Source: an uncultured Bacilli bacterium (GTDB lineage: Bacteria > Bacillota_I > Bacilli_A > RF39 > UBA660). Taken from it: DNA of 64,000 nt. The notes below the pieces were generated by a model. The model worked only from the letters and a program-made list of their open reading frames with translations, made no database searches and was not told the DNA's origin. Of the stretch, positions 1-64,000 are shown one piece after another; the stretch's first letter is position 1, and each line of letters starts with the position of its first letter. Location of the stretch: NCBI GenBank assembly GCA_944358435.1, contig CALVRD010000001.1, positions 7,977-71,976 of the forward strand, in the 5' to 3' direction. A program made the position numbers and the translations under genes.

Positions 1-47
1 ACTGTAACAGTATCTCCAACATAGACATTTTTATATTTAAAGGTCAT
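1..47 (-). CDS. 5' end of a gene running off the window (N-term MTFKYKNVYVGDTVT...), possibly the next spoVA cistron
   Basis: ATG at 45-47 (minus) preceded by a GGAGG RBS at ~52-59; only 15 codons visible. Confidence 0.25.
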   Translation of the reverse strand, partial: MTFKYKNVYVGDTVT

Positions 48-484
48 AATCCGCCTCCAATAAAGTATCTAATCATTCCGAAAAACCAAGCCGCAACAAC
101 TCCATACAAAATTACTGACCCAGCAAGCTTAAATATATTTGATCCAATCCCATATATCGGTCCCTCTTTTCGATAATCTAAAGCAGCACTAGTCATCGAA
201 TGAGCAAATCCAGTAATTGGTATTAATAATCCACACCTAAATTTAGAAACTAACTTATCAAAAAAACCTAAAGCTGTAGCTAAACTAGCAATAAAAATTA
301 AAATTACACTCATAAACACTTGGGCATCAGCCCTAGACATATGAACAATTCCACATAGTACTTCTATAATCCCTTCCCCTAAAAGTCCAACTACTCCACC
401 AGAAATAAAAGCAACTACTGCATTTTTTACTTTAGTTTCCTTCGGTTTATGGAAATCAGCAATCCTATTATACAAATTATCTTT
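44..484 (-). CDS. spoVAC: Stage V sporulation protein AC (SpoVAC)
   Basis: ~150 aa polytopic protein; ...ITGFAHSMTSAALDYRKEG...GSVILYGVVAAWFFGMIRYF matches the SpoVAC family. The ORF-track start looks extended; the likely start is MKDNLY. Confidence 0.7.
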   Translation of the reverse strand, partial: KDNLYNRIADFHKPKETKVKNAVVAFISGGVVGLLGEGIIEVLCGIVHMSRADAQVFMSVILIFIASLATALGFFDKLVSKFRCGLLIPITGFAHSMTSAALDYRKEGPIYGIGSNIFKLAGSVILYGVVAAWFFGMIRYFIGGGL

Positions 485-570
485 CATTTTAATCACCATT
501 ACTAGTATCAACCAAATATTTTTTTTCATACAAAAAAACTTAAGAAAATTTAAAATAAAAATTCTTAAGT

Positions 571-1209
571 TTAAAGTACAGATTTTAATTTTTCTAAAAT
601 TTTTCCTTCTTTTCGTGACACTTGAGCCTGACTCATGCCAAGTTCCCTACTAGCTTCACTCTGAGTCAAATCATCATAATATCTAGCAGTAATAAGCATT
701 TTCTCTTCTGGCGATAATTCCTCTAAAGCAACTCTTAAATCTAAAATTTCTGAATTCATTTCCGTATCTGTTGTCATAATAGAATTATAAAATTCCGAAC
801 TATCTTCATCTGCTACATAATCTAAACTTCTAATATCTAAAGCAGCAACTCGTGCTTCTTCAATTTTTTCTTCATCTATTTCTAAAAATAAAGATAATTC
901 CGTAGTTGTTGGCTCACGTCCTAAAGATTGACTCATTTTCTCACTTGCTCTATCTACAGCTTGATTAATTTTAACTAAATCATTACTTACTTTTACTAAA
1001 TTACTTTCTCTAACATACTTTTTTACTTCACCTAAAACATAATAATAGGCATAAGTTGAAAATTTAGTATCCTGACTATTATCAAAATGTCGATATGCAT
1101 TAATTAATCCTAACATTCCAACTTGATATAAATCATCCCTATCAAAATATTTAGTATATTTACTAATAATTCCATATACTAAACCCTCATAATTTAGTAA
1201 CTCGTCCAT
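571..1209 (-). CDS. sigF: Sporulation-type group 3 sigma factor (SigF/SigG/SigB clade), short N-terminus
   Basis: Region 2 (DLYQVGMLGLINAYRHFD...FSTYA) and region 4 HTH (DLTQSEASRELGMSQAQVSRKEGKILEKL) resemble SigF; it sits between a STAS protein and spoVAC as in spoIIA-spoVA loci. Confidence 0.65.
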   Translation of the reverse strand: MDELLNYEGLVYGIISKYTKYFDRDDLYQVGMLGLINAYRHFDNSQDTKFSTYAYYYVLGEVKKYVRESNLVKVSNDLVKINQAVDRASEKMSQSLGREPTTTELSLFLEIDEEKIEEARVAALDIRSLDYVADEDSSEFYNSIMTTDTEMNSEILDLRVALEELSPEEKMLITARYYDDLTQSEASRELGMSQAQVSRKEGKILEKLKSVL

Positions 1210-1220
1210 TATCCTCCCCT

Positions 1221-1550
1221 CTATATATTAAAATATTTAAATGCCTCCACTTCACAATTAACATAAGCTAATCTTTTATCTTTAAAAGTACTTTTTATTC
1301 CACACATAACTACTTTTCCACAACATAAAAATATTTCATACAATTTATTTTGGATTTTATGAAAAACACTATTCTCAATATTAAAAATATCAACAAAACT
1401 AATTACATAAAAATTCATTCCTAAGTTATAAAGTAAATTATTTAATTCTAAATCTAAATCATCAAAAGTTCTATTAGTTAAATCACCCTCCAATCTAATA
1501 AATGTAATTCCTCTTACTACATCAACTTGAACATTTAGCATGAACTTCAC
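1221..1550 (-). CDS. STAS-domain anti-sigma-factor antagonist-like protein (SpoIIAA-like), phospho-Ser position not conserved
   Basis: Aligns to SpoIIAA (IRLEGDL ~ IRLTGEL; SFVD ~ SFMD; VVMCGI ~ VVCAI), but the DSSG phosphorylation motif is replaced by DIFN. Confidence 0.5.
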   Translation of the reverse strand: MKFMLNVQVDVVRGITFIRLEGDLTNRTFDDLDLELNNLLYNLGMNFYVISFVDIFNIENSVFHKIQNKLYEIFLCCGKVVMCGIKSTFKDKRLAYVNCEVEAFKYFNI

Positions 1551-1642
1551 CTCTCACTTAAAATATAAAAAATATTATTTATTTTTTAAAGTAATTCGAC
1601 AAAACATATCAAAAGATTCGTTAGCTAAAAACCGACAAAAAA

Positions 1643-1681
1643 AGACTAATATCTTCCTATGCAAATAATTAGTCTTTATAT
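1643..1681 (-). terminator. Rho-independent terminator downstream of the 180-aa ORF
   Basis: Inverted repeat AAGACTAAT...ATTAGTCTT followed by a T-run on the minus strand. Confidence 0.35.
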
Positions 1682-1699
1682 TTTTATTATTTATAATAA

Positions 1700-2242
1700 T
1701 TAATGTTTATTAATTAATCTTTTTACAAATATTTTTTCGCCCTTAGCTAAATCTGCTTCTAGTAGATCATCAAATTTCTTTTCAACTTCTTCTATTGTTA
1801 CATGATAAGCCCTCTTAAAAAATAAAGCTTTATTTATATCTTCTTCAACATAAAAATGACTAAGACCTAAAGCTACATAATCAGATAATACTTTTCTATA
1901 ATCATCAAATTCAGCACTACCAGAAACAAATGGAAGGTTTTCACCAATAATACGCATATTATAATCATCAATATTTAAAGCTACTATTTCTTCTTTTTCT
2001 ATCGCATAATCATCTGGATATACTGGCCATTGACAATTATCTTTATACCAAGCATCATTAACTCTATTAATGACTTTGCTGTATATAACACCATCATCAT
2101 CATAGAATTTTCCACAATAGAATACAAGATCTTGAACTGGGCAAACTTCATATGTCATAGAAAAACTACCATCATCATTTATTCTTCTAACATAAGAATT
2201 AGAATTTGAAAATAACCCTCTTATATCATCAAATGTATCCAT
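1700..2242 (-). CDS. Hypothetical acidic cytoplasmic protein (180 aa)
   Basis: Long ORF with AT-rich codon usage consistent with its neighbours; no recognisable motif. Confidence 0.3.
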   Translation of the reverse strand: MDTFDDIRGLFSNSNSYVRRINDDGSFSMTYEVCPVQDLVFYCGKFYDDDGVIYSKVINRVNDAWYKDNCQWPVYPDDYAIEKEEIVALNIDDYNMRIIGENLPFVSGSAEFDDYRKVLSDYVALGLSHFYVEEDINKALFFKRAYHVTIEEVEKKFDDLLEADLAKGEKIFVKRLINKH

Positions 2243-2482
2243 GTGATTACGATCATATTGGCAATTAAAAGATTGTTTTGGCTCCTCCTACTTTTTTGGT
2301 TTAAATAAATTAATTATATTAATTATATTATTTACATTCATAAAATATCCCCGTCTTAAATAATGCAGACATGTTATAACACTTTTTACATAAAAATACA
2401 AGTAAAATTTCAATTCACAACTATTGTATCAATAGAGACTCTATGTATTAATTATCTATTTTATTACACGATCATTTGTACT

Positions 2483-2523
2483 TAAAAGAAAAGACTATTA
2501 ACAAATCTTTTTGTCAATAGTCT
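2483..2523 (-). terminator. Rho-independent terminator after nrdG (locus 1)
   Basis: 8-bp stem AGACTATT/AATAGTCT followed by a T-run on the minus strand. Confidence 0.4.
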
Positions 2524-2541
2524 GAAAGAAAACTAAGTTTC

Positions 2542-3093
2542 TTAAACAAACATATATTCTGGTTTCTTAACTGAAGAACTATAATCCTTATCCTGCATAT
2601 ATTTTTCAACTAAAACAACTCTTGATTGTTCCAAACTTTTTGAAACATCAATAATTCTTTGATTTTTAGAACCTTTAAAGTATATGTCTAAACTTTTTTC
2701 TTCTAGAATGAATTTTCCATCTACTAAAACATCTACATATTCTAATAACTTCTTATGTTTTGAGTTTCTTAACATTTCTTCATATGTAAATCCTGTATAA
2801 CACCAAACATTCATTCCTACTTCATGAGCTGCTTTACATAACTCTATACAAGCATCACTTTGACAAACTGGATCTCCGCCCGATAAAGTAATTCCATCTT
2901 GTCCTTTAAGTTGTTTTATTTCTTCAACAATTTCGCTAACATCTACTAAAGCACCACCATCAAAATCATGTGTTGAAGGATTATGACACCCCTTACAATG
3001 ATGAGGGCAACCTTGTGTCCAAACGACAGTTCTAATACCTTCTCCATCAACAATTGAATCTAGCTGTAGACTAGCAGCTAATCTAATTTTCAT
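2542..3093 (-). CDS. nrdG: Anaerobic ribonucleoside-triphosphate reductase activating protein (radical SAM), locus 1
   Basis: GCPHHCKGCHNP radical-SAM cluster motif typical of NrdG; its ATG overlaps the stop of the upstream small ORF (TAATG). Confidence 0.85.
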   Translation of the reverse strand: MKIRLAASLQLDSIVDGEGIRTVVWTQGCPHHCKGCHNPSTHDFDGGALVDVSEIVEEIKQLKGQDGITLSGGDPVCQSDACIELCKAAHEVGMNVWCYTGFTYEEMLRNSKHKKLLEYVDVLVDGKFILEEKSLDIYFKGSKNQRIIDVSKSLEQSRVVLVEKYMQDKDYSSSVKKPEYMFV

Positions 3094-3257
3094 TATGCTG
3101 CCTTATTTTTAGTTAGTTCTTTATAACCACTATGTTTTACACGGTCTCTTTCTTCAGCTCTTTTACCATTGTTGAAACGACTAACATCTCCTGCTAAATA
3201 ACCTGTAACTCTTCTAATTCTTTCAAATCCTTGTCCTTCTCCTACTAATTTTTCCAT
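3093..3257 (-). CDS. 54-aa stand-alone glycyl-radical-domain peptide (NrdD C-terminal loop RRVTGYL...NNGKRAEERDRVKH), not in the ORF track
   Basis: Hand translation gives MEKLVGEGQGFERIRRVTGYLAGDVSRFNNGKRAEERDRVKHSGYKELTKNKAA. There is a GGAG RBS 10 nt upstream of the ATG. It starts 31 nt after the nrdD stop and ends in a TAATG overlap with nrdG. Confidence 0.55.
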   Translation of the reverse strand: MEKLVGEGQGFERIRRVTGYLAGDVSRFNNGKRAEERDRVKHSGYKELTKNKAA

Positions 3258-3288
3258 AATCTAACATCTCCTTTTTTATCTATTATAT

Positions 3289-5604
3289 TTATCTTCCGCA
3301 GCACTCATGTGCTACAATCTTTTCCATTGGAACTCCCTCAAATTCATGACGTCCACAGCCTGGGCAAACATCATTAATAACTCCAACATATCCACAAACT
3401 GGATCTCTATCAACAGGATGGTTAATAGCACCATATCCAATTCCAGACTCTTTCATAATACGAATAATGCTTTCAAAGGCATCAACATTGCTAGCAGCAT
3501 CTCCATCTAATTCAATATAAGAAATATGTCCACCATTTGTAAACTCATGATATGGAGCTTCTGTTTTTATCTTATCAACAATACTTATATTATAATAAAC
3601 TGGTACATGGAAAGAATTTGTATAATATTCTCTATCAGTAACTCCTTTAATTTTTCCATAAATTGCTTTATCAATACTTGTAAATCTTCCAGATAATCCT
3701 TCAGCTGGTGTAGCTAAACATGTAAAGTTTAAATTATATTTCTTACAGTTTTCATCACACTTATCACGCATAAATTTAATAATTTCAAGTCCTAATTTTT
3801 GACTTTCCTCACTTTCACCATGATGTTTACCAGTTAAAGCTTTTAAACATTCGGCAAGACCAATAAATCCTGTTGATAATGAACCATGCTTCCATACTTT
3901 TCTTAATCTATCAGTCGGTTTTAGCTTCTCACCATTAGTCCAAACACCTTGTCCTAATAAGAATGGAAAGTTATAACAACGTTTATTACATTGAACTTCA
4001 AATCTTTCAAGTAATTGGTCTCTTACCATATCCATAATTTGTCCAAGTTCTTGACAGAATCCTTCCATGTCAGGTTTTTCTCTTTCTTTTAAAGCAATAC
4101 CATATTTAATACCAAGTCTAGGTAAATTAATAGTTGTAAATGATAAATTACCACGTCCAGTAACAACTTGATTATCAGGAGAAGTAACATCAGCAATTAC
4201 TCTTGTACGACATCCCATATAAGAAATTTCTGTATTAGGATCTCCTTCTTTATAAAATTGTAAGTTAAATGGCGCATCAATAAATGCAAAGTTAGGAAAA
4301 AGTCTTTTAGCCGAAACTTTACAAGCTAATCTAAATAAATCATAGTTAGGATCTTCTTTATTATAGTTAACCCCTTCTTTTACTTTAAATATTGATACTG
4401 GGAATATTGGAGTTTCTCCTTTACCAAGTCCCGCATCTGCTGAAAGCAAGAAATTCTTAACAACCATTCTACCTTCAGGAGATGTATCTGTACCAAAGTT
4501 AACTGATGAGAATGGTACTTGAGCTCCAGCCCTTGAATGCATTGTATTTAAATTATGGATAAATGACTCCATTGCTTGTTGTGTAGCTCTATCAGTTTTT
4601 TGTAAAGCTTTTTCATACCCCTTAGTAAATATTTCTTTTATTCGATCAGATCCTTTTTGGTAATCACTAAAGTCTTCTATATTTATTTCTATACTTTCAA
4701 CTTTATCTATTTCTCGAATAATTCTATCAACATTTACTACTGGTAAAAATCCTTCTAAATCTAAAAAATCATAAATTGTTTGTTTAAATTGTTTCTTAAA
4801 TGTCTTTAAAACTCCTGGTGCTAAATAATAATCTAATGCTGGAACAGCTTGTCCACCATGTTGATCATTTTGATTAGCTTGAATTACTATTGCGGCTAAT
4901 GCAGCATAAGTAGATATATCTTGTGGAGGTCTAACAAACCCATGTCCTGTATCAAACCCATTTTTAAATAATCTTGATAAATCTATTTGACAACAAGTTG
5001 TAGTACCCATTGCTAAGAAATCCATATCATGAATGTGAATAGTACCTTCATCATGCATAGTAGCAAATTCTGGTTTCATTAAATATGCTTTAGAGAATTC
5101 TCTTGAAACAGTCGCTCCATATTGTAACATTGTACCCATTGGACTATTTCCATCAATGTTAGCATTTTCTCTTTTAGCGTCTTCCTCATTTGCTGACTTA
5201 AGTCCTAAATTTTCTAACGATTTTAAAAACTTATGTGTTTTCTTATCATCAAAGAAAGATTGACGAGAAGCATTTCTTCTTTCTCGATATTCAGAGAATG
5301 ATTTATATACATCTTCATAGCCTTTATCTTCAAGTTCTTCCTCGATTAAATCTTGAATTTGTTCAATCTTAAATTTATCTGTATCTTTAGCTTCTTTAGC
5401 AATTCTTTTTAATACTGCTTGATACACTTTTTGTACATCTTTAGAAGTATATTTCCTTTCTTTCTCATCTTCATCAACATCAACTTCTACACTATCAAAA
5501 CCTTTTTTTATTGCTAAAGCAATCTTAGTTTCATCGAAATCAACTTTTTTACCATTTCTTTTAATTACAGTTAAGCCCTCTAACTTATCAATTACTTCAT
5601 TCAT
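3289..5604 (-). CDS. nrdD: Anaerobic ribonucleoside-triphosphate reductase large subunit (locus 1): ATP-cone plus Zn ribbon, but no C-terminal glycyl-radical motif in this polypeptide
   Basis: N-terminal ATP-cone (VIKRNGKKVDFDETKIALAIKKGF), glycyl-radical-enzyme core, C-terminal CGY...CPGCG Zn ribbon. It ends ...HECCGR without an RxxGY loop. Confidence 0.85.
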   Translation of the reverse strand: MNEVIDKLEGLTVIKRNGKKVDFDETKIALAIKKGFDSVEVDVDEDEKERKYTSKDVQKVYQAVLKRIAKEAKDTDKFKIEQIQDLIEEELEDKGYEDVYKSFSEYRERRNASRQSFFDDKKTHKFLKSLENLGLKSANEEDAKRENANIDGNSPMGTMLQYGATVSREFSKAYLMKPEFATMHDEGTIHIHDMDFLAMGTTTCCQIDLSRLFKNGFDTGHGFVRPPQDISTYAALAAIVIQANQNDQHGGQAVPALDYYLAPGVLKTFKKQFKQTIYDFLDLEGFLPVVNVDRIIREIDKVESIEINIEDFSDYQKGSDRIKEIFTKGYEKALQKTDRATQQAMESFIHNLNTMHSRAGAQVPFSSVNFGTDTSPEGRMVVKNFLLSADAGLGKGETPIFPVSIFKVKEGVNYNKEDPNYDLFRLACKVSAKRLFPNFAFIDAPFNLQFYKEGDPNTEISYMGCRTRVIADVTSPDNQVVTGRGNLSFTTINLPRLGIKYGIALKEREKPDMEGFCQELGQIMDMVRDQLLERFEVQCNKRCYNFPFLLGQGVWTNGEKLKPTDRLRKVWKHGSLSTGFIGLAECLKALTGKHHGESEESQKLGLEIIKFMRDKCDENCKKYNLNFTCLATPAEGLSGRFTSIDKAIYGKIKGVTDREYYTNSFHVPVYYNISIVDKIKTEAPYHEFTNGGHISYIELDGDAASNVDAFESIIRIMKESGIGYGAINHPVDRDPVCGYVGVINDVCPGCGRHEFEGVPMEKIVAHECCGR

Positions 5605-5900
5605 ATTTTAACCTCCTCTTAAGTAACTTTCTAAGTTAATTTTAGGTTCATACTAATTAAAAAGCAATACCCAAAAATTGACTTTTTTTACCATTTTTTT
5701 TTATTTGTTGCTATATAAAGAAATTAGTAGAAATTTATTTTTGTTCGATTGACGACAATTTACATTTTTATACATTTTTAAAAAAATAATTTTTAATTTT
5801 TTTGTATTTTTTAAGTTTACTTTTTCAATTTTTCTCTTATTTTTCAATAAACTTGTATTTAAATTTTATAAAAAAATTAAAAAAATTAAAAAATTATTTT

Positions 5901-6371
5901 TTAAAATTTTTTAATTTTTTCATCAGTTGATCCAAATCCACCATTTCTAATTCCATCAGCCATATCATTATCAACTAACAAATATTTTTGGAAAATTACT
6001 TGTCCAATAACATCACCTTTTTTAACTTCAATATCATGGTCACTACAATTAAAATAAGCAAAGTAAAAGTGTCCATCATTTACTGTATTACAATAATAAT
6101 CTGAATCTATTAATCCGACACTATTTGCCATTAAAAAACCTTTTTTGGGTCCACTACTCCTATTAAGTAGAAGATAACATTCATCATCCATACAATAGGC
6201 TTTTAAACCGGTAGGAATTAATGTTGGTTTAATTCCCGGATAATATTTAGGAATAATCACATCTTCTGCTGCTTCAACATCATATCCTGCAGAATGTTTA
6301 GTCTTTCTTACTGGTAAATGTATATCTTTATCTTCATATCCTTTTGCTATTTCAAATCCTCTTTGTCTCAT
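5901..6371 (-). CDS. dut: dUTP diphosphatase
   Basis: SAGYDV motif and C-terminal motif V RNGGFGSTD. Confidence 0.8.
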   Translation of the reverse strand: MRQRGFEIAKGYEDKDIHLPVRKTKHSAGYDVEAAEDVIIPKYYPGIKPTLIPTGLKAYCMDDECYLLLNRSSGPKKGFLMANSVGLIDSDYYCNTVNDGHFYFAYFNCSDHDIEVKKGDVIGQVIFQKYLLVDNDMADGIRNGGFGSTDEKIKKF

Positions 6372-6384
6372 TTTCTTACTCCTC

Positions 6385-6807
6385 CTAATAAATCATATAC
6401 TTATCATTTCCATATAATCGATAAGCCTTTTTATATACTACTACTTTTTCTTTACTATTTTCCAATATCTTTTCAACTTCCCCTATTGCTAAAACTGGAC
6501 TATTATGAAATCCAACCACTATATCAAAAAAGCATTCATTCTCTCCATATGGTCCTTCTCTTATTATATCTCCAAGCATTGCAATAAACATATGACTAAT
6601 ATCCCCTCTATACATCTGCAAAGTCTTACCTTGTTGTAAAGAGTTAAATACATTAGAAAATTGTTGAATTAAAATTTTCTCATCCCCATCAAGCTCGAGT
6701 GGACATAATCCCCTATCTATCTTCTTTAAATATCCACCTCTAACATTATCTTTTCTATCATAAGAAAAATAAAATGTATATCCTTTCAATAATTTTTCTT
6801 CTAACAT
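6385..6807 (-). CDS. Hypothetical protein (140 aa) translationally coupled between nrdG and dut
   Basis: 2-nt gap to nrdG2 and 13-nt gap to dut; no recognisable motif. Confidence 0.3.
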   Translation of the reverse strand: MLEEKLLKGYTFYFSYDRKDNVRGGYLKKIDRGLCPLELDGDEKILIQQFSNVFNSLQQGKTLQMYRGDISHMFIAMLGDIIREGPYGENECFFDIVVGFHNSPVLAIGEVEKILENSKEKVVVYKKAYRLYGNDKYMIY

Positions 6808-6809
6808 AA

Positions 6810-7349
6810 CTATTTCCTCACAATTTTACTATTATCTATATATAATATTATTTTCCTTTTCTTTAAACTTTTCTTAACATCAACTATTCTTTGATTACTA
6901 CTACCAACATAATGTAGTTTTTCATCTGCTAAATGTAGTATAAATCTTCCCTCAAGTAAAACATCAATATTATTAAGAATCCCCTCTAAATTCCTATCAT
7001 TTACAACTTGATTCATTAATTCTTCCCAAGTATATCCCGTATAGCACCAAATAGTTTTACTTGGATATCGCCTCTTTACTTCTAAAATCAACTTATAAAT
7101 TTCTTCACGACTATCTATAAATAGTGGATCTCCTCCCGATAAAGTAAGGCCACTACACCAATCATTTTCTAATTCCGCAAAAATTTCACTTTTAGCACTA
7201 TCATCAAACTCTAAGCCATCATTTTTATCCCAAGTAATTGGATTTTGACAAGCATGACACTTATGAGAACAACCACTAGTCCAAAGTACTACTCGAAGCC
7301 CTTCCCCATTAAGCATATCTGCTTTTGTAATATTATGATACTTCATCAC
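6810..7349 (-). CDS. nrdG: Anaerobic ribonucleoside-triphosphate reductase activating protein, locus 2
   Basis: GCSHKCHACQNP radical-SAM motif; 4-nt overlap with nrdD2. Confidence 0.85.
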   Translation of the reverse strand: MMKYHNITKADMLNGEGLRVVLWTSGCSHKCHACQNPITWDKNDGLEFDDSAKSEIFAELENDWCSGLTLSGGDPLFIDSREEIYKLILEVKRRYPSKTIWCYTGYTWEELMNQVVNDRNLEGILNNIDVLLEGRFILHLADEKLHYVGSSNQRIVDVKKSLKKRKIILYIDNSKIVRK

Positions 7350-9475
7350 ATAGACTTCCTTTCAGAAATTTCAACCATCTTAGCATTATTAAGCATTGTA
7401 TCACCATGAACTCTTGAATATGATAAATAGCCATTCATTCGATCAATTTTCATTAAATCAGTACTACCACACTTTGGACAAACATCCATATCTAACTCTT
7501 CATAACCACAATTATTACAATAAGCAAGTGATAAGTTTATCCCTTCATAAAAACCTTTATCCATAGCCCTTTCAACATATGTGAGCATTGCTTCCGTATT
7601 ATAGTTTAAATTATAACGAACATATTGAATTCTACCACCTTTAAAAAGTTCCCAAAATCTATCTTCTAAATCTTGTTTTTTTATACCACTAATATTTTCC
7701 CAAACTCCACAATGGAAACTATTAGAAACATATTCCCTTGAACTTACACCATCAATTACTCCATACTTTTTTCTAAATTGCTGAACTTGCAATCCACATA
7801 AAGTTTCTGCCGGAGTACCATAAATAGCATATAAAATATGATCTTCTTTTTTAAATTCAAGTATTTTATCATTAATATATTTCATTACTTCAAGAGCAAA
7901 ATTCCCATCTTCGACAATACTTTTACCATTATATAAAACTTGCAATTCATTTAAAGCCGTAATTCCAAAAGAAGCTGTTGCTGATTTTAATACTGGTTCA
8001 ATTGCTTCTTCTGGCTTTAAATTTCCGCCATAAAATCCTCCTTGACAATAAGCAAGTGGATTAGTAGAAGCTTTTCTCTTAGCTAAATAACGATAAGTTC
8101 GAATATGAATCTTCCGAATCATTTCCAAGTAATAATCTAATACTTCATAAAAGTCTTTTTGTTCTTCCCGCGCTTTAGCTAAAATCATAGGTAAATGTAA
8201 TGATATTGCTCCAATATTAAATCTTCCTATATAAACTGGTTTATCTTTATCATCTATAGGTTCCATTCCCCCTCTTTCATACCAAGGAGAAAGAAAAGCA
8301 CGGCAACCCATCGGACTAACAATCCTGCCATATTTCTTATACATTTCCGGCACATATCCTTCACCACTTAAAGATAAGTAATCTGGATACATAGTCTTCT
8401 TACTACATTCAATTGCACATAAAAAACTATCTCTTAAATCTCCTCCATCGCCATGTAATTTCTTATCATATAAAAATACTAACTTAGGAAACAAAGTTGG
8501 ACGTTTATAACCTTTCTTACCTTGTCCTTCCTTATGTACATTTAAAATAGTTTGAGTAATCATCTTCGCAAATTTATTTTTATCAACACCAAAAGTAAAA
8601 GTAACAAAAGGATAATCTCCTCTACTAGAACTTACAGTATTTAATTTATATTCAACACCTTGATATCCCTGTTCACATTCCCTAATAGTTTTACCCCAAG
8701 CATATTTATCGGCCTCATCTGTATACTCTTTACCTTTAATATCTAAATATTCTTTATAATATTTATCATAACTTTTTTGGGCATATTTCTTTAAAATAGT
8801 ATCAACTTCTGGTACAGTAAATCCTCCATATTGCATCGCAGTTGTATTAGTAATAACATCTCCCATAACATTAAAAGCTGTTTGTAATGTCTTAGGCTCC
8901 GTATACCAAATATTACTCATTTCAAACCCATCTTTTAAGACATGAGCCATATCAAATAAACAACAATTCATTGTATCCCGTCTTGCACCCATATCATGTA
9001 TATAAATATAGCCATCCTTACAAGCTTCTATTTCCGAAGCAGTTAAAAAAAATTTCTTATAAAGTTCTTTATTTAAACTATTATATATTAAACATCTCTG
9101 AGTAGTAACTAAAGCACTATCCATATTAGCACAGTCTTTATCACCAATATAAGTAATAACTTGTGCTTTCTTATATACTTTATCAAGAATATGAACGATA
9201 TCTTTTTTATAATCTCGATACTCACGATAACTCTTGGCAACTAATGGATTAACTTGTTCTAATGCCGCCTCAACACAACTATGTATCTGTTCTACCGTTG
9301 GATTAGTAGTCTGCGTTTCTAATAAATCTCTAACAATATTAACTATTTTATCAAGTGCTTTATCAGTTAATTCTATCATAACTCGATCAGCACTAGCACA
9401 TACTGCTTTCTTTATTCTTAAAGGATCAAAATCTTCTAAATAACCATTTCTTTTAACTATTCTTATTTCACTCAT
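7346..9475 (-). CDS. nrdD: Anaerobic ribonucleoside-triphosphate reductase, canonical single-polypeptide form (locus 2)
   Basis: ATP-cone (IVKRNGYLEDFDPLRIKKAV); C-terminal CNNCGY...CPKCG Zn ribbon followed by the glycyl-radical loop IDRMNGYLSY. Confidence 0.85.
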   Translation of the reverse strand: MSEIRIVKRNGYLEDFDPLRIKKAVCASADRVMIELTDKALDKIVNIVRDLLETQTTNPTVEQIHSCVEAALEQVNPLVAKSYREYRDYKKDIVHILDKVYKKAQVITYIGDKDCANMDSALVTTQRCLIYNSLNKELYKKFFLTASEIEACKDGYIYIHDMGARRDTMNCCLFDMAHVLKDGFEMSNIWYTEPKTLQTAFNVMGDVITNTTAMQYGGFTVPEVDTILKKYAQKSYDKYYKEYLDIKGKEYTDEADKYAWGKTIRECEQGYQGVEYKLNTVSSSRGDYPFVTFTFGVDKNKFAKMITQTILNVHKEGQGKKGYKRPTLFPKLVFLYDKKLHGDGGDLRDSFLCAIECSKKTMYPDYLSLSGEGYVPEMYKKYGRIVSPMGCRAFLSPWYERGGMEPIDDKDKPVYIGRFNIGAISLHLPMILAKAREEQKDFYEVLDYYLEMIRKIHIRTYRYLAKRKASTNPLAYCQGGFYGGNLKPEEAIEPVLKSATASFGITALNELQVLYNGKSIVEDGNFALEVMKYINDKILEFKKEDHILYAIYGTPAETLCGLQVQQFRKKYGVIDGVSSREYVSNSFHCGVWENISGIKKQDLEDRFWELFKGGRIQYVRYNLNYNTEAMLTYVERAMDKGFYEGINLSLAYCNNCGYEELDMDVCPKCGSTDLMKIDRMNGYLSYSRVHGDTMLNNAKMVEISERKSM

Positions 9476-9530
9476 AACTATTTCTCCCTATCTTATAAAC
9501 TAAATTTTAACCCAAAAACAAAACATTCAA

Positions 9531-9546
9531 TGTTGCATTTGCAACA
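9531..9546. promoter_or_regulatory. Perfect palindrome TGTTGCA-TT-TGCAACA in the divergent nrdD2 / crp-fnr promoter region
   Basis: 16-bp dyad centred between divergently transcribed genes; candidate operator for the adjacent Crp/Fnr-family regulator. Confidence 0.3.
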
Positions 9547-9589
9547 AAAATAAAAATTAGCTATAATTAAATTATTAAGGAGTGATAAA

Positions 9590-10219
9590 ATGCTTGATAC
9601 AATTACAAATGACAAACTTTTAGACTTTCGAAAAAATTTGTCATACTGTGTAAATGTCCAAAAAAAATCATTTGCTAATAAAGAAGTAATAATTAATAGT
9701 AATCTATCAAAAAAACAAATTGGCTTTATTATATATGGTCAAGCTAATATAATGAAAACTGATATTAATGGTAATACGACTATTTTAAGAGATTTAAAAA
9801 ATAATGATATCTTTTCTAATCTATTCTTTCAAAATTCTGAAGATGAAATCTATATCATAAGTAACAAATCAACAGAAGTATTATTTATTGATTATTATCC
9901 GCTTTTAAAAAGCTGTTCAAAAAACTGTCCTTTTCATAATAATTTAGTCTTATCTTTATATGATTTATTAATAAATGATAATAAAAAACAAAACGAAAAA
10001 ATCGAACTATTATCACAAAAAACAGTCCGACATAAAATACTTTATTTTTTAAAACAAAGAATGAATAAGGATAAAATTTTTAAAGTAACAACATCGTATA
10101 AAGCCATAGCTGAATATATCTCAATAGATCGAAGTAATTTTATGCGTGAATTATCAAAATTAGAAAAAGATAATTTAATTAAAAGAAATAAAGATACTAT
10201 AACTATCTTAGATAAATAG
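9590..10219 (+). CDS. Crp/Fnr-family transcriptional regulator
   Basis: N-terminal cNMP-binding-like beta-barrel region, C-terminal HTH (SYKAIAEYISIDRSNFMRELSKLEKDNLI); RBS AAGGAG upstream. Confidence 0.7.
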   Translation: MLDTITNDKLLDFRKNLSYCVNVQKKSFANKEVIINSNLSKKQIGFIIYGQANIMKTDINGNTTILRDLKNNDIFSNLFFQNSEDEIYIISNKSTEVLFIDYYPLLKSCSKNCPFHNNLVLSLYDLLINDNKKQNEKIELLSQKTVRHKILYFLKQRMNKDKIFKVTTSYKAIAEYISIDRSNFMRELSKLEKDNLIKRNKDTITILDK

Positions 10220-10334
10220 CAAAGTAAAACATTACTCAATATCATTAATAAATATTTTTGTCTCATCAAAATCTAACAGATCAAATGTCTCATAACTTGT
10301 AGATATCAAAATATCAGAATGAGCCAAAATATTT

Positions 10335-10715
10335 TCACCAGTGAATCCTTGTACTACTATATCCATAAACATTAGTAGATCTTAAAATTATTTCAAATTC
10401 ACCTGGAACTAAATCCTTTAAAGATACAACCTTCTTATCAACTTTATTAACTCTACTTACTGGAATGCTTCCACTATCTCTAACAAGTACTCCATGTTTA
10501 TAAATAACATAACTATAACTAATTATCTTACTATCACCACTTGAAGTAATTTCATATGAGAAAGATAGTTTAGTATAATTCTTATCTAATGATAACGTTA
10601 TCTCTGGTCCATTTTCATCATAATCTTCTTTACTAGTTTCATATTTTTGACATTTTAAATACCATCTATAACTATATCCATCTTTTGTATATTTAAAAAT
10701 AGTAACTGAGACCAC
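10335..10715 (-). pseudogene. Possible C-terminal remnant of a larger gene (126-aa ORF; the frame continues upstream through a stop codon)
   Basis: The in-frame upstream sequence ...LPKEIGDFREITLQGL is separated from the ORF by a stop codon; no start context. Confidence 0.25.
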
Positions 10716-11108
10716 AGTACATTTATTTTTACTACGAACAAGAACATCTCCAATATGCTTTCTACTTTATAACCCTTGAAGAGTAATTTCTCTAAAATCA
10801 CCAATTTCTTTTGGTAAAACTCTGGGTAGCCATTACAATATCTTTTTACTGTGTTTAATAATGTTTTTTCTGCTCTATCTAAAACAGTTTCAATACAAAC
10901 AACTGAAACTAAGGAATCAAAGTATTACAATTACCACTAAAAGTTCAACTAAAGAAAAAACCTTATTATTAGTAATACAATCCATCCTAGATATAAAACA
11001 GATTATTCCACATATTATTTATTACTTATATATAATAATATATTATCTAAAAAAGCAAAAAATACACCTAAGCGAAAACCTAGACGTATTAAAATATACA
11101 ATAATTTT

Positions 11109-13175
11109 TTAATCTTCTTTCTTCACAAATTGTATTGGCTTATCCTTTCTTTGATTTAAATATTCTTTAGCAGATACCATTACTACTTTTCCATCAATAA
11201 TACTTGGTTTGTAGCAATCTTCTATTCCTTCATTTTCCAAAGCCAAATTTGATCTTACACGCATCTTTGTAAGTGGAAATGAATTGGTATATGGTCTAAC
11301 TTTATATACAATTTTTTCAGCTAATTCGAAAGCTAACGATTCTTGGCATATTGTCTCAACTCCACATAATAAACTATCTATCCTTTCCTTCCCTGCTTCT
11401 ATTTCTTCCGGATGAAAACCAATATGAGCAACTAAAACATCACTTCTATCTTTTGGCTTAACAACTTCACAAGACATTACTCCATCTTGTTCCATTAATT
11501 TATCTGCAATCATAAAATATGGTACTTTTTGAAAATTTTCTAATCTTATAGCAGAATTATAACTTCCTCTAACTAAAACATTACCATTTTTTAAAACTGC
11601 TCCATAGACTTTACAATCTCCCCAAATTTTTCCTTCATTATCCATTAATTTAAGCTTCTTATTATCATTACCACTAAGATATCCAAGCATTGTACAATCA
11701 GAGTTCACAACTAATAAACCATACTCTTCATAACCACACTCTCCTCCAGCTTCATCTAAAACTGCTAAATCAACAGCTTGCAATGGACTAAGTCCATAAT
11801 TTTCTCTAACACTTTTACCAAAAGAAAACCTTTCATGAAGAGCTTTATAAGGGGTAAAAAATATATTACCATGCTCTAAATCACCAGCACTTACTGAAAG
11901 TTTAGTAGAACCTATTACTAAAGGTAATATCTCACTACCAGCATTAATATTCCTTAAAACATCATTAATATATTTTTCTTCACCTTTAGAAACGTCTTCC
12001 AAAATAGATGAAACAATTACAGCATTAGAAAATCCATATTCCGCAAATTCCGGATTAAGTTCAGCTTGTTTCATTACTTCTATCAAAGTACTACGTGTTG
12101 CAAAAAATATATTAGGTTTATTAATAGCCATACTATATAGTAAAAATTTAGGATTACTAATAGGCTCAAATGCTATCGAATTTCCATGTGCAACTTCATT
12201 AATGATACAAGTAGATAAGTTAGCATTTAAAAAAGTTGGCATATGTGCTAAAGAACGCATACCATCCATTGCTTTTCTATCAAATAAATCTTTATCACTA
12301 TATCTAGCCATAGCAATATAAGACTTATTAGAATGAACTATTGGTAAAATCTTATAAGAATCAACTGGAATCGTATAAGTAATTGTCAATGCAGCATCAA
12401 GCGCATCATCACCAGAGTAAAAAGTTCTTTTAGCATACCCATTATCATGACTATCCCAGTATTCAGAAATATTTAATAGTTCATAATAACTCATTATATC
12501 ACGATCAGTTTTTTTAAATTCTAAAACTCTATCAACAAGTGGACATATTTTTTCATCAAACTTTTCGTACTTATCAAATCCCTCAGTAAGTGAATCAACT
12601 AATGATACAATAACTTTATCTTTAAAGCCAGTTTCCTTAACCAATCCTGCAATCTTACCATATATATCATCAGTACCAATAAATAATTTTTTCAAAGGTG
12701 TTCTCTTAAATATCATTTCAATATAGTCAGTACTAAAATCAGCCCCAATAAAATTAACAATTAATCCACACCTAGAAGCCGCTAATAATAAAACTAAAAC
12801 TTCTGGAGTATTTGACATACACGCAACAATCTGATTGCTACGTTCTAACCCCATCTCATCAAAAGCCTTAGACATTTTATCAACTTCTGCAAATATTTCT
12901 TTAGCAGTCTTAGTATAACCCCTATAATATGTCATAGGTTGATCCATTTGTTTTTCCCATCTACGTTTAATTACCGAATATAAATTACAATCAGTACCAT
13001 CATTAACATCTCTTAAAGCCTGTTTTAATTTTATTGGATTTTTAACGTGTCTTTTTTGTTCAGAAGGTTTCTTATCAGAAAACAAAATACTTCCTTGTCT
13101 ATCAAGATCATAATCGCTCTCTGCTACTTTAATCCCTTTTAAATATAAATCAATATCATAACCATTAATCTTCAT
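11109..13175 (-). CDS. Divergent adenylate-forming (ANL superfamily, acyl-CoA synthetase-like) protein, 688 aa
   Basis: Overall resemblance to AMP-binding enzymes (VACMSNTPEVLVLLLAASRCGLIVNFIG...) but no canonical TSGTTGxPKG P-loop seen. Confidence 0.35.
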   Translation of the reverse strand: MKINGYDIDLYLKGIKVAESDYDLDRQGSILFSDKKPSEQKRHVKNPIKLKQALRDVNDGTDCNLYSVIKRRWEKQMDQPMTYYRGYTKTAKEIFAEVDKMSKAFDEMGLERSNQIVACMSNTPEVLVLLLAASRCGLIVNFIGADFSTDYIEMIFKRTPLKKLFIGTDDIYGKIAGLVKETGFKDKVIVSLVDSLTEGFDKYEKFDEKICPLVDRVLEFKKTDRDIMSYYELLNISEYWDSHDNGYAKRTFYSGDDALDAALTITYTIPVDSYKILPIVHSNKSYIAMARYSDKDLFDRKAMDGMRSLAHMPTFLNANLSTCIINEVAHGNSIAFEPISNPKFLLYSMAINKPNIFFATRSTLIEVMKQAELNPEFAEYGFSNAVIVSSILEDVSKGEEKYINDVLRNINAGSEILPLVIGSTKLSVSAGDLEHGNIFFTPYKALHERFSFGKSVRENYGLSPLQAVDLAVLDEAGGECGYEEYGLLVVNSDCTMLGYLSGNDNKKLKLMDNEGKIWGDCKVYGAVLKNGNVLVRGSYNSAIRLENFQKVPYFMIADKLMEQDGVMSCEVVKPKDRSDVLVAHIGFHPEEIEAGKERIDSLLCGVETICQESLAFELAEKIVYKVRPYTNSFPLTKMRVRSNLALENEGIEDCYKPSIIDGKVVMVSAKEYLNQRKDKPIQFVKKED

Positions 13176-13228
13176 AACATCACCCCAAATGTTTGCTCAT
13201 TATACCATAAATTAATAGTTTTGTCAAT

Positions 13229-13756
13229 TTACATAACCTCATTAAAACCATATCTTAATATTTCAAAATGGGTATTATATGAAACTCCATCAATATTTGC
13301 CAAATACTCTGACGGATATAATAAATCAAATAAAGCTATTTTCCCAAAGCCTATAGCTCCACCTCTATCTAGAACAATTCCTAAAAAAGAATCACTAGTA
13401 GTATTAACCCTAACAATTGTCCCAAATGGATACTTTCTATCAGCTGCTAATATTCTTACATTACCATATTCATAATCAGAATAATATATTCTTCCATCAC
13501 CAACATAGTCACCATATGCTAGATAACCACTGCATCCATAGCAATCTGCTCCATATCGACTAAGCTTACCAACCTGACTTTCTAATACATCACTAACAAT
13601 AATTTTTTCATCACTATTTTTAACAGGTTCAATTTTCCCTTCAAAATCATCATTCAAAATTATATTTGAAGTAAATACATGACTTTCTAAATCATTAACA
13701 TCAGCTGTAATTGGTAAAAATAATATAAATAAAATTAAAAACAAATAATATTTCAT
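13229..13756 (-). CDS. Secreted 3D-domain protein (cell-wall associated, MltA/YabE-like C-terminal domain)
   Basis: N-terminal signal peptide; YGADCYGCSGY...DGRIYYSDYEYGNVRILAADRKYPFGTIVRV resembles the 3D domain. Confidence 0.5.
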   Translation of the reverse strand: MKYYLFLILFILFLPITADVNDLESHVFTSNIILNDDFEGKIEPVKNSDEKIIVSDVLESQVGKLSRYGADCYGCSGYLAYGDYVGDGRIYYSDYEYGNVRILAADRKYPFGTIVRVNTTSDSFLGIVLDRGGAIGFGKIALFDLLYPSEYLANIDGVSYNTHFEILRYGFNEVM

Positions 13757-13827
13757 ACAAAAACTCCCTGTAAATAAGATATTATCATATTTACACGGAG
13801 TTTACAACACTTTACATAATTTGGCAA

Positions 13828-14949
13828 TTAACGATATCTATCACAAGTATATCCAGCCGCTTTCATATTTTTCTCAATTGAATCAATATTAGCCTCATTT
13901 TGAAATTCTCCTGGATATTCTCCACCAGCCTCAACATAAGCAGAAGATGCTGCTTCTACATCAATTGCACTATAATTAAATGTCTGTTCTCTTGTTAAAG
14001 TTCCACCAGATAAACTACAAACAACATTTATGCCAGATACATCTGAAGTAACACCTTTTAAATTCTTACATCTTTCTAAACGAGCATTTAAATCATCCGA
14101 ATCAACAAATTCATCTCCAACAGTTGCTTCAACATAAGTTAACTTATTTAACTTACTATCTGTAAAATCAAACACATAACTATAACTAATATTGTATTTT
14201 TGATCAACTCTATCATTGACACATTTTAAAGTTCCAGTAGTAATAATCGTATTATCACTACCATTATCACCACGACTCATAATAGTAACAACATAACTAT
14301 TTATTTCTGGTAAAAACATAACTATCAAAAGTAATAAAACAATAAATGCTCCCGCCATAAAACGCTTAAATTTACTTACTGGAACAGGTTGATAATTTTC
14401 CTTTTCCTTCATAGCAGCTTCTCTTTTTCTAGTTAGCTCAGCTTTTTGTTCTGAGGTTAATAGATTAACCTTTTCTTTACCATTAATAGAAAGAACTTCT
14501 GCAACTTCATGTTTTACATCAGAATTTTCTACTACTTTTTCTTCTTTCTTTTCTTCTAAAGATTCATAACTAACTGCTTCCTGAACAGGACTAGAAGTCT
14601 GAGGCGCAACTTGTGTAACCGGAGCTTGAGTTGCACTCTGAACTGATGCTTGAACTGGTCCTTGAGTAGCACCTTGTAGTGGAACTTGAACTGTAGCTGG
14701 TTGTGAACCTGCTCCACCACCATTTACTTGATTAACTTGGCCTACCGCTACTGTAGAAACAATACCATTTGTAGGTAAAGAATTATTATTTGAAACTGTT
14801 GTATATGTAGATTGAGTATTACCTACAGGTTGTGTAGTATTAACAGAAGTACTTGAATTAGACATATTATTATATCCAACAGTATCATTATTAACAGGAA
14901 CATTATTAGAAACTGGAATTTGACTATTAGTATTATTTTCTTGATTCAT
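13828..14949 (-). CDS. Membrane protein with a Q/T/V/P-rich low-complexity N-terminus, one TM segment and a Cys-containing C-terminal domain
   Basis: Composition and hydrophobic segment FMAGAFIVLLLLIVMFL only. Confidence 0.3.
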   Translation of the reverse strand: MNQENNTNSQIPVSNNVPVNNDTVGYNNMSNSSTSVNTTQPVGNTQSTYTTVSNNNSLPTNGIVSTVAVGQVNQVNGGGAGSQPATVQVPLQGATQGPVQASVQSATQAPVTQVAPQTSSPVQEAVSYESLEEKKEEKVVENSDVKHEVAEVLSINGKEKVNLLTSEQKAELTRKREAAMKEKENYQPVPVSKFKRFMAGAFIVLLLLIVMFLPEINSYVVTIMSRGDNGSDNTIITTGTLKCVNDRVDQKYNISYSYVFDFTDSKLNKLTYVEATVGDEFVDSDDLNARLERCKNLKGVTSDVSGINVVCSLSGGTLTREQTFNYSAIDVEAASSAYVEAGGEYPGEFQNEANIDSIEKNMKAAGYTCDRYR

Positions 14950-14991
14950 AAGACTTTCCTCCTACCTTAAAATACATTATAGCACAGATAA

Positions 14992-15618
14992 TTATCGTAA
15001 ACTAGATATTTTTTCTTGAAAATTATCATCATTAATTATATAACTTCCAGCTACTAAAACATCAGCTTTACTACAAAGACTTTTAGTCTTATCATTAACC
15101 CCACCATCAACACTAATAACAGCACTACACTGATAAGTATCAAGTAAAGTCCTAATTTCTTCAATTTTTTCTTTAGTTTCCTCTATAAATTCCTGACCAC
15201 CTTCACCAGGCTCAACACTCATAACTAAAATCATATCAACTAGTGGTAAATATGGTACTAATTCTCTAACATTAGTATTAGGCTTTATTGATAAACCCGT
15301 TTTAATTGAATAACTTTTAATTAACTTTAAGCACTCCTCTATATTTTTATCTACTTCGACATGAAAAGTAATAAATTCTGTATTAAGTCCCGCATATAAA
15401 GGAACATAAGATGCTGGATCCTCTACCATTAAATGAACATCTAACCTTTTAGATGTATATTTATAAATATGTTTCATTTCCCTAAACGGCATAGTTTTAT
15501 TCTTTACAAACTTCCCATCCATTATATCAACATGAATATAGTCAACATCAGTTTCATTTAACTTAACTAAATCACGAACTATATCCTGACTACTTAAAAA
15601 CGATGCACTTACTTTCAC
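14992..15618 (-). CDS. rpe: Ribulose-phosphate 3-epimerase
   Basis: HVDIMDGKFV and the C-terminal GS/GG motifs of Rpe. Confidence 0.85.
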   Translation of the reverse strand: MKVSASFLSSQDIVRDLVKLNETDVDYIHVDIMDGKFVKNKTMPFREMKHIYKYTSKRLDVHLMVEDPASYVPLYAGLNTEFITFHVEVDKNIEECLKLIKSYSIKTGLSIKPNTNVRELVPYLPLVDMILVMSVEPGEGGQEFIEETKEKIEEIRTLLDTYQCSAVISVDGGVNDKTKSLCSKADVLVAGSYIINDDNFQEKISSLR

Positions 15619-16448
15619 TATTTTACCTCCTCTATAAAATTTAAATAATTTTCATATCTACTCTCTAATATATTATTAGCTAAAACTTCCCTTTTCACAG
15701 CACATTCTGACTCTTTTGTATGCATACAATCTTTAAATGGACAAGGATAATTTTTAAATTCTCTAAAACTATCCCTAATATTTTCTTTTATATACCCATA
15801 AAAGTCAAGGGCCGAAAATCCCGGCGTATCCATTATCTTTCCACCATTAAAATCAAACAATTCAACTATTCTAGTTGTATGCTTTCCTCTACCTAAAGCT
15901 AAAGATATTTCCCCAGTTTCTAAATTCCACTTTGGATTTAACTTATTCAGTAAAGTACTTTTACCAGCCCCCGTCTGTCCTGTAAAAACACTAGTTTTTC
16001 CTTCAATAAGTTTTTTTATTTCAGAAATATCAGTATTAGATACTACTTTATATCCAATACTTTTATAATAATCTAATACTTTATAAAACTCTTTTAATTC
16101 ATCTTTACTAACTAAATCTTCTTTTGTAATACAAATAATTGCTTCAACATTATGTAATTCCATTGTAACAAGTAATTTATCTAACAAATTAAGTGAAAAA
16201 TCTGGTCTTACTAAGCTCGTAATTATAAATGCTTGATCAATATTACTAACTTTTGGTCTATTAAACTCATTCTTTCGTGGTAAAACTTCTTCTATTACTT
16301 TTTTTTCTATACTGAAAAGAACATAATCCCCTACTAATGGAGTAATATGTTCTTTTCTAAATATTCCACGACATTTACAAGGATATAAGTTACCATTACA
16401 ACTAACATAATGTAAATCACTAACTATTTTAATAATTTGTCCTTGCAT
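15618..16448 (-). CDS. rsgA: Ribosome small-subunit-dependent GTPase A
   Basis: Circularly permuted GTPase motifs (GQTGAGKSTLLN, DTPGF) and a C-terminal Zn-finger Cys cluster. Confidence 0.85.
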   Translation of the reverse strand: MQGQIIKIVSDLHYVSCNGNLYPCKCRGIFRKEHITPLVGDYVLFSIEKKVIEEVLPRKNEFNRPKVSNIDQAFIITSLVRPDFSLNLLDKLLVTMELHNVEAIICITKEDLVSKDELKEFYKVLDYYKSIGYKVVSNTDISEIKKLIEGKTSVFTGQTGAGKSTLLNKLNPKWNLETGEISLALGRGKHTTRIVELFDFNGGKIMDTPGFSALDFYGYIKENIRDSFREFKNYPCPFKDCMHTKESECAVKREVLANNILESRYENYLNFIEEVK

Positions 16449-16456
16449 AAATCCCC

Positions 16457-18280
16457 CTAACTATTTCCTGACGTATTATTATCAGATGTATTATTATCTT
16501 TATCACCAGTTCCATCTCCTGGTTTTTCACTAGGTTTTTCTTCTGGTTTTTCCTCCGGCTTTTTAGCAACAACTATTCTTAAAGATGTCCCCTTATATAT
16601 ATTACTACCAACTGCTCTAGATTGACTAATAACTTTACCTTCTTCATATTCCGTAGTTTCTTGATATTGAACTGATAAATTTAATTGATACTTACTCGCA
16701 AAAGCTTCAACATCACTAATAGTCCATCCTTCAGCATTCATATCTGGAAATTTATCCATTATATTTGGAATAAATAAGGTAATTTTATCTCCTTCTTTTA
16801 CTTCTGATCCTGCCGCTAAAGATTGTCCAATTATTTCTTGTTCATCATATTCCTTATCATCAGTATTTTCAATATCTTTCTTTTCAATTGTAACTTCTAA
16901 TCCATAATTAGTTTCAAGAATTGTTTGAATTTCAATATAATTTTTACCTGTATAATCCTCAATTATATAAACTTCTTCACCAGCCGATTTATAAATCGTC
17001 ACAACTGTTCCTTCTTTTACACTTCTTCCTTCTTCTGGATCCGTTCTAATAACTCTATTTTTTTCTATCTCATCAGACTCTTCCGTCTTAATTGTTGTTT
17101 CTACTTCAAGTCCCACTTTTTGTAATTTCTTTTCACAATCACTAACTTTTAATCCAACACAACTAGGAACTGTTACTGGTTTAGGCGAATTAGTCTCAGG
17201 AAGAACAAAAAAAACTACTACCAAAGCAATAACTAATAAAGAAAAAATAACTGTTAAAACTATTATAACTATATTAGTCTTTTTTCCCGTATTATCTTCT
17301 ATTTTAGTCGCAATTATCATATCTTCCTCATCATTATTTTCTTGTATTTTAATTGAAGCAGTATCATCATCTGAGGAACTCATATCTTTAATTTTAGACT
17401 TCTTTTCATATTCATGTTCTGGATATTTGTACTTATAAGGTTCTTCATTCATTCTTTCATCATCTAAAGCTGTCAATAAATCTAAATGCATACTCTTAAC
17501 TGTATCATAACGATTCTTTGGATTTTTAGCAGTCGCTTTAAGAATAATATTTTCAATACTTTGTGGTATTGCCGGATTATCTTCTCTCAAACTAGGAAGT
17601 GGATCTCTCATATGTTTAAGCGCTATTTCCACCGCATTGTCACCTTTAAATGGTAAACTTCCACTTAATAGTTCATAAAAAATAATTCCCATCGAGTATA
17701 TATCACTTCGGGTAGTACAGCCTTTGCCACTAGCTTGTTCTGGTGGTAAATAATGAACCGAGCCCATTACTGAATTAGTTTGGGTTAACTGTGTTGAATT
17801 AAGAGCCATCGCAATACCAAAATCCGTAATTTTAATTTGCCCATCATCTTTAATCATAACATTTTGTGGTTTTAAATCCCGATGAATAATATAAGCATCA
17901 TGAGCATGAGCCATACCATCTGTAAGTTGTAACATTATATCAATAGCTTCGGATAATGTTAAACTTCCACGCTTCTTTAGTAATTGTTTTAGCGTCTTTC
18001 CTTCAATATATTCCATAACAATATAGTAAAGGCCATTATCTTCCCCTACATCATATACTTCAACTATATTAGGATGAGCTAAAGATGAAGCCGATAAAGC
18101 TTCTCGTTGAAATCTTCTAACAAACTTTTCATCATTAGATAAATCTCCTCTTAATATTTTAATTGCTACATTTCGATCCAAAATAGTATCATAGCCAAGA
18201 TAAACGTTAGCCATGCCACCTTCTCCTATTGAACGAATTATTTCGTAACGATCATTAATTTTTTGCCCCTTTGTTATCAA
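16457..18280 (-). CDS. prkC: Ser/Thr protein kinase with PASTA repeats (PrkC-like)
   Basis: Hanks kinase motifs (HRDLKPQN, DFGIA), a TM segment, and C-terminal PASTA-like repeats. Confidence 0.9.
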   Translation of the reverse strand: MITKGQKINDRYEIIRSIGEGGMANVYLGYDTILDRNVAIKILRGDLSNDEKFVRRFQREALSASSLAHPNIVEVYDVGEDNGLYYIVMEYIEGKTLKQLLKKRGSLTLSEAIDIMLQLTDGMAHAHDAYIIHRDLKPQNVMIKDDGQIKITDFGIAMALNSTQLTQTNSVMGSVHYLPPEQASGKGCTTRSDIYSMGIIFYELLSGSLPFKGDNAVEIALKHMRDPLPSLREDNPAIPQSIENIILKATAKNPKNRYDTVKSMHLDLLTALDDERMNEEPYKYKYPEHEYEKKSKIKDMSSSDDDTASIKIQENNDEEDMIIATKIEDNTGKKTNIVIIVLTVIFSLLVIALVVVFFVLPETNSPKPVTVPSCVGLKVSDCEKKLQKVGLEVETTIKTEESDEIEKNRVIRTDPEEGRSVKEGTVVTIYKSAGEEVYIIEDYTGKNYIEIQTILETNYGLEVTIEKKDIENTDDKEYDEQEIIGQSLAAGSEVKEGDKITLFIPNIMDKFPDMNAEGWTISDVEAFASKYQLNLSVQYQETTEYEEGKVISQSRAVGSNIYKGTSLRIVVAKKPEEKPEEKPSEKPGDGTGDKDNNTSDNNTSGNS

Positions 18281-19023
18281 TTTTTGCCACCTTCTTCTTC
18301 ACGAATCAAATAAGCAACCGAAATATTATCTGTTCCACCCCTATTATTAGCTTTCTTTATTAACTTAATTACTTTATCTTCTACATCACCGGCAGATAGT
18401 AATACTTTTTCTATCTGTTCCTTATCTAACATATTAGTAAGTCCATCACTAGAAAGCAATATTTCTGTAATATCCATATCACAATCAAATATATCAACAT
18501 CTATTTCTAATGAAGCCCCCAAAGCTTTCATAAGTACATTTTTCTTTGGATGAACACTAGCTTCTTCTTTTGTAAGCTCTCCAGCACTAACTAATAAATT
18601 AACTAGTGTATGATCATAAGTAACTTTATGTAACTTATTGTCTTTCATTACAAAACCACTAGAATCTCCAACATTACCAAAAAGTAAATAATCTTTAGTA
18701 AGTACAGCCATAACCAAGGTCGTACCCATTCCTTTACTCTCTGGATGCATCTTTTCATGCTGGAAAATAAGTGTATTTATCTCTTCTACCGCATCTCTTA
18801 TCCAATTAACAGCATTAACTTTATTTAGATGTAAAAATGTTTCTTTAAAATGTTTTCCTAAATATCCAATCGCAATCGAACTAGCTACTTCACCAGCAGA
18901 ATGACCACCCATCCCATCAGCAATAGCCATTAAATATTCTCCATCATTATTTTTTACGATGATGACACTATCTTCATTATGACTACGAACTTTTCCAGCA
19001 TCGGTCAAATAAAATGATTTCAT
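18277..19023 (-). CDS. prpC: PP2C-family Ser/Thr phosphatase
   Basis: DGMGGH and later Asp motifs; the probable start is MKSFYLTDAG, giving an ATGA overlap with rlmN. Confidence 0.85.
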   Translation of the reverse strand: MKSFYLTDAGKVRSHNEDSVIIVKNNDGEYLMAIADGMGGHSAGEVASSIAIGYLGKHFKETFLHLNKVNAVNWIRDAVEEINTLIFQHEKMHPESKGMGTTLVMAVLTKDYLLFGNVGDSSGFVMKDNKLHKVTYDHTLVNLLVSAGELTKEEASVHPKKNVLMKALGASLEIDVDIFDCDMDITEILLSSDGLTNMLDKEQIEKVLLSAGDVEDKVIKLIKKANNRGGTDNISVAYLIREEEGGKN

Positions 19024-20042
19024 ACACCCTCCTTTTTGCTTCTTAGTTGTCCACAAGCAGCACTAATGTTTCCTCCAAATTCTTTTCTTATCGTCACATT
19101 AATCTTATTCTTTTTAAGTATATCATAAAATTTCATTATTTGAATAGTACTACTTCTCTTAAAATTTAAATTATTTGTCTCATTATAAGGTATTAAATTA
19201 ATATAACAGTTTAAATTTTTAACTAAATTACTAAGTTCAATTGCTTGTTCAACCCCATCATTAATGCCTTCAAGTAATACATATTCAAAAGTAATTCTTC
19301 GACTTGTATTATTATAATATTCCTCTAATACTGGAATAAGTAAATCCAATGGATATACTTTATTAATAGGCATAATTTTATCTCTAATTTCATTATTAGG
19401 AGCGTGTAAACTTATAGCTAAATTAAATTGTAATCCTAAATTACTAAATTCCTTAATCTTTGGAATAACTCCACATGTAGATATTGTAATATGTCTAGCT
19501 CCAATTGCCATTCCCTTAGGATGATTAATGATCTCTAAAAAATTAATTAAATTATCATAGTTATCAAATGGTTCTCCAATTCCCATTACCACAACATGAC
19601 TGATTCTCTTTCCAAGTTCTTCTTCAATCATCAGCAATTGTAAAACCATCTCATAAGTTTCTAAATTACGAACCTTTTTCCTCCGCCCAGACTCACAAAA
19701 CTTACATCCCATATTACAACCAACTTGACTAGAAACGCAAACACTATTACCATAATCATGTCTCATTAAAACTGCTTCAATATGTTCACCGTCATAAAGT
19801 TCAAATAAATACTTACAAACATCTACATCTTTTTCAACATTAACTATTTTTAATTTAGAAATACTATAATCTTTAGAAATTTGTTCAATTAATTCTTTTT
19901 TTATATTAGTAATCTCTTCATATTCATTAATTCTTTTTTCATATAACCAAGAAAACAACTGATCAGCATGAAACTTCTTAGATCCTAAAGAAATAAAATA
20001 ATCTTCTAATTTCTCAATTGTTATTCCATATATATTATTCAT
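19020..20042 (-). CDS. rlmN: 23S rRNA/tRNA (adenine-C2)-methyltransferase RlmN (radical SAM)
   Basis: CxxxCxxC (CNMGCKFC); N-terminal KKFHADQLFSWLY matches RlmN. Confidence 0.85.
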   Translation of the reverse strand: MNNIYGITIEKLEDYFISLGSKKFHADQLFSWLYEKRINEYEEITNIKKELIEQISKDYSISKLKIVNVEKDVDVCKYLFELYDGEHIEAVLMRHDYGNSVCVSSQVGCNMGCKFCESGRRKKVRNLETYEMVLQLLMIEEELGKRISHVVVMGIGEPFDNYDNLINFLEIINHPKGMAIGARHITISTCGVIPKIKEFSNLGLQFNLAISLHAPNNEIRDKIMPINKVYPLDLLIPVLEEYYNNTSRRITFEYVLLEGINDGVEQAIELSNLVKNLNCYINLIPYNETNNLNFKRSSTIQIMKFYDILKKNKINVTIRKEFGGNISAACGQLRSKKEGV

Positions 20043-20105
20043 AAAACCACTCCAAAACATATATTTATTATTATACTATATTTCTTTAGAAAAGGAAAAA
20101 AATTG

Positions 20106-20879
20106 TTATCCAATCGGATTAACAATTTGACTATTATTACCAAAATCAGAATATTCTAAAGTAATTTTAAAACTATCAGTACAAATATTCATAAATTTAC
20201 CATAACTACTTAAGTCTAAATCAATTTCTTTCAATATTCCCTCACTATCAGCTATAAATATTATATTATTAGGTACTTCTAAAATATCTGTATTTATTCT
20301 TTCTATTCTATTAATCAAACTATTAGAAGATATTTGATAATTAAATAATCTTTTTCCATTATCAAATTCCGTTTTAGATATATATGTCGCATCAACAATA
20401 ACTTCTCCTAATCGATTAAAATTCGTAAAATCTCTAAATACATAAGGATCTGTACTTACTGTCCAAGAATCATTACTATATACATAAAAAGTTTCCCCAT
20501 CATAATAGTAATTATACCCATTAAAAGTAAACTTCTCAATATTTCCAACTTTTTCACCAGAATAAATCACTTCATTATTATCAACATTTATTCTATAAGT
20601 AAAATCATAATTTTCCTCTAATATCTTACTAACAGAATAAGTATCAGAAGAATTCATTTCATAATCTTCAGGACGCGTCATATTTTTACTACTAGTTCTA
20701 ATAACTAAAATTACAAATAAAAAGAAAATAAAGTACACTCCAAAAAATAATATTCCCTTTCCCCGCTCTGTTTTCTTTAATTCACTTACAGTAGTCTTAA
20801 TTATTTTAAAGGCATTTTCACTATCTTTTTGACTTTCTTTTACATTTTCTTTTTCTTCTTCATTCTTATCTTCAGACAT
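20106..20879 (-). CDS. Hypothetical single-pass membrane protein (257 aa) at the position usually occupied by rsmB
   Basis: Acidic N-terminus, TM segment ILFFGVYFIFFLFVILVI, extracytoplasmic domain; no motif recognised. Confidence 0.3.
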   Translation of the reverse strand: MSEDKNEEEKENVKESQKDSENAFKIIKTTVSELKKTERGKGILFFGVYFIFFLFVILVIRTSSKNMTRPEDYEMNSSDTYSVSKILEENYDFTYRINVDNNEVIYSGEKVGNIEKFTFNGYNYYYDGETFYVYSNDSWTVSTDPYVFRDFTNFNRLGEVIVDATYISKTEFDNGKRLFNYQISSNSLINRIERINTDILEVPNNIIFIADSEGILKEIDLDLSSYGKFMNICTDSFKITLEYSDFGNNSQIVNPIG

Positions 20880-21820
20880 TATTCTAACACCTTACCAACC
20901 ATATTTTCTTTATTTTGAAGCCCATTAATATAACTAGATGCATCCATTCTTTTCTTACCAAATGGCTTAATACTTGTAAGAATAATCTCTCCATCCTTAC
21001 AATTTACACCTATTCCAGACTTATATAATCCTGTGATTTCTCCAATCTTTCGATTAGAAAAGATTTTGTCGCTAATAATAGAACTATATACTTTCATTTC
21101 TTGTCCATCTAACATAACAAAAGCACCCGGCGTTGGAGATAAACCTCTAATCAAATTAAATACTTCTCTTCTTGTAATATTAAAATTAATATGTTCTTCT
21201 TCTCTTTTTATATTCCAAGCATAAGTAACTTCATCTTGATTTTGCTTTATTCTTTTATTTGTCCCCTTAATTATCTCCGGTAAAGTATCTAATAATAATT
21301 CTTTCCCTATTAAACTTAATCGATTATGTAAACTTTCCAAGTTGTCATTATCAATTATTTCTGTATCTCTTTGTGAAATAATATCTCCACTATCCATCTT
21401 AACATCCATATACATAATAGTAATACCAGTTTTTTCATAACCATCTATAATCGCTTTATGAATTGGTGCTCCTCCACGTAACTTTGGAAGTAATGAAGCA
21501 TGAACATTAATACAACCAAGTCTTGGATAATTTAAAATTTCTACTGGTATTAGTTGTCCATAAGCACAAGTAATTATTATATCAGGATTAAGATCTAATA
21601 TATCTTGATACTCTTCTCGTACTTTAACTGGCTGAAGACAAAGAATATTATTCTTAATTGCTACTTGTTTAATAGGTGTACTAACTAATTCTTGATGTCT
21701 ACCAACTTTTTTATCTGGTTGACTAACAACTCCTACTACATTATAATTTTCTATTAATCCTTCAAGTATTGGTACCGCAAAATCTGGAGTACCCATAAAT
21801 ACTACTTTTATATTTTCCAT
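20879..21820 (-). CDS. fmt: Methionyl-tRNA formyltransferase
   Basis: MENIKVVFMGTPDFAVPIL...HASLLP... matches Fmt throughout. Confidence 0.9.
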   Translation of the reverse strand: MENIKVVFMGTPDFAVPILEGLIENYNVVGVVSQPDKKVGRHQELVSTPIKQVAIKNNILCLQPVKVREEYQDILDLNPDIIITCAYGQLIPVEILNYPRLGCINVHASLLPKLRGGAPIHKAIIDGYEKTGITIMYMDVKMDSGDIISQRDTEIIDNDNLESLHNRLSLIGKELLLDTLPEIIKGTNKRIKQNQDEVTYAWNIKREEEHINFNITRREVFNLIRGLSPTPGAFVMLDGQEMKVYSSIISDKIFSNRKIGEITGLYKSGIGVNCKDGEIILTSIKPFGKKRMDASSYINGLQNKENMVGKVLE

Positions 21821-21822
21821 TT

Positions 21823-23007
21823 CTATACCCCCATACTAATCGTAATAATTGTTAAAATTACCCCTAATGCAATAAATAAAGAACCAAGTAATATTAATAT
21901 TGACACCTTTCCATATGCATTATTAAGTCTTTCAACATTACCTCTTGTAACTATATTTCTAGTTACAGAATCAATTGATTGACTATTTCTTAAAGCAAAT
22001 AAAACTTTATAATTAGGTATCTCTATAAATTTTATATCTAAACTTTCTATTCTTTTACTAACTGGAATATTATTTGACCTAGAACTAAATATTTTAAAAA
22101 TAGCTTCTCCTAAAGAACTATCACTATTTAATATATCATTAATATCTCTTAAAGCATTAAGTCCTAATGTTTTCCTCTTAACTAACATCACATTTATATT
22201 AGCTGAACCTTTCTGTAAAACTTTCCATTCATTACAACATATTTTAGTAATGTACTTTCTCTCATAATCATTAAGTCTAGCTTTCTTCATTAACTTATTT
22301 AAATTAGTAAAACACCCTAAATAATCATTCTTAAAATATGCTTCTTTATCACATAAATCACTATCTAAAGCTCCACCTAACAATCTATAAAAGTACATTG
22401 GTGAATTAACTCCATAATAGCATCCCATTACAAAACTATCTGTAAAATCTATATAGTTTTCATGAAAACTTTTCTCCATTATTGAAATTCTATTATGTTT
22501 ATTAAATATTTTATCTATCTCAATAAATTTAGAATAAGAATGTTGATATTGTTCAGGAACAAAGCCAAATCTTTTAATTTGTTCTTTATAAACACCGGAA
22601 AATCCATGAAAAAAATATCCTTCTTCTATATATTTATTATATACATATTGTAATAATTTTCTTCTTTCTTCTGAATCTTCTCTATTAGTAATATTAAGTT
22701 TTAAAGCACATAATTTACCAATAATAGTCGCAATCCCAAGATTTATATCATGAAAATTATCTAATTTTTTAAATAACTTTCTAACTTGAACAACATATTC
22801 GTCTAAAAAAACATCAGTTTCAATAATAATTTCATATTTTAATAAAGCATTAAAAAATGTAAAAAGAGCTTCCTCTGTACTTGAAATATCACAATAAATA
22901 ATCGAACTATCAGTCTTTTTATCATTATAATTGTCTGAAAAAAGTTCTTCTATAAATTCACAAACATCTTTTCTTTTAAACATTTTCTCTAACACACGCT
23001 TCACCAA
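21823..23007 (-). CDS. Hypothetical protein (394 aa) with a C-terminal TM anchor, at the position usually occupied by def
   Basis: Long ORF tightly packed (2-nt gap) against fmt; no motif recognised. Confidence 0.3.
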   Translation of the reverse strand: MVKRVLEKMFKRKDVCEFIEELFSDNYNDKKTDSSIIYCDISSTEEALFTFFNALLKYEIIIETDVFLDEYVVQVRKLFKKLDNFHDINLGIATIIGKLCALKLNITNREDSEERRKLLQYVYNKYIEEGYFFHGFSGVYKEQIKRFGFVPEQYQHSYSKFIEIDKIFNKHNRISIMEKSFHENYIDFTDSFVMGCYYGVNSPMYFYRLLGGALDSDLCDKEAYFKNDYLGCFTNLNKLMKKARLNDYERKYITKICCNEWKVLQKGSANINVMLVKRKTLGLNALRDINDILNSDSSLGEAIFKIFSSRSNNIPVSKRIESLDIKFIEIPNYKVLFALRNSQSIDSVTRNIVTRGNVERLNNAYGKVSILILLGSLFIALGVILTIITISMGV

Positions 23008-23032
23008 CCTCTAAAGCAAAACACTTATCTAA

Positions 23033-23296
23033 CTATTTACTCGAAAACCATATAAATAAATAATATAAAACTCCTATTATTGCAAAAACCCAAATAATAA
23101 AAGTAAGTATTCTTATCATAATATTATTCTTATCCCAAAAACCATCTGTTTTTCTTGAAGCATTACTCATAATATTATCAAACTCTTCTGCATTTCTTTG
23201 ATTAATTATATTTTCAACTGGAGTTTCTTCAAAAGATGAAAAAGTATCATCAGTTATTTCATCATGCTTTTTTCTATTAAAAAGCTTCTTTTTCAT
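23033..23296 (-). CDS. Small membrane protein (87 aa)
   Basis: C-terminal hydrophobic helix ILTFIIWVFAIIGVLYYLFIWF. Confidence 0.25.
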   Translation of the reverse strand: MKKKLFNRKKHDEITDDTFSSFEETPVENIINQRNAEEFDNIMSNASRKTDGFWDKNNIMIRILTFIIWVFAIIGVLYYLFIWFSSK

Positions 23297-23337
23297 AAAG
23301 AAACACCTCTATTCTAGTAATAGAATAACATATTTTT

Positions 23338-25500
23338 TTAAAAATGACTAGGATTAAAATCTATATCTATTTTAATTTTTTGATTTCCCTTATAATGTTC
23401 AATTATCTTATTAAGTACTTCTCTAATATTACCATCACTCTTATATTTTATAATAATACCATATCTATAAATATTATTTAATTTAAAAATAGTACATGGA
23501 GAAGGGCCTAATATTATTGAATTAGTAATATTTCGATCAAGTGCTCTTTTAATTTTGTTTGCTTCTCCACCCAAAATATCTTTATCTTTTCCACTTATCT
23601 TAATATAACAAATAAAGTAATACGGAGGATATTTTAATTCTCTTCTAATACTCATTTCCTTATTATAAAAACCTATATAATCATGTCTTTTAGTATATTC
23701 TATCGCATAATGTTCAGGATTAAAGGTTTGAATAATAACTTGTCCGCTTTTCTTACTACGCCCACTTCTACCAGCAACTTGTGATAATAAGGAAAAGGTA
23801 TTTTCACTACTTCTAAAGTCGGGAATATTTAAACTAGTATCAGCATTAATTACTCCTACTAATGTTACATCTTCAAAGTCTAATCCCTTCGCAACTATCT
23901 GAGTTCCAAGTAATATATCATACTCATGCTTTTTAAAGGCTGTAATCATCTTTTCATGCATTCCCTTACGACTTGTCGTATCAACATCCATTCTTAGTAT
24001 TTTACTTTCAGGAAATAACTTATGAAGTTCTTCTTCTATCTTCTCAGTTCCAACACCAATATCACTAATAGACTTCTCCCTACATTCTGGACACGTATCA
24101 TAAACTTTAGTACCATATCCACAATAATGACATCTAAGCGTATTACTAGTTTTATGATAAGTAAGTGTAATATCGCAATTAGGACATTTAAAAGTATAAC
24201 CACATGACTTACAACTAATAACTGATGAATACCCACGTCGATTAAGTAACAATATTACCTGCTCTTTTTTAGAAAGTTTATCCGCAATAGCCTCAACTAA
24301 GGTTAAAGAAAAATGTCCCTTACTTTGCTTAATTCCTAAATTCATATCAATTATATCTACTTTAGGCAATTCACGTCCATTAATTCGATTAGATAAAGAT
24401 AATAACTTATAAACATTTTTTTTAGCTCTCGCAAATGCTTCAAGCGATGGCGTAGCACTTCCCATTACTACTGGACAGTCATAATATTTTCCACGAATAA
24501 TTGCAATATCTTTTGCACTATATCTTGGATTAGAATCATCTTGTTTATAAGAATCACTGTGCTCTTCATCTATAATAATCATTCCAATATTATTTAGAGG
24601 CGCAAATATAGCACTTCTAGCCCCAATAACGATCTTCGCTTCCTGTCTTACAATTCTTCTCCATTCATCGTATTTTTCCCCATCAGATAAAGCTGAATGA
24701 ATTGCTGCAATATTATTCCCAAATCTTCTTTGAAATCTTTCTACCATCTGTGGAGTTAAACTTATCTCTGGAACTAAAACAATACTAGTTTTTCCTCTTG
24801 CTAAAGCTTTATCTATAAGTTCCATATAAACTTCAGTCTTTCCACTTCCAGTAACCCCATGTAATAAATAAACATTATGAGCAAATGAAACACTATCAAC
24901 TACTTTTCTTTGATCAGAAGTTAATTGCTTTTTCTCTAACAGCCCTTCATTATAATTAAGTCTATAATGTTCCCGTTTTTCTTCAACTAAAATACCTCGT
25001 CTAATTAAAGTATTCAAACTGCTAAGAGATATATCACTAAGTCTTTTTTTCAAAATAGAACCCTCAGTCCGACATAAATTTATTATTTCTTCCTGCTTAC
25101 TATTAATATTATCAATTTCAACATTAGTATTTAAAGAATAAAATGTATCATATTTTTTACTAATAGAAACACCATGTTTAGCTTTTAAAGCTTTAGGTAA
25201 CATAACTTGATAACAACTAATTAAAGTCGATAAAGTCATCTCCTGCATCTTTCTACCTAGCATCAATAACTCTTCATTTAAAACAACTTCACTATCAACA
25301 ATACCAATAATTTCTTTTAAGTTAGAAGCACCAGTCTCTTTTTTTATTTCTAAAACAAATCCCTCCAGTTTCTGATTACCAAAAGGGACTTCTACTCTAA
25401 TACCAATCTTAATATATCCTTCTAAATTACTAGGCACACTATAATCAAAAACTTTATCAATATTTTTATTTGATAATTCAACTAAAACCCCAATAATCAT
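23338..25500 (-). CDS. priA: Primosomal protein N' (replication restart helicase PriA)
   Basis: Walker A GVTGSGKT, DEEH box, C-terminal Cys-rich Zn-binding region (CKSCGY...CPNC...CHYCG...CPEC). Confidence 0.85.
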   Translation of the reverse strand: MIIGVLVELSNKNIDKVFDYSVPSNLEGYIKIGIRVEVPFGNQKLEGFVLEIKKETGASNLKEIIGIVDSEVVLNEELLMLGRKMQEMTLSTLISCYQVMLPKALKAKHGVSISKKYDTFYSLNTNVEIDNINSKQEEIINLCRTEGSILKKRLSDISLSSLNTLIRRGILVEEKREHYRLNYNEGLLEKKQLTSDQRKVVDSVSFAHNVYLLHGVTGSGKTEVYMELIDKALARGKTSIVLVPEISLTPQMVERFQRRFGNNIAAIHSALSDGEKYDEWRRIVRQEAKIVIGARSAIFAPLNNIGMIIIDEEHSDSYKQDDSNPRYSAKDIAIIRGKYYDCPVVMGSATPSLEAFARAKKNVYKLLSLSNRINGRELPKVDIIDMNLGIKQSKGHFSLTLVEAIADKLSKKEQVILLLNRRGYSSVISCKSCGYTFKCPNCDITLTYHKTSNTLRCHYCGYGTKVYDTCPECREKSISDIGVGTEKIEEELHKLFPESKILRMDVDTTSRKGMHEKMITAFKKHEYDILLGTQIVAKGLDFEDVTLVGVINADTSLNIPDFRSSENTFSLLSQVAGRSGRSKKSGQVIIQTFNPEHYAIEYTKRHDYIGFYNKEMSIRRELKYPPYYFICYIKISGKDKDILGGEANKIKRALDRNITNSIILGPSPCTIFKLNNIYRYGIIIKYKSDGNIREVLNKIIEHYKGNQKIKIDIDFNPSHF

Positions 25501-25584
25501 AGTATCACCTCTCATAAATATTATACAAAATAAGTTAGAAAAAAAGATCCTAAAATCAAGATCTTATTCCAAAAATAAATACAT

Positions 25585-25809
25585 CTAAATTATTTCTTCC
25601 TCATCTAAAGTATCAACACTAGTATTAGTAGTCAAATCTTCAATAATCTCACTACTAGTATCTTTCTTTACCTCTTCATCAAATAATATTTTTGGATCAT
25701 CAGTTAATTTATTAACATCTAATTTCTTTTCTTCACTTGCCATTAAAATCATTCCTACAACAAATGAAATGACTATTATAAGACCAAAACCTATCAAAAT
25801 TATTTTCAT
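25585..25809 (-). CDS. Small membrane protein (74 aa) with an acidic tail
   Basis: N-terminal TM helix, D/E-rich C-terminus. Confidence 0.25.
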   Translation of the reverse strand: MKIILIGFGLIIVISFVVGMILMASEEKKLDVNKLTDDPKILFDEEVKKDTSSEIIEDLTTNTSVDTLDEEEII

Positions 25810-25836
25810 CTTTATCCCTCTATTCTTTTTATATAC

Positions 25837-26886
25837 CTAAAACAAACGTAAAATATCATTTATTGTAACCACAACCATTAATAACATAAGTAACATTAAT
25901 CCAATTGCATGAATCTTATTTTCTAATTCTGGAGAAACAGGAGTTCCTTTAATCTTTTCAATTATAATAAATAGAATATGTCCACCATCAAAAGCTGGTA
26001 ATGGAAGTAAATTAATAAAGCCAACATTAATACTTAAAAATGCTACTAAGTACAAAACATTCGCAACACCAGTCTTACTTTGTTCTCCAACTATTGAATA
26101 AATTCCCACTGGCCCACTTAATTGATTAAGCTTAATTCCTCCTGTAAATAAATATCCTACTGTATAAGCCATTTGTTTAAAAATTGACCCCATCTTCTTA
26201 AATGTATATTGAATAGCATTAATAAACCCCTGTTCATTAGTTTGTTGCATTCCAAGACCATATCGATAAATTTCTTTACCATTTTCTTTAATCTTTTCCG
26301 GTTTAACTTTAAATGTTAATTCTTTATCATCTCTTTTAACAACAATAGTAGATGCTTTCTTAGGATCCGCAACAGCTAAAAATAATGACATATCATCACT
26401 AGTACTAACTTTATTTCCATTTATTCTAGTAACAATATCTCCCTTCTTTATTCCAGCTTCTATTGCTGGAAAACCTTTATCAACAGAAGTAATTACCGGG
26501 TTCATTGTTGGGCTACCCCAAACAAGAGCTATAAAAAATAAAATTAAAAATGCCGAAATAAAGTTATTACCCGCTCCAAAAAACATAATTAAAAATCTCT
26601 TAAAACAACTCTTTGATTGTAGTCTTCTATCTTCTGGAACTTTCTTTAAATCATCATCCTCAATATCTTCTCCAGCTAATTGACAAAATCCACCAATTGG
26701 AATAACTCTTAAAGTATATTCAGTTTCTTTTCCCTTTTTACTAAACAATTTAGGCCCCATACCTAAAGCAAATTCATAAACATAAACACCTGTAATCTTC
26801 GCAAAAATAAAGTGTCCAAATTCATGTACAAATATAATAAATCCTAAAATTAAAACAAATAAAATTATATTTAAAATAATTGACAA
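25837..26886 (-). CDS. rseP: RIP zinc metalloprotease RseP/RasP (site-2 protease)
   Basis: HEFGHF HExxH motif, PDZ-like middle region, LDGG motif near the C-terminus. Confidence 0.8.
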   Translation of the reverse strand: MSIILNIILFVLILGFIIFVHEFGHFIFAKITGVYVYEFALGMGPKLFSKKGKETEYTLRVIPIGGFCQLAGEDIEDDDLKKVPEDRRLQSKSCFKRFLIMFFGAGNNFISAFLILFFIALVWGSPTMNPVITSVDKGFPAIEAGIKKGDIVTRINGNKVSTSDDMSLFLAVADPKKASTIVVKRDDKELTFKVKPEKIKENGKEIYRYGLGMQQTNEQGFINAIQYTFKKMGSIFKQMAYTVGYLFTGGIKLNQLSGPVGIYSIVGEQSKTGVANVLYLVAFLSINVGFINLLPLPAFDGGHILFIIIEKIKGTPVSPELENKIHAIGLMLLMLLMVVVTINDILRLF

Positions 26887-26897
26887 ATATATCCCTC

Positions 26898-27698
26898 CTA
26901 TATTATTCCAAGTAATAAAATAAATACTAATACAACAAATATTAAACTATCTAATCTGTCTAATATACCACCATGTCCTGGAATTAAATTAGAAAAATCT
27001 TTTTTTCCATACTCTCTCTTAATAAATGAAAAAGCTAAGTCTCCAAATTGTCCAACACAAGTTAAAAAACATGTTACCAATATAACTAAAACTAAAGAAT
27101 TAGCTGGATTAATAACTGTAATATAATAAGCAGAAGCAACAATTGTTCCCATAAGAGATCCACCAATAGATCCTTCTATTGTCTTATTTGGTGAAATAGT
27201 AGGTGCTAATTTATTTTTACCTATTAAATTACCAGTAATAAGAGCAAAAGTATCAGTCATAGTAGTTATCAATAATAAATATATGATATAAGTAACATCA
27301 TAATTACGAGTCACTACTAACAAATTAAATCCAAGTCCTATAAAAACAACTGATCCAACTAGAAATAAAGCATCATTTAAATCATATACATTAGTATCTT
27401 TAATAAATACCATAGGTAATAAAAAGGCAAATATAATAATACTTATAACTCTATAATCTATACTACAAACAAATTGTATAGAATCATAATTACTTATAGT
27501 AAAAAATATAACTAATAGATATGCAAATATTTTTAATATAATTGGAAACTTACGTTTACTTTCTCTAGTATGTATAAGTTCATAAAGTCCTAGTACTGAA
27601 AGCAATGTCATAAGTACCGCAAATGGTATTTCACCCACTATTAATAATGGTATAAATATTGCAATCATTAAGATTGCACTAATAATTCTTATCTTCAT
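26898..27698 (-). CDS. cdsA: Phosphatidate cytidylyltransferase
   Basis: Polytopic membrane protein with the C-terminal CdsA signature ...SFIKREYGKKDFSNLIPGHGGILDRLDS. Confidence 0.75.
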   Translation of the reverse strand: MKIRIISAILMIAIFIPLLIVGEIPFAVLMTLLSVLGLYELIHTRESKRKFPIILKIFAYLLVIFFTISNYDSIQFVCSIDYRVISIIIFAFLLPMVFIKDTNVYDLNDALFLVGSVVFIGLGFNLLVVTRNYDVTYIIYLLLITTMTDTFALITGNLIGKNKLAPTISPNKTIEGSIGGSLMGTIVASAYYITVINPANSLVLVILVTCFLTCVGQFGDLAFSFIKREYGKKDFSNLIPGHGGILDRLDSLIFVVLVFILLLGII

Positions 27699-28405
27699 TA
27701 TTGTCCTCCAAATCTTCTATTACGCTTACTATATTCTTCTAGCGCATTGTCAAACTCTTTCTCATCAAAAGCTGGAAACTCTACTTCTGGAAAATAAAAC
27801 TCAGCATAAGCATTCTGCCATAATAAGAAATTACTTAATCTTTCTTCTCCACTAGTTCTAATCATTAAATCAACTGGTGGTAAATTATGATATAAGTTTG
27901 CAGCAAATAATTCTTCAGAAATATCAGAAACCTCTATTTTCCCATCTAAAACCATATCACTTAATTTCTTAGTAGTATCAACAATCTCTGCTTTACCACC
28001 ATAATTAATACAAATATTAAAAATAGAACCATTATTATTTTTAGTTTTCTCAGTAATATCATCAATCATCATTAACACTTTATCTGGTAAAGGTTCTCTC
28101 CTTCCAGAAAACACTACTTTAATATTTTTCTCATTTAATCGATCAAAGTATTTCTTAAATGCCATTGAAAATAAATTCATTAAGTAATCTACTTCAATCT
28201 TTGATCTTTTAAAATTCTCAGTAGAAAAAGCATAAACACTAAGTACTTTAATACCTTTAGAAAAGATATAATCAGCTAAATTTTCTAAATTAGTAAAGCC
28301 CCTATAATGACCCTCTTGTGGAGTCATATTATTTTTTTTAGCCCATCTACGATTACCATCTAAAATAATCGCAACATGTTTTGGTATTTTAAATTCTTCA
28401 TTCAT
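27698..28405 (-). CDS. uppS: Undecaprenyl-diphosphate synthase (cis-prenyltransferase)
   Basis: HVAIILDGNRRWA...AFSTENFKRS motifs. Confidence 0.85.
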   Translation of the reverse strand: MNEEFKIPKHVAIILDGNRRWAKKNNMTPQEGHYRGFTNLENLADYIFSKGIKVLSVYAFSTENFKRSKIEVDYLMNLFSMAFKKYFDRLNEKNIKVVFSGRREPLPDKVLMMIDDITEKTKNNNGSIFNICINYGGKAEIVDTTKKLSDMVLDGKIEVSDISEELFAANLYHNLPPVDLMIRTSGEERLSNFLLWQNAYAEFYFPEVEFPAFDEKEFDNALEEYSKRNRRFGGQ

Positions 28406-28463
28406 ATTATTACCTCACTTTAATTATATAATATACAGAAAAAAAAAGGAAGTCAAAGACTCC

Positions 28464-28712
28464 CTAAAATTTATCAATATCAATTTTTACATACTTATTA
28501 CCTTTCAAACTACTACTAGCTTGTACAAGAGTTCTTAAAGCATTAGCGCATTTTCCACCTTTGCCAATAACTCTTCCCATATCTTCTTCCGCTACCATAA
28601 CTTGAATAAGTATAACATTTTCATCTTCAGTAGAAAACTCTTTAACACTAACTGCCTCTTCATTTTCTACTAAAGATTTAACTATTTCTTCAGTTAATAA
28701 AACTAAATCCAT
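28464..28712 (-). CDS. KH-domain RNA-binding protein (YlqC family)
   Basis: GRVIGKGGK KH motif; sits immediately downstream of rpsP as in many Firmicutes. Confidence 0.6.
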   Translation of the reverse strand: MDLVLLTEEIVKSLVENEEAVSVKEFSTEDENVILIQVMVAEEDMGRVIGKGGKCANALRTLVQASSSLKGNKYVKIDIDKF

Positions 28713-28713
28713 A

Positions 28714-28992
28714 CTATTTATCCTTCTTTGCTCTTGATTCAGCATACTTAGTCATAATACCAGCTTTACTGAATAAATTTCTAACTGTATCAGTAGGAAT
28801 AGCTCCATTATTTAACCATTTTAAAGCAACTTCTTCATTAATTTTAACTTGTGCTTCTGCTCCAACTGGTGCATAAGTACCAACTAATTCCAAATATTGT
28901 CCACTTCTTGGACGTCTTGAATCAGTCGCAACAATTCTATAAGTAGGTTTCTTCTTAGCACCCATTCTTGTTAATCGTAATTTAACAGCCAT
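28714..28992 (-). CDS. rpsP: 30S ribosomal protein S16
   Basis: [21 protein letters not shown]... is near-canonical S16. The ORF-track N-terminal extension is rejected. Confidence 0.9.
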
Positions 28993-29310
28993 TTTCTCTC
29001 CTCCATTTCTAATTACTGGAATTATTATATTATATAAAAAAATACTTGTCAACCACTTTTTTATAACACCATCAAAAAATAGTTAAATACAATAAAAGCC
29101 CTAAATTCATAGTAATTATTACCACTACCATCAGTCCAAAAGACTATTTTTAAATATTATCTTCCTATTACTCATATCATTAAAATAATTCTTTATTTTT
29201 GATACAACGCTCTTTATAGTAATCACCCATATCATTACTATTTTTTTACTAAAAACACTATCTCTTTTTCAAAGTACATTCAAAAAAATAATAACCTAAG
29301 TTATTATCTT

Positions 29311-29853
29311 TTAAATAGTATGATCATTTATAAAATTTTCTGTTACTGCATCATCTATTTTATTAACTTCTTCCTCTATTTTAGATTCTTCCACTATTTC
29401 TTCCCATGGATCTTCTTCTGTATTAGTTTGAATCTTTACTTTTATATCTCCTACTAATTCAATACCAAGTTCTTTTTCAATAGTATATTTAATATTATTT
29501 CCATCTATATCAACTTTAACACAACTTGGTTGTTTTAAACTTCTAACAATAATTTCTTCTCCAGTAGACTCTTCTTCTCTATCACGTAAATGAACAACTT
29601 CTGTATAATTCTTTGTTTCTTTTAATACTTCAGTTTTAGTATCATTATCATAAGAGTACCAAATATTTACATCATAACTACCAGTAATTGTTATTTTATC
29701 TCCTGTCTTAACACCATTAAAATTATGATTAATTACCCAACATCCAAGTATTGTCGATGGATTATTATTAACAGACACAACATTTTCTGTTGTAAATAAT
29801 TTTTTACCCTTCGCAATAACCGCCTTAGTAACTATTTCTCTATAATTAGTCAT
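29311..29853 (-). CDS. cotE: Outer spore coat morphogenetic protein CotE
   Basis: 180 aa. It starts MTNYREIVTKAVIAKGKK...ILGCWVINH...NIWYSYDNDTKTEV and has an acidic tail DPWEEIVEE, closely paralleling Bacillus CotE. Synteny with ricA-miaB. Confidence 0.7.
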   Translation of the reverse strand: MTNYREIVTKAVIAKGKKLFTTENVVSVNNNPSTILGCWVINHNFNGVKTGDKITITGSYDVNIWYSYDNDTKTEVLKETKNYTEVVHLRDREEESTGEEIIVRSLKQPSCVKVDIDGNNIKYTIEKELGIELVGDIKVKIQTNTEEDPWEEIVEESKIEEEVNKIDDAVTENFINDHTI

Positions 29854-29947
29854 ACGTAACCTCCTAATCTAATTTATGCTAGAAACTAAAGAAAAGTACC
29901 AAAAGAAAAAGCATAACAAATAATAATTATGCTTCTAACTAAAATAT

Positions 29948-30262
29948 TTAATTGTTAAGAACTTTATAAAAATAATCATTAAGTTCATCTTTAACTAAAT
30001 TAATTTTTTCATTTACTCTCTCTAAATACTGACCATAAATAACATATATTGGTATAGAATTAAGTTTTTCTTCTAACTTTTTTACTTCTTCCAAGTCTTC
30101 ATCTTTATCACTATTAACATACTTCTTTTGTAAGCTTTTAATCTCATCTATTAGATTTAAAAGCTCTTTATTATTATTCATCTGCTTCTTAATATCCAAA
30201 AGCTTCTTATAGTCATCATCTAGAATAATACAATTAATTACTTCATCTAGTGCTTTATCCAA
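29948..30262 (-). CDS. ricA: YmcA/RicA (YlbF/YmcA family) regulatory protein
   Basis: ~100-aa helical protein immediately downstream of miaB, as for ymcA in Bacillus; family-level similarity. Confidence 0.5.
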   Translation of the reverse strand: MDKALDEVINCIILDDDYKKLLDIKKQMNNNKELLNLIDEIKSLQKKYVNSDKDEDLEEVKKLEEKLNSIPIYVIYGQYLERVNEKINLVKDELNDYFYKVLNN

Positions 30263-31673
30263 CTAATTCACCATCTAAACTCCAAGTCTTAGCTGAAGTA
30301 ACCTTTACATTAACAATATCTCCAATATTAATCTTTTTATCTACTGAAAAATTAATTAATTTATTAGTATCTGTATAACCAAAATACATATTATCTTTTT
30401 CACTTAAACCTTCAACAAGTACTGATACAATACTTTCTTCTAACTTCTTATTATTTTCTAAGAAATATTTATTAACCACTTGATTTAATCGTTGTAATCT
30501 TTCTTCTTTTTCTTTTAAAGATACTTCATCTTTTAACTTACAAGCCGGTGTTCCTTCTCTTGCAGAAAATATAAATGTAAAGGCATTATCATACTTACAT
30601 CTTTCTACTAAGTCTAATGTTTCTAAAAAATCTTCTTCAGTTTCTCCTGGGAAACCTACAATTATATCTGTTGATATTGCTACTCCTGGAACAACTTTTT
30701 TAATCTTATCAAATAATTCTAAATAACTTTCTTTTGTATATCTTCTACCCATTAATTTAAGTATTCTACTAGATCCACTTTGCACTGGTAAATGAACACT
30801 AGGCATAATATTTTTATATTTACCAATTACTTCAATCATTTCATCAGTAAAATCCCATGGATGTGAAGTCATAAATCTAACTCGTGGAATATCTTTCTTC
30901 GCAATATCTTCAAGTAAATTACCTAATGTATAATTATCATATAAATCTTTTCCATAAGCATTAACATTTTGGCCTAATAAAGTAATTTCTTTGTATCCAT
31001 CTTTAATTAATTCATCAACTTCTCTTAAGACATCTTCACGAGATCTACTTCTTTCACTTCCCCTAGTATATGGAACTATACAATATGTACAAAACTTGTT
31101 GCAACCATAAATAATATTTACATAAGCTTTATAATTATTAGTTCTAATTACTGGTAATCCTTCAACTAAGTCACCTTCTCTTGAGAAAACTTCAATCTGT
31201 TGCCTGTTCTCTTCAATTGCTTTATCAATAATTTCTGGTAATTGATATAAATTATGTGTACCAAAAACAAAATTAACAAATTTATAATCTCTTAATATTT
31301 CATCTACTACACCAGCTTCTTGTGCCATACATCCACATAATCCAACTATTAAATTCTTTTTCTCACCCTTTAAATGTTTTAGTCTTCCTAACATACCAAA
31401 AGCTTTATTATGAGCATTTTCTCTAATAGAACAAGTATTTAATAAAACTAAATCAGCATTATTATAATCATCAACTTCTTCAAATCCAAGTTCACTAAGT
31501 AAAGCTCTTATATTCTCACTATCATGTTCATTCATTTGACATCCATAGGTCTTTAAGAAAAACTTCTTACCCATATATTTTTGTTTAATACTATCATCAA
31601 ATATAAATTCTACTCGTTTATAATCCCTCTTATCTCTAGTTCTTGCTTCTTTATAATCAGGTAATCGCATCAT
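30255..31673 (-). CDS. miaB: tRNA-2-methylthio-N6-dimethylallyladenosine synthase (radical SAM methylthiotransferase)
   Basis: UPF0004 N-terminal domain, radical-SAM CxxxCxxC (CNKFCTYC), TRAM C-terminus. Confidence 0.9.
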   Translation of the reverse strand: MMRLPDYKEARTRDKRDYKRVEFIFDDSIKQKYMGKKFFLKTYGCQMNEHDSENIRALLSELGFEEVDDYNNADLVLLNTCSIRENAHNKAFGMLGRLKHLKGEKKNLIVGLCGCMAQEAGVVDEILRDYKFVNFVFGTHNLYQLPEIIDKAIEENRQQIEVFSREGDLVEGLPVIRTNNYKAYVNIIYGCNKFCTYCIVPYTRGSERSRSREDVLREVDELIKDGYKEITLLGQNVNAYGKDLYDNYTLGNLLEDIAKKDIPRVRFMTSHPWDFTDEMIEVIGKYKNIMPSVHLPVQSGSSRILKLMGRRYTKESYLELFDKIKKVVPGVAISTDIIVGFPGETEEDFLETLDLVERCKYDNAFTFIFSAREGTPACKLKDEVSLKEKEERLQRLNQVVNKYFLENNKKLEESIVSVLVEGLSEKDNMYFGYTDTNKLINFSVDKKINIGDIVNVKVTSAKTWSLDGELVG

Positions 31674-31739
31674 ATCACTTCCATTTCTTTTATTCCAAAA
31701 TATAATAACTTAAGATTATTTAAAAATCAACTTTTGTAA

Positions 31740-33704
31740 TTAAGATTTTTTATATTGAATAGGCTTATCCCCACTATTATAACTACTAATATAATCTTTA
31801 GAAACACCATCATAAAAAGTAGTTCTTTTTAACTTATTAATAAGTGGACCAGTATCAAATATTTCCCTTTCACCTCTAGAAATATAATCAGCTATAGTTA
31901 AACAGTCAATTGCTCTTTCATAATCATCTTCCTTACCTCTTTTATAATAACATAATCCAAGTCTACGATAATTAAAACTATTAGGCATATCAAAAGCCGA
32001 TAATAACTCTTTATACATTTCTATAGCCTCATCATAAAAATCATTTTTATAATAAAAATCTGCTTCTCTAAGACAACTTTTAACATCAATAAAACAAGAA
32101 TCTCTATATCTAAGTACTAATCTTTTTCTATCTTCTTCATCCTTTATGTAAATTGTCTCTAAATTGATATTAGAACTAACTTCATCTTTAATTTTCTCCA
32201 TTTCTTCATCACTCATTACTTCAAACATTACTAATGAATGATTTTCAAGTACTGGGTTTATTGATTTTATAGTATTAGTACCAATAGTAGACAAATCTGT
32301 CTTAGAAAACAAATCATCTTCCATATTTCTATTATAAGATCTTCTTAAATCATAAATATCAAAAACTTCTCCTGTAATGTTCTTTACTCTAGATATAAGT
32401 TCTAAATAAATTTTAGCTTTATCAAACTCTCTATATTGTAAAGCATAATAATAATCTTGAAGAAAAGTAGTAACATCTAATTGATATGATCCTTCTTTCA
32501 TTAATTCTAATTCTCTTTTAGTAATAGGAAAACTCTTATCATCACTTATTAAATCAAGTTTTATAAAACAAGAAAATATAGCTAAGTATTCACTTGTACC
32601 TAATGTATTTAAATAATATATTAAATTATTAAATGCACCATCTACATCTTGTTTTAATAAAAGATCATTAATTTTATCAAATAATTTATTATTTTCAACT
32701 AATTTATTTTCTTCTTCAACTACTCTTTCTAATAATAATTTCATAGTTTTTGAAGTAACTTGTTTTTGTTCTTGAAATAATCCTAAAGCTTTTTTATAGT
32801 TAGCATTTTCTATTGAAGAAAAACAACTAGTACAATCATAACTTTTAATAATTGGTAAAGTTTTATCATCTATCATTCTTTTTAAATCTTTAAGTATTAA
32901 AAGTATATATCCATCAAAGTTTGATATACCATGAAACTCCTTTTCTTCTTCTATTACTCTTATTGCTTTTTCATATTCTCCTGCATTAACTAGCTTATAA
33001 ACTTCTTCTTGCCTCTTTTGATATGATTTTCTTACTCCAATTAAAAGTCCCATCGTAATACGTTTAGCTACATTTTTATTTCCATATTCAGGACTTTTTC
33101 TTAATAAATCAATAGCATGCTGTATCTTTTTATCAAATGCTAAAGTTCTAACTTCATTTTGTAACTCTTTATCAGCATATCTTTCATCATCATCTAAAAC
33201 ATACATATCAGTAACTTTTAAACTAGATAAATATTTTTTTAAATCATCAGGTAATTCTATATTAAAACTCATTAAATATAACCAAAAATTATGTTCTCTC
33301 CTATATTTATCATTATCTCCATTTTTTACTAGAAACGATATTTGTTCAAGGCTTTCTTCCCAATCCTGATGAAAAACTCTATTCATTAATTTAACCGCTC
33401 GATATAAACCATTATTAGGATCTAATTCAATACATTTATCTATTACTTGAGCCCCTCTATCATATTTTTTAATCCTAGAACCAGATAAATATTTATAATA
33501 ATAAAACATCTTATAGACATTTGCTACTTCATAAAACCCTCTTTTTACTCTTCTAATTTTACCAGCTTCAATTAATCTAGTTAAATCTTTATTTGTAAAT
33601 CCTAATTCTAGTAACTCTCTAGTAGTTACAACATCATTATCAACAAATAAATCATACATATTAGTTTCTTTTTTAAAATTTATCATAATATATCCCCCAA
33701 ACAA
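31740..33704 (-). CDS. 654-aa protein: N-terminal AbiEi-like winged-HTH domain fused to a long TPR-like helical repeat array
   Basis: VVTTRELLELGFTNKDLTRLIEAGKIRRVKRGFYEV resembles the AbiEi antitoxin N-terminal domain; downstream are repeated TPR-like motifs (AIEMYKELL, LGLCYYKRGKEDDYERAIDCL). Confidence 0.4.
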   Translation of the reverse strand: MFGGYIMINFKKETNMYDLFVDNDVVTTRELLELGFTNKDLTRLIEAGKIRRVKRGFYEVANVYKMFYYYKYLSGSRIKKYDRGAQVIDKCIELDPNNGLYRAVKLMNRVFHQDWEESLEQISFLVKNGDNDKYRREHNFWLYLMSFNIELPDDLKKYLSSLKVTDMYVLDDDERYADKELQNEVRTLAFDKKIQHAIDLLRKSPEYGNKNVAKRITMGLLIGVRKSYQKRQEEVYKLVNAGEYEKAIRVIEEEKEFHGISNFDGYILLILKDLKRMIDDKTLPIIKSYDCTSCFSSIENANYKKALGLFQEQKQVTSKTMKLLLERVVEEENKLVENNKLFDKINDLLLKQDVDGAFNNLIYYLNTLGTSEYLAIFSCFIKLDLISDDKSFPITKRELELMKEGSYQLDVTTFLQDYYYALQYREFDKAKIYLELISRVKNITGEVFDIYDLRRSYNRNMEDDLFSKTDLSTIGTNTIKSINPVLENHSLVMFEVMSDEEMEKIKDEVSSNINLETIYIKDEEDRKRLVLRYRDSCFIDVKSCLREADFYYKNDFYDEAIEMYKELLSAFDMPNSFNYRRLGLCYYKRGKEDDYERAIDCLTIADYISRGEREIFDTGPLINKLKRTTFYDGVSKDYISSYNSGDKPIQYKKS

Positions 33705-33754
33705 ATAGATATATTTATAATATCACAAATTTTCATCACTACAAAAAAAAACAA

Positions 33755-34525
33755 CTAAATAGTTGCTTCTTCTAATGAATCTTCAATAATACTTTCAAGT
33801 ACTGAGTATCCATTATCCATTATTTCTTTTTTTATTGTATCCAAGTTTTCATTTATTTTATTTATTAAATTTTGCATACTTGGAGCTAATTCTTTTTTTT
33901 CTAAATTTTCAACAATTACTTCTAAATTATTTAATTTAGAATATTTCCCATAATAAACATTTTTAATAGATGCATGACACAACTTTTTAAATGATAAAAT
34001 ATTAATATTGTTAAATCTTTTATCTTCTAATATTTTAAAAGCTGCTCCAATATAATTATTATTTATTGCTCTATCAAATACTGTTTCACCCTTATTATTT
34101 CTAATATTTGGAAGATAATTCTTCTTCTTAGTTAATTGTGCAATTATCATAAGTGCTGACACTGAATTATCAAGTGCTAATATGTGTCCAAAAGTATCTC
34201 CATCTAAGTTTTGGTGATTTACATCCCAATTACGCTTTTTTATAAGCTTTAATACTAACTCATATTGTTTAGCCTTCAACAATCTTGTAACAACATCATT
34301 GCCTACACTATCACACAAGTTCACATCCACTTTATTTTTTTCTATTAATGTATTAACTACTTCAAAATATCCTTGTTTAATTAATGAAAAAATCAGGGAC
34401 GGTTCCTCACTACAAGCATTAATAGCTTGCTGTTCATCATAAAACATTTTATACACCTCTTTGTTCATGTGACAGTTCATTATTCTAGCAGATTTATAGG
34501 TTCTTGTCAAATTTATCATCTCCAC
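33755..34525 (-). CDS. Ankyrin-repeat protein (256 aa)
   Basis: Repeats of the type DxxGNxxxxxLLKAKQYELVLKLIK...DVNHQNLDGDTFGHILA...NNKGETVFDRAINNN. Confidence 0.45.
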   Translation of the reverse strand: MEMINLTRTYKSARIMNCHMNKEVYKMFYDEQQAINACSEEPSLIFSLIKQGYFEVVNTLIEKNKVDVNLCDSVGNDVVTRLLKAKQYELVLKLIKKRNWDVNHQNLDGDTFGHILALDNSVSALMIIAQLTKKKNYLPNIRNNKGETVFDRAINNNYIGAAFKILEDKRFNNINILSFKKLCHASIKNVYYGKYSKLNNLEVIVENLEKKELAPSMQNLINKINENLDTIKKEIMDNGYSVLESIIEDSLEEATI

Positions 34526-34592
34526 TCTTACTATAATAGTGAAGTAAAATGCTAAACTTTATGCAAAAAAAGCTCATATTTCAGAGCCTTAA

Positions 34593-35639
34593 TTATATAA
34601 ATGATTGAAATATTATCATCAAAACACCAAATGTATTTTGAAAAGCATGTACCATCATACTAGTATAAATATTATTTGTTTTAGTATAAGAATAAGCTAA
34701 TGCTCCACCCATAGCAACATAATTTATTGATTGTACAATAATACTATATAAGCCTTCTTCAGATAAAAATGTATGCAGCAAACCAAATGTAAGAGCTGAT
34801 ACGATAATAAAAGCCACATCATTTTTTATAAATCTTCTAAGACTACCTCTAAAAACAGCTTCTTCAACTATTGGTGCAAAAATTATAGCAGATGGAATTA
34901 AATACCAAAGTGGTAAAGTCTTTAAAGCTTCCTGATTTCCTGACTCAGCCTTAGCTCCTAAGAAAGTCATAATAACTCCTGCTACTAAAACAACTCCAAG
35001 CATTAATAACCAATATTTTAATGAAGAACGTAAATAAGCAGAAAAATTATCTCTTAAATGCTTAAAATCACTTTTATATTTTCCTATAAATGCCCAGACA
35101 GCAACACTTAAGATAATTAAGTCATAAAAAATTGTTGAAAACATATAATTATTAGTAATTTTATAAATTAGCGGAACAAATAACAATTGTCCAAAGAATA
35201 CTAATATTAAAATTGCAGCTGATATATAATCTTTCTTTGTAGATTTTAAATTTCTAATTTGTGGAATTTTCTTTTTCTCCTTCTTTTTTACATCAACTGC
35301 ATCTTTATCAGTAACCATTAATACTAACGCTACTACTGATAGTAAAATAGTAATGCTAAGACTACTAGTAAAAATTGCCGCAACAAGTAAACAAAAATTA
35401 GATACTTTATTAATTAGTCTTCCATCTTTTAAAATTCTAACTAGTAAAATAAGACCAATTACCACTGATACAACCGCAAGCATTTTATAACCTAAAGCAA
35501 GTGTATTTAAATCAAACTCTAAATCATTTGAAATAGATTTTAATGCCTCTTTAGCAATACTTTCACAATTTAAAAATGTAAAAATTCCTAATCCAACCTG
35601 AAGTAATGCATAAATAACATAATAAATTTTTCTTTTCAT
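34593..35639 (-). CDS. CPBP-family intramembrane metalloprotease (CAAX protease / Abi family)
   Basis: Polytopic; EEAVFRG (EExxxR), FGLLH (FxxxH) and HAFQN (HxxxN) motifs. Confidence 0.7.
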   Translation of the reverse strand: MKRKIYYVIYALLQVGLGIFTFLNCESIAKEALKSISNDLEFDLNTLALGYKMLAVVSVVIGLILLVRILKDGRLINKVSNFCLLVAAIFTSSLSITILLSVVALVLMVTDKDAVDVKKKEKKKIPQIRNLKSTKKDYISAAILILVFFGQLLFVPLIYKITNNYMFSTIFYDLIILSVAVWAFIGKYKSDFKHLRDNFSAYLRSSLKYWLLMLGVVLVAGVIMTFLGAKAESGNQEALKTLPLWYLIPSAIIFAPIVEEAVFRGSLRRFIKNDVAFIIVSALTFGLLHTFLSEEGLYSIIVQSINYVAMGGALAYSYTKTNNIYTSMMVHAFQNTFGVLMIIFQSFI

Positions 35640-35767
35640 GAATATATCCTCCTATAATTAGGATACTACAAAAAAAAGATTAATGTACAATTTACACCAA
35701 TCTTTTAAAATTTACAGATTAATTTACGTAAATAAATTTATAAAATTTGACATAATATTTACGTAAA

Positions 35768-36865
35768 TTATTTAAGTTTATTTCCACAATTTGTACAGAA
35801 GTTTCCACCGCTTGTTGGATATCCACAATTACCACAATATGCTCCACTTCCAGTAATAGCAGGTGCACTATTTTGATTAGCTTGCTGATTAAATGCATTA
35901 GTAACTGCTCCACCAACCATACCACCAGAAGCCATATTCATCATACCAATACCCATAAATCCATTAGCTGCTCCACCTTCATTACTAGCTGCATTTTTAA
36001 CTGCTTCAGCATAAGCTCCTGTAAGAGTACCTTGTTGCATATAACTATTAGATGATAATTCATAATTATCAATTTTCTTAGCAGACTCATCATCTAAAGT
36101 AACTGATTCAACTACAAAAGTAACAAGACTAATACCACGATCACGAATTGGCTGATCAAATACTTTAGCATCCATTGCTTTCTTAATTTCATCAGTACTA
36201 CTTGGAAGCTCTAAAACTGGAACTTTATGTTTATCAGTACCTAACTCATTTAAGACATTTTGGAAAGCACCAACTACTTCTGCTCGCATTTGTTCAACTA
36301 GAGCATCTTTTCTATATTCCTCCGCTACTCCTGCAATTCTTGACATAAATATTGCTGGATCTGATATCTTAAATGTATATTTACCAAAACATTTAACATC
36401 AACTCTTAATGGTGTAAGTGTATTAGTCATTTGATTTGGAATTGGATGAGACCAATCTTGAAATGGAATTGGTGCTGGTGTTCCAAATTTGTTATCCATA
36501 ATTTCTTTAGCATTAATATAAAATACTGCTTGTTCTTTATTTACTGCTCCATTATAAGTAAAACGCGTCCACATTTCTTTAAATACTGCTCCAAACTGAC
36601 CAGCAAAAAAGCTTGGTGATGAAGATTGATCGAAAGTATAAATTCCTGACTCTGCAGTTGCATCTAAAACTTGTCCACTTTGAAAGATAACCGCTATTTG
36701 TCCAGGTGCAACTTGAATTGCACTATCCTTTGAAATTACCCCATTAGGAGTAGAAACTTTTTTCATTAAAATTTCCTGTCCTAAATCTTCACATTTGATA
36801 TATTCTTTCCATTGATCATGTAGAGTACCTCCTACAGCCCCTACTGCTGCTTTAATTAAACCCAT
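35768..36865 (-). CDS. SPFH (band-7)/virion-core-like protein with a C-terminal zinc ribbon (YdjI-like)
   Basis: C-terminal CGNCGY...CTNCG ribbon and a Gly-rich linker; last gene of a ZnR / TPM / SPFH triad like Bacillus ydjGHI. Confidence 0.5.
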   Translation of the reverse strand: MGLIKAAVGAVGGTLHDQWKEYIKCEDLGQEILMKKVSTPNGVISKDSAIQVAPGQIAVIFQSGQVLDATAESGIYTFDQSSSPSFFAGQFGAVFKEMWTRFTYNGAVNKEQAVFYINAKEIMDNKFGTPAPIPFQDWSHPIPNQMTNTLTPLRVDVKCFGKYTFKISDPAIFMSRIAGVAEEYRKDALVEQMRAEVVGAFQNVLNELGTDKHKVPVLELPSSTDEIKKAMDAKVFDQPIRDRGISLVTFVVESVTLDDESAKKIDNYELSSNSYMQQGTLTGAYAEAVKNAASNEGGAANGFMGIGMMNMASGGMVGGAVTNAFNQQANQNSAPAITGSGAYCGNCGYPTSGGNFCTNCGNKLK

Positions 36866-36897
36866 ATAAATAATCCTCTTTTCTATAATTTATTTTA

Positions 36898-37809
36898 TTA
36901 AAATTTACGTCCTCCACCGCCATGACTCATTCCACTACTTCCATGACTAATTGAACGTCCTCCACTACTGCCACCACCACTAGAAGAATCATGATATCTA
37001 GCTGAGCGATGTACACTTCTACCTAAAAACATATCTTTTACTACATGTATATCAGAATTAACAAGATATTGTCTAGATGAATTAGCTTTATGTACTAGTT
37101 TATTATTAAAAACCAATATACACATTACTACTGCTGTTCCAATAGTTGAAAATAAAATGATATTACCCCAAGGCATAATTTTTATCTTTACAACACCTGT
37201 AACTCTGGGCTCATTTCCATACTCATCAGGTTCACCAACATCTGCAAACCACTCAAGTTCTTCAATAAATTTTTCTGTACCACTAAAATATTCTTCATTC
37301 GCAATATACTCAAAGGCAACATCTAAACACCTATCTATTCTCTCATCAGTATACATTGTTATTGCTTGACCTGTAGTAGTCATATAAAATTCTCTATTAT
37401 CCATATCAATTAAAAATAATAATCCATCATAACTACCATTAAATCCAAAATCATTGTAATTATAAAAGTCCATAGCATACTCTTTAGTAGAACTTTTCCC
37501 ATTATTATCAACAGTTACAATAGCTAAATCTAAATTAAATTCATCTATATAATCACTAATAATAGAATATAACTCATCTTCTTCACTATCAGTAAATAAA
37601 TCGGCAAAATCATAAATTTTTTCATTAGAATCAACAGCTGGAGTTTCCAATATTTTATTTAATCTATAATCCGTAATTTCAATATCTTTATTAATTAAAT
37701 AATTATTTGAATAATTTCTCTCAAATGTCTTAGTGCTAGCAAAAACTTCAATATTACCCAAAAAAACACATATTAACAAACAGATAAATAATCTTATAAT
37801 CTTTCTCAT
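36898..37809 (-). CDS. TPM-domain (TLP18.3/Psb32/MOLO-1) protein with signal peptide, TM segment and Gly/Ser-rich tail (YdjH-like)
   Basis: DFADLFTDSEEDELYS...LAIVTV...DGLLFLIDMDNREFYMTTTGQA is TPM-like; the probable start is MRKIIRLF (ORF-track start trimmed). Confidence 0.5.
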   Translation of the reverse strand: MRKIIRLFICLLICVFLGNIEVFASTKTFERNYSNNYLINKDIEITDYRLNKILETPAVDSNEKIYDFADLFTDSEEDELYSIISDYIDEFNLDLAIVTVDNNGKSSTKEYAMDFYNYNDFGFNGSYDGLLFLIDMDNREFYMTTTGQAITMYTDERIDRCLDVAFEYIANEEYFSGTEKFIEELEWFADVGEPDEYGNEPRVTGVVKIKIMPWGNIILFSTIGTAVVMCILVFNNKLVHKANSSRQYLVNSDIHVVKDMFLGRSVHRSARYHDSSSGGGSSGGRSISHGSSGMSHGGGGRKF

Positions 37810-37817
37810 AGCTTCAC

Positions 37818-38882
37818 CTATACCAAATATACAATCATTGAAATAACTAAGAAAAATCCTAGAAATATAATAATTGTCCACATAATTGTCTCTTTTACAC
37901 CAACTGGTATATTTCCAACAAGTTTTCCTGTTTGCCCATTCATCGCAAAAGTATACTTTTTTCCTTTATAATTAATATTTACCATAAAAACTGGTAACAT
38001 TATATAACCTGAATCGACTTTAGTAATATTCATATTATTTGTTTCTAAAACATTACTTTGATGTTTAACTTTTGCCTCTACTAATTCTTTGCAAGTTTTC
38101 ATTGTTCGCTCTGTTGCTCTAGCAAATCCATCATCTTCACTAACATCATACTTTTCTGCTAGAAATCCTGATAAATAAGCATGATTATATTCTATTAAAT
38201 CTGATAAATCAAATGGTTCAAGCGAATCCATTAAGTCATCAGCAAATCTTGTTGAAGCATCTGCTAAAACTTTAGAATATTCTAGCTTTCCATACATATT
38301 GACATTATACCTAGATGTTTCTGTATAATTATAATTATAATCACTCCACATTCTAGTATCAGTAGATAAAAAAGTCATATTACCATCTGCCAGTAAATCA
38401 TATGTCCAAAATGGAATATAAACACCAGCAACTTTTTCAATATTTTTTATGTCTTTAAATTCCTTTGGAGTCAATATTTTTTTCTTAGTAAGATTTGTAA
38501 ATGCTGTTATAGCATCTTCTCTAACTTTCTTAAATGGAATAATCAATGTTGGAGCAATTCCATCTTCTATTTTATCTTTTAAAATAGCTGTACTACCACA
38601 ATAAACACAAAATGTTGCTGTAACAGTCTCATCGGCCATAATTTCTGCTCCACAGTTTTTACAGCTATAAACATCCATCTTCTCTAACTTTTTATCTTTA
38701 TTAATTTTCTTTTTTTTATTAGCTTTAGCACTGCTAGCGTTATTATATTGCTGCATCTCTTCTAATGAAAATTTACTGTCACAATATTCACAATCCCATT
38801 TCTGAATCTTTGGATTAAAAGTAATCTTCGCACCACACCCTGGACACTTATTGTCCAACACATCCAACTTTATCACATCCAA
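37818..38882 (-). CDS. Double zinc-ribbon protein with a C-terminal TM anchor (YdjG-like)
   Basis: CPGCGAK...CEYCDS and CKNCGAE...CVYCGS ribbons; C-terminal hydrophobic helix. Confidence 0.45.
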   Translation of the reverse strand: MDVIKLDVLDNKCPGCGAKITFNPKIQKWDCEYCDSKFSLEEMQQYNNASSAKANKKKKINKDKKLEKMDVYSCKNCGAEIMADETVTATFCVYCGSTAILKDKIEDGIAPTLIIPFKKVREDAITAFTNLTKKKILTPKEFKDIKNIEKVAGVYIPFWTYDLLADGNMTFLSTDTRMWSDYNYNYTETSRYNVNMYGKLEYSKVLADASTRFADDLMDSLEPFDLSDLIEYNHAYLSGFLAEKYDVSEDDGFARATERTMKTCKELVEAKVKHQSNVLETNNMNITKVDSGYIMLPVFMVNINYKGKKYTFAMNGQTGKLVGNIPVGVKETIMWTIIIFLGFFLVISMIVYLV

Positions 38883-38957
38883 TCTTTTCCTAATTATATC
38901 ATGTATACTTTAAGATGTAAATCAACGGATTAAAAACACCTTGATTTATAGTATAAT

Positions 38958-38993
38958 AATTTTTAATCATTTTTATAAAAATGATTAAAAATT
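38958..38993. repeat. 36-bp perfect AT-rich palindrome (core TTTTAATCATTTTTATAAAAATGATTAAAA)
   Basis: Hand-checked perfect reverse-complement symmetry; lies between the YdjG-like gene start and the IS110 remnant. Confidence 0.5.
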
Positions 38994-40450
38994 GCAGTTT
39001 GAGTTTGGGCAAATTATATCAGGGGTCTTTGTATCCATTTTTATGACTGCCCGTCTCTTACCTTATTATTAATCTAGTCTTAGAAAGTGGGGTCTTTGTA
39101 TCCATATAAACCGCATGATGAGATAATTTTAAGCACTAAGAGTCAAACTAGAAAGGAAGTATGTATGAAATATGTTTTAGTATTAGATGTAGCTAAAGGT
39201 AAAAGTATGTATATGTTATCTTCTAGTGCTGGTGAAATTTTAATTGAACCAACCGAATATGAACACAACAAACCAAATTTTGAATTCATCAATTCTGAAA
39301 TTAATAAATATAATATCAAAGATAATTTAACTGTTGTTATGGAAGCAACTAGTATTTATCACAAAGCACCTGAAAGATATTTTAAAGAAAATGATTATCA
39401 TGTTATTGTATTTAATCCACTTATTGGAAAAGAAATTACAAATACTATTAGAAAAACAAAAACTGATAAACAAGATTGTTTTTAATTAACAGACTTATTT
39501 TTTAAAGGCAGTATTCCTAATAGAAATTATAACGAAGAAGATATTTATAGTAAATTAAATGAGTTATCTAGACAATACCATCATTTAGAAGAAGGATTAA
39601 CTAGACATAAAAATCGTTATAAAGAATTATTACATTTATGTTTCCCTGAATTTGAATTATGTTTTAAGGATGGAAAAATATATGAATTAACAGCCCTTAA
39701 TTTTATTAAAGAATTTCCACATGCATATATTATTAAAAATAAACGAATAGATGCTCTTGCTTATAATATGGCTAACACAAATAATAGACATTTAAATCAT
39801 TATAAAAAGAAAGCTATTTCTATAAAAAAGCATGCACAAAATTCGTATCCTTGAGTTGCTGAAAGTTCTAAAGACACCGATAATTTAAAACAATTAACAC
39901 AAATAATAATTGACTTAACTAAACAAATTAATTTGATAAAAGAAAATATGATTACTTTTGCTAAACGAACTAAAAACTTTGACAAAATTACTAGTATTTT
40001 TGGAATAGCAGATTGGTCTGCTTCACTTATTATTGCTGAATTGAAAGATATAACAAGGTTTGATAATATTAAACAAATAAATGCAAGTTGTGGTTTAGAT
40101 CCGACGATAATTCAATCTGGTAAATCTATTAATTATCACGGCCCTATTTCTAAAAGAGGAAATAGATATGCTAGAAAAATTTTATTTAATTGTAGTCGTA
40201 ATATTATAACTTTGTCTGCTAAACTCGATAAAGAAAATTCAATTTATATTTATTACCAAAAGAAAAAACAGGAAGGTAAACATTACTACGCTTGTTTAAC
40301 TGCCTGTTCTACTAAACTAATAAGAATCATTTATGCAATATGTATGAATGATTCACAAACACAATATTAGTTTAGCACTTCTTTTAATATATAACAACTA
40401 TTTAACACCAAAAATTTAAAAAATTAGGTAATTTTGGTGTTTTTAGCATG
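38994..40450 (+). mobile_element. Decayed IS110-family insertion sequence (boundaries approximate)
   Basis: DEDD-type N-terminal and IS110 C-terminal transposase domains in different frames, an internal stop, 17-bp direct repeats GGGGTCTTTGTATCCAT at 39022 and 39089 in the 5' non-coding flank. Confidence 0.45.
39165..40370 (+). pseudogene. IS110-family transposase, disrupted by a frameshift near 39485 and a TGA at ~39853
   Basis: N-terminus MKYVLVLDVAKGK...VVMEATSIYHK...VIVFNPL...KTKTDKQD; C-terminal part in a second ORF (39933..40370) with IS110 C-terminal domain features. Confidence 0.6.
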
Positions 40451-40531
40451 CTTTAATTATTATAAATATAATTTCTTTAACAATTTTATAAAAAACACTT
40501 GTAAAAGCTTAGAAAGTCATAAATATATAAA

Positions 40532-41230
40532 TTAATATTTAATCATATCATTAATCATCCATACTCTACTAACAATATCAATAATTTTACTTCCACAATA
40601 ACAACAATTTCCACTTAAATCAGTAATTGGTGAACCACAATTTGGACAATTAACACCAATAACTTTTTTAGAAATAGATATTTTAGAAGCATCTATAACA
40701 TAAATATACTCTGTCTTAACTCTATCTTGAACTTTTCTAACTAACTTATCATTTTTATATAATAAATATTCAAAGGCTGTAGATAAATAAATAGTTGCTA
40801 CTCCACCACTTTTTTCATATTTAGATACAACTGTCGTATGTATTTTTAAGCATTTAAAACCAACTGAATCATTTTTTAAACTACTAATAACTTTATTAAT
40901 AAAATTCTTTATCTTTTCACACTTAATATCTTTAATATTTTTAGTTTCAATTGCTTTATAAACACTAATTATCTCATTTTCACTCATTCTTTTTAATTCA
41001 TTTATATTTAAATCTGGAAAATCATGTTTTATCTGCTCTAAATAAATACTATCCATACTTGATAAAGATTTAGGAACTTCTTCATCCTCGAGTCTAGCCT
41101 CTTCAATTATACTTTTTAAGTCATTACCACCAAAATATTTTCTAGTAAATTGTTTAATCTTATTTCTAATAAATAAATACCCAAAAATTATAAATAAAGC
41201 CAGAAAAATAACCCCTATTAAAAACGGCAC
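40532..41230 (-). CDS. Membrane-anchored protein with a C-terminal zinc ribbon (232 aa)
   Basis: N-terminal TM helix; C-terminal CPNCGS...CCYCGS. Confidence 0.3.
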   Translation of the reverse strand: MPFLIGVIFLALFIIFGYLFIRNKIKQFTRKYFGGNDLKSIIEEARLEDEEVPKSLSSMDSIYLEQIKHDFPDLNINELKRMSENEIISVYKAIETKNIKDIKCEKIKNFINKVISSLKNDSVGFKCLKIHTTVVSKYEKSGGVATIYLSTAFEYLLYKNDKLVRKVQDRVKTEYIYVIDASKISISKKVIGVNCPNCGSPITDLSGNCCYCGSKIIDIVSRVWMINDMIKY

Positions 41231-41282
41231 AAATCATCACCTAACTATATTCTAGCATAAATTAAAACTTAAAAAAAGAAGA

Positions 41283-41432
41283 TTATTTATCTTCATATTT
41301 TTTAAATCCTGCTTCTTTTTCCACAACTTCTACTAATATTTTTCCTTCTTTAGAATTACAATCAATATTAATATTATGAAGTCCTGCTTCTTTTTTAACA
41401 GTATCTATTATATTTTTATCTTTACTCATCAT
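41283..41432 (-). CDS. Candidate 49-aa small ORF (MMSKDKNIIDTVKKEAGLHNININIDCNSKEGKILVEVVEKEAGFKKYEDK), not in the ORF track
   Basis: Hand translation of the 282-bp gap downstream of serS; weak GGTGAT RBS; internal KEAG(L/F) repeat. Confidence 0.2.
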   Translation of the reverse strand: MMSKDKNIIDTVKKEAGLHNINIDCNSKEGKILVEVVEKEAGFKKYEDK

Positions 41433-41471
41433 ATCACCAATATAAATATATTGATTTAATGCAATTTTTAT

Positions 41472-41505
41472 GTAAAAAAAGAAAAGTATCTCTGATACCT
41501 TTCAA
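41472..41505 (-). terminator. Rho-independent terminator of serS
   Basis: 9-bp stem AAAGGTATC/GATACTTTT (one G-U pair) followed by a T-run on the minus strand. Confidence 0.45.
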
Positions 41506-41511
41506 TATTAA

Positions 41512-42801
41512 TTACTTATTTATTGGTCTAATTACTTCTTTACCACCCATATATGGTTGTAAAACTTTTGGTATTTTTACACTACCATCTTCTTGATAGT
41601 TATTCTCTAACATTGCAATCAATCCTCTAGGTGAAGCAACTACTGTATTATTTAATGTATGTAAGTAATATGTTCCTTTTTCACCCTTAGCTCTAATACC
41701 TAAACGTCTAGCTTGAGCATCACCTAAATTAGAACAACTAGCAACTTCAAAATATTTCTTTTGACGTGGACTCCAAGCTTCAACATCACAAGATTTAACT
41801 TTTAAATCAGCTAAATCTCCACTACAACATTCAAGTTGTCTAACTGGAATATCCCATTGTCTAAATAAATCAACTGTTAATTTCCACATCTTATTATACC
41901 AATCCATTGATTCTTCTGGTTCACATATAACAATCATTTCTTGTTTTTCAAATTGATGAACACGATATAGACCTCTTTCTTCCAATCCATGAGATCCACC
42001 TTCTTTACGGAAACATGGAGAATATGAAGTCATATTAACTGGTAATTCTTCTTTCTTAAGAATTTGATCTTTAAATTTACCAATCATTGAATGTTCTGAA
42101 GTACCAATTAGATATAAATCTTCTCCCTCAATTTTATACATCATAGCTTCCATCTCTGGAAATGACATAACTCCAGTAACAACATCACTATGAATCATAA
42201 ATGGTGGAATAGCATAAGTAAATCCATTTTCAATCATATAATCTCTAGCATAAGCAATCATTGCTTCATGAAGTCTAGCAATATCTCCCATCAAGAAATA
42301 AAAACCTTCTCCACTTGTACGTCCAGCCGCGTCTTTATCAATTCCATTAAATGAAGCAGCAATATCAGCATGATATGGTATTTCATAATCTGGAACAACT
42401 GGTTCCCCAAATCTCTCAACTTCTACATTCTCACTATCATCTTTTCCAATTGGAACAGATGAATCCATTATTTGTGGAATCATAAGCATTCTATCTCTAA
42501 TTTCTTTTGCTAAAACAACCTGTTCATCTTCTAAAGACTTTATCTCATCAGCCATAGTTGCTATTTCTTCTTTAATTTTATTAGCTTCATCAATTTTTTT
42601 ATCTTTCATCAATTTACCAATTTCAGAACTTAAACGATTCTTTTCAGCTTTTAGTCCATCAACACGAACTTGTACTTCTCTAACCCTAACATCTAAATCC
42701 TTAACTTCATCGACTAATTTTAACTTTTCATCTTGAAACTTCTTCTTAATATTTTCTTTTACCATTTCAGGATTTTCTCTAATTAATTTAATATCTATCA
42801 T
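41512..42801 (-). CDS. serS: Seryl-tRNA synthetase
   Basis: N-terminal coiled-coil arm and class II aaRS motifs; the probable start is MIDIKLIRENPE. Confidence 0.9.
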   Translation of the reverse strand: MIDIKLIRENPEMVKENIKKKFQDEKLKLVDEVKDLDVRVREVQVRVDGLKAEKNRLSSEIGKLMKDKKIDEANKIKEEIATMADEIKSLEDEQVVLAKEIRDRMLMIPQIMDSSVPIGKDDSENVEVERFGEPVVPDYEIPYHADIAASFNGIDKDAAGRTSGEGFYFLMGDIARLHEAMIAYARDYMIENGFTYAIPPFMIHSDVVTGVMSFPEMEAMMYKIEGEDLYLIGTSEHSMIGKFKDQILKKEELPVNMTSYSPCFRKEGGSHGLEERGLYRVHQFEKQEMIVICEPEESMDWYNKMWKLTVDLFRQWDIPVRQLECCSGDLADLKVKSCDVEAWSPRQKKYFEVASCSNLGDAQARRLGIRAKGEKGTYYLHTLNNTVVASPRGLIAMLENNYQEDGSVKIPKVLQPYMGGKEVIRPINK

Positions 42802-42829
42802 TATAAACACCTCCACTTTTACCCAATCT

Positions 42830-43065
42830 ACCCAAACTAATTAAAAATAAAAAGAACAGTACACCAAGGAGTGCATAATTGCACGGTACCATCCTTTCTT
42901 TTACTTAATTAGATAACGGAATTTATCCCGGAATTTCTTCATCTATAGAGTAGATAAATAAGTATTTAATATCGTTTTCACCAACCACGATTTCTCTACA
43001 ATTAAATTATCTTATTATTGGTTCTAATTATCGACTTATTTATATTATATGCTATTGCCATATAT
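42830..43065 (-). ncRNA. T-box riboswitch leader of serS
   Basis: Minus-strand AAAGAAAGGATGGTACCGTGCAAT matches the T-box core (GGTGGTACCGCG-like). A hairpin (GTGCA...TGCAC) and a U-run lie just before serS. Confidence 0.5.
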
Positions 43066-43075
43066 TTATCAAGAA

Positions 43076-44335
43076 TTATTTTTTACAAATAACTGATCCC
43101 TCAGGTATTTCAACACTCTTCCCCTTTTCTGCATAAACTTTTCTAATCATATTATCTTTTGTTTCATCAATACCATACACATTATTATTAAGAGCAATAT
43201 AATAGTCACTCTTATTATCATGATTAACTACTTTAATATATCCTCGATAATATTCTCTACTTAAAGATGAATCATTTAACTTATCACTATAAAAATAATT
43301 ACCAACATTATCAAATTGAATATAATATACATCTTGCTCATCTATAGTCAAATTATTTGAACAAAAATACCGATCGTTTTTAATGCTCTCTTTAGCGTCC
43401 TTCATAATATATTCCGCATCTTTAATAAATGTTCTCGTTTTAATTTGTTTAAATTTATATATAAACCAATCACTATTATTATATATAATAGAGGCAACAC
43501 CACTAAAAATACATATAAATACTAAAGTCAAAATAAACTTATTCCATTTAAATAATTTCTCAGTATATTTACTTTTTTCTGCTTCATTAACATAAATAAT
43601 TCCATTATAGCCTCCAAGATAGCTAAATGCTATAAAAGGTATCATAATTGGTCCTAATATAAGTGTAATCCATGGATTTTTTCCAAACGATTTACCCAAT
43701 CTATAAAACATATAAAGTAAAACAAAAACACCAATTACTGGAATAAAAGTAAGAAAAAAGACCCATCCCTTAAATAATACAATATCGTATAAAACATATA
43801 AATTATATACTGGAATTAAAGCTTTCCACCAACGCCTATTAGCTTTCATAAATAAAAGTTGAAATGAATATCCCCATATAAATAAAAGTGAATAAATTAT
43901 TATAAAATACGAAAACTTTTCACTTAATAAAACTGCTTTCATATCTCCATTAATAGATAATCCATACAAAAAAATTAAAACTAGTACTGCAATAAAAAAT
44001 AAAATATTAAAAACTGCACACACTGTTAAACTACCTGTATTATCAGCTAACTTTTCAATTGGTCTTGAATTATTAAATATTGACAATTTGCCTCTATTAT
44101 TCATTGTACCTTGTCCAATAACATAAGTACCTTCACCATTCTTTGATTTACTCGTATATTTCTCCATATACTGATTATCAACATTCTCATAATTTAGTTG
44201 CCCACATTTTAAACAATTACGCTGACTTTTTCTCATCAATTCCCCACATCTAGGACAAGTTATCATTTCTTCCTTAACCATATCTCTCCACCACCATTCT
44301 ACCATTAGTTTATCACATAAATCTAAAATCAACAA
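43076..44335 (-). CDS. Polytopic membrane protein with an N-terminal zinc ribbon (419 aa)
   Basis: CPRCGELMRKSQRNCLKCGQ ribbon, then ~5 TM helices and a C-terminal soluble domain. Confidence 0.3.
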   Translation of the reverse strand: MLILDLCDKLMVEWWWRDMVKEEMITCPRCGELMRKSQRNCLKCGQLNYENVDNQYMEKYTSKSKNGEGTYVIGQGTMNNRGKLSIFNNSRPIEKLADNTGSLTVCAVFNILFFIAVLVLIFLYGLSINGDMKAVLLSEKFSYFIIIYSLLFIWGYSFQLLFMKANRRWWKALIPVYNLYVLYDIVLFKGWVFFLTFIPVIGVFVLLYMFYRLGKSFGKNPWITLILGPIMIPFIAFSYLGGYNGIIYVNEAEKSKYTEKLFKWNKFILTLVFICIFSGVASIIYNNSDWFIYKFKQIKTRTFIKDAEYIMKDAKESIKNDRYFCSNNLTIDEQDVYYIQFDNVGNYFYSDKLNDSSLSREYYRGYIKVVNHDNKSDYYIALNNNVYGIDETKDNMIRKVYAEKGKSVEIPEGSVICKK

Positions 44336-44364
44336 AATAAATAAATTAATTCAAAAAAAAGAGA

Positions 44365-44625
44365 CTACTTAGCCTCTATAATTAACTTAATTGCGGTTCT
44401 TTCTTCTCCATCAATTGCAATATCTTGAAATGCTGGAATACAAACTAAATTTTTCCCACTAGGAGCAACAAATCCTCTTGCTATTGCTACTGCCTTGATT
44501 GCCTGATTTAAAGCACCAGCCCCAACCGCTTGAATCTCAACAGTTCCTTTCTCTCTAAAGACATTAGCTAAAGCTCCTGCCACACTATTTGGATTAGACT
44601 TACTACTTACTTTAAGTGTTTCCAT
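44365..44625 (-). CDS. spoVS: Stage V sporulation protein S
   Basis: METLKVSSKSNPNSVAGALANV...AVGAGALNQAIKAVAIARGF is near-identical in pattern to SpoVS; RBS GAGAGGAA; the ORF-track extension is rejected. Confidence 0.85.
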   Translation of the reverse strand: METLKVSSKSNPNSVAGALANVFREKGTVEIQAVGAGALNQAIKAVAIARGFVAPSGKNLVCIPAFQDIAIDGEERTAIKLIIEAK

Positions 44626-44728
44626 ATATATTAATTCCTCTCTTTCTGTACTAAATACTATGAGAAAAATAAATATATATTCCACTTTTCTCTCTAAAAT
44701 CTTATAAGAAATAATCCAAAAACAAATT

Positions 44729-45694
44729 CTATTTCTTAATATAATCCATTAAAACTTCCGTAACCTTTTTATATCCTTCATCTGTAAGATGAAGACCATC
44801 AATTGTATAGTCCAATTTTAATAAACCATCATCATCTATTAATTCATCATATATATTTATATAAGTAATTTTTTCTTCTTTAGCAAACTTTTCTAATTCT
44901 TTATTAATAACTATAATATCTTCATTTCTTCTATTACCATTAATAACATCATTTGAAATTTTATCATCATCACTATTATTAATTGGATAAATAGATTCAA
45001 TATATATTTTTGCATAAGGTCTATTAGCCTTAATATTTTTAACAATCTCCTTTATATTATTAACTATATCTTCATTACTAACCTTCAACTCTAAATCATT
45101 TGTACCAATAAGAAGAAATACTTTAGAAGGATTATATTGATATACCATATCATTCATTCTTTTTAAAATAGCACTTGTTGTATATCCAGAAATACCACTA
45201 TTAACAACTGGTAAATCTTCATAAAATTTATCTAAATGATATTGTTCTGTAATTGAATCTCCTAAAAACAAATAGTTATCATCAACTACCTTCACTTCTT
45301 TAATAACTTCTTTTTCTACTATTTTTTCCTTATTATGATCTATAGTACAAAAATGATAAATAATAAATAATAATAAAAATAAGCAAGCAAGCATTAGTAG
45401 CCAAACTAAAACCCAAATCCGTCTTTTTTCATTCAGAACTGCTAAACTTTCTTTAAATTCTTCATTAGCTTTTGCTATTTCATCTATATCAAGTATTTCT
45501 GTTTTTTGTTCAATTGCTTTTTTATTAAACTTGCCTTCAACAAAACTAATATCTAAATTTTTTGTTGAATCTAAATCTTCTATTTCTATAGTTTTAGAAC
45601 TATTATCTACATTATTTTTCTTATTATTATTATTTTTAATCATATTCATCTGTTTTTCATACCTATTATATTTGCTACTATTCTTCTTAGCCAT
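44729..45694 (-). CDS. Membrane-anchored SGNH/GDSL hydrolase
   Basis: LFLGDSITEQY (GDS block), GTND block, and DGLH near the C-terminus; N/K-rich N-terminus plus a TM segment. Confidence 0.6.
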   Translation of the reverse strand: MAKKNSSKYNRYEKQMNMIKNNNNKKNNVDNSSKTIEIEDLDSTKNLDISFVEGKFNKKAIEQKTEILDIDEIAKANEEFKESLAVLNEKRRIWVLVWLLMLACLFLLLFIIYHFCTIDHNKEKIVEKEVIKEVKVVDDNYLFLGDSITEQYHLDKFYEDLPVVNSGISGYTTSAILKRMNDMVYQYNPSKVFLLIGTNDLELKVSNEDIVNNIKEIVKNIKANRPYAKIYIESIYPINNSDDDKISNDVINGNRRNEDIIVINKELEKFAKEEKITYINIYDELIDDDGLLKLDYTIDGLHLTDEGYKKVTEVLMDYIKK

Positions 45695-45757
45695 AAAACC
45701 ACCTCATTCAATCAAAAACAATTATAACATAGTCTAAATAAATTAAGAGAAATATTT

Positions 45758-46912
45758 CTATATTTCTCCCGAAAAAATGTCCAATAATGAGTTAAGTAGT
45801 AAATCAAAATAACTAAGTTTTGTTATTTTCCCCTTTACAGTTAGTTCACCAGTAGAAATAACTTTACCATTTTCTAATACCTTAATTATTCCAACTACAT
45901 CACCAGAATCTATTGGTAATTTAATACTATTAATTTCAACATCATAATTATATGTATGTTCTGATCCATCCAAATTCTCAACAACAGATAAATCATCTTT
46001 TAAAATTATATCTATATTCTCAGAACTTGCTTTATCTAACTTTACTTTTTGAATTACTTTACCCTTTTTCTTTAAAACATTCATTCTAACATTATTAAAA
46101 CCATAATCTAATAAATTCATAGTTTGAGTATTTCTCGTTTGACTATTAGGAACTCCTAAAACTATCCCAATTAAGCGTAATCCATTTTTCTTAGCAGTTG
46201 CTGCTAAACAATATCCTGCATTATCAGTATGACCAGTCTTTAATCCATCAGCACCTTCATAAAAACGTACTAGTTTATTTGTATTAACTAGCCAAAATTT
46301 ATTATCAGTTTCCTCTCTTAAATAATCTTCATACATTGAAGAAAATCTTAATATTTCCGAATGATTAACAACTAAGTCTCTTGCAATCATAGCCATATCA
46401 TATGCTGTCGAATAATGACCATCTTCATCTAATCCTGTACAATTTTTAAATTGTGTATTCTTAAGTCCTAACTTTTTTACCTTTTCATTCATCAATTTAA
46501 CAAATTTTTCTTCACTACCACTTATAACTTCTGCCATTTGCACAGTCGCATCATTTCCACTAGCCATCGATATTCCTCGCATTAAATCTTCAACTGTAAT
46601 TTTTTCTCCTTCTTGCAAATAAATTTGTGAGCCACCCATATCAGCTGCATTTTTGCTAACTGTAACTACATCAGTCCACCTTAATTTACCACTTTCTATT
46701 TGCTCTAAAATAATAATTTGAGCTACCATCTTTGTCATTGATGCAATTGCAACTTGTTTATCTTTTTCTTTTTCAAAAATAACCTTTCCACTACCAGCCT
46801 CAATCAGTATTCCACTAACCGCATCTGGTATAATATCAACACTCTCGGCAAATACTGTAAAAGGGCTTAATATAAAACCTATACATAAAATCAAAATAAG
46901 TATCTTTTTCAT
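45758..46912 (-). CDS. Serine-type D-alanyl-D-alanine carboxypeptidase (PBP5/DacF-like)
   Basis: Signal peptide; SMTKM (SxxK), SGND (SxN) and KTG motifs; C-terminal PBP5 domain. Confidence 0.8.
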   Translation of the reverse strand: MKKILILILCIGFILSPFTVFAESVDIIPDAVSGILIEAGSGKVIFEKEKDKQVAIASMTKMVAQIIILEQIESGKLRWTDVVTVSKNAADMGGSQIYLQEGEKITVEDLMRGISMASGNDATVQMAEVISGSEEKFVKLMNEKVKKLGLKNTQFKNCTGLDEDGHYSTAYDMAMIARDLVVNHSEILRFSSMYEDYLREETDNKFWLVNTNKLVRFYEGADGLKTGHTDNAGYCLAATAKKNGLRLIGIVLGVPNSQTRNTQTMNLLDYGFNNVRMNVLKKKGKVIQKVKLDKASSENIDIILKDDLSVVENLDGSEHTYNYDVEINSIKLPIDSGDVVGIIKVLENGKVISTGELTVKGKITKLSYFDLLLNSLLDIFSGEI

Positions 46913-46999
46913 GTCTACCTCCTATCATTTTTTATGTAAAACAAAATAAATTTATACATAAAGTAAAAATTTAATGCTATTATATAACTAGGTGATAAT

Positions 47000-47911
47000 A
47001 TGACAGATATAAGAAAAAAGCATTTAAAAATAAAAAAGAAAAACTCAACTATCTTTCTAACATGTATTGTTTTAATAATAATTAGTATCATTTATGGCAT
47101 TAATATAATAAATAATAAGCAATTAACTAATAAAGAAAATAAATTACAAAAAAAAGATAACACTCCCACAATAAAAGAAGAAGACACTAGTTTTGAAAAA
47201 GCCAGTAAATTAAGTTATTATCGTAAGGAAAATGATACAAGATATAGGGCCTATCGTAAATTAAACCCCTCATTAACTACTGAACAAATTGTAACAGAAG
47301 TAAATATCGGCTTAGATAACCCTTACTATACTAATGACATTCCTGTAGAAAAATTAAATAGCCAATACATCTTAGTAAATAAATATAACTACTTATCCAA
47401 AGACTACATCCCAGCTGATCTTCAAGAAATAAGTAGCCAATATTCAGCCAAAAATATGTTATATCTAGTAAGTTATGCAAAGGATGCTTTTGAAGAAATG
47501 GCAAAAGCAGCTAAACAAGAAAATCTTACAGTACTTGCCATGTCAACATATAGAAGTTATGACTATCAAGAACAACTATATAATAATTATGTTAAACAAG
47601 ATGGAAAAGAAAATGCCGATACATATTCTGCTCGACCTGGTTATTCAGAGCATCAAACAGGTTTAGCCGTTGATGTTTGTAATGGTAAGGAATCATACAC
47701 AAATTTCGAAGTAACCCAAGAATTTATATGGATGCAAGAAAATGCTTACAAATTTGGATTTATTCTAAGATTTCCCAAAGATAAAGTTAGAGAAACTGGA
47801 TATAGTTATGAATCATGGCACTATCGCTATGTTGGTAAAGAAATTGCTGAATTTATTCATAATCACAATATTACATATGAAGAATATTATGTTCAAAACA
47901 TTCAAAAATAA
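47000..47911 (+). CDS. M15B (VanY-like) D-Ala-D-Ala carboxypeptidase, membrane anchored
   Basis: SEHQTGLAVD and WHYRY zinc-ligand motifs. Confidence 0.7.
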   Translation: MTDIRKKHLKIKKKNSTIFLTCIVLIIISIIYGINIINNKQLTNKENKLQKKDNTPTIKEEDTSFEKASKLSYYRKENDTRYRAYRKLNPSLTTEQIVTEVNIGLDNPYYTNDIPVEKLNSQYILVNKYNYLSKDYIPADLQEISSQYSAKNMLYLVSYAKDAFEEMAKAAKQENLTVLAMSTYRSYDYQEQLYNNYVKQDGKENADTYSARPGYSEHQTGLAVDVCNGKESYTNFEVTQEFIWMQENAYKFGFILRFPKDKVRETGYSYESWHYRYVGKEIAEFIHNHNITYEEYYVQNIQK

Positions 47912-47961
47912 TTAAAAATTACTACATACAAAAAGATTGACAAAATTAAAGTCAATCTTTT

Positions 47962-48534
47962 TTAATCATATTTTCTTTTAAAATATTTAAATAAATACCA
48001 AAAAGCCGTATATATACTCCATACTATAAATATAAAATTACTAATTTGCACAATAGCCAATATTAAATCGTTAGTATATAACTGAACCTTATCTGCTAAA
48101 TTAACACCACTATTTATAACAGAACTAATAAAACTAAAAAATAAAAAGTATAGTATACCAAAGCATAAATAATTAATAACTTTTTTAAATAAAGTTAATT
48201 TCTTACTTAAAACAGTAATAACTATAAATATTGTTATTAAAAATATTATAGAAAAATAAATAACAGTCGAAGGAAAATATATATACTTCATTATACCTTT
48301 TAATAAAAAATCAATACAATAAGAAACATAATCCTTATTTAAAACCATAACGGTAACAATAAACATTCCAACAACAATAATAGCAAAATAATTAATAATT
48401 TTCTTTTTATACTTTATATTAAGTCCTAGAAGTATAAAGAAAAGAAGTGTTAATATAAGTAATTCTATCCCAAGAAAAGAAGATAAAGCATATTTAAAAA
48501 TAATCTGTAACTTTTCGAAAAAATTCATAAACAT
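47962..48534 (-). CDS. Polytopic membrane protein (190 aa)
   Basis: Hydropathy only. Confidence 0.25.
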   Translation of the reverse strand: MFMNFFEKLQIIFKYALSSFLGIELLILTLLFFILLGLNIKYKKKIINYFAIIVVGMFIVTVMVLNKDYVSYCIDFLLKGIMKYIYFPSTVIYFSIIFLITIFIVITVLSKKLTLFKKVINYLCFGILYFLFFSFISSVINSGVNLADKVQLYTNDLILAIVQISNFIFIVWSIYTAFWYLFKYFKRKYD

Positions 48535-48549
48535 ACTAACACCTCCATA

Positions 48550-49263
48550 TTAAATTAATTCTGCAATATAAACAGTTTGCTTTGTACTATCATCTTTCGT
48601 ACATGTAATAAGTGTTAAAGTAGTTTTATCATAATTCCTTACAATTGAAACTTTACCAGTTTTATCAACGTTATAAATATTAACTAATTTATAATGATAT
48701 TTTACTTTATTATAAGTAACATAAATATCATTACCAATACTTAGTCTATATAAATAAGCAAAATAAGAAATATAAGCATCGCCAGAATGAGCCATTAATA
48801 TTAAATTACCTCTATTTACATCTGGCATACTAGAACCACTAACCATTGTTACATTATACCGAATATCATTATACTTTGAATCGGTACCGTAAAATCCTCT
48901 TTTTAAACCAATTCTCGGAATTTCTAAAACCCCTAAATACTTATCATAATTGATAGGCTTCTGTTGAGTTTCCTCTGGTGGAGCAATATTATTACCACTA
49001 GAATTATCATTTTCATCATCTTTAGGTAATACTTCCACATCAGGTATATTTTCAATAATTTCCTCTTGTTGCACTTCATCAGAAATCATAAGCATCATAT
49101 CAGAGTATATTGCATCTTTTAACCATAATAAATGATTCCATGAAAGAACAATTACTCCAAAAAATACAAGTAAAGAGCCAATTATTAATAAATGGCTCTT
49201 CTTAATTATTTTATTACTTTTCTTCTGCCGGTTTAACATTTGCATAAATAATACCAACACCAC
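48550..49263 (-). CDS. Sortase (class B-like)
   Basis: N-terminal TM segment; LMAHSG His; TLITC active-site Cys motif. Confidence 0.6.
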   Translation of the reverse strand: MVLVLFMQMLNRQKKSNKIIKKSHLLIIGSLLVFFGVIVLSWNHLLWLKDAIYSDMMLMISDEVQQEEIIENIPDVEVLPKDDENDNSSGNNIAPPEETQQKPINYDKYLGVLEIPRIGLKRGFYGTDSKYNDIRYNVTMVSGSSMPDVNRGNLILMAHSGDAYISYFAYLYRLSIGNDIYVTYNKVKYHYKLVNIYNVDKTGKVSIVRNYDKTTLTLITCTKDDSTKQTVYIAELI

Positions 49264-50482
49264 TTAATAATATAATTAATCCGATAAAGTAAACTGTTTG
49301 GGCAGTGTTCATTCCTGTATCAGGAACATCAGGAGTATAATCAAGAGGAATATCAGCACCTCTACTAATATTATTATTTACAGATTTAACGCTAGTAATT
49401 GTTTGTGCTCCTTCAGCAACATAATAATTACCTTCGTATGTCTTAAATGATCCAACAACCTCAAAACTAAGTATTTTATTAGTTTCTGTTACTTTATCAA
49501 TTGGAATTCTAAAATAAAATTTATTTGTTGCCTTAAGATTTGTTAAATCATCAATCTTATTACCATTAGAGTCTACTACAAAAGTTCCTTCAGGTGCATT
49601 TTTTATCACTATCTTATATCCATTAAAATTATCAGAAGGTGAACCAACAACAGATATTTGTGAAGTTTGATAATATTTATTATCTTGTGTAACAGCAACA
49701 TCTTCGTTATAATCAATATCTAAAACTTTATTAGGAACATTTCTATTATTCATAGCTTTATTAACTAAATTGTCAATAACACCATATAAAAGTGGATCTT
49801 CATCTGTTGTTACTCCAACTGATATACCACCAGTTGCAGGATTAATTGTATAATAATTTAATGAATCATCATCAGCATCAACTACTCCACGTGCTTTCTT
49901 AATTCTATCTAAGTCTTCTGATGAAATATAATTTGGACTATCTTCTGCAACATTTAAATTTTCAACACCATCATTATTAAGGTCCTCTAATCTATATAAA
50001 TAAATCCAAATAGCAGTCTGAGAAATCCAAGTTTGTAGACCATCATTTAAAAATGTATCAAACTCAACATTTGGATAAATATTAGCCATTAAATAAAGTA
50101 ATCCATAATCAGTAATAGCTTCCCCCTTATTAAATATAGTATTTCCTTGAAAATCAATACTATGTTCTAAACAAAATACTTGAATACCACCATCTGTATA
50201 ATAAGGAAATACCGAAAAGCCACTATCACTCTGAAAGCGCTGATCTGCATCCTTTGTCTCAAAAGAATCTGGTAAAGAATAGTCAACATCAGGTATAGCA
50301 TATGACCTATCAAAACCAACAACTACAGCAACCACAACTACAACCATTACCGCAGCTAAAACTCCAATTAGAGATTTAGACCTAAATAATTTATTACTAG
50401 AACGTTTGTTTTTATTATTATTCTCCATATAAATCTTCTCCATATTATTACCTACCTTTATACAAATTATTATACCATACAT
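49214..50482 (-). CDS. Cell-wall-anchored surface protein with an xPDTG sorting signal
   Basis: N-terminal signal/TM segment; C-terminal DVPDTG, a hydrophobic stretch and a charged tail KPAEEK; the ORF ends overlap the sortase gene. Confidence 0.45.
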   Translation of the reverse strand: MYGIIICIKVGNNMEKIYMENNNKNKRSSNKLFRSKSLIGVLAAVMVVVVVAVVVGFDRSYAIPDVDYSLPDSFETKDADQRFQSDSGFSVFPYYTDGGIQVFCLEHSIDFQGNTIFNKGEAITDYGLLYLMANIYPNVEFDTFLNDGLQTWISQTAIWIYLYRLEDLNNDGVENLNVAEDSPNYISSEDLDRIKKARGVVDADDDSLNYYTINPATGGISVGVTTDEDPLLYGVIDNLVNKAMNNRNVPNKVLDIDYNEDVAVTQDNKYYQTSQISVVGSPSDNFNGYKIVIKNAPEGTFVVDSNGNKIDDLTNLKATNKFYFRIPIDKVTETNKILSFEVVGSFKTYEGNYYVAEGAQTITSVKSVNNNISRGADIPLDYTPDVPDTGMNTAQTVYFIGLIILLSGVGIIYANVKPAEEK

Positions 50483-50502
50483 TTAATTTTTTAAAAGTAT
50501 TT

Positions 50503-51729
50503 TTATTCAATAACAAAAATATTTTCAACAAAATCCTGGTCAAGTTTTACATCAGAATATATTTTTGCAATAACTTCACCTCTACGTACCTTCTGTCCAA
50601 CTAACTTTTCTAAGTAAATTCCAACACCATAATCAATAGTATCTTCTTTATTTACCCTACCAGCTCCTAAAGAAACAGCAAGTTTTCCAAACTCTAATGC
50701 ATCAATTCCAACAATGGTTCCATATTTACTAGATTTAATCTTTTGAACTTTTTTGTTAACTTTAATTTCATTAATATTTCCGCCTTGATATTCAATCATT
50801 TCTAAGAATTTATCATAGGCACTCAAATTTTTAATAGACTTTTTTACTAAAACAGTTGCCTCTTCAACAGTAATCCCTTTACCCATACTTACCATTTCAC
50901 TAGCAAGTTGTATACATAAATCAACTAAATTACTTTTCTTTTCTTTACCACGTAAAATATTGATTGCCTCTAACACTTCTAAACTATTACCAATTGCATG
51001 GCCAAGAGGTACATCCATATCACTTATTATTGTTCGAACTTCTCGATTGTAGAATTTACCAATCTTAATCATTAACTGACTTAACTTATTTGCATCTTTC
51101 TTTGTCTTAAGTAAAGCTCCCTTTCCTACCTTAATATCAATAAGTATTTTATCCGCACCACTTGCAATTTTTTTACTCATAATACTAGAAGCAATAAGTG
51201 GAATTGAAGAAACCGTTCCCGTAACATCCCTTAAGGCATAAATAACTTTATCCATTGGAGCTAAGTCAGCAGTCTGTCCAGTAACAACAACTCCAATTTC
51301 TTTTACTTGCTTAATTATTTCTTCATCAGATAAAACAATTTTAAATCCAGGAATACTTTCTAATTTATCAATAGTTCCACCAGTATAGCCTAAACCGCGG
51401 CCACTCATTTTAACAACAGGTACCCCTAAACTCGCAACAATAGGAGCAATCACTAAAGTAGTTTTATCTCCTACTCCACCAGTTGAATGTTTATCAACCT
51501 TAATACCTGGAATATCAGAAAAATCTAAGACATTGCCACTTTCAATAAATATTTTCGTAAGAGCAAAGATTTCCTCATCACTCATTCCTCTAATACAAAT
51601 TGCCATTAATAAAGAAGACATCTGATAGTCTTTAACCTCACCTTTTAAATATCCATTAAAAAAATAATTTAATTCATTATAAGTTAAAGCTCTTCCTAAT
51701 CTTTTCTTATTAATAATATCTACTATCAT
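50503..51729 (-). CDS. pdp: Pyrimidine-nucleoside phosphorylase
   Basis: HSTGGVGDKT and the full-length thymidine/pyrimidine-nucleoside phosphorylase pattern. Confidence 0.85.
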   Translation of the reverse strand: MIVDIINKKRLGRALTYNELNYFFNGYLKGEVKDYQMSSLLMAICIRGMSDEEIFALTKIFIESGNVLDFSDIPGIKVDKHSTGGVGDKTTLVIAPIVASLGVPVVKMSGRGLGYTGGTIDKLESIPGFKIVLSDEEIIKQVKEIGVVVTGQTADLAPMDKVIYALRDVTGTVSSIPLIASSIMSKKIASGADKILIDIKVGKGALLKTKKDANKLSQLMIKIGKFYNREVRTIISDMDVPLGHAIGNSLEVLEAINILRGKEKKSNLVDLCIQLASEMVSMGKGITVEEATVLVKKSIKNLSAYDKFLEMIEYQGGNINEIKVNKKVQKIKSSKYGTIVGIDALEFGKLAVSLGAGRVNKEDTIDYGVGIYLEKLVGQKVRRGEVIAKIYSDVKLDQDFVENIFVIE

Positions 51730-52172
51730 AATAACACCTTCCTAAATATATCAGATTCTCTAATAATATAACCTAAATCTATATATAATTTCCGAGCAGA
51801 GGTTCTAAATCTACTAGAAGTCATCTGTAGCATCTTAACACCTTCGCTTATCGCTATCTCTTCAATTCTAGTAAGTAAGCCCCTAGCAATACCTCTTCCT
51901 CGATAATTTTGAGCTACACAGACATAATCTATCCAAAAATTAGTATGTTTCAAAATAGGATCAATACTTCTTGATACTAAAGCATAACCAACTACCTTTT
52001 CATCTTCCTCTACTACCAATTGAATATAACTTTTCCCTAATTTTAAATCATCAACAGTAATTAAAGAAGCAACAATATCTTTTGAGATTTCTGGAAAAGA
52101 ATTCTTTATTATTTCTACTACATCAAAAAAATCATTATCATTGTACTTTCTTATAATCATTTTAATCATCAA
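51726..52172 (-). CDS. GNAT-family N-acetyltransferase
   Basis: VAQNYRGRGIARGLL acetyl-CoA binding motif. Confidence 0.6.
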   Translation of the reverse strand: MMIKMIIRKYNDNDFFDVVEIIKNSFPEISKDIVASLITVDDLKLGKSYIQLVVEEDEKVVGYALVSRSIDPILKHTNFWIDYVCVAQNYRGRGIARGLLTRIEEIAISEGVKMLQMTSSRFRTSARKLYIDLGYIIRESDIFRKVLL

Positions 52173-52260
52173 CCTCTACTATTTATAAAACAATTATAAC
52201 ACACTCAAATCAAAAAAAACTAGCTTTCAATTCTAAATTACATCAAAATAAAATAAATAT

Positions 52261-52295
52261 AAAAAAACAAAAAGCAGAACTAATCTGCTTTTTCA
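52261..52295 (-). terminator. Terminator hairpin overlapping the ssb stop
   Basis: Stem GCAGA...TCTGC with a flanking T-run on the minus strand. Confidence 0.35.
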
Positions 52296-52618
52296 TCCTC
52301 CTTCTTACTAGATAAAAATGTCACTTTTTCTGCTACAATGTCAACTAAATATTTCTTTCTACCATCATTTTCAACTACTCTTGATTGTACCCGTCCCTTT
52401 ACCCCCACAATATCTCCTTTTGCACAATAATTAGCTGTATTTTCCGCAATATTTTCAAAGGCAATACAATCAATAAAGTCAGTATCATAAGTCCCATCCA
52501 TATTTTTAAAACTTCTTGGAATTGCTAAAGATATTGTCGCAATTTTTTTACCATTATCAGACTTATTAATTTTAATATTTCTTGTAAGTCTACCAACAAG
52601 TACTATTTGATTTAACAT
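52280..52618 (-). CDS. ssb: Single-stranded DNA-binding protein, short form lacking the acidic C-terminal tail (SsbB-like)
   Basis: OB-fold pattern MLNQIVLVGRLTRN...; only 112 aa. Confidence 0.7.
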   Translation of the reverse strand: MLNQIVLVGRLTRNIKINKSDNGKKIATISLAIPRSFKNMDGTYDTDFIDCIAFENIAENTANYCAKGDIVGVKGRVQSRVVENDGRKKYLVDIVAEKVTFLSSKKEDEKAD

Positions 52619-52703
52619 ATTTCACCTCCTTTCATGGCTTATAATATTAAATATTTAATTATCATTCAAACGGCTAAATAACAATAATGCTTTAAAAAAG
52701 TCG

Positions 52704-52740
52704 CAAAAAAAATGAAATTCTCTAACTGAAAATTTCATTT
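52704..52740 (-). terminator. Terminator after sufB
   Basis: TGAAATT...AATTTCA stem with an adjacent T-run on the minus strand. Confidence 0.35.
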
Positions 52741-52780
52741 TCAAAAATATTAAGAATCATAAATATCAAAGTTTATAACT

Positions 52781-54103
52781 TTATAAATTTCTTTTAATAA
52801 GTTGATTTAACTCTACAGCATATTCCATTGGTAACTCTTCCCTAAATTTTTCTAAAAATCCTAAAACTATAAGCTCCATTGCTCTTTCTCTAGAAATACC
52901 TCTACTCATTAAATAAAATAAGTTATCTTCACTTATTTTTGAAACAGTTGCCTCATGTTCAATACTACTAGATTTATTAAAACAAGAATTAACCGGAATT
53001 GTATCACTCTTAGAAATTTCATCTAAAATTAAGGTATCACATTTAACATTACTAATACTCTTTTCCGCTCCGCTATTTATTAAAACCTTTCCACGATAAG
53101 TGGCATTACCACCATTTCTTGCAATACTCTTTGAAATAATATTACTCTTAGTATTTTTACCAAGGTGAATCATTCTAGCTCCACTATCTTGCTCCTGACC
53201 ACTTGATGCAACCGATATAGTAATACAAGTACCTTGTGAATTATCCCCTTTCAATACACAACAAGGATATTTCATCGTAACCTTACTTCCAATATTACCA
53301 TCAATCCATTCCATTGAACCATTATCATCAACCATAGCTCGCTTAGTAACTAAATTATAAACATTAGGAGCCCAATTCTGAATAGTTGAATAACGACAAT
53401 GACTATTTTTACCAACATAAATTTCAACAACTGCTGCATGTAAAGAAGATTCACTATATGTCGGAGCCGTACATCCTTCAATATAATGAAGACTACTATT
53501 ATCATCAACAATAATCAATGTTCTTTCAAACTGTCCCATATTTTTACTATTAATTCTAAAATAACTTTGAAGAGGTCTATCCAATGTTGTATTAGGAGGA
53601 ATATAAATAAAACTACCTCCACTAAAAACAGCACTATTTAAAGCTGCAAACTTATTTTCACCATTATTAACAATCTTTCCAAAATATTTTTTTACAAGTC
53701 CTGGATATTTTTTCATTGCCATTTCAATTGAAGTAAATACTACTTTTTTCTCTTTTAGTTCTTCAAGCATTTTATGATAAATTACTTCACTCTCATACTG
53801 AACACCCATTCCACCCAAATGCTTTTCACTTTCCAAAACACCTAACTCATCAAGCTCATCAACAACTGGTTTTAAGACATTATTCCAATCATTCTGAATA
53901 GCTTCATCTCTTTCATTAGCTTTATAATATATAATCTCTGAAAAATCCAAATCTATTTTAGGACCAAAACTAGGCATATTTAATTTTTCAAACTTTGAAA
54001 AACTATCTAATCTATAGTCAGTAACCCAATTATCTTCCTTTTTTATATTAGAAATTGCTTTTACTTTTTCTACATCAATTCCTTTAATTTCCATAAGTAT
54101 CAC
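52781..54103 (-). CDS. sufB: Fe-S cluster assembly protein SufB
   Basis: Full-length SufB/SufD-family beta-helix protein, last gene of the suf operon. Confidence 0.8.
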   Translation of the reverse strand: MILMEIKGIDVEKVKAISNIKKEDNWVTDYRLDSFSKFEKLNMPSFGPKIDLDFSEIIYYKANERDEAIQNDWNNVLKPVVDELDELGVLESEKHLGGMGVQYESEVIYHKMLEELKEKKVVFTSIEMAMKKYPGLVKKYFGKIVNNGENKFAALNSAVFSGGSFIYIPPNTTLDRPLQSYFRINSKNMGQFERTLIIVDDNSSLHYIEGCTAPTYSESSLHAAVVEIYVGKNSHCRYSTIQNWAPNVYNLVTKRAMVDDNGSMEWIDGNIGSKVTMKYPCCVLKGDNSQGTCITISVASSGQEQDSGARMIHLGKNTKSNIISKSIARNGGNATYRGKVLINSGAEKSISNVKCDTLILDEISKSDTIPVNSCFNKSSSIEHEATVSKISEDNLFYLMSRGISRERAMELIVLGFLEKFREELPMEYAVELNQLIKRNL

Positions 54104-54616
54104 CTAGTCTTCTTTTACTTTTTGTCTTCCTGTCTTTCTCTCTTCAAAAAAATTATACATCTTTTCTATATTACCTATATCATTATCTATTATTTTCTTC
54201 ATTTTATTAGCTTGTCGAGAAATACCAAGACGATTACTTGCAATTAGCACCCGATCCTTAAAAAACTCAGGAGAAGTTAAAATATAATCTTCCAAATCAG
54301 ACATAGAAACACTACTTATTCCACTTACTTCACCAAAATCAACATTTGTTAACACCCAACAAGGTCCAGTAACTAATTCATTACCTACATAATACATCTT
54401 TGTCCCATAAGATATCCCATCATTTCTAACATTAGAAATAGGAGCTCTTTTAAATATTGGATACTCTTCCTCTAAAGAAAATGGATTAAAATAACTTCCA
54501 TCACCACTATAATCTACTAAAATTACTTTAGACAAACTATCAGATAATTCAATTCCCTTATTTTCCTCATAATATCTTAGATCAGCAATTCTAATCTTAC
54601 TTGAATCAATTTTCAT
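54104..54616 (-). CDS. Hypothetical 170-aa protein embedded in the suf operon between sufU and sufB
   Basis: 11-nt overlap with sufU and directly abutting sufB; no motif recognised. Confidence 0.3.
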   Translation of the reverse strand: MKIDSSKIRIADLRYYEENKGIELSDSLSKVILVDYSGDGSYFNPFSLEEEYPIFKRAPISNVRNDGISYGTKMYYVGNELVTGPCWVLTNVDFGEVSGISSVSMSDLEDYILTSPEFFKDRVLIASNRLGISRQANKMKKIIDNDIGNIEKMYNFFEERKTGRQKVKED

Positions 54617-55037
54617 TGTCTAACACCTCCAACAACTTTTCTACCGCCTTACTTGGAATAAGAGCACAACTCTTTCTATTTGGCTGTTTACAAATTTCAT
54701 CATAAACATTTAACTCACCCAACACATCTGAATCATATGCCTCTTCATTAATCATTTTCTTATAATTAATAAGTATTGTTCTAACTTCTTCAATCCTTCT
54801 CCCAATTAAAGACCTAATCATAATTGAAGTAGCCGAAGTACTAATAGCACACGCTTCACCATCAAATCTTATATCAACAATTTTATCATCCGAAACTTTT
54901 ATAATAAAATCCAAATTATCAATACAATTATCACTATTTACTTTAATTTTAATATAACTATCATCATCAACTAAACCTTTATTCATTGGATTCTGATAAT
55001 TATCTAATATTATTTCTCTTCTTAAATTACTATCCAT
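54606..55037 (-). CDS. sufU: SufU-type (IscU-like) sulfur-transfer protein
   Basis: GEACAIS, a second Cys-containing motif and the C-terminal CALIP pattern. Confidence 0.7.
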   Translation of the reverse strand: MDSNLRREIILDNYQNPMNKGLVDDDSYIKIKVNSDNCIDNLDFIIKVSDDKIVDIRFDGEACAISTSATSIMIRSLIGRRIEEVRTILINYKKMINEEAYDSDVLGELNVYDEICKQPNRKSCALIPSKAVEKLLEVLDNEN

Positions 55038-55045
55038 ATATTCAC

Positions 55046-56242
55046 CTAAAGCACAACTTTAAAAATATCCTTACTATTTTTTAAAACATCTATTAATCTA
55101 TCAATATCATCTTTATTATTATATAAATACATACTTACTCTAACTGTATTTTTAACACCTAAATTATCTTTAAGCATCTTTGTACAATGATTACCTGCTC
55201 TAACACAAATATGATAATGATTTAAATAAATAGATGTTTCTTGTGCGAAAACCCCTTCAATATTAAAAGCCAAAATTCCACAATCAGAATTTTTATTATA
55301 TAAAATTAAATTAGGTATTTTTTCCAATTCAGAAATTAAATATTTTTTTAGCTCTTTCTCATATTGATGGACTTTATCCATTCCTATTTTCATTAAATAC
55401 TTAATTGCTTCACCTAACCCAATAACTTCTGCAATCGGTGGTGTACCAGCTTCAAATTTAGTTGGAGTCTTCTTAAGTTCATAACTATTGTCAGCCTCAA
55501 AATAACTATTCATTCCACCACCATAAAATAATGGTTCCATATCATTTAATAATTCTTCTCTTCCAACTAATACTCCAACTCCTGTAGGTCCTAACATCTT
55601 ATGCCCAGAAAAACTTAAAAAATCAATATTAGCTGCTTTAAAATCAACTTTCATATGCGGAACACTCTGAGCTCCATCTACACAAAATAAAATATTCTTC
55701 TCACGACAAATTTTACCTATTGTGTAAATATCTCTAACATCACCAATAACATTAGTTACATGAGCAATTGAAATAACTTTTGTTTTATCACTTATACTCT
55801 TTCGAACATTTTCAACAGTAAAAGAATAATCATCATCTAAATCAATATATTTTATAACTATTCCTATCTCTTCACTTAACTTCATCCAAGGAAGAACATT
55901 TGATGCGTGTTCACTCTTTGTTAATAAAACTTCATCATCTTTTTTTAAATGCTTCTTCATATATCCAAAGACTACCATATTAATTGACATCGTCGCACCA
56001 CTAGTAAAAACAACTTCACTACTATTATTACAATTAATAAATTCTTTAACTATATCTCTAGTCTCATCATATAGCCTATTTGTAACTATTGCTGCATCAT
56101 AGTCTCCTCGATGAATATTAGAAGTATGGACAGTATAATATTTATCCATTGCCTCAACCACACACTTAGGTTTTAATGTAGTTGCTCCATTATCAAAATA
56201 AACAATATCACTATCAAGCATTAAAAAATCTTCTCTATGCAA
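55046..56242 (-). CDS. sufS: Cysteine desulfurase SufS (class V aminotransferase)
   Basis: PLP-Lys region SFSGHKMLGPTG and the active-site Cys loop RAGNHC. Confidence 0.9.
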   Translation of the reverse strand: MHREDFLMLDSDIVYFDNGATTLKPKCVVEAMDKYYTVHTSNIHRGDYDAAIVTNRLYDETRDIVKEFINCNNSSEVVFTSGATMSINMVVFGYMKKHLKKDDEVLLTKSEHASNVLPWMKLSEEIGIVIKYIDLDDDYSFTVENVRKSISDKTKVISIAHVTNVIGDVRDIYTIGKICREKNILFCVDGAQSVPHMKVDFKAANIDFLSFSGHKMLGPTGVGVLVGREELLNDMEPLFYGGGMNSYFEADNSYELKKTPTKFEAGTPPIAEVIGLGEAIKYLMKIGMDKVHQYEKELKKYLISELEKIPNLILYNKNSDCGILAFNIEGVFAQETSIYLNHYHICVRAGNHCTKMLKDNLGVKNTVRVSMYLYNNKDDIDRLIDVLKNSKDIFKVVL

Positions 56243-56253
56243 AATATCACCTC

Positions 56254-56832
56254 CTAAATATTTTTTATTTCATCTATAAACTTTCCTATCTTACTCTTGT
56301 CAATACTATCACTATTTATCAAAAATCCATTTAATAATAAACGATTAGCCTTTTCTCTAGAAATACCCCTACTCATCATATAAAACAAAATATCCTCTTT
56401 AAAACTACCTATATATGCTGCATGATTACTATCAACATCATAATTATCAATCAATAAATTAGGACAAATTGTACTCTTACCATCATTCATATTAATAATT
56501 TGATTATCCTGATTACAAATACACTTACTACTACTCTTAATAACTATACCATCTACAAAATAAGTTAATTTATTATTATAAACATTAACACCATGATTAA
56601 ATATTTCACTATGCGTATTACTAGCTAAATGAGTAACTTTAATCTTAAAAGAATTATTATCATAATTTATATTAGAATAATAGTAATATAAACTAACTCC
56701 TTCTTTAACCATATTAATCTCAACATCACTACTACCATTAATCGAGAAATGATAAATAATAGTATCTTCATTTATATTATATTTATAATTACTATTTTTA
56801 TTGTCATCTAATACATATAATATTTTACTCAT
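56254..56832 (-). CDS. sufD: Truncated SufD-like protein (192 aa, C-terminal SufBD region only)
   Basis: C-terminal ...FYMMSRGISREKANRLLLNGFL parallels the SufB tail (FYLMSRGISRERAMELIVLGFL) encoded in the same operon. Confidence 0.5.
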   Translation of the reverse strand: MSKILYVLDDNKNSNYKYNINEDTIIYHFSINGSSDVEINMVKEGVSLYYYYSNINYDNNSFKIKVTHLASNTHSEIFNHGVNVYNNKLTYFVDGIVIKSSSKCICNQDNQIINMNDGKSTICPNLLIDNYDVDSNHAAYIGSFKEDILFYMMSRGISREKANRLLLNGFLINSDSIDKSKIGKFIDEIKNI

Positions 56833-57580
56833 CTATATCATTTCCAATCATAGAATATCCATTTTTTTCTATCTCAAAGGCTAAATCACTATTTCCAGTC
56901 TTTTTTATTTTCCCATCAACAAGTACATGTACATAATCAGGTTTAATATAATCTAAAATTCTTGTATAATGCGTAATTATTAATACTGAAGTCTCTGGAT
57001 TATCATTTAAATATTCATTTATATTTTCACATACTATTCTTAAACTATCTACATCAAGTCCTGAGTCCAATTCATCTAAAATAATAAATTTAGGTTTTAA
57101 AAATAACATTTGTAATATTTCATTTTTCTTTTTCTCGCCACCACTAAAACCAAAATTTAAAGACCTATGTAACATATTACTATCAAGTTCAACTTTCTTC
57201 ATAACTTCTTCCATATCTTTAATAAAGGTATAAAGATTAACTTTTTCTGAACTAACTTCACTTCGAGCTGTTCTTAAAAATTCACTATTAGATATTCCTT
57301 CAATAACCATAGGATCCTGCATACAAAGAAAAATACCTTTTTTAGCTCGATCACTTACTTCTAAATTAGAAATATCTTCTCCTTCAAAATATATATTTCC
57401 ATTAGTAACTTCATATTTGTAATGTCCCATAATAGTTTTAGAAAGACTACTCTTACCAGCCCCATTGGGTCCCATAATAGCATGAACTTCTCCAGAACCT
57501 ATCTCTAAAGAAAAATCTCTTAAAATATCTATATCAGTATCTTTTATTTTTACATTTAAATTTTCAATTTTCATCATCAT
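56825..57580 (-). CDS. sufC: Fe-S cluster assembly ATPase SufC
   Basis: Walker A GPNGAGKSS, ABC signature FSGGEKKK, Walker B ILDELDSGLD. Confidence 0.9.
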   Translation of the reverse strand: MMMKIENLNVKIKDTDIDILRDFSLEIGSGEVHAIMGPNGAGKSSLSKTIMGHYKYEVTNGNIYFEGEDISNLEVSDRAKKGIFLCMQDPMVIEGISNSEFLRTARSEVSSEKVNLYTFIKDMEEVMKKVELDSNMLHRSLNFGFSGGEKKKNEILQMLFLKPKFIILDELDSGLDVDSLRIVCENINEYLNDNPETSVLIITHYTRILDYIKPDYVHVLVDGKIKKTGNSDLAFEIEKNGYSMIGNDIDE

Positions 57581-57826
57581 GACCCATCTCCATCTAATAA
57601 CATATTATATCAAAAAAATCCCAAAAAATATTGAAAATTAAGCATAACTTATTCTAACATAAAAGATAATATTTAACAATTTTTATTTTTAAAGTAAAAA
57701 TCACTCTTAAAATAATAGAAGTTTGCATTTCACACAAAAAAACAAAGTTCAATTAATAGTGAATGTATTTGTATTTCAACTATTTCAATGCAAAAAAAGA
57801 ATGGAAAAATTCCACTCTTAAATATA

Positions 57827-59116
57827 TTATTCATCTAATAAATCTTTAGCATCAACTAGCAATTTAACCAAATCATCTTTACCAGCTATTTGTGCAGTTA
57901 ATTTTTCTACTTTATTAGTTTTATCTACTAATTCAGTTTCTAAATCTGCAACTTGTTTCTTTAACATTTCTATTTCTTTAACTAATTTTTTATTTTCATT
58001 AAATGCCTGACGTTTAAATGCAATTAAATCATCAAGTTTAGCCTCGTAAGAACTTATTTTTACCTTTTGCTCTTTGTTTTTTGCAATCAATTTAGAAAGA
58101 GTTACCGCTGTATCTTCAATAATCCTATCATCATTATCATCACTTGAAACACTAAATTTATTAGTATCAGGAGCAGGTTCTTCATCAAACTTTAATCCTT
58201 CAAATAATGAAACTCTTGTTTCCTTTTCTTCTTTCTTAGGAAGGAATGTTTTTTTAGTATCATCAACAACATTTACCTCTTTATCTTCATTAGACTTAAA
58301 TTTATCATCAAATTCAATTTCCTGGAAAGTAACTGGGTGCAAAACATTTGTAGCATCTTCGCTATTATCACCATTATCAATATTATCAGCTTTACTATCT
58401 GTAGAAGGTACACCATTTTCAGTTTCTACTTGAGGTGGTACTACAGGTTGCATAGCTTTATCAATAACTTCCGGTTTTACTACAACTTCTTTTACATCTA
58501 AAAGTTCTCCTTGACTAGGATTATTTTCCTCTTTTTTACCCAATTTACATTCAACAATTTCTGAATCCACTGTATTTTTACTCATATATAAAGTATCATC
58601 ATTCAATCCAATAAAACTATAATATTCTCCATCTAATAAATTATTACCATCTAAATCAAACACACTAGCTTCAGAAAATTGATCATTAAAAACAAATCGA
58701 CCACCATTTCCCATCTTAGCATTCATTCGATCTTTTATAGTAGCTGGTGTAGTAACCAATTTAGTCGCAGATAATGGATCCTTACGCATATTAACAGAGT
58801 CAATTACACTTTGAGTAGTAGGAGTAGCCTTTTCAACCAACAAAGCTGTATCAGCAATTGGTTTAATCGCCTTATTTTCAAAAGGAATAACAACTTCTCC
58901 CTCACAACTAATAACTCCAATATTAGATGCCATTGCTAAAGGATCTATTGCCTCAACTAAAGCTGTAGAAGCTATCAAACTTCCATTACTTAATTTTTCA
59001 CCGTCCAAAAAATAATATTGCTTTCCAGAATCATCAATACCATACGTACAAATAATATCACTACGATCCTTATACTTTACTTGTCCCTTTTGCACTTGCA
59101 TCATACTAAACACCAT
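57827..59116 (-). CDS. Hypothetical 429-aa protein with an acidic low-complexity middle and a C-terminal coiled coil
   Basis: Composition; heptad-like C-terminus (LVKEIEMLKKQVADLETELVDKTNKVEKL). Confidence 0.3.
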   Translation of the reverse strand: MVFSMMQVQKGQVKYKDRSDIICTYGIDDSGKQYYFLDGEKLSNGSLIASTALVEAIDPLAMASNIGVISCEGEVVIPFENKAIKPIADTALLVEKATPTTQSVIDSVNMRKDPLSATKLVTTPATIKDRMNAKMGNGGRFVFNDQFSEASVFDLDGNNLLDGEYYSFIGLNDDTLYMSKNTVDSEIVECKLGKKEENNPSQGELLDVKEVVVKPEVIDKAMQPVVPPQVETENGVPSTDSKADNIDNGDNSEDATNVLHPVTFQEIEFDDKFKSNEDKEVNVVDDTKKTFLPKKEEKETRVSLFEGLKFDEEPAPDTNKFSVSSDDNDDRIIEDTAVTLSKLIAKNKEQKVKISSYEAKLDDLIAFKRQAFNENKKLVKEIEMLKKQVADLETELVDKTNKVEKLTAQIAGKDDLVKLLVDAKDLLDE

Positions 59117-59243
59117 CCCATATTCTTACAATACTTATAATATCACAAAAGAATAGCCAAAACAACTACTTTTCTGAAAAAATATTAATACTCAATTGAT
59201 TGCAATCTTATCAAAAAAAAGTTAAAATAAAAATGGTGATGTT

Positions 59244-60002
59244 ATGAAAGAACAAAAAAAATTAACTATAGGAATGGCAATATTTGCATTTACTATATTT
59301 GTTTGTTTTGGAGTAATCGTTGTAACAGAAAAAACAGCACCATACTTCTCATCTCGAATTGACAAAAAATTAAATTCTTACTTAAAAGAAAATTATACAT
59401 CTATAATAAATGAATTAAAAATTGGTAATACTAATTATAAGAACACTGTCTACCAGTTAAAGATAACGTCACTAGAAAATAAAGATTTATACTTTTATTT
59501 AAAATATTCTAATAAAAAAATAACAGATACATATAAAGAAGATTACTTAGAAGGAAAAACACTACTTTCAAAAATAAGTTCTGATATTGAAAAAGAATTA
59601 AATACTAAGTATAGCAAAGAATTCAAAGTAACTATTCTAACAACTCTTGATAAATCAAGTGAACAAATCAAAGATAAATTTATCAAAGAAGAAAACATTT
59701 CTTCTCTACCAGTTTATTCTTTAGAAACAACTCTTAAGACTTCATGGAGTCAAGATGCTATTGCTAAAGAAATTATTTCTTTTCATAGCCGCCTACTTCA
59801 AGATAATATTAATCCCAAAAGTTATAATCTAATACTAGTAGATAAAAAAGGAGAAAATAAATCAATTAAAATAAATAATTTAACTAAAAAACAGATTGAA
59901 AATAATAAAACTCTAGCATCTATTATTAATGATATAATTAATAGTAAAAACAGTAATATTTTAACTAAAAATAATATAACATATGAACAAATAAAGGAGT
60001 GA
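59244..60002 (+). CDS. Membrane-anchored hypothetical protein (252 aa)
   Basis: N-terminal TM helix, K/N-rich extracytoplasmic domain; 4-nt overlap with the hit gene. Confidence 0.3.
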   Translation: MKEQKKLTIGMAIFAFTIFVCFGVIVVTEKTAPYFSSRIDKKLNSYLKENYTSIINELKIGNTNYKNTVYQLKITSLENKDLYFYLKYSNKKITDTYKEDYLEGKTLLSKISSDIEKELNTKYSKEFKVTILTTLDKSSEQIKDKFIKEENISSLPVYSLETTLKTSWSQDAIAKEIISFHSRLLQDNINPKSYNLILVDKKGENKSIKINNLTKKQIENNKTLASIINDIINSKNSNILTKNNITYEQIKE

Positions 60003-60400
60003 AAAATATGCAAGATTGTCTATTTTGTAAAATAATAAGAGAAGAATTACCATCAAGTGTAGTCTATGAAGATGAATTAATTAAAATAATTATGAACATT
60101 AATCCTAATACCAATGGTCACCTATTAATATTACCTAAAAAACATTATTTAAATTTTATTGATATTGATCAAGAAATAATTACTCATAGTCTTGAAGTAA
60201 CTAAAAATAAAATTTATCCATTATTAAAGGAAAGACTTCACTGTGAAGGATTAACTTTAGCCCAAAATAATGAATTAGGTCAAGAAATAAAACATTTCCA
60301 TATTCATTTAATTCCAAGATATCCAAATGATGGAGCTGATATTTCTTATAAGAAAGACCAACTTGATGATGTTGGAGAAATATTTGAAAAATTAATATAA
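59999..60400 (+). CDS. HIT-family (histidine triad) nucleotide hydrolase
   Basis: HFHIHLIP histidine-triad motif. Confidence 0.8.
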   Translation: MKNMQDCLFCKIIREELPSSVVYEDELIKIIMNINPNTNGHLLILPKKHYLNFIDIDQEIITHSLEVTKNKIYPLLKERLHCEGLTLAQNNELGQEIKHFHIHLIPRYPNDGADISYKKDQLDDVGEIFEKLI

Positions 60401-60403
60401 TAA

Positions 60404-60433
60404 AAATACCGAGAATAATCTTGGTATTTTTTA
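60404..60433 (+). terminator. Rho-independent terminator after the hit gene
   Basis: ACCGAGA...TCTTGGT stem (one G-U pair) followed by TTTTTTAT. Confidence 0.4.
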
Positions 60434-60455
60434 TAAAAATTTTTATAAGCAAAGC

Positions 60456-60569
60456 CTAGTAGCGGTTATTAAAACCTCCTAAAATAATAGCTAATAAAAT
60501 ATATAAAATAATAATTACAATAAACCCGCTACCTCTCCTGCAATTGTTTGTATTTTCAGGACAAGACAT
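60456..60569 (-). CDS. YjcZ-like small sporulation membrane peptide (37 aa: MSCPENTNNCRRGSGFIVIIILYILLAIILGGFNNRY)
   Basis: GGAGG RBS; the hydrophobic core GFIVIIILYILLAIILGG resembles the YjcZ family. The ORF-track 65-aa version overlaps a sibling gene and is rejected. Confidence 0.45.
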   Translation of the reverse strand: MSCPENTNNCRRGSGFIVIIILYILLAIILGGFNNRY

Positions 60570-60580
60570 AAAACACCTCC

Positions 60581-60661
60581 TTAAACATAAGCACCTAAAA
60601 GAATAACTAGAAGAATAAATAATACTAAAATGATAGCTGAAGAAGATACACAATTGTTCAT
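60581..60661 (-). CDS. Second YjcZ-like micro-ORF (26 aa: MNNCVSSSAIILVLFILLVILLGAYV), not in the ORF track
   Basis: AGGAGG RBS 6 nt upstream; paralogous to the adjacent peptide. Confidence 0.4.
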   Translation of the reverse strand: MNNCVSSSAIILVLFILLVILLGAYV

Positions 60662-60791
60662 GCTTTTTCCTCCTTTTTATATGCTTTCATCTTATTTTAT
60701 GGTAAAAAGAGAATTTTGTGATTATCTCTGTCATATTTATTGCATGAAAATATTTTTTTTGTTATTATAATTAATTGTATGGGAGGATATT

Positions 60792-61781
60792 ATGAAAAAG
60801 AAAAAATTTTTAGTTTTAAGTGCTATTATGGTTGCCTCATTAATTGTAACTGGTTGTGGAAAAAAAGTTGAATTAAAAGATGGTGCTGAAGTAGCTGTAT
60901 CAGTAAAAGGTACAAAATTCACAGCAACTGAATATTATGAAAAAATAAAAAAAGATAATATAACTACATTAATTGATATGATTGACCATAACTTATTAGA
61001 TAAAAGTTATCCTACAGATGAAAATGAAAATGACGCTGTAAAAAAACAAATTGATCAAATTAAAAACACTTACGGTTCAGATGAAAATACATATAAAGCC
61101 TTTCTTCTACAATACTTTGGTGTTAATAGTGAAAAAGAATTTGAAGAAATGCTACATCTTGAATACAAAAGAAATCAAGCAGTAAAAGACTATATTAGTG
61201 ATAACTTAACTGATAAAGAAATCAAAAAATATTATGAAGAAAATATCTATGGTGATATTAAAGCAAATCACATCTTAATTTCTGTTGATGTTGCTGATGA
61301 TGCAACAGAAGATGAAAAAAAGGAAGCTTATGAAGTTGCTGAAAAAAAAGCCAATGAAGTTTTACAAAAATTAAAAGATGGCAAAAAATTTGCTGATTTA
61401 GCAAAAGAATATTCAGATGATGAATCAAATAAAGAAAAAGGTGGAGACCTTGGCTACTTTGATCCTAACGATATGGTTGAAGAATTCAAAGATGCTGTAA
61501 TCAAACTAAAAAAAGGTGAATATACAAAAGAACCAGTAAAGACAAAATTTGGATATCATATAATTCTTAAAACTGATCAAAAAGAAAAAGAATCTCTTGA
61601 TAAAGTAAAAGATAAAATTAAAGAAAATTTAACAAATAAAAAAATATCAGAAGACAATTCTCTTTATTATGAATCATTAGTAAAATTTAGAGAAAGTAAA
61701 AATATTAAATGGAACGATTCTGAATTAGAAAAAAGTTATAATGATTATATGAACAAACTAATTGAACAATCAAAAGCATAA
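60792..61781 (+). CDS. prsA: Foldase PrsA (lipoprotein parvulin-type PPIase)
   Basis: Lipobox LIVTGCG; parvulin domain HILI...GGDLGYF; RBS GGGAGG. Confidence 0.8.
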   Translation: MKKKKFLVLSAIMVASLIVTGCGKKVELKDGAEVAVSVKGTKFTATEYYEKIKKDNITTLIDMIDHNLLDKSYPTDENENDAVKKQIDQIKNTYGSDENTYKAFLLQYFGVNSEKEFEEMLHLEYKRNQAVKDYISDNLTDKEIKKYYEENIYGDIKANHILISVDVADDATEDEKKEAYEVAEKKANEVLQKLKDGKKFADLAKEYSDDESNKEKGGDLGYFDPNDMVEEFKDAVIKLKKGEYTKEPVKTKFGYHIILKTDQKEKESLDKVKDKIKENLTNKKISEDNSLYYESLVKFRESKNIKWNDSELEKSYNDYMNKLIEQSKA

Positions 61782-61789
61782 AAAAAATT

Positions 61790-61817
61790 CGGCTAGAAAT
61801 CTAGTCGATTTTTTTAT
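61790..61817. terminator. Bidirectional terminator between prsA and the convergent membrane-protein gene
   Basis: CGGCTAG-AAAT-CTAGTCG hairpin with T-runs on both sides. Confidence 0.4.
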
Positions 61818-63222
61818 ATAAAACAACCCCATCTTTAGTATACAATTCTTCATAGTTATAATTATACTTTAAATACGTATTAATTGGGTATTTATCGTTA
61901 ACTAAAAAATAATCAAAATTATATTTTTCAATTAATTTAACATAATCACCTTGTAACATTGAAATATTTAAATAATCCTCATAATTATACTTAGAATATA
62001 AATCTGCGCGTCCATCTATGAAAACTAAAATATCATTATATATAAGCTCTCCACCATAATCATAAAAATTATATAATCTCTTAGGAGATTCTTTTCTTAT
62101 AATTGAAACAACATCCTCATTTAAACTATATTTATTTAAATTATTAAAAGTAGAATTAATATTAATTATAAAGAAACCGATAAACACTAATGCTACTAAA
62201 CAGACACTTAAATTAGTACCCCTATCATACTTCCTTTTTTCAATATATTTAAATATTACAAATGACATAATAATATAAGTATATCCCCAAAATCTTATAC
62301 TTTTTAATCCTAAAAAAGAAGAAACACCTAACAATATCAAATCAATAAACAATATTTTCTTCTTACTAAATAATAATATAAAACCAATTAACAACAACAA
62401 ACCAAAATATAAATAATGTTGAGGATTATTCAAAGTAGTAGGTTGCCATTCTGAAATATTATTAATCATCACACTATCCATCATATTAGTATACGGATAT
62501 ATAAAAAGTTTAAATCCATGAGCATTTAAACAAACACCAAACATACATAAAACCATTACAACCAAATACTTTTTAATCTGTTTCTTATTAATCCTAATTG
62601 CTTCAACTTTAGAAGTTCTAAAAGAAAATAAACCACCTATTAAAAATATCAAGCAAAACAAATAACTTAAATTACTAGAACCACCATGTATATTAGCCCA
62701 TAATATTGAAATAAATGGTAATAAATAAATCTTCTTTGAATTTGCATTTTTATACAAATCATATAGAAACCAAATTGTAATTCCAACAAAACAAAAACTA
62801 ATTAAATGAGGTCTAACTTGCATATAAACCACTAAAATTAATGATAAGACCATCCAAAACAACGTAAAAGGAATATTCTTTAAATAATCATCTCTATTAC
62901 CAAAAAAGATAATTAATAATAAAGTCAATATACAAATAAATACATATATCAACATATGAACCTGACCAAACAGTAATTTAAACCCATAAATAATAACTTC
63001 AAATAGCCATTCATGTGACATCCAATACTTACCATTAACTATCCAAGAAAAAACATCTTTTTTTAAAATCCCATTATTAAACATATACTCTCCAGCTTTA
63101 ATATGCCAAAAATAATCAGGATCCAATCTAGCAGTTAATAATAAAAACAAAGATAATCCCAAAATAAATAATAAAATTGAAAAAAGAGTCCTATTCTTAT
63201 TAAAATAATTTTTAATCTTCAT
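61801..63222 (-). CDS. Polytopic membrane protein (473 aa), possibly a GT-C-type glycosyltransferase (YfhO neighbourhood)
   Basis: ~12 predicted TM helices; sits next to recX as yfhO does in Bacillus, but is much shorter than YfhO. Confidence 0.3.
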   Translation of the reverse strand: MKIKNYFNKNRTLFSILLFILGLSLFLLLTARLDPDYFWHIKAGEYMFNNGILKKDVFSWIVNGKYWMSHEWLFEVIIYGFKLLFGQVHMLIYVFICILTLLLIIFFGNRDDYLKNIPFTLFWMVLSLILVVYMQVRPHLISFCFVGITIWFLYDLYKNANSKKIYLLPFISILWANIHGGSSNLSYLFCLIFLIGGLFSFRTSKVEAIRINKKQIKKYLVVMVLCMFGVCLNAHGFKLFIYPYTNMMDSVMINNISEWQPTTLNNPQHYLYFGLLLLIGFILLFSKKKILFIDLILLGVSSFLGLKSIRFWGYTYIIMSFVIFKYIEKRKYDRGTNLSVCLVALVFIGFFIININSTFNNLNKYSLNEDVVSIIRKESPKRLYNFYDYGGELIYNDILVFIDGRADLYSKYNYEDYLNISMLQGDYVKLIEKYNFDYFLVNDKYPINTYLKYNYNYEELYTKDGVVLYKKID

Positions 63223-63961
63223 AAGTTAACCCCTTTTGATACAATTTTTCTTTAATTTTATATTCTAACTCCTTACCACTATATTTTCTACTATATTTTC
63301 TATATAGCTTTTCATATTCTCTCTTTGCAATTATCTCATCATTATCAAATTTATAATCCTTAATAACCTTATTAATAACAGATAATTCATAACCCAAACC
63401 AACCAAGTCATTAACTATTTTATTCTTTAAAACTCCCCCTCCTCTAGTCTTATTACTTTTTAAAGAAACAGAAATGACTTTATTAATTTTCTCTATCTGA
63501 ACATCTTCAGTAAAAATAGAAATCTCATTATTTATAATATCAGAACTAATACCCTTACTTAATAAATCCTTAGTAATTCTAAGTGGCCCCCTAGAAGAGG
63601 TAACAATCTGATTATTAATATAACTTTTAGCAAAACTCGCATCATTTAAATACCCTTGTTGTAATAATTTATCAATAGTAGCATCTACTAAATCAGCAGG
63701 ATATTCTTTTTTTAGTAAAGTATCTCTTAAATCCTTAGAACTTTTAAACCTAGCTTTTAATATTTTCAAAGCTACATAATAAATATTCCACTGTTTATCA
63801 TACTCTCTAGCTTCATCTATATTATCAATAATACCATGCAAAAGAAATTCATACTTTAAAATAGTTTCCTCATACAACTGCACTTCTTGACAATTTTCAA
63901 GTGTCAACTTATATTGTCCATTAGACAACTTTTTATACTTTAATATTTTCATTAATATCAC
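63212..63961 (-). CDS. recX: Recombination regulator RecX
   Basis: Three-helical-repeat pattern; LNDASFAKSYINNQ...SRGPLRITKDLLSKGISSDII parallels Bacillus RecX. Confidence 0.7.
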   Translation of the reverse strand: MILMKILKYKKLSNGQYKLTLENCQEVQLYEETILKYEFLLHGIIDNIDEAREYDKQWNIYYVALKILKARFKSSKDLRDTLLKKEYPADLVDATIDKLLQQGYLNDASFAKSYINNQIVTSSRGPLRITKDLLSKGISSDIINNEISIFTEDVQIEKINKVISVSLKSNKTRGGGVLKNKIVNDLVGLGYELSVINKVIKDYKFDNDEIIAKREYEKLYRKYSRKYSGKELEYKIKEKLYQKGLTYED

Positions 63962-64000
63962 CTAAAACTAGTATATCAGAAAAAGAAAAAAGAAAGAAGT

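Follow-up and report, generated by a model that had tools for sequence, protein, structure and literature searches.

A proposed two-polypeptide class III ribonucleotide reductase whose glycyl-radical loop is encoded by a separate small gene

Introduction

The textbook class III ribonucleotide reductase is a single-chain alpha2 enzyme with the radical glycine on the catalytic chain. In class I enzymes the beta subunit is a ferritin-like metalloprotein, with a tyrosyl or metal-centred oxidant and long-distance transfer. Among other glycyl-radical enzymes, the 127-aa protein GrcA serves as a backup for pyruvate formate-lyase (PFL), which has a loop of its own, and does so only after damage. GrcA (YfiD) is armed by PFL's own activase and can supply its loop in trans (PMC8683613, PMC12338860). 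Functional reductases whose catalytic subunit is encoded in two genes have been described in class II (NrdJa/NrdJb of Pseudomonas aeruginosa; PMC9669993) and in class Ia (NrdA-a/NrdA-b of Aeromonas phage Aeh1; PMC3653736). Phage nrdD is also known in pieces, from the I-TevII intron of T4 and from Lactococcus phage 949, Clostridium phage c-st and Aeromonas phage phiAS4 (PMC3653736). The roles of the catalytic motifs have been set out for the NrdD of P. copri, where the glycyl-radical domain is mobile and orders or disorders with the state of the ATP-cone (PMC11226230).

The subject here is a locus in a 64,000-nucleotide stretch of DNA (the window) from an uncultured Bacilli bacterium. An earlier note, made from the letters alone, proposed that the glycyl-radical loop of one of its class III reductases is a free-standing ORF between nrdD and nrdG, and knew of no such arrangement; no published description of this split class III reductase was met with in the literature searched. 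The reading favoured below, at a probability of about 0.8, is that nrdD1, the 54-aa ORF and nrdG1 together encode a working two-polypeptide class III (anaerobic, formate-type) reductase. Its assembly, activation and nucleotide reduction are inferred, there being no expression, protein or activity data.

Results

Layout of the locus

The features of the locus are as follows.

3289..5604, minus strand: nrdD1, large subunit of 771 aa (ORF and translation; ends ...HECCGR, then TAA)
3258..3288, minus strand: spacer of 31 nt, from the nrdD1 stop (TAA, 3291..3289) to the small-ORF ATG (read from the sequence)
3272..3268, minus strand: Shine-Dalgarno AGGAG in the spacer, 10 nt before the small-ORF ATG at 3257
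3093..3257, minus strand: small subunit, 54-aa ORF with the glycyl-radical loop (translation and profiles)
2542..3093, minus strand: nrdG1, radical-SAM activase of 183 aa (TIGR02491 NrdG, 3.7e-47; Pfam Fer4_12 and Radical_SAM)
2492..2523, minus strand: terminator-like hairpin and T-run, closing the nrdD1-small ORF-nrdG1 operon (consensus scan only)
5901..6371: dut, after the 140-aa ORF and upstream of nrdD1
6385..6807: 140-aa ORF without known function, after nrdG2 and upstream of nrdD1
6810..7349, minus strand: nrdG2, partner of nrdD2
7346..9475, minus strand: nrdD2, unsplit paralogous class III reductase of 709 aa with its Gly loop in cis

The extents of the two ORFs, the 31 nt between them and the hand translation of the smaller were recovered exactly as first described, and the ribosome-binding site and the TAATG overlap with nrdG can be read directly: base 3093 is common to the small-ORF TAA and the nrdG1 ATG. 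The product of nrdG1 scores 160 bits against TIGR02491 (cut-off 126), as expected of an activase for a class III NrdD. Related contigs (L001-L010) have the same gene order as the window. No minus-strand terminator was found in the spacer. An Rfam scan of 1..12000 gave no match, hence no Rfam intron or structure at the junction, and a Pfam scan found no intein in NrdD1 or in the peptide. An intron- or intein-split nrdD was accordingly rejected, the spacer being only 31 nt with neither an Rfam match nor an intein domain.

The large subunit

NrdD1 meets what is expected of a class III NrdD core, scoring above the curated cut-offs of PRK07111 (1001 bits, cut-off 764) and TIGR02487 (562, cut-off 326); it scores 622 against Pfam NRDD and also matches the Pfam ATP-cone. 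Its alignment to P. copri NrdD (8p23; 3e-172) reaches CPxCG. The NxN flap (ENANI at 146), the barrel cysteine (TTTCCQ at 201), the thiyl-radical finger loop (MGCR at 463-466, with Cys465) and TPAEG at 632 each fall opposite the corresponding motif of P. copri. A predicted zinc ribbon follows, with VCGY at 736 and CPGCG at 747, and the chain ends in a 15-residue tail, ...GVPMEKIVAHECCGR. Three ribbon cysteines are at canonical positions (DRDPVCGY...CPGCG, as against RCLDCGY...CPKCG in P. copri; there are no metal-binding data), a three-cysteine form also found in the closest cis-loop relatives, P0241 and P0242. At least two cysteines have been added in the last 12 residues of 75 of 79 split large subunits.

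What this chain lacks is the loop. Its match to PRK07111 (NCBIfam) covers 3-715 of 746 and that to Pfam NRDD 1-533 of 562, and profile scans revealed no glycyl-radical loop in NrdD1; an RxxGY elsewhere in the 771 residues, which would have overturned the original proposal, is thus not found by those scans. The peptide covers PRK07111 710-744 of 746 (E 1e-10) and NRDD 533-562 of 562, and is, as proposed, the canonical NrdD tail. Because the matches of the two pieces are complementary, NrdD1 is taken to have no Gly loop of its own. An RxxGY loop is missing from the chain of the core and is present only in trans, on the 54-aa ORF.

The 54-aa peptide

The small subunit reads MEKLVGEGQGFERIRRVTGYLAGDVSRFNNGKRAEERDRVKHSGYKELTKNKAA. 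A conserved M-E-K-x-V-G-E-G extension precedes the Gly loop, RVTG19YL (Gly19, codon 3203..3201), after which come the C-terminal helix and tail of canonical NrdD. In P. copri NrdD its counterpart is the stretch of chain residues 707-740, in which Gly711 lies. A search with it gave 1790 matches at E <= 0.001, and the best 120 of the 1790 were all 52-76 aa long. In a Pfam scan (E <= 0.01) the ORF matched NRDD PF13597 only, and the PFL-type Gly_radical PF01228 was not found.

Gene calls on 15 contigs, which come from independent samples, include a protein identical to this 54-aa one (ENA, NCBI GCA_947853195.1, Logan). Source annotations of the small ORF run from 'hypothetical protein' to 'anti-sigma factor ChrR'.

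Conservation of the split

For comparison there are 80 GTDB species-level loci from uncultured gut Bacilli, found by their peptide. All genomes compared are metagenome assemblies of uncultured organisms. A sequencing error that broke a continuous nrdD is excluded since the peptide recurs unchanged on those 15 contigs and NrdD1 has over 120 protein clusters at 88-90% identity, all 771-772 aa long.

In each of the 80 loci the peptide is an ORF of 53-74 aa. Where the upstream nrdD end is readable (79 loci) its ORF is open to a TAA or TAG 10-51 nt before the peptide ATG, and in all 79 the peptide gene is between nrdD1 and nrdG1. A Shine-Dalgarno site is 4-12 nt upstream of the peptide ATG in 79 of 80, and of the 73 related loci that yielded an nrdG, most have its start within -11..+4 nt of the peptide stop. 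The large subunits of the clade are 68-90% identical to that of the window. The closest cis-loop relative has 60% identity. The peptide is inferred to be under purifying selection: dN/dS is about 0.13 (median, 2877 pairs), 24 of the first 44 residues are invariant and the M-E-K-x-V-G-E-G head is nearly so. Judged on sequence, conservation of the split extends over at least 80 species of gut bacteria and many phages.

These data bear on whether nrdD1 is merely decaying after a recent nonsense mutation, with NrdD2 doing the work. An intact NrdD2-NrdG2 pair is indeed present 1.7 kb upstream (NrdD2, as the earlier note had it, keeps ...IDRMNGYLSY... in cis and matches TIGR02487 over its full length), and nrdD1 is without expression data. 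Decay is virtually ruled out, however, by a split found in 80 of 80 species-level genomes with large subunits up to 32% different from the window's, by the selection on the peptide and the conserved Shine-Dalgarno and ATG, by the intact catalytic motifs of the window's NrdD1, and by both ORFs staying open despite varying spacer lengths and frames. A pseudogene confined to a single lineage, with relaxed selection and decaying frames, is not what is seen, all 80 keeping the loop in a short ORF; the genuine split favoured in the earlier note holds. Even so nrdD1 is not demonstrably essential, because the unsplit NrdD2-NrdG2 at the same locus could meet the cell's need.

Phage copies, distant relatives and the possibility of recoding

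Of 68 matches in IMG/VR, 66 stand alone as ORFs of about 54 aa, and identity between viral and bacterial peptides reaches 92%. The flanks that were read, of up to 10 kb to either side, contain neither nrdD nor nrdG in 69 of 80 viral loci. On phage contigs the small gene is downstream of nrdD, upstream of it or away from it. In distant systems the order varies: the peptide gene comes 2 nt after an intein-bearing nrdD in L094, is upstream of nrdD in L096, L190 and L230, and is followed by nrdG in L205; elsewhere a terminator-like hairpin is found between peptide gene and nrdD. In 62 of the 150 nearest NrdD cluster representatives the chain stops past the zinc ribbon, without a Gly loop. Many such relatives carry inteins, but not at the split junction.

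Could ribosomes nevertheless yield one fused NrdD chain by readthrough, programmed frameshifting or bypassing? The two ORFs share a strand, with gaps of no more than 10-51 nt across the bacterial clade, and there is a precedent in T4 gene 60, where a 50-nt gap is bypassed in translation (bioRxiv 10.1101/2022.08.31.505936). The relative frames 0, 1 and 2 of the ORFs are, however, represented by 26, 22 and 31 of the readable loci, which with such varied gaps fits no single mechanism. The peptide has its own Shine-Dalgarno and ATG in 79 of 80, the region is without Rfam structure, and elsewhere the gene is upstream of nrdD, behind a hairpin or unlinked. Recoding is given next to no credence; a fixed frame, a conserved signal and the absence of independent initiation, by which programmed recoding would be recognised, are not what the three frames display.

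The junction, and possible gene fission without benefit

A rival reading is neutral gene fission, in which the peptide is simply a permanent stoichiometric subunit, no repair, regulation or exchange benefit is gained, and the split is kept solely because neither half can any longer be lost. The cut falls in a surface linker between zinc ribbon and Gly loop which in cis relatives is variable and 4-10 residues long (...GRTEEDVP/FERIRRITGYL in P0241 and ...GRKETEGEYG/FQRIRRITGYL in P0242, the slash marking the junction). When the two halves are aligned to these relatives, ...EFEGVP/MEKI of the large subunit matches ...GEGQG/FERI of the small. A copy of the junction segment is thus in both halves, as expected after a small duplication. 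The earlier suggestion that MEK(I/L)V marks a local duplication needs correcting: MEKI pairs with FERI and is out of register with the small subunit's own MEKLV. The motif is weak evidence alone, and a duplication origin of the split is suggestive only.

With the two chains joined end to end, AlphaFold2 gave a model of mean pLDDT 85.6 (76-83 for peptide residues 10-44), which as a whole aligns to full-length P. copri NrdD. Its junction is disordered, in keeping with fission. Since cis-loop homologues were in the alignment and the join was covalent, the model is a consistency check and not independent evidence of docking. That split reductases can work is clear from NrdJa/NrdJb (PMC9669993) and Aeh1 NrdA-a/NrdA-b (PMC3653736).

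Against fission without benefit are the many viral loci with a peptide gene and no large subunit nearby, the closeness of some free-standing viral peptides to bacterial ones, and how widespread the split form is among the representatives. A permanent subunit leaves free-standing phage genes unexplained, and from them it is inferred that a large subunit produced elsewhere can be the target of the peptide. Neutral fission is considered unlikely, without being dismissed.

Does the peptide serve another enzyme?

The same phage genes, showing use without a neighbouring large subunit, can be turned to a different account: the peptide might be a spare part or modulator of some other enzyme, for instance an O2-cleaved single-chain NrdD, leaving NrdD1 a radical-independent role such as nucleotide sensing by its ATP-cone. 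It also fits this that some Gly-loop-less NrdD homologues lack a nearby peptide gene. In three distant NrdD-like cases (L091, L092, L095) neither a peptide gene nor nrdG was found within 2.5 kb, so that a Gly-loop-less NrdD is not always visibly paired, a point that also counts against the favoured two-polypeptide reading. Yet the peptide is of NrdD1 type (PRK07111) and not of NrdD2 type, the NrdD2 loop, IDRMNGYLSYSRVHGD, being very different; in every bacterial locus with a readable junction, nrdD1 and nrdG1 flank its gene; and the window's NrdD1 retains all the residues that radical chemistry requires, MGCR, barrel cysteine, NxN flap and TPAEG among them, which would be unexpected in a non-catalytic protein. 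Such a role is thought very improbable.

Discussion

A two-polypeptide reductase, the preferred reading, would work as follows. The genes nrdD1, peptide and nrdG1 would be co-transcribed, the peptide being translated from a ribosome-binding site and an ATG of its own and NrdG1 directly after it by coupling. The 771-aa chain would supply ATP-cone, substrate and effector sites, thiyl-Cys barrel (MGCR, Cys465) and zinc ribbon. NrdG1 is inferred to take a hydrogen from Gly19 of the peptide, whether free or bound, and the two pieces to assemble non-covalently. The peptide loop would then sit beside Cys465 in the barrel, like Gly711 of P. copri, and start each turnover. The AlphaFold2 model of the joined chains is consistent with this arrangement, and the mobility that the glycyl-radical domain already has in P. 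copri NrdD speaks for it too (PMC11226230).

After O2 cleavage at the radical glycine the cell might swap only the 6-kDa peptide. This is an inference, GrcA-like exchange having only the indirect support of free-standing phage copies with no large subunit nearby, and is given about an even chance. More tentative, at less than even odds, is the wider idea that the peptide is a diffusible, exchangeable radical cofactor, armed by NrdG, fitting any compatible Gly-loop-less NrdD and replaced after O2 cleavage. It might perhaps be released in ATP-cone/dATP regulation; phages with the peptide gene only, as an auxiliary metabolic gene of the lowest conceivable cost, might use it to reactivate the anaerobic dNTP supply of the host or to commandeer it; and much of one NrdD subfamily (the 62 of 150 nearest representatives) would be so organised.

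If the two-polypeptide reading is true, a conserved and widespread class III form keeps its radical on a separate 6-kDa peptide. That peptide would be a natural minimal NrdG substrate, which can be synthesised and isotope-labelled, and glycyl-radical installation, radical-domain docking and ATP-cone coupling would become directly testable. For strict anaerobes, replacing 54 residues and not 771 might make O2 damage to this enzyme less costly. The free-standing copies in phages suggest a new class of auxiliary metabolic gene, and a very small one. Annotation easily misses or mislabels the small ORF; the large gene then looks truncated, and automated pipelines may score these reductases as broken.

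Comparison with known systems

The split form has the domain order of the canonical single-chain NrdD/NrdG systems (P. copri 8P23, phage T4 1H7A, E. coli) and likewise an adjacent nrdG; common to both are ATP-cone, NxN flap, ten-stranded barrel, MGCR thiyl loop of the formate type, predicted zinc ribbon, RxTGYL and C-terminal helix. It differs in being broken inside the glycyl-radical domain, between zinc ribbon and Gly loop, and in what each piece has gained: a tail of 10-22 residues, usually ending in a Cys pair, on the large subunit and the conserved MEKxVGEG head on the peptide.

Like GrcA/YfiD, the peptide is a small free-standing protein with a glycyl-radical loop, and its phage copies have their parallel in GrcA. 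There is, however, no detectable homology, the peptide being NRDD (PF13597) and not Gly_radical (PF01228), and it resembles GrcA in its predicted function, not in family membership. In contrast to GrcA's partner, the split NrdD large subunit has no loop at all, and for that reason the peptide would be obligatory and not a backup.

In neither of the other split reductases is the radical-bearing element separated. The NrdJ split detaches a C-terminal zinc-finger or IscU-like domain from the barrel, and Aeh1 NrdA is cut within the barrel beside a homing endonuclease, whereas the nrdD1 gap has no mobile element. Intron- or intein-interrupted phage nrdD is spliced to one chain; the spacers of the split form, at 10-51 nt, are too short for this and have a Shine-Dalgarno and ATG. 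The likeness to class I reductases (alpha2 beta2) is that a stable radical is on a chain separate from the catalytic barrel, but here the separate chain is proposed to be a 6-kDa loop that itself enters the barrel, its radical made by an external radical-SAM enzyme.

Two halves of one reductase

As judged by homology, NrdD1, the 771-aa product of nrdD1, and the peptide encoded by the small ORF 3′ of it are two halves of one NrdD. The match of NrdD1 to NCBIfam PRK07111 runs from 3 to 715 of 746 (1001 bits) and that to Pfam NRDD from 1 to 533 of 562; for the small ORF the corresponding ranges are PRK07111 710-744 (E 1e-10) and NRDD 533-562. Prevotella copri NrdD is the nearest solved structure. 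NrdD1 aligns to it (E 3e-172) up to ...CPKCGSHHID, and the segment that comes next, IDKLQRITGYLVGTTDRWNSGKLAELHDRVTHIG with the radical Gly711, is where the small ORF aligns. The glycyl-radical domain of the P. copri enzyme, residues 676-739, comprises a structural zinc site, a buried Gly loop, and a helix with tail (PMC11226230), and because they come in that order the break in the window is inside this domain, between zinc ribbon and Gly loop. NrdD1 retains ENANI at 146 (NxN flap), TTTCCQ at 201 (barrel Cys), MGCR at 463 (formate-type finger loop) and TPAEG at 632, all of them features to which the P. copri work gave catalytic roles (PMC11226230). By homology it is a class III reductase with one defining feature unmet, as its Gly loop is not in cis.

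Gene arrangement

Features of the reductase cluster in the window
7346..9475, minus, nrdD2 (709 aa)
6810..7349, minus, nrdG2
6385..6807, minus, 140-aa ORF without Pfam match, between nrdG2 and dut
5901..6371, minus, dut
3289..5604, minus, nrdD1 (771 aa)
3093..3257, minus, small Gly-loop ORF (54 aa)
2542..3093, minus, nrdG1
2523..2492, minus, terminator-like hairpin after nrdG1

The earlier note, made from the sequence alone, had claimed a separate Gly-loop ORF with its own ribosome binding site, ATG and stop-start overlap with nrdG, and a loop retained in cis by the paralog NrdD2. Both claims hold. nrdD1 ends ...CPGCGRHEFEGVPMEKIVAHECCGR followed by TAA, the ATG of the small ORF is 31 nt further on with AGGAG 10 nt before it, the product starts MEKLVGEGQGFERIRRVTGYLAGDVSRFNNGKRAEERDRVKHSGYKELTKNKAA, and its stop overlaps the nrdG1 start as TAATG; NrdD2 has ...IDRMNGYLSY.... 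A terminator scan found no minus-strand terminator between nrdD1 and the small ORF, and with the hairpin after nrdG1, the three genes therefore look like one operon. Upstream of nrdD1, no convincing NrdR boxes were seen by eye, and a promoter scan gave sites no more numerous than in shuffled sequence.

Two complete class III systems of different subfamilies are in tandem (window 5901-9475, minus), with dut and the 140-aa ORF between. NrdD2 is E. coli-like (TIGR02487/PRK09263), whereas NrdD1 is PRK07111-like, and the tandem nrdD2...nrdD1 order is kept in related contigs (L001-L010). Divergent from nrdD2 is a gene for a Crp/Fnr-type regulator (cNMP_binding plus HTH_Crp_2; 9590-10219, plus), a candidate for controlling the reductase genes in response to oxygen or redox state. 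Further away, sporulation genes are present at 44-1550 (minus), with a sigma-70-family factor having regions 2-4; the SpoVAC- and SpoVAD-family assignments there are based on called-gene annotation of related contigs. Bins of the source lineage are often labelled Tenericutes or Mycoplasma. Pfam gave nothing for the ORFs at 1221..1550 (109 aa) and 1700..2242 (180 aa).

Reality of the split

A stop codon between two parts of one protein could reflect an error of sequencing or assembly. However, the identical 54-aa protein recurs on 15 contigs of independent samples, each time flanked by a 771-775-aa NrdD and a 183-aa NrdG, and more than 120 clusters of 771-772-aa proteins are 88-90% identical to NrdD1, which rules this out. 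Searching with the peptide gave 1790 matches, of which the best 120 are all 52-76 aa and some occur on hundreds of contigs; in two of the best matches whose context was read, the gene order is the same, including nrdD2-nrdG2-dut upstream.

A scan of one genome per GTDB species retrieved 80 loci, all from uncultured gut Bacilli or 'Tenericutes' metagenome bins, among them Mycoplasma sp. CAG:877, Candidatus Faecimonas gallistercoris and Candidatus Onthousia excrementipullorum. The Gly loop is in a short open frame in all 80, a Shine-Dalgarno sequence (AGGAGG, AGGAG, GGAG or similar) is 4-12 nt 5′ of the ATG in 79 of them, and in most loci nrdG starts -11 to +4 nt from the peptide stop. A recent inactivating mutation would leave a pseudogene. 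Large subunits across the 80-species set are 68-90% identical to NrdD1 and median dN/dS for the peptide is 0.13 (first 44 codons, 2877 pairs), so that this too is ruled out, and the genuine split foreseen in the earlier note, with stop, Shine-Dalgarno sequence and ATG, is conserved in relatives. Twenty-four residues of the first 44 codons are invariant, and the M-E-K-x-V-G-E-G extension, absent from single-chain NrdDs, is nearly invariant among peptides.

Could ribosomes join the two frames by readthrough, frameshifting or bypassing? Where the upstream gene end is readable (79 loci), the nrdD stop is TAA in 51 and TAG in 28, the spacer to the peptide gene is 10-51 nt (median 27), and the relative frame is 0, 1 or 2 in 26, 22 and 31 loci respectively. 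Recoding is excluded because spacing and frame vary while the initiation site, Shine-Dalgarno sequence and ATG, is conserved. Removal of an intron or intein is likewise ruled out, since the gap is only 31 nt and Rfam and intein matches are absent.

Origin of the split and the zinc knuckle

Full-length NrdD1 searched against a 90%-clustered protein database gave only near-identical 771-aa proteins and no cis-loop relatives; for these it was the 50%-cluster search that was informative. Its best representative, P0241, is 60% identical, has 755 aa with the loop in cis (...CPGCGRTEEDVPFERIRRITGYLVG...), and its gene, from a bacterial contig, is paired with nrdG in the usual way. A second single-chain relative, P0242, has ...CGRKETEGEYGFQRIRRITGYL.... 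at the junction. With hyphens marking the register, the large-subunit end ...GR(H/K)EFE(G/S)VP-(M/L/I)E(K/E/R)(I/V) aligns with ...VP-FERI of the cis relatives, and ...VGEGQG-FERI of the peptide occupies the same place. The earlier note had suggested a duplication from MEK(I/L)V in both products; that pairing is out of register against the cis relatives. What remains is a different, weak overlap, EGxxΦE(K/R)I, in which 4 of 9 residues are identical. Since both genes keep a copy of some 9 junction residues, the sequences would fit a short tandem duplication when the split arose, though the match is not significant by itself.

Only three Cys are at the canonical Zn(Cys)4 positions (DRDPVCGY...CPxCG; window 3289-3420, NrdD1 residues ~730-771), in split and single-chain members (P0241, P0242) alike. 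Being common to cis-loop relatives, the three-Cys knuckle is older than the split, and lack of the first zinc Cys is ruled out as its consequence. In the split form CPxCGx is followed by an added tail of 10-22 residues, which closes with CC or CxC in 75 of the 79 loci. This Cys pair may be a zinc ligand, but that is unresolved and its role is unknown. A thioredoxin-type redox shuttle was set aside, as NrdD1 and NrdD2 both have the formate-type MGCR loop. Some peptides also end CxxC or CC.

The same design outside the clade

The 150 nearest NrdD cluster representatives were sorted with an HMM of the peptide. Fifty-five have a cis Gly loop, 62 end after the zinc ribbon without one (44 of these exceed 850 aa and are intein-bearing), and the remaining 33 are fragments. 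At most 62 lack the loop, since in a few of them a divergent ...KIKGY...EEADR... tail could be a variant of it. Seven intein-bearing representatives (P0252, P0253, P0255, P0256, P0262, P0285, P0331) end ...MW(N/Q)KIKGYANxGNAxxCGxCGNP(D/E)EEADR..., which from its sequence resembles a cis Gly loop that has diverged and taken in a Cys pair; the peptide HMM misses it. Many among P0243-P0300 reach 900-1800 aa and match in two to four separate segments, indicating one or more inteins, and HNH endonuclease domains are present in some intein-bearing representatives (L094).

Genomic context was read for five representatives lacking the loop. In L094, a phage-like contig that also encodes an HNH endonuclease and an amidase, a 51-aa Gly-loop ORF is 2 nt after the intein-bearing nrdD; in L096 a 54-aa Gly-loop ORF is upstream of nrdD with a hairpin between. 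For the other three, neither a peptide gene nor nrdG was found within 2.5 kb, and in their proteins the zinc ribbon is followed only by a long unrelated tail.

Distant Gly-loop-less NrdD homologues
L091, 2501-4894, P0279
L092, 2501-4789, P0265 (NCBI GCA_900108415.1)
L095, 2501-5233, P0243

Peptide genes without a neighbouring nrdD

Scanning IMG/VR with the peptide alignment gave 562 relatives. The best 68 motif-carrying loci comprise 66 free-standing ORFs (median 54 aa) and 2 single-chain NrdDs. Some viral peptides reach as much as 92% identity with bacterial counterparts (L177 against L055). In 69 of 80 viral loci, tblastn with NrdD1 and NrdG1 found nothing in flanks of up to 10 kb each side; a large subunit adjoins the peptide gene, on either side, in 10, one of which also has nrdG. 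About 20 viral contigs were read nearly whole, but most are incomplete genomes and so a distant nrdD is not excluded for all. INPHARED, with annotated phage genomes, gave only 17 matches, mostly unannotated faecal fragments and no named phage.

Peptide genes on IMG/VR contigs (examples from loci L097-L254)
L177, 604-741
L179, 6607-6735; neighbours RusA, terminase small subunit and DNA invertase (PHROGs scan)
L161, 3471-3629; HicA/HicB-like pair nearby (by eye only)
L104, 3495-3647; resolvase-like ORF nearby (by eye only)

That these genes stand alone in phage contigs argues for a peptide able to work with a large subunit from another locus; they may represent a minimal auxiliary metabolic gene.

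Proposed assembly and activation

An AlphaFold2 model of NrdD1 and the peptide joined end to end, from an alignment that included cis-loop homologues, has mean pLDDT 85.6 and pTM 0.80. The pLDDT falls below 50 at residues 759-777, the large-subunit tail and first six peptide residues, and is 76-83 over peptide residues 10-44, where ERIRR is modelled as a strand and NGKRAEERD as a helix. Foldseek aligns it over 815 columns to 8p23_B, the P. copri chain with ordered radical domain (TM 0.82), and to 8p2s_B with TM 0.91. The predicted structure shows compatibility with the canonical NrdD fold and is not independent evidence of docking.

Large subunit and peptide would assemble non-covalently to form the active site typical of class III enzymes. 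NrdG1, whose translation is coupled to that of the peptide and directly follows it, would then generate the radical on Gly19, with catalysis proceeding as in formate-type NrdDs. The anatomy and homology of the two pieces, their conservation, the selection on the peptide, and the independent initiation and autonomy of its gene are established here; assembly, activation and any advantage of the split are inferred, without biochemical evidence. A detachable radical domain is plausible because that of P. copri NrdD is already mobile (PMC11226230). Oxygen cleaves the chain of glycyl-radical enzymes at the radical glycine (PMC12288474), so with a separate peptide only 54 residues would need replacing, which we infer to be the most attractive advantage.

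Comparison with known systems

The small proteins are named, for example, 'hypothetical protein' or 'anaerobic ribonucleoside-triphosphate reductase' in databases; one source names a cluster of 60-aa Gly-loop peptides (P0057) 'anti-sigma factor ChrR (cupin superfamily)', an evident mis-annotation. Subscription-only papers apart, the literature, including a 2026 review of glycyl radical enzymes, yielded no account of an NrdD that lacks the Gly loop and is paired with a separate Gly-loop peptide, or of an NrdD spare part.

The likeness to GrcA/YfiD of pyruvate formate-lyase is in the way of working, which for the NrdD peptide lacks biochemical evidence. The two are not of the same family, since the Pfam match of the peptide is to NRDD and not to Gly_radical, and whereas GrcA is a back-up, the NrdD peptide is obligatory. 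NrdJa/NrdJb and NrdA-a/NrdA-b of Aeh1 are split reductases with the break at other positions. Known cases of phage nrdD in pieces come from introns, inteins or unexplained fragmentation, unlike the present split.
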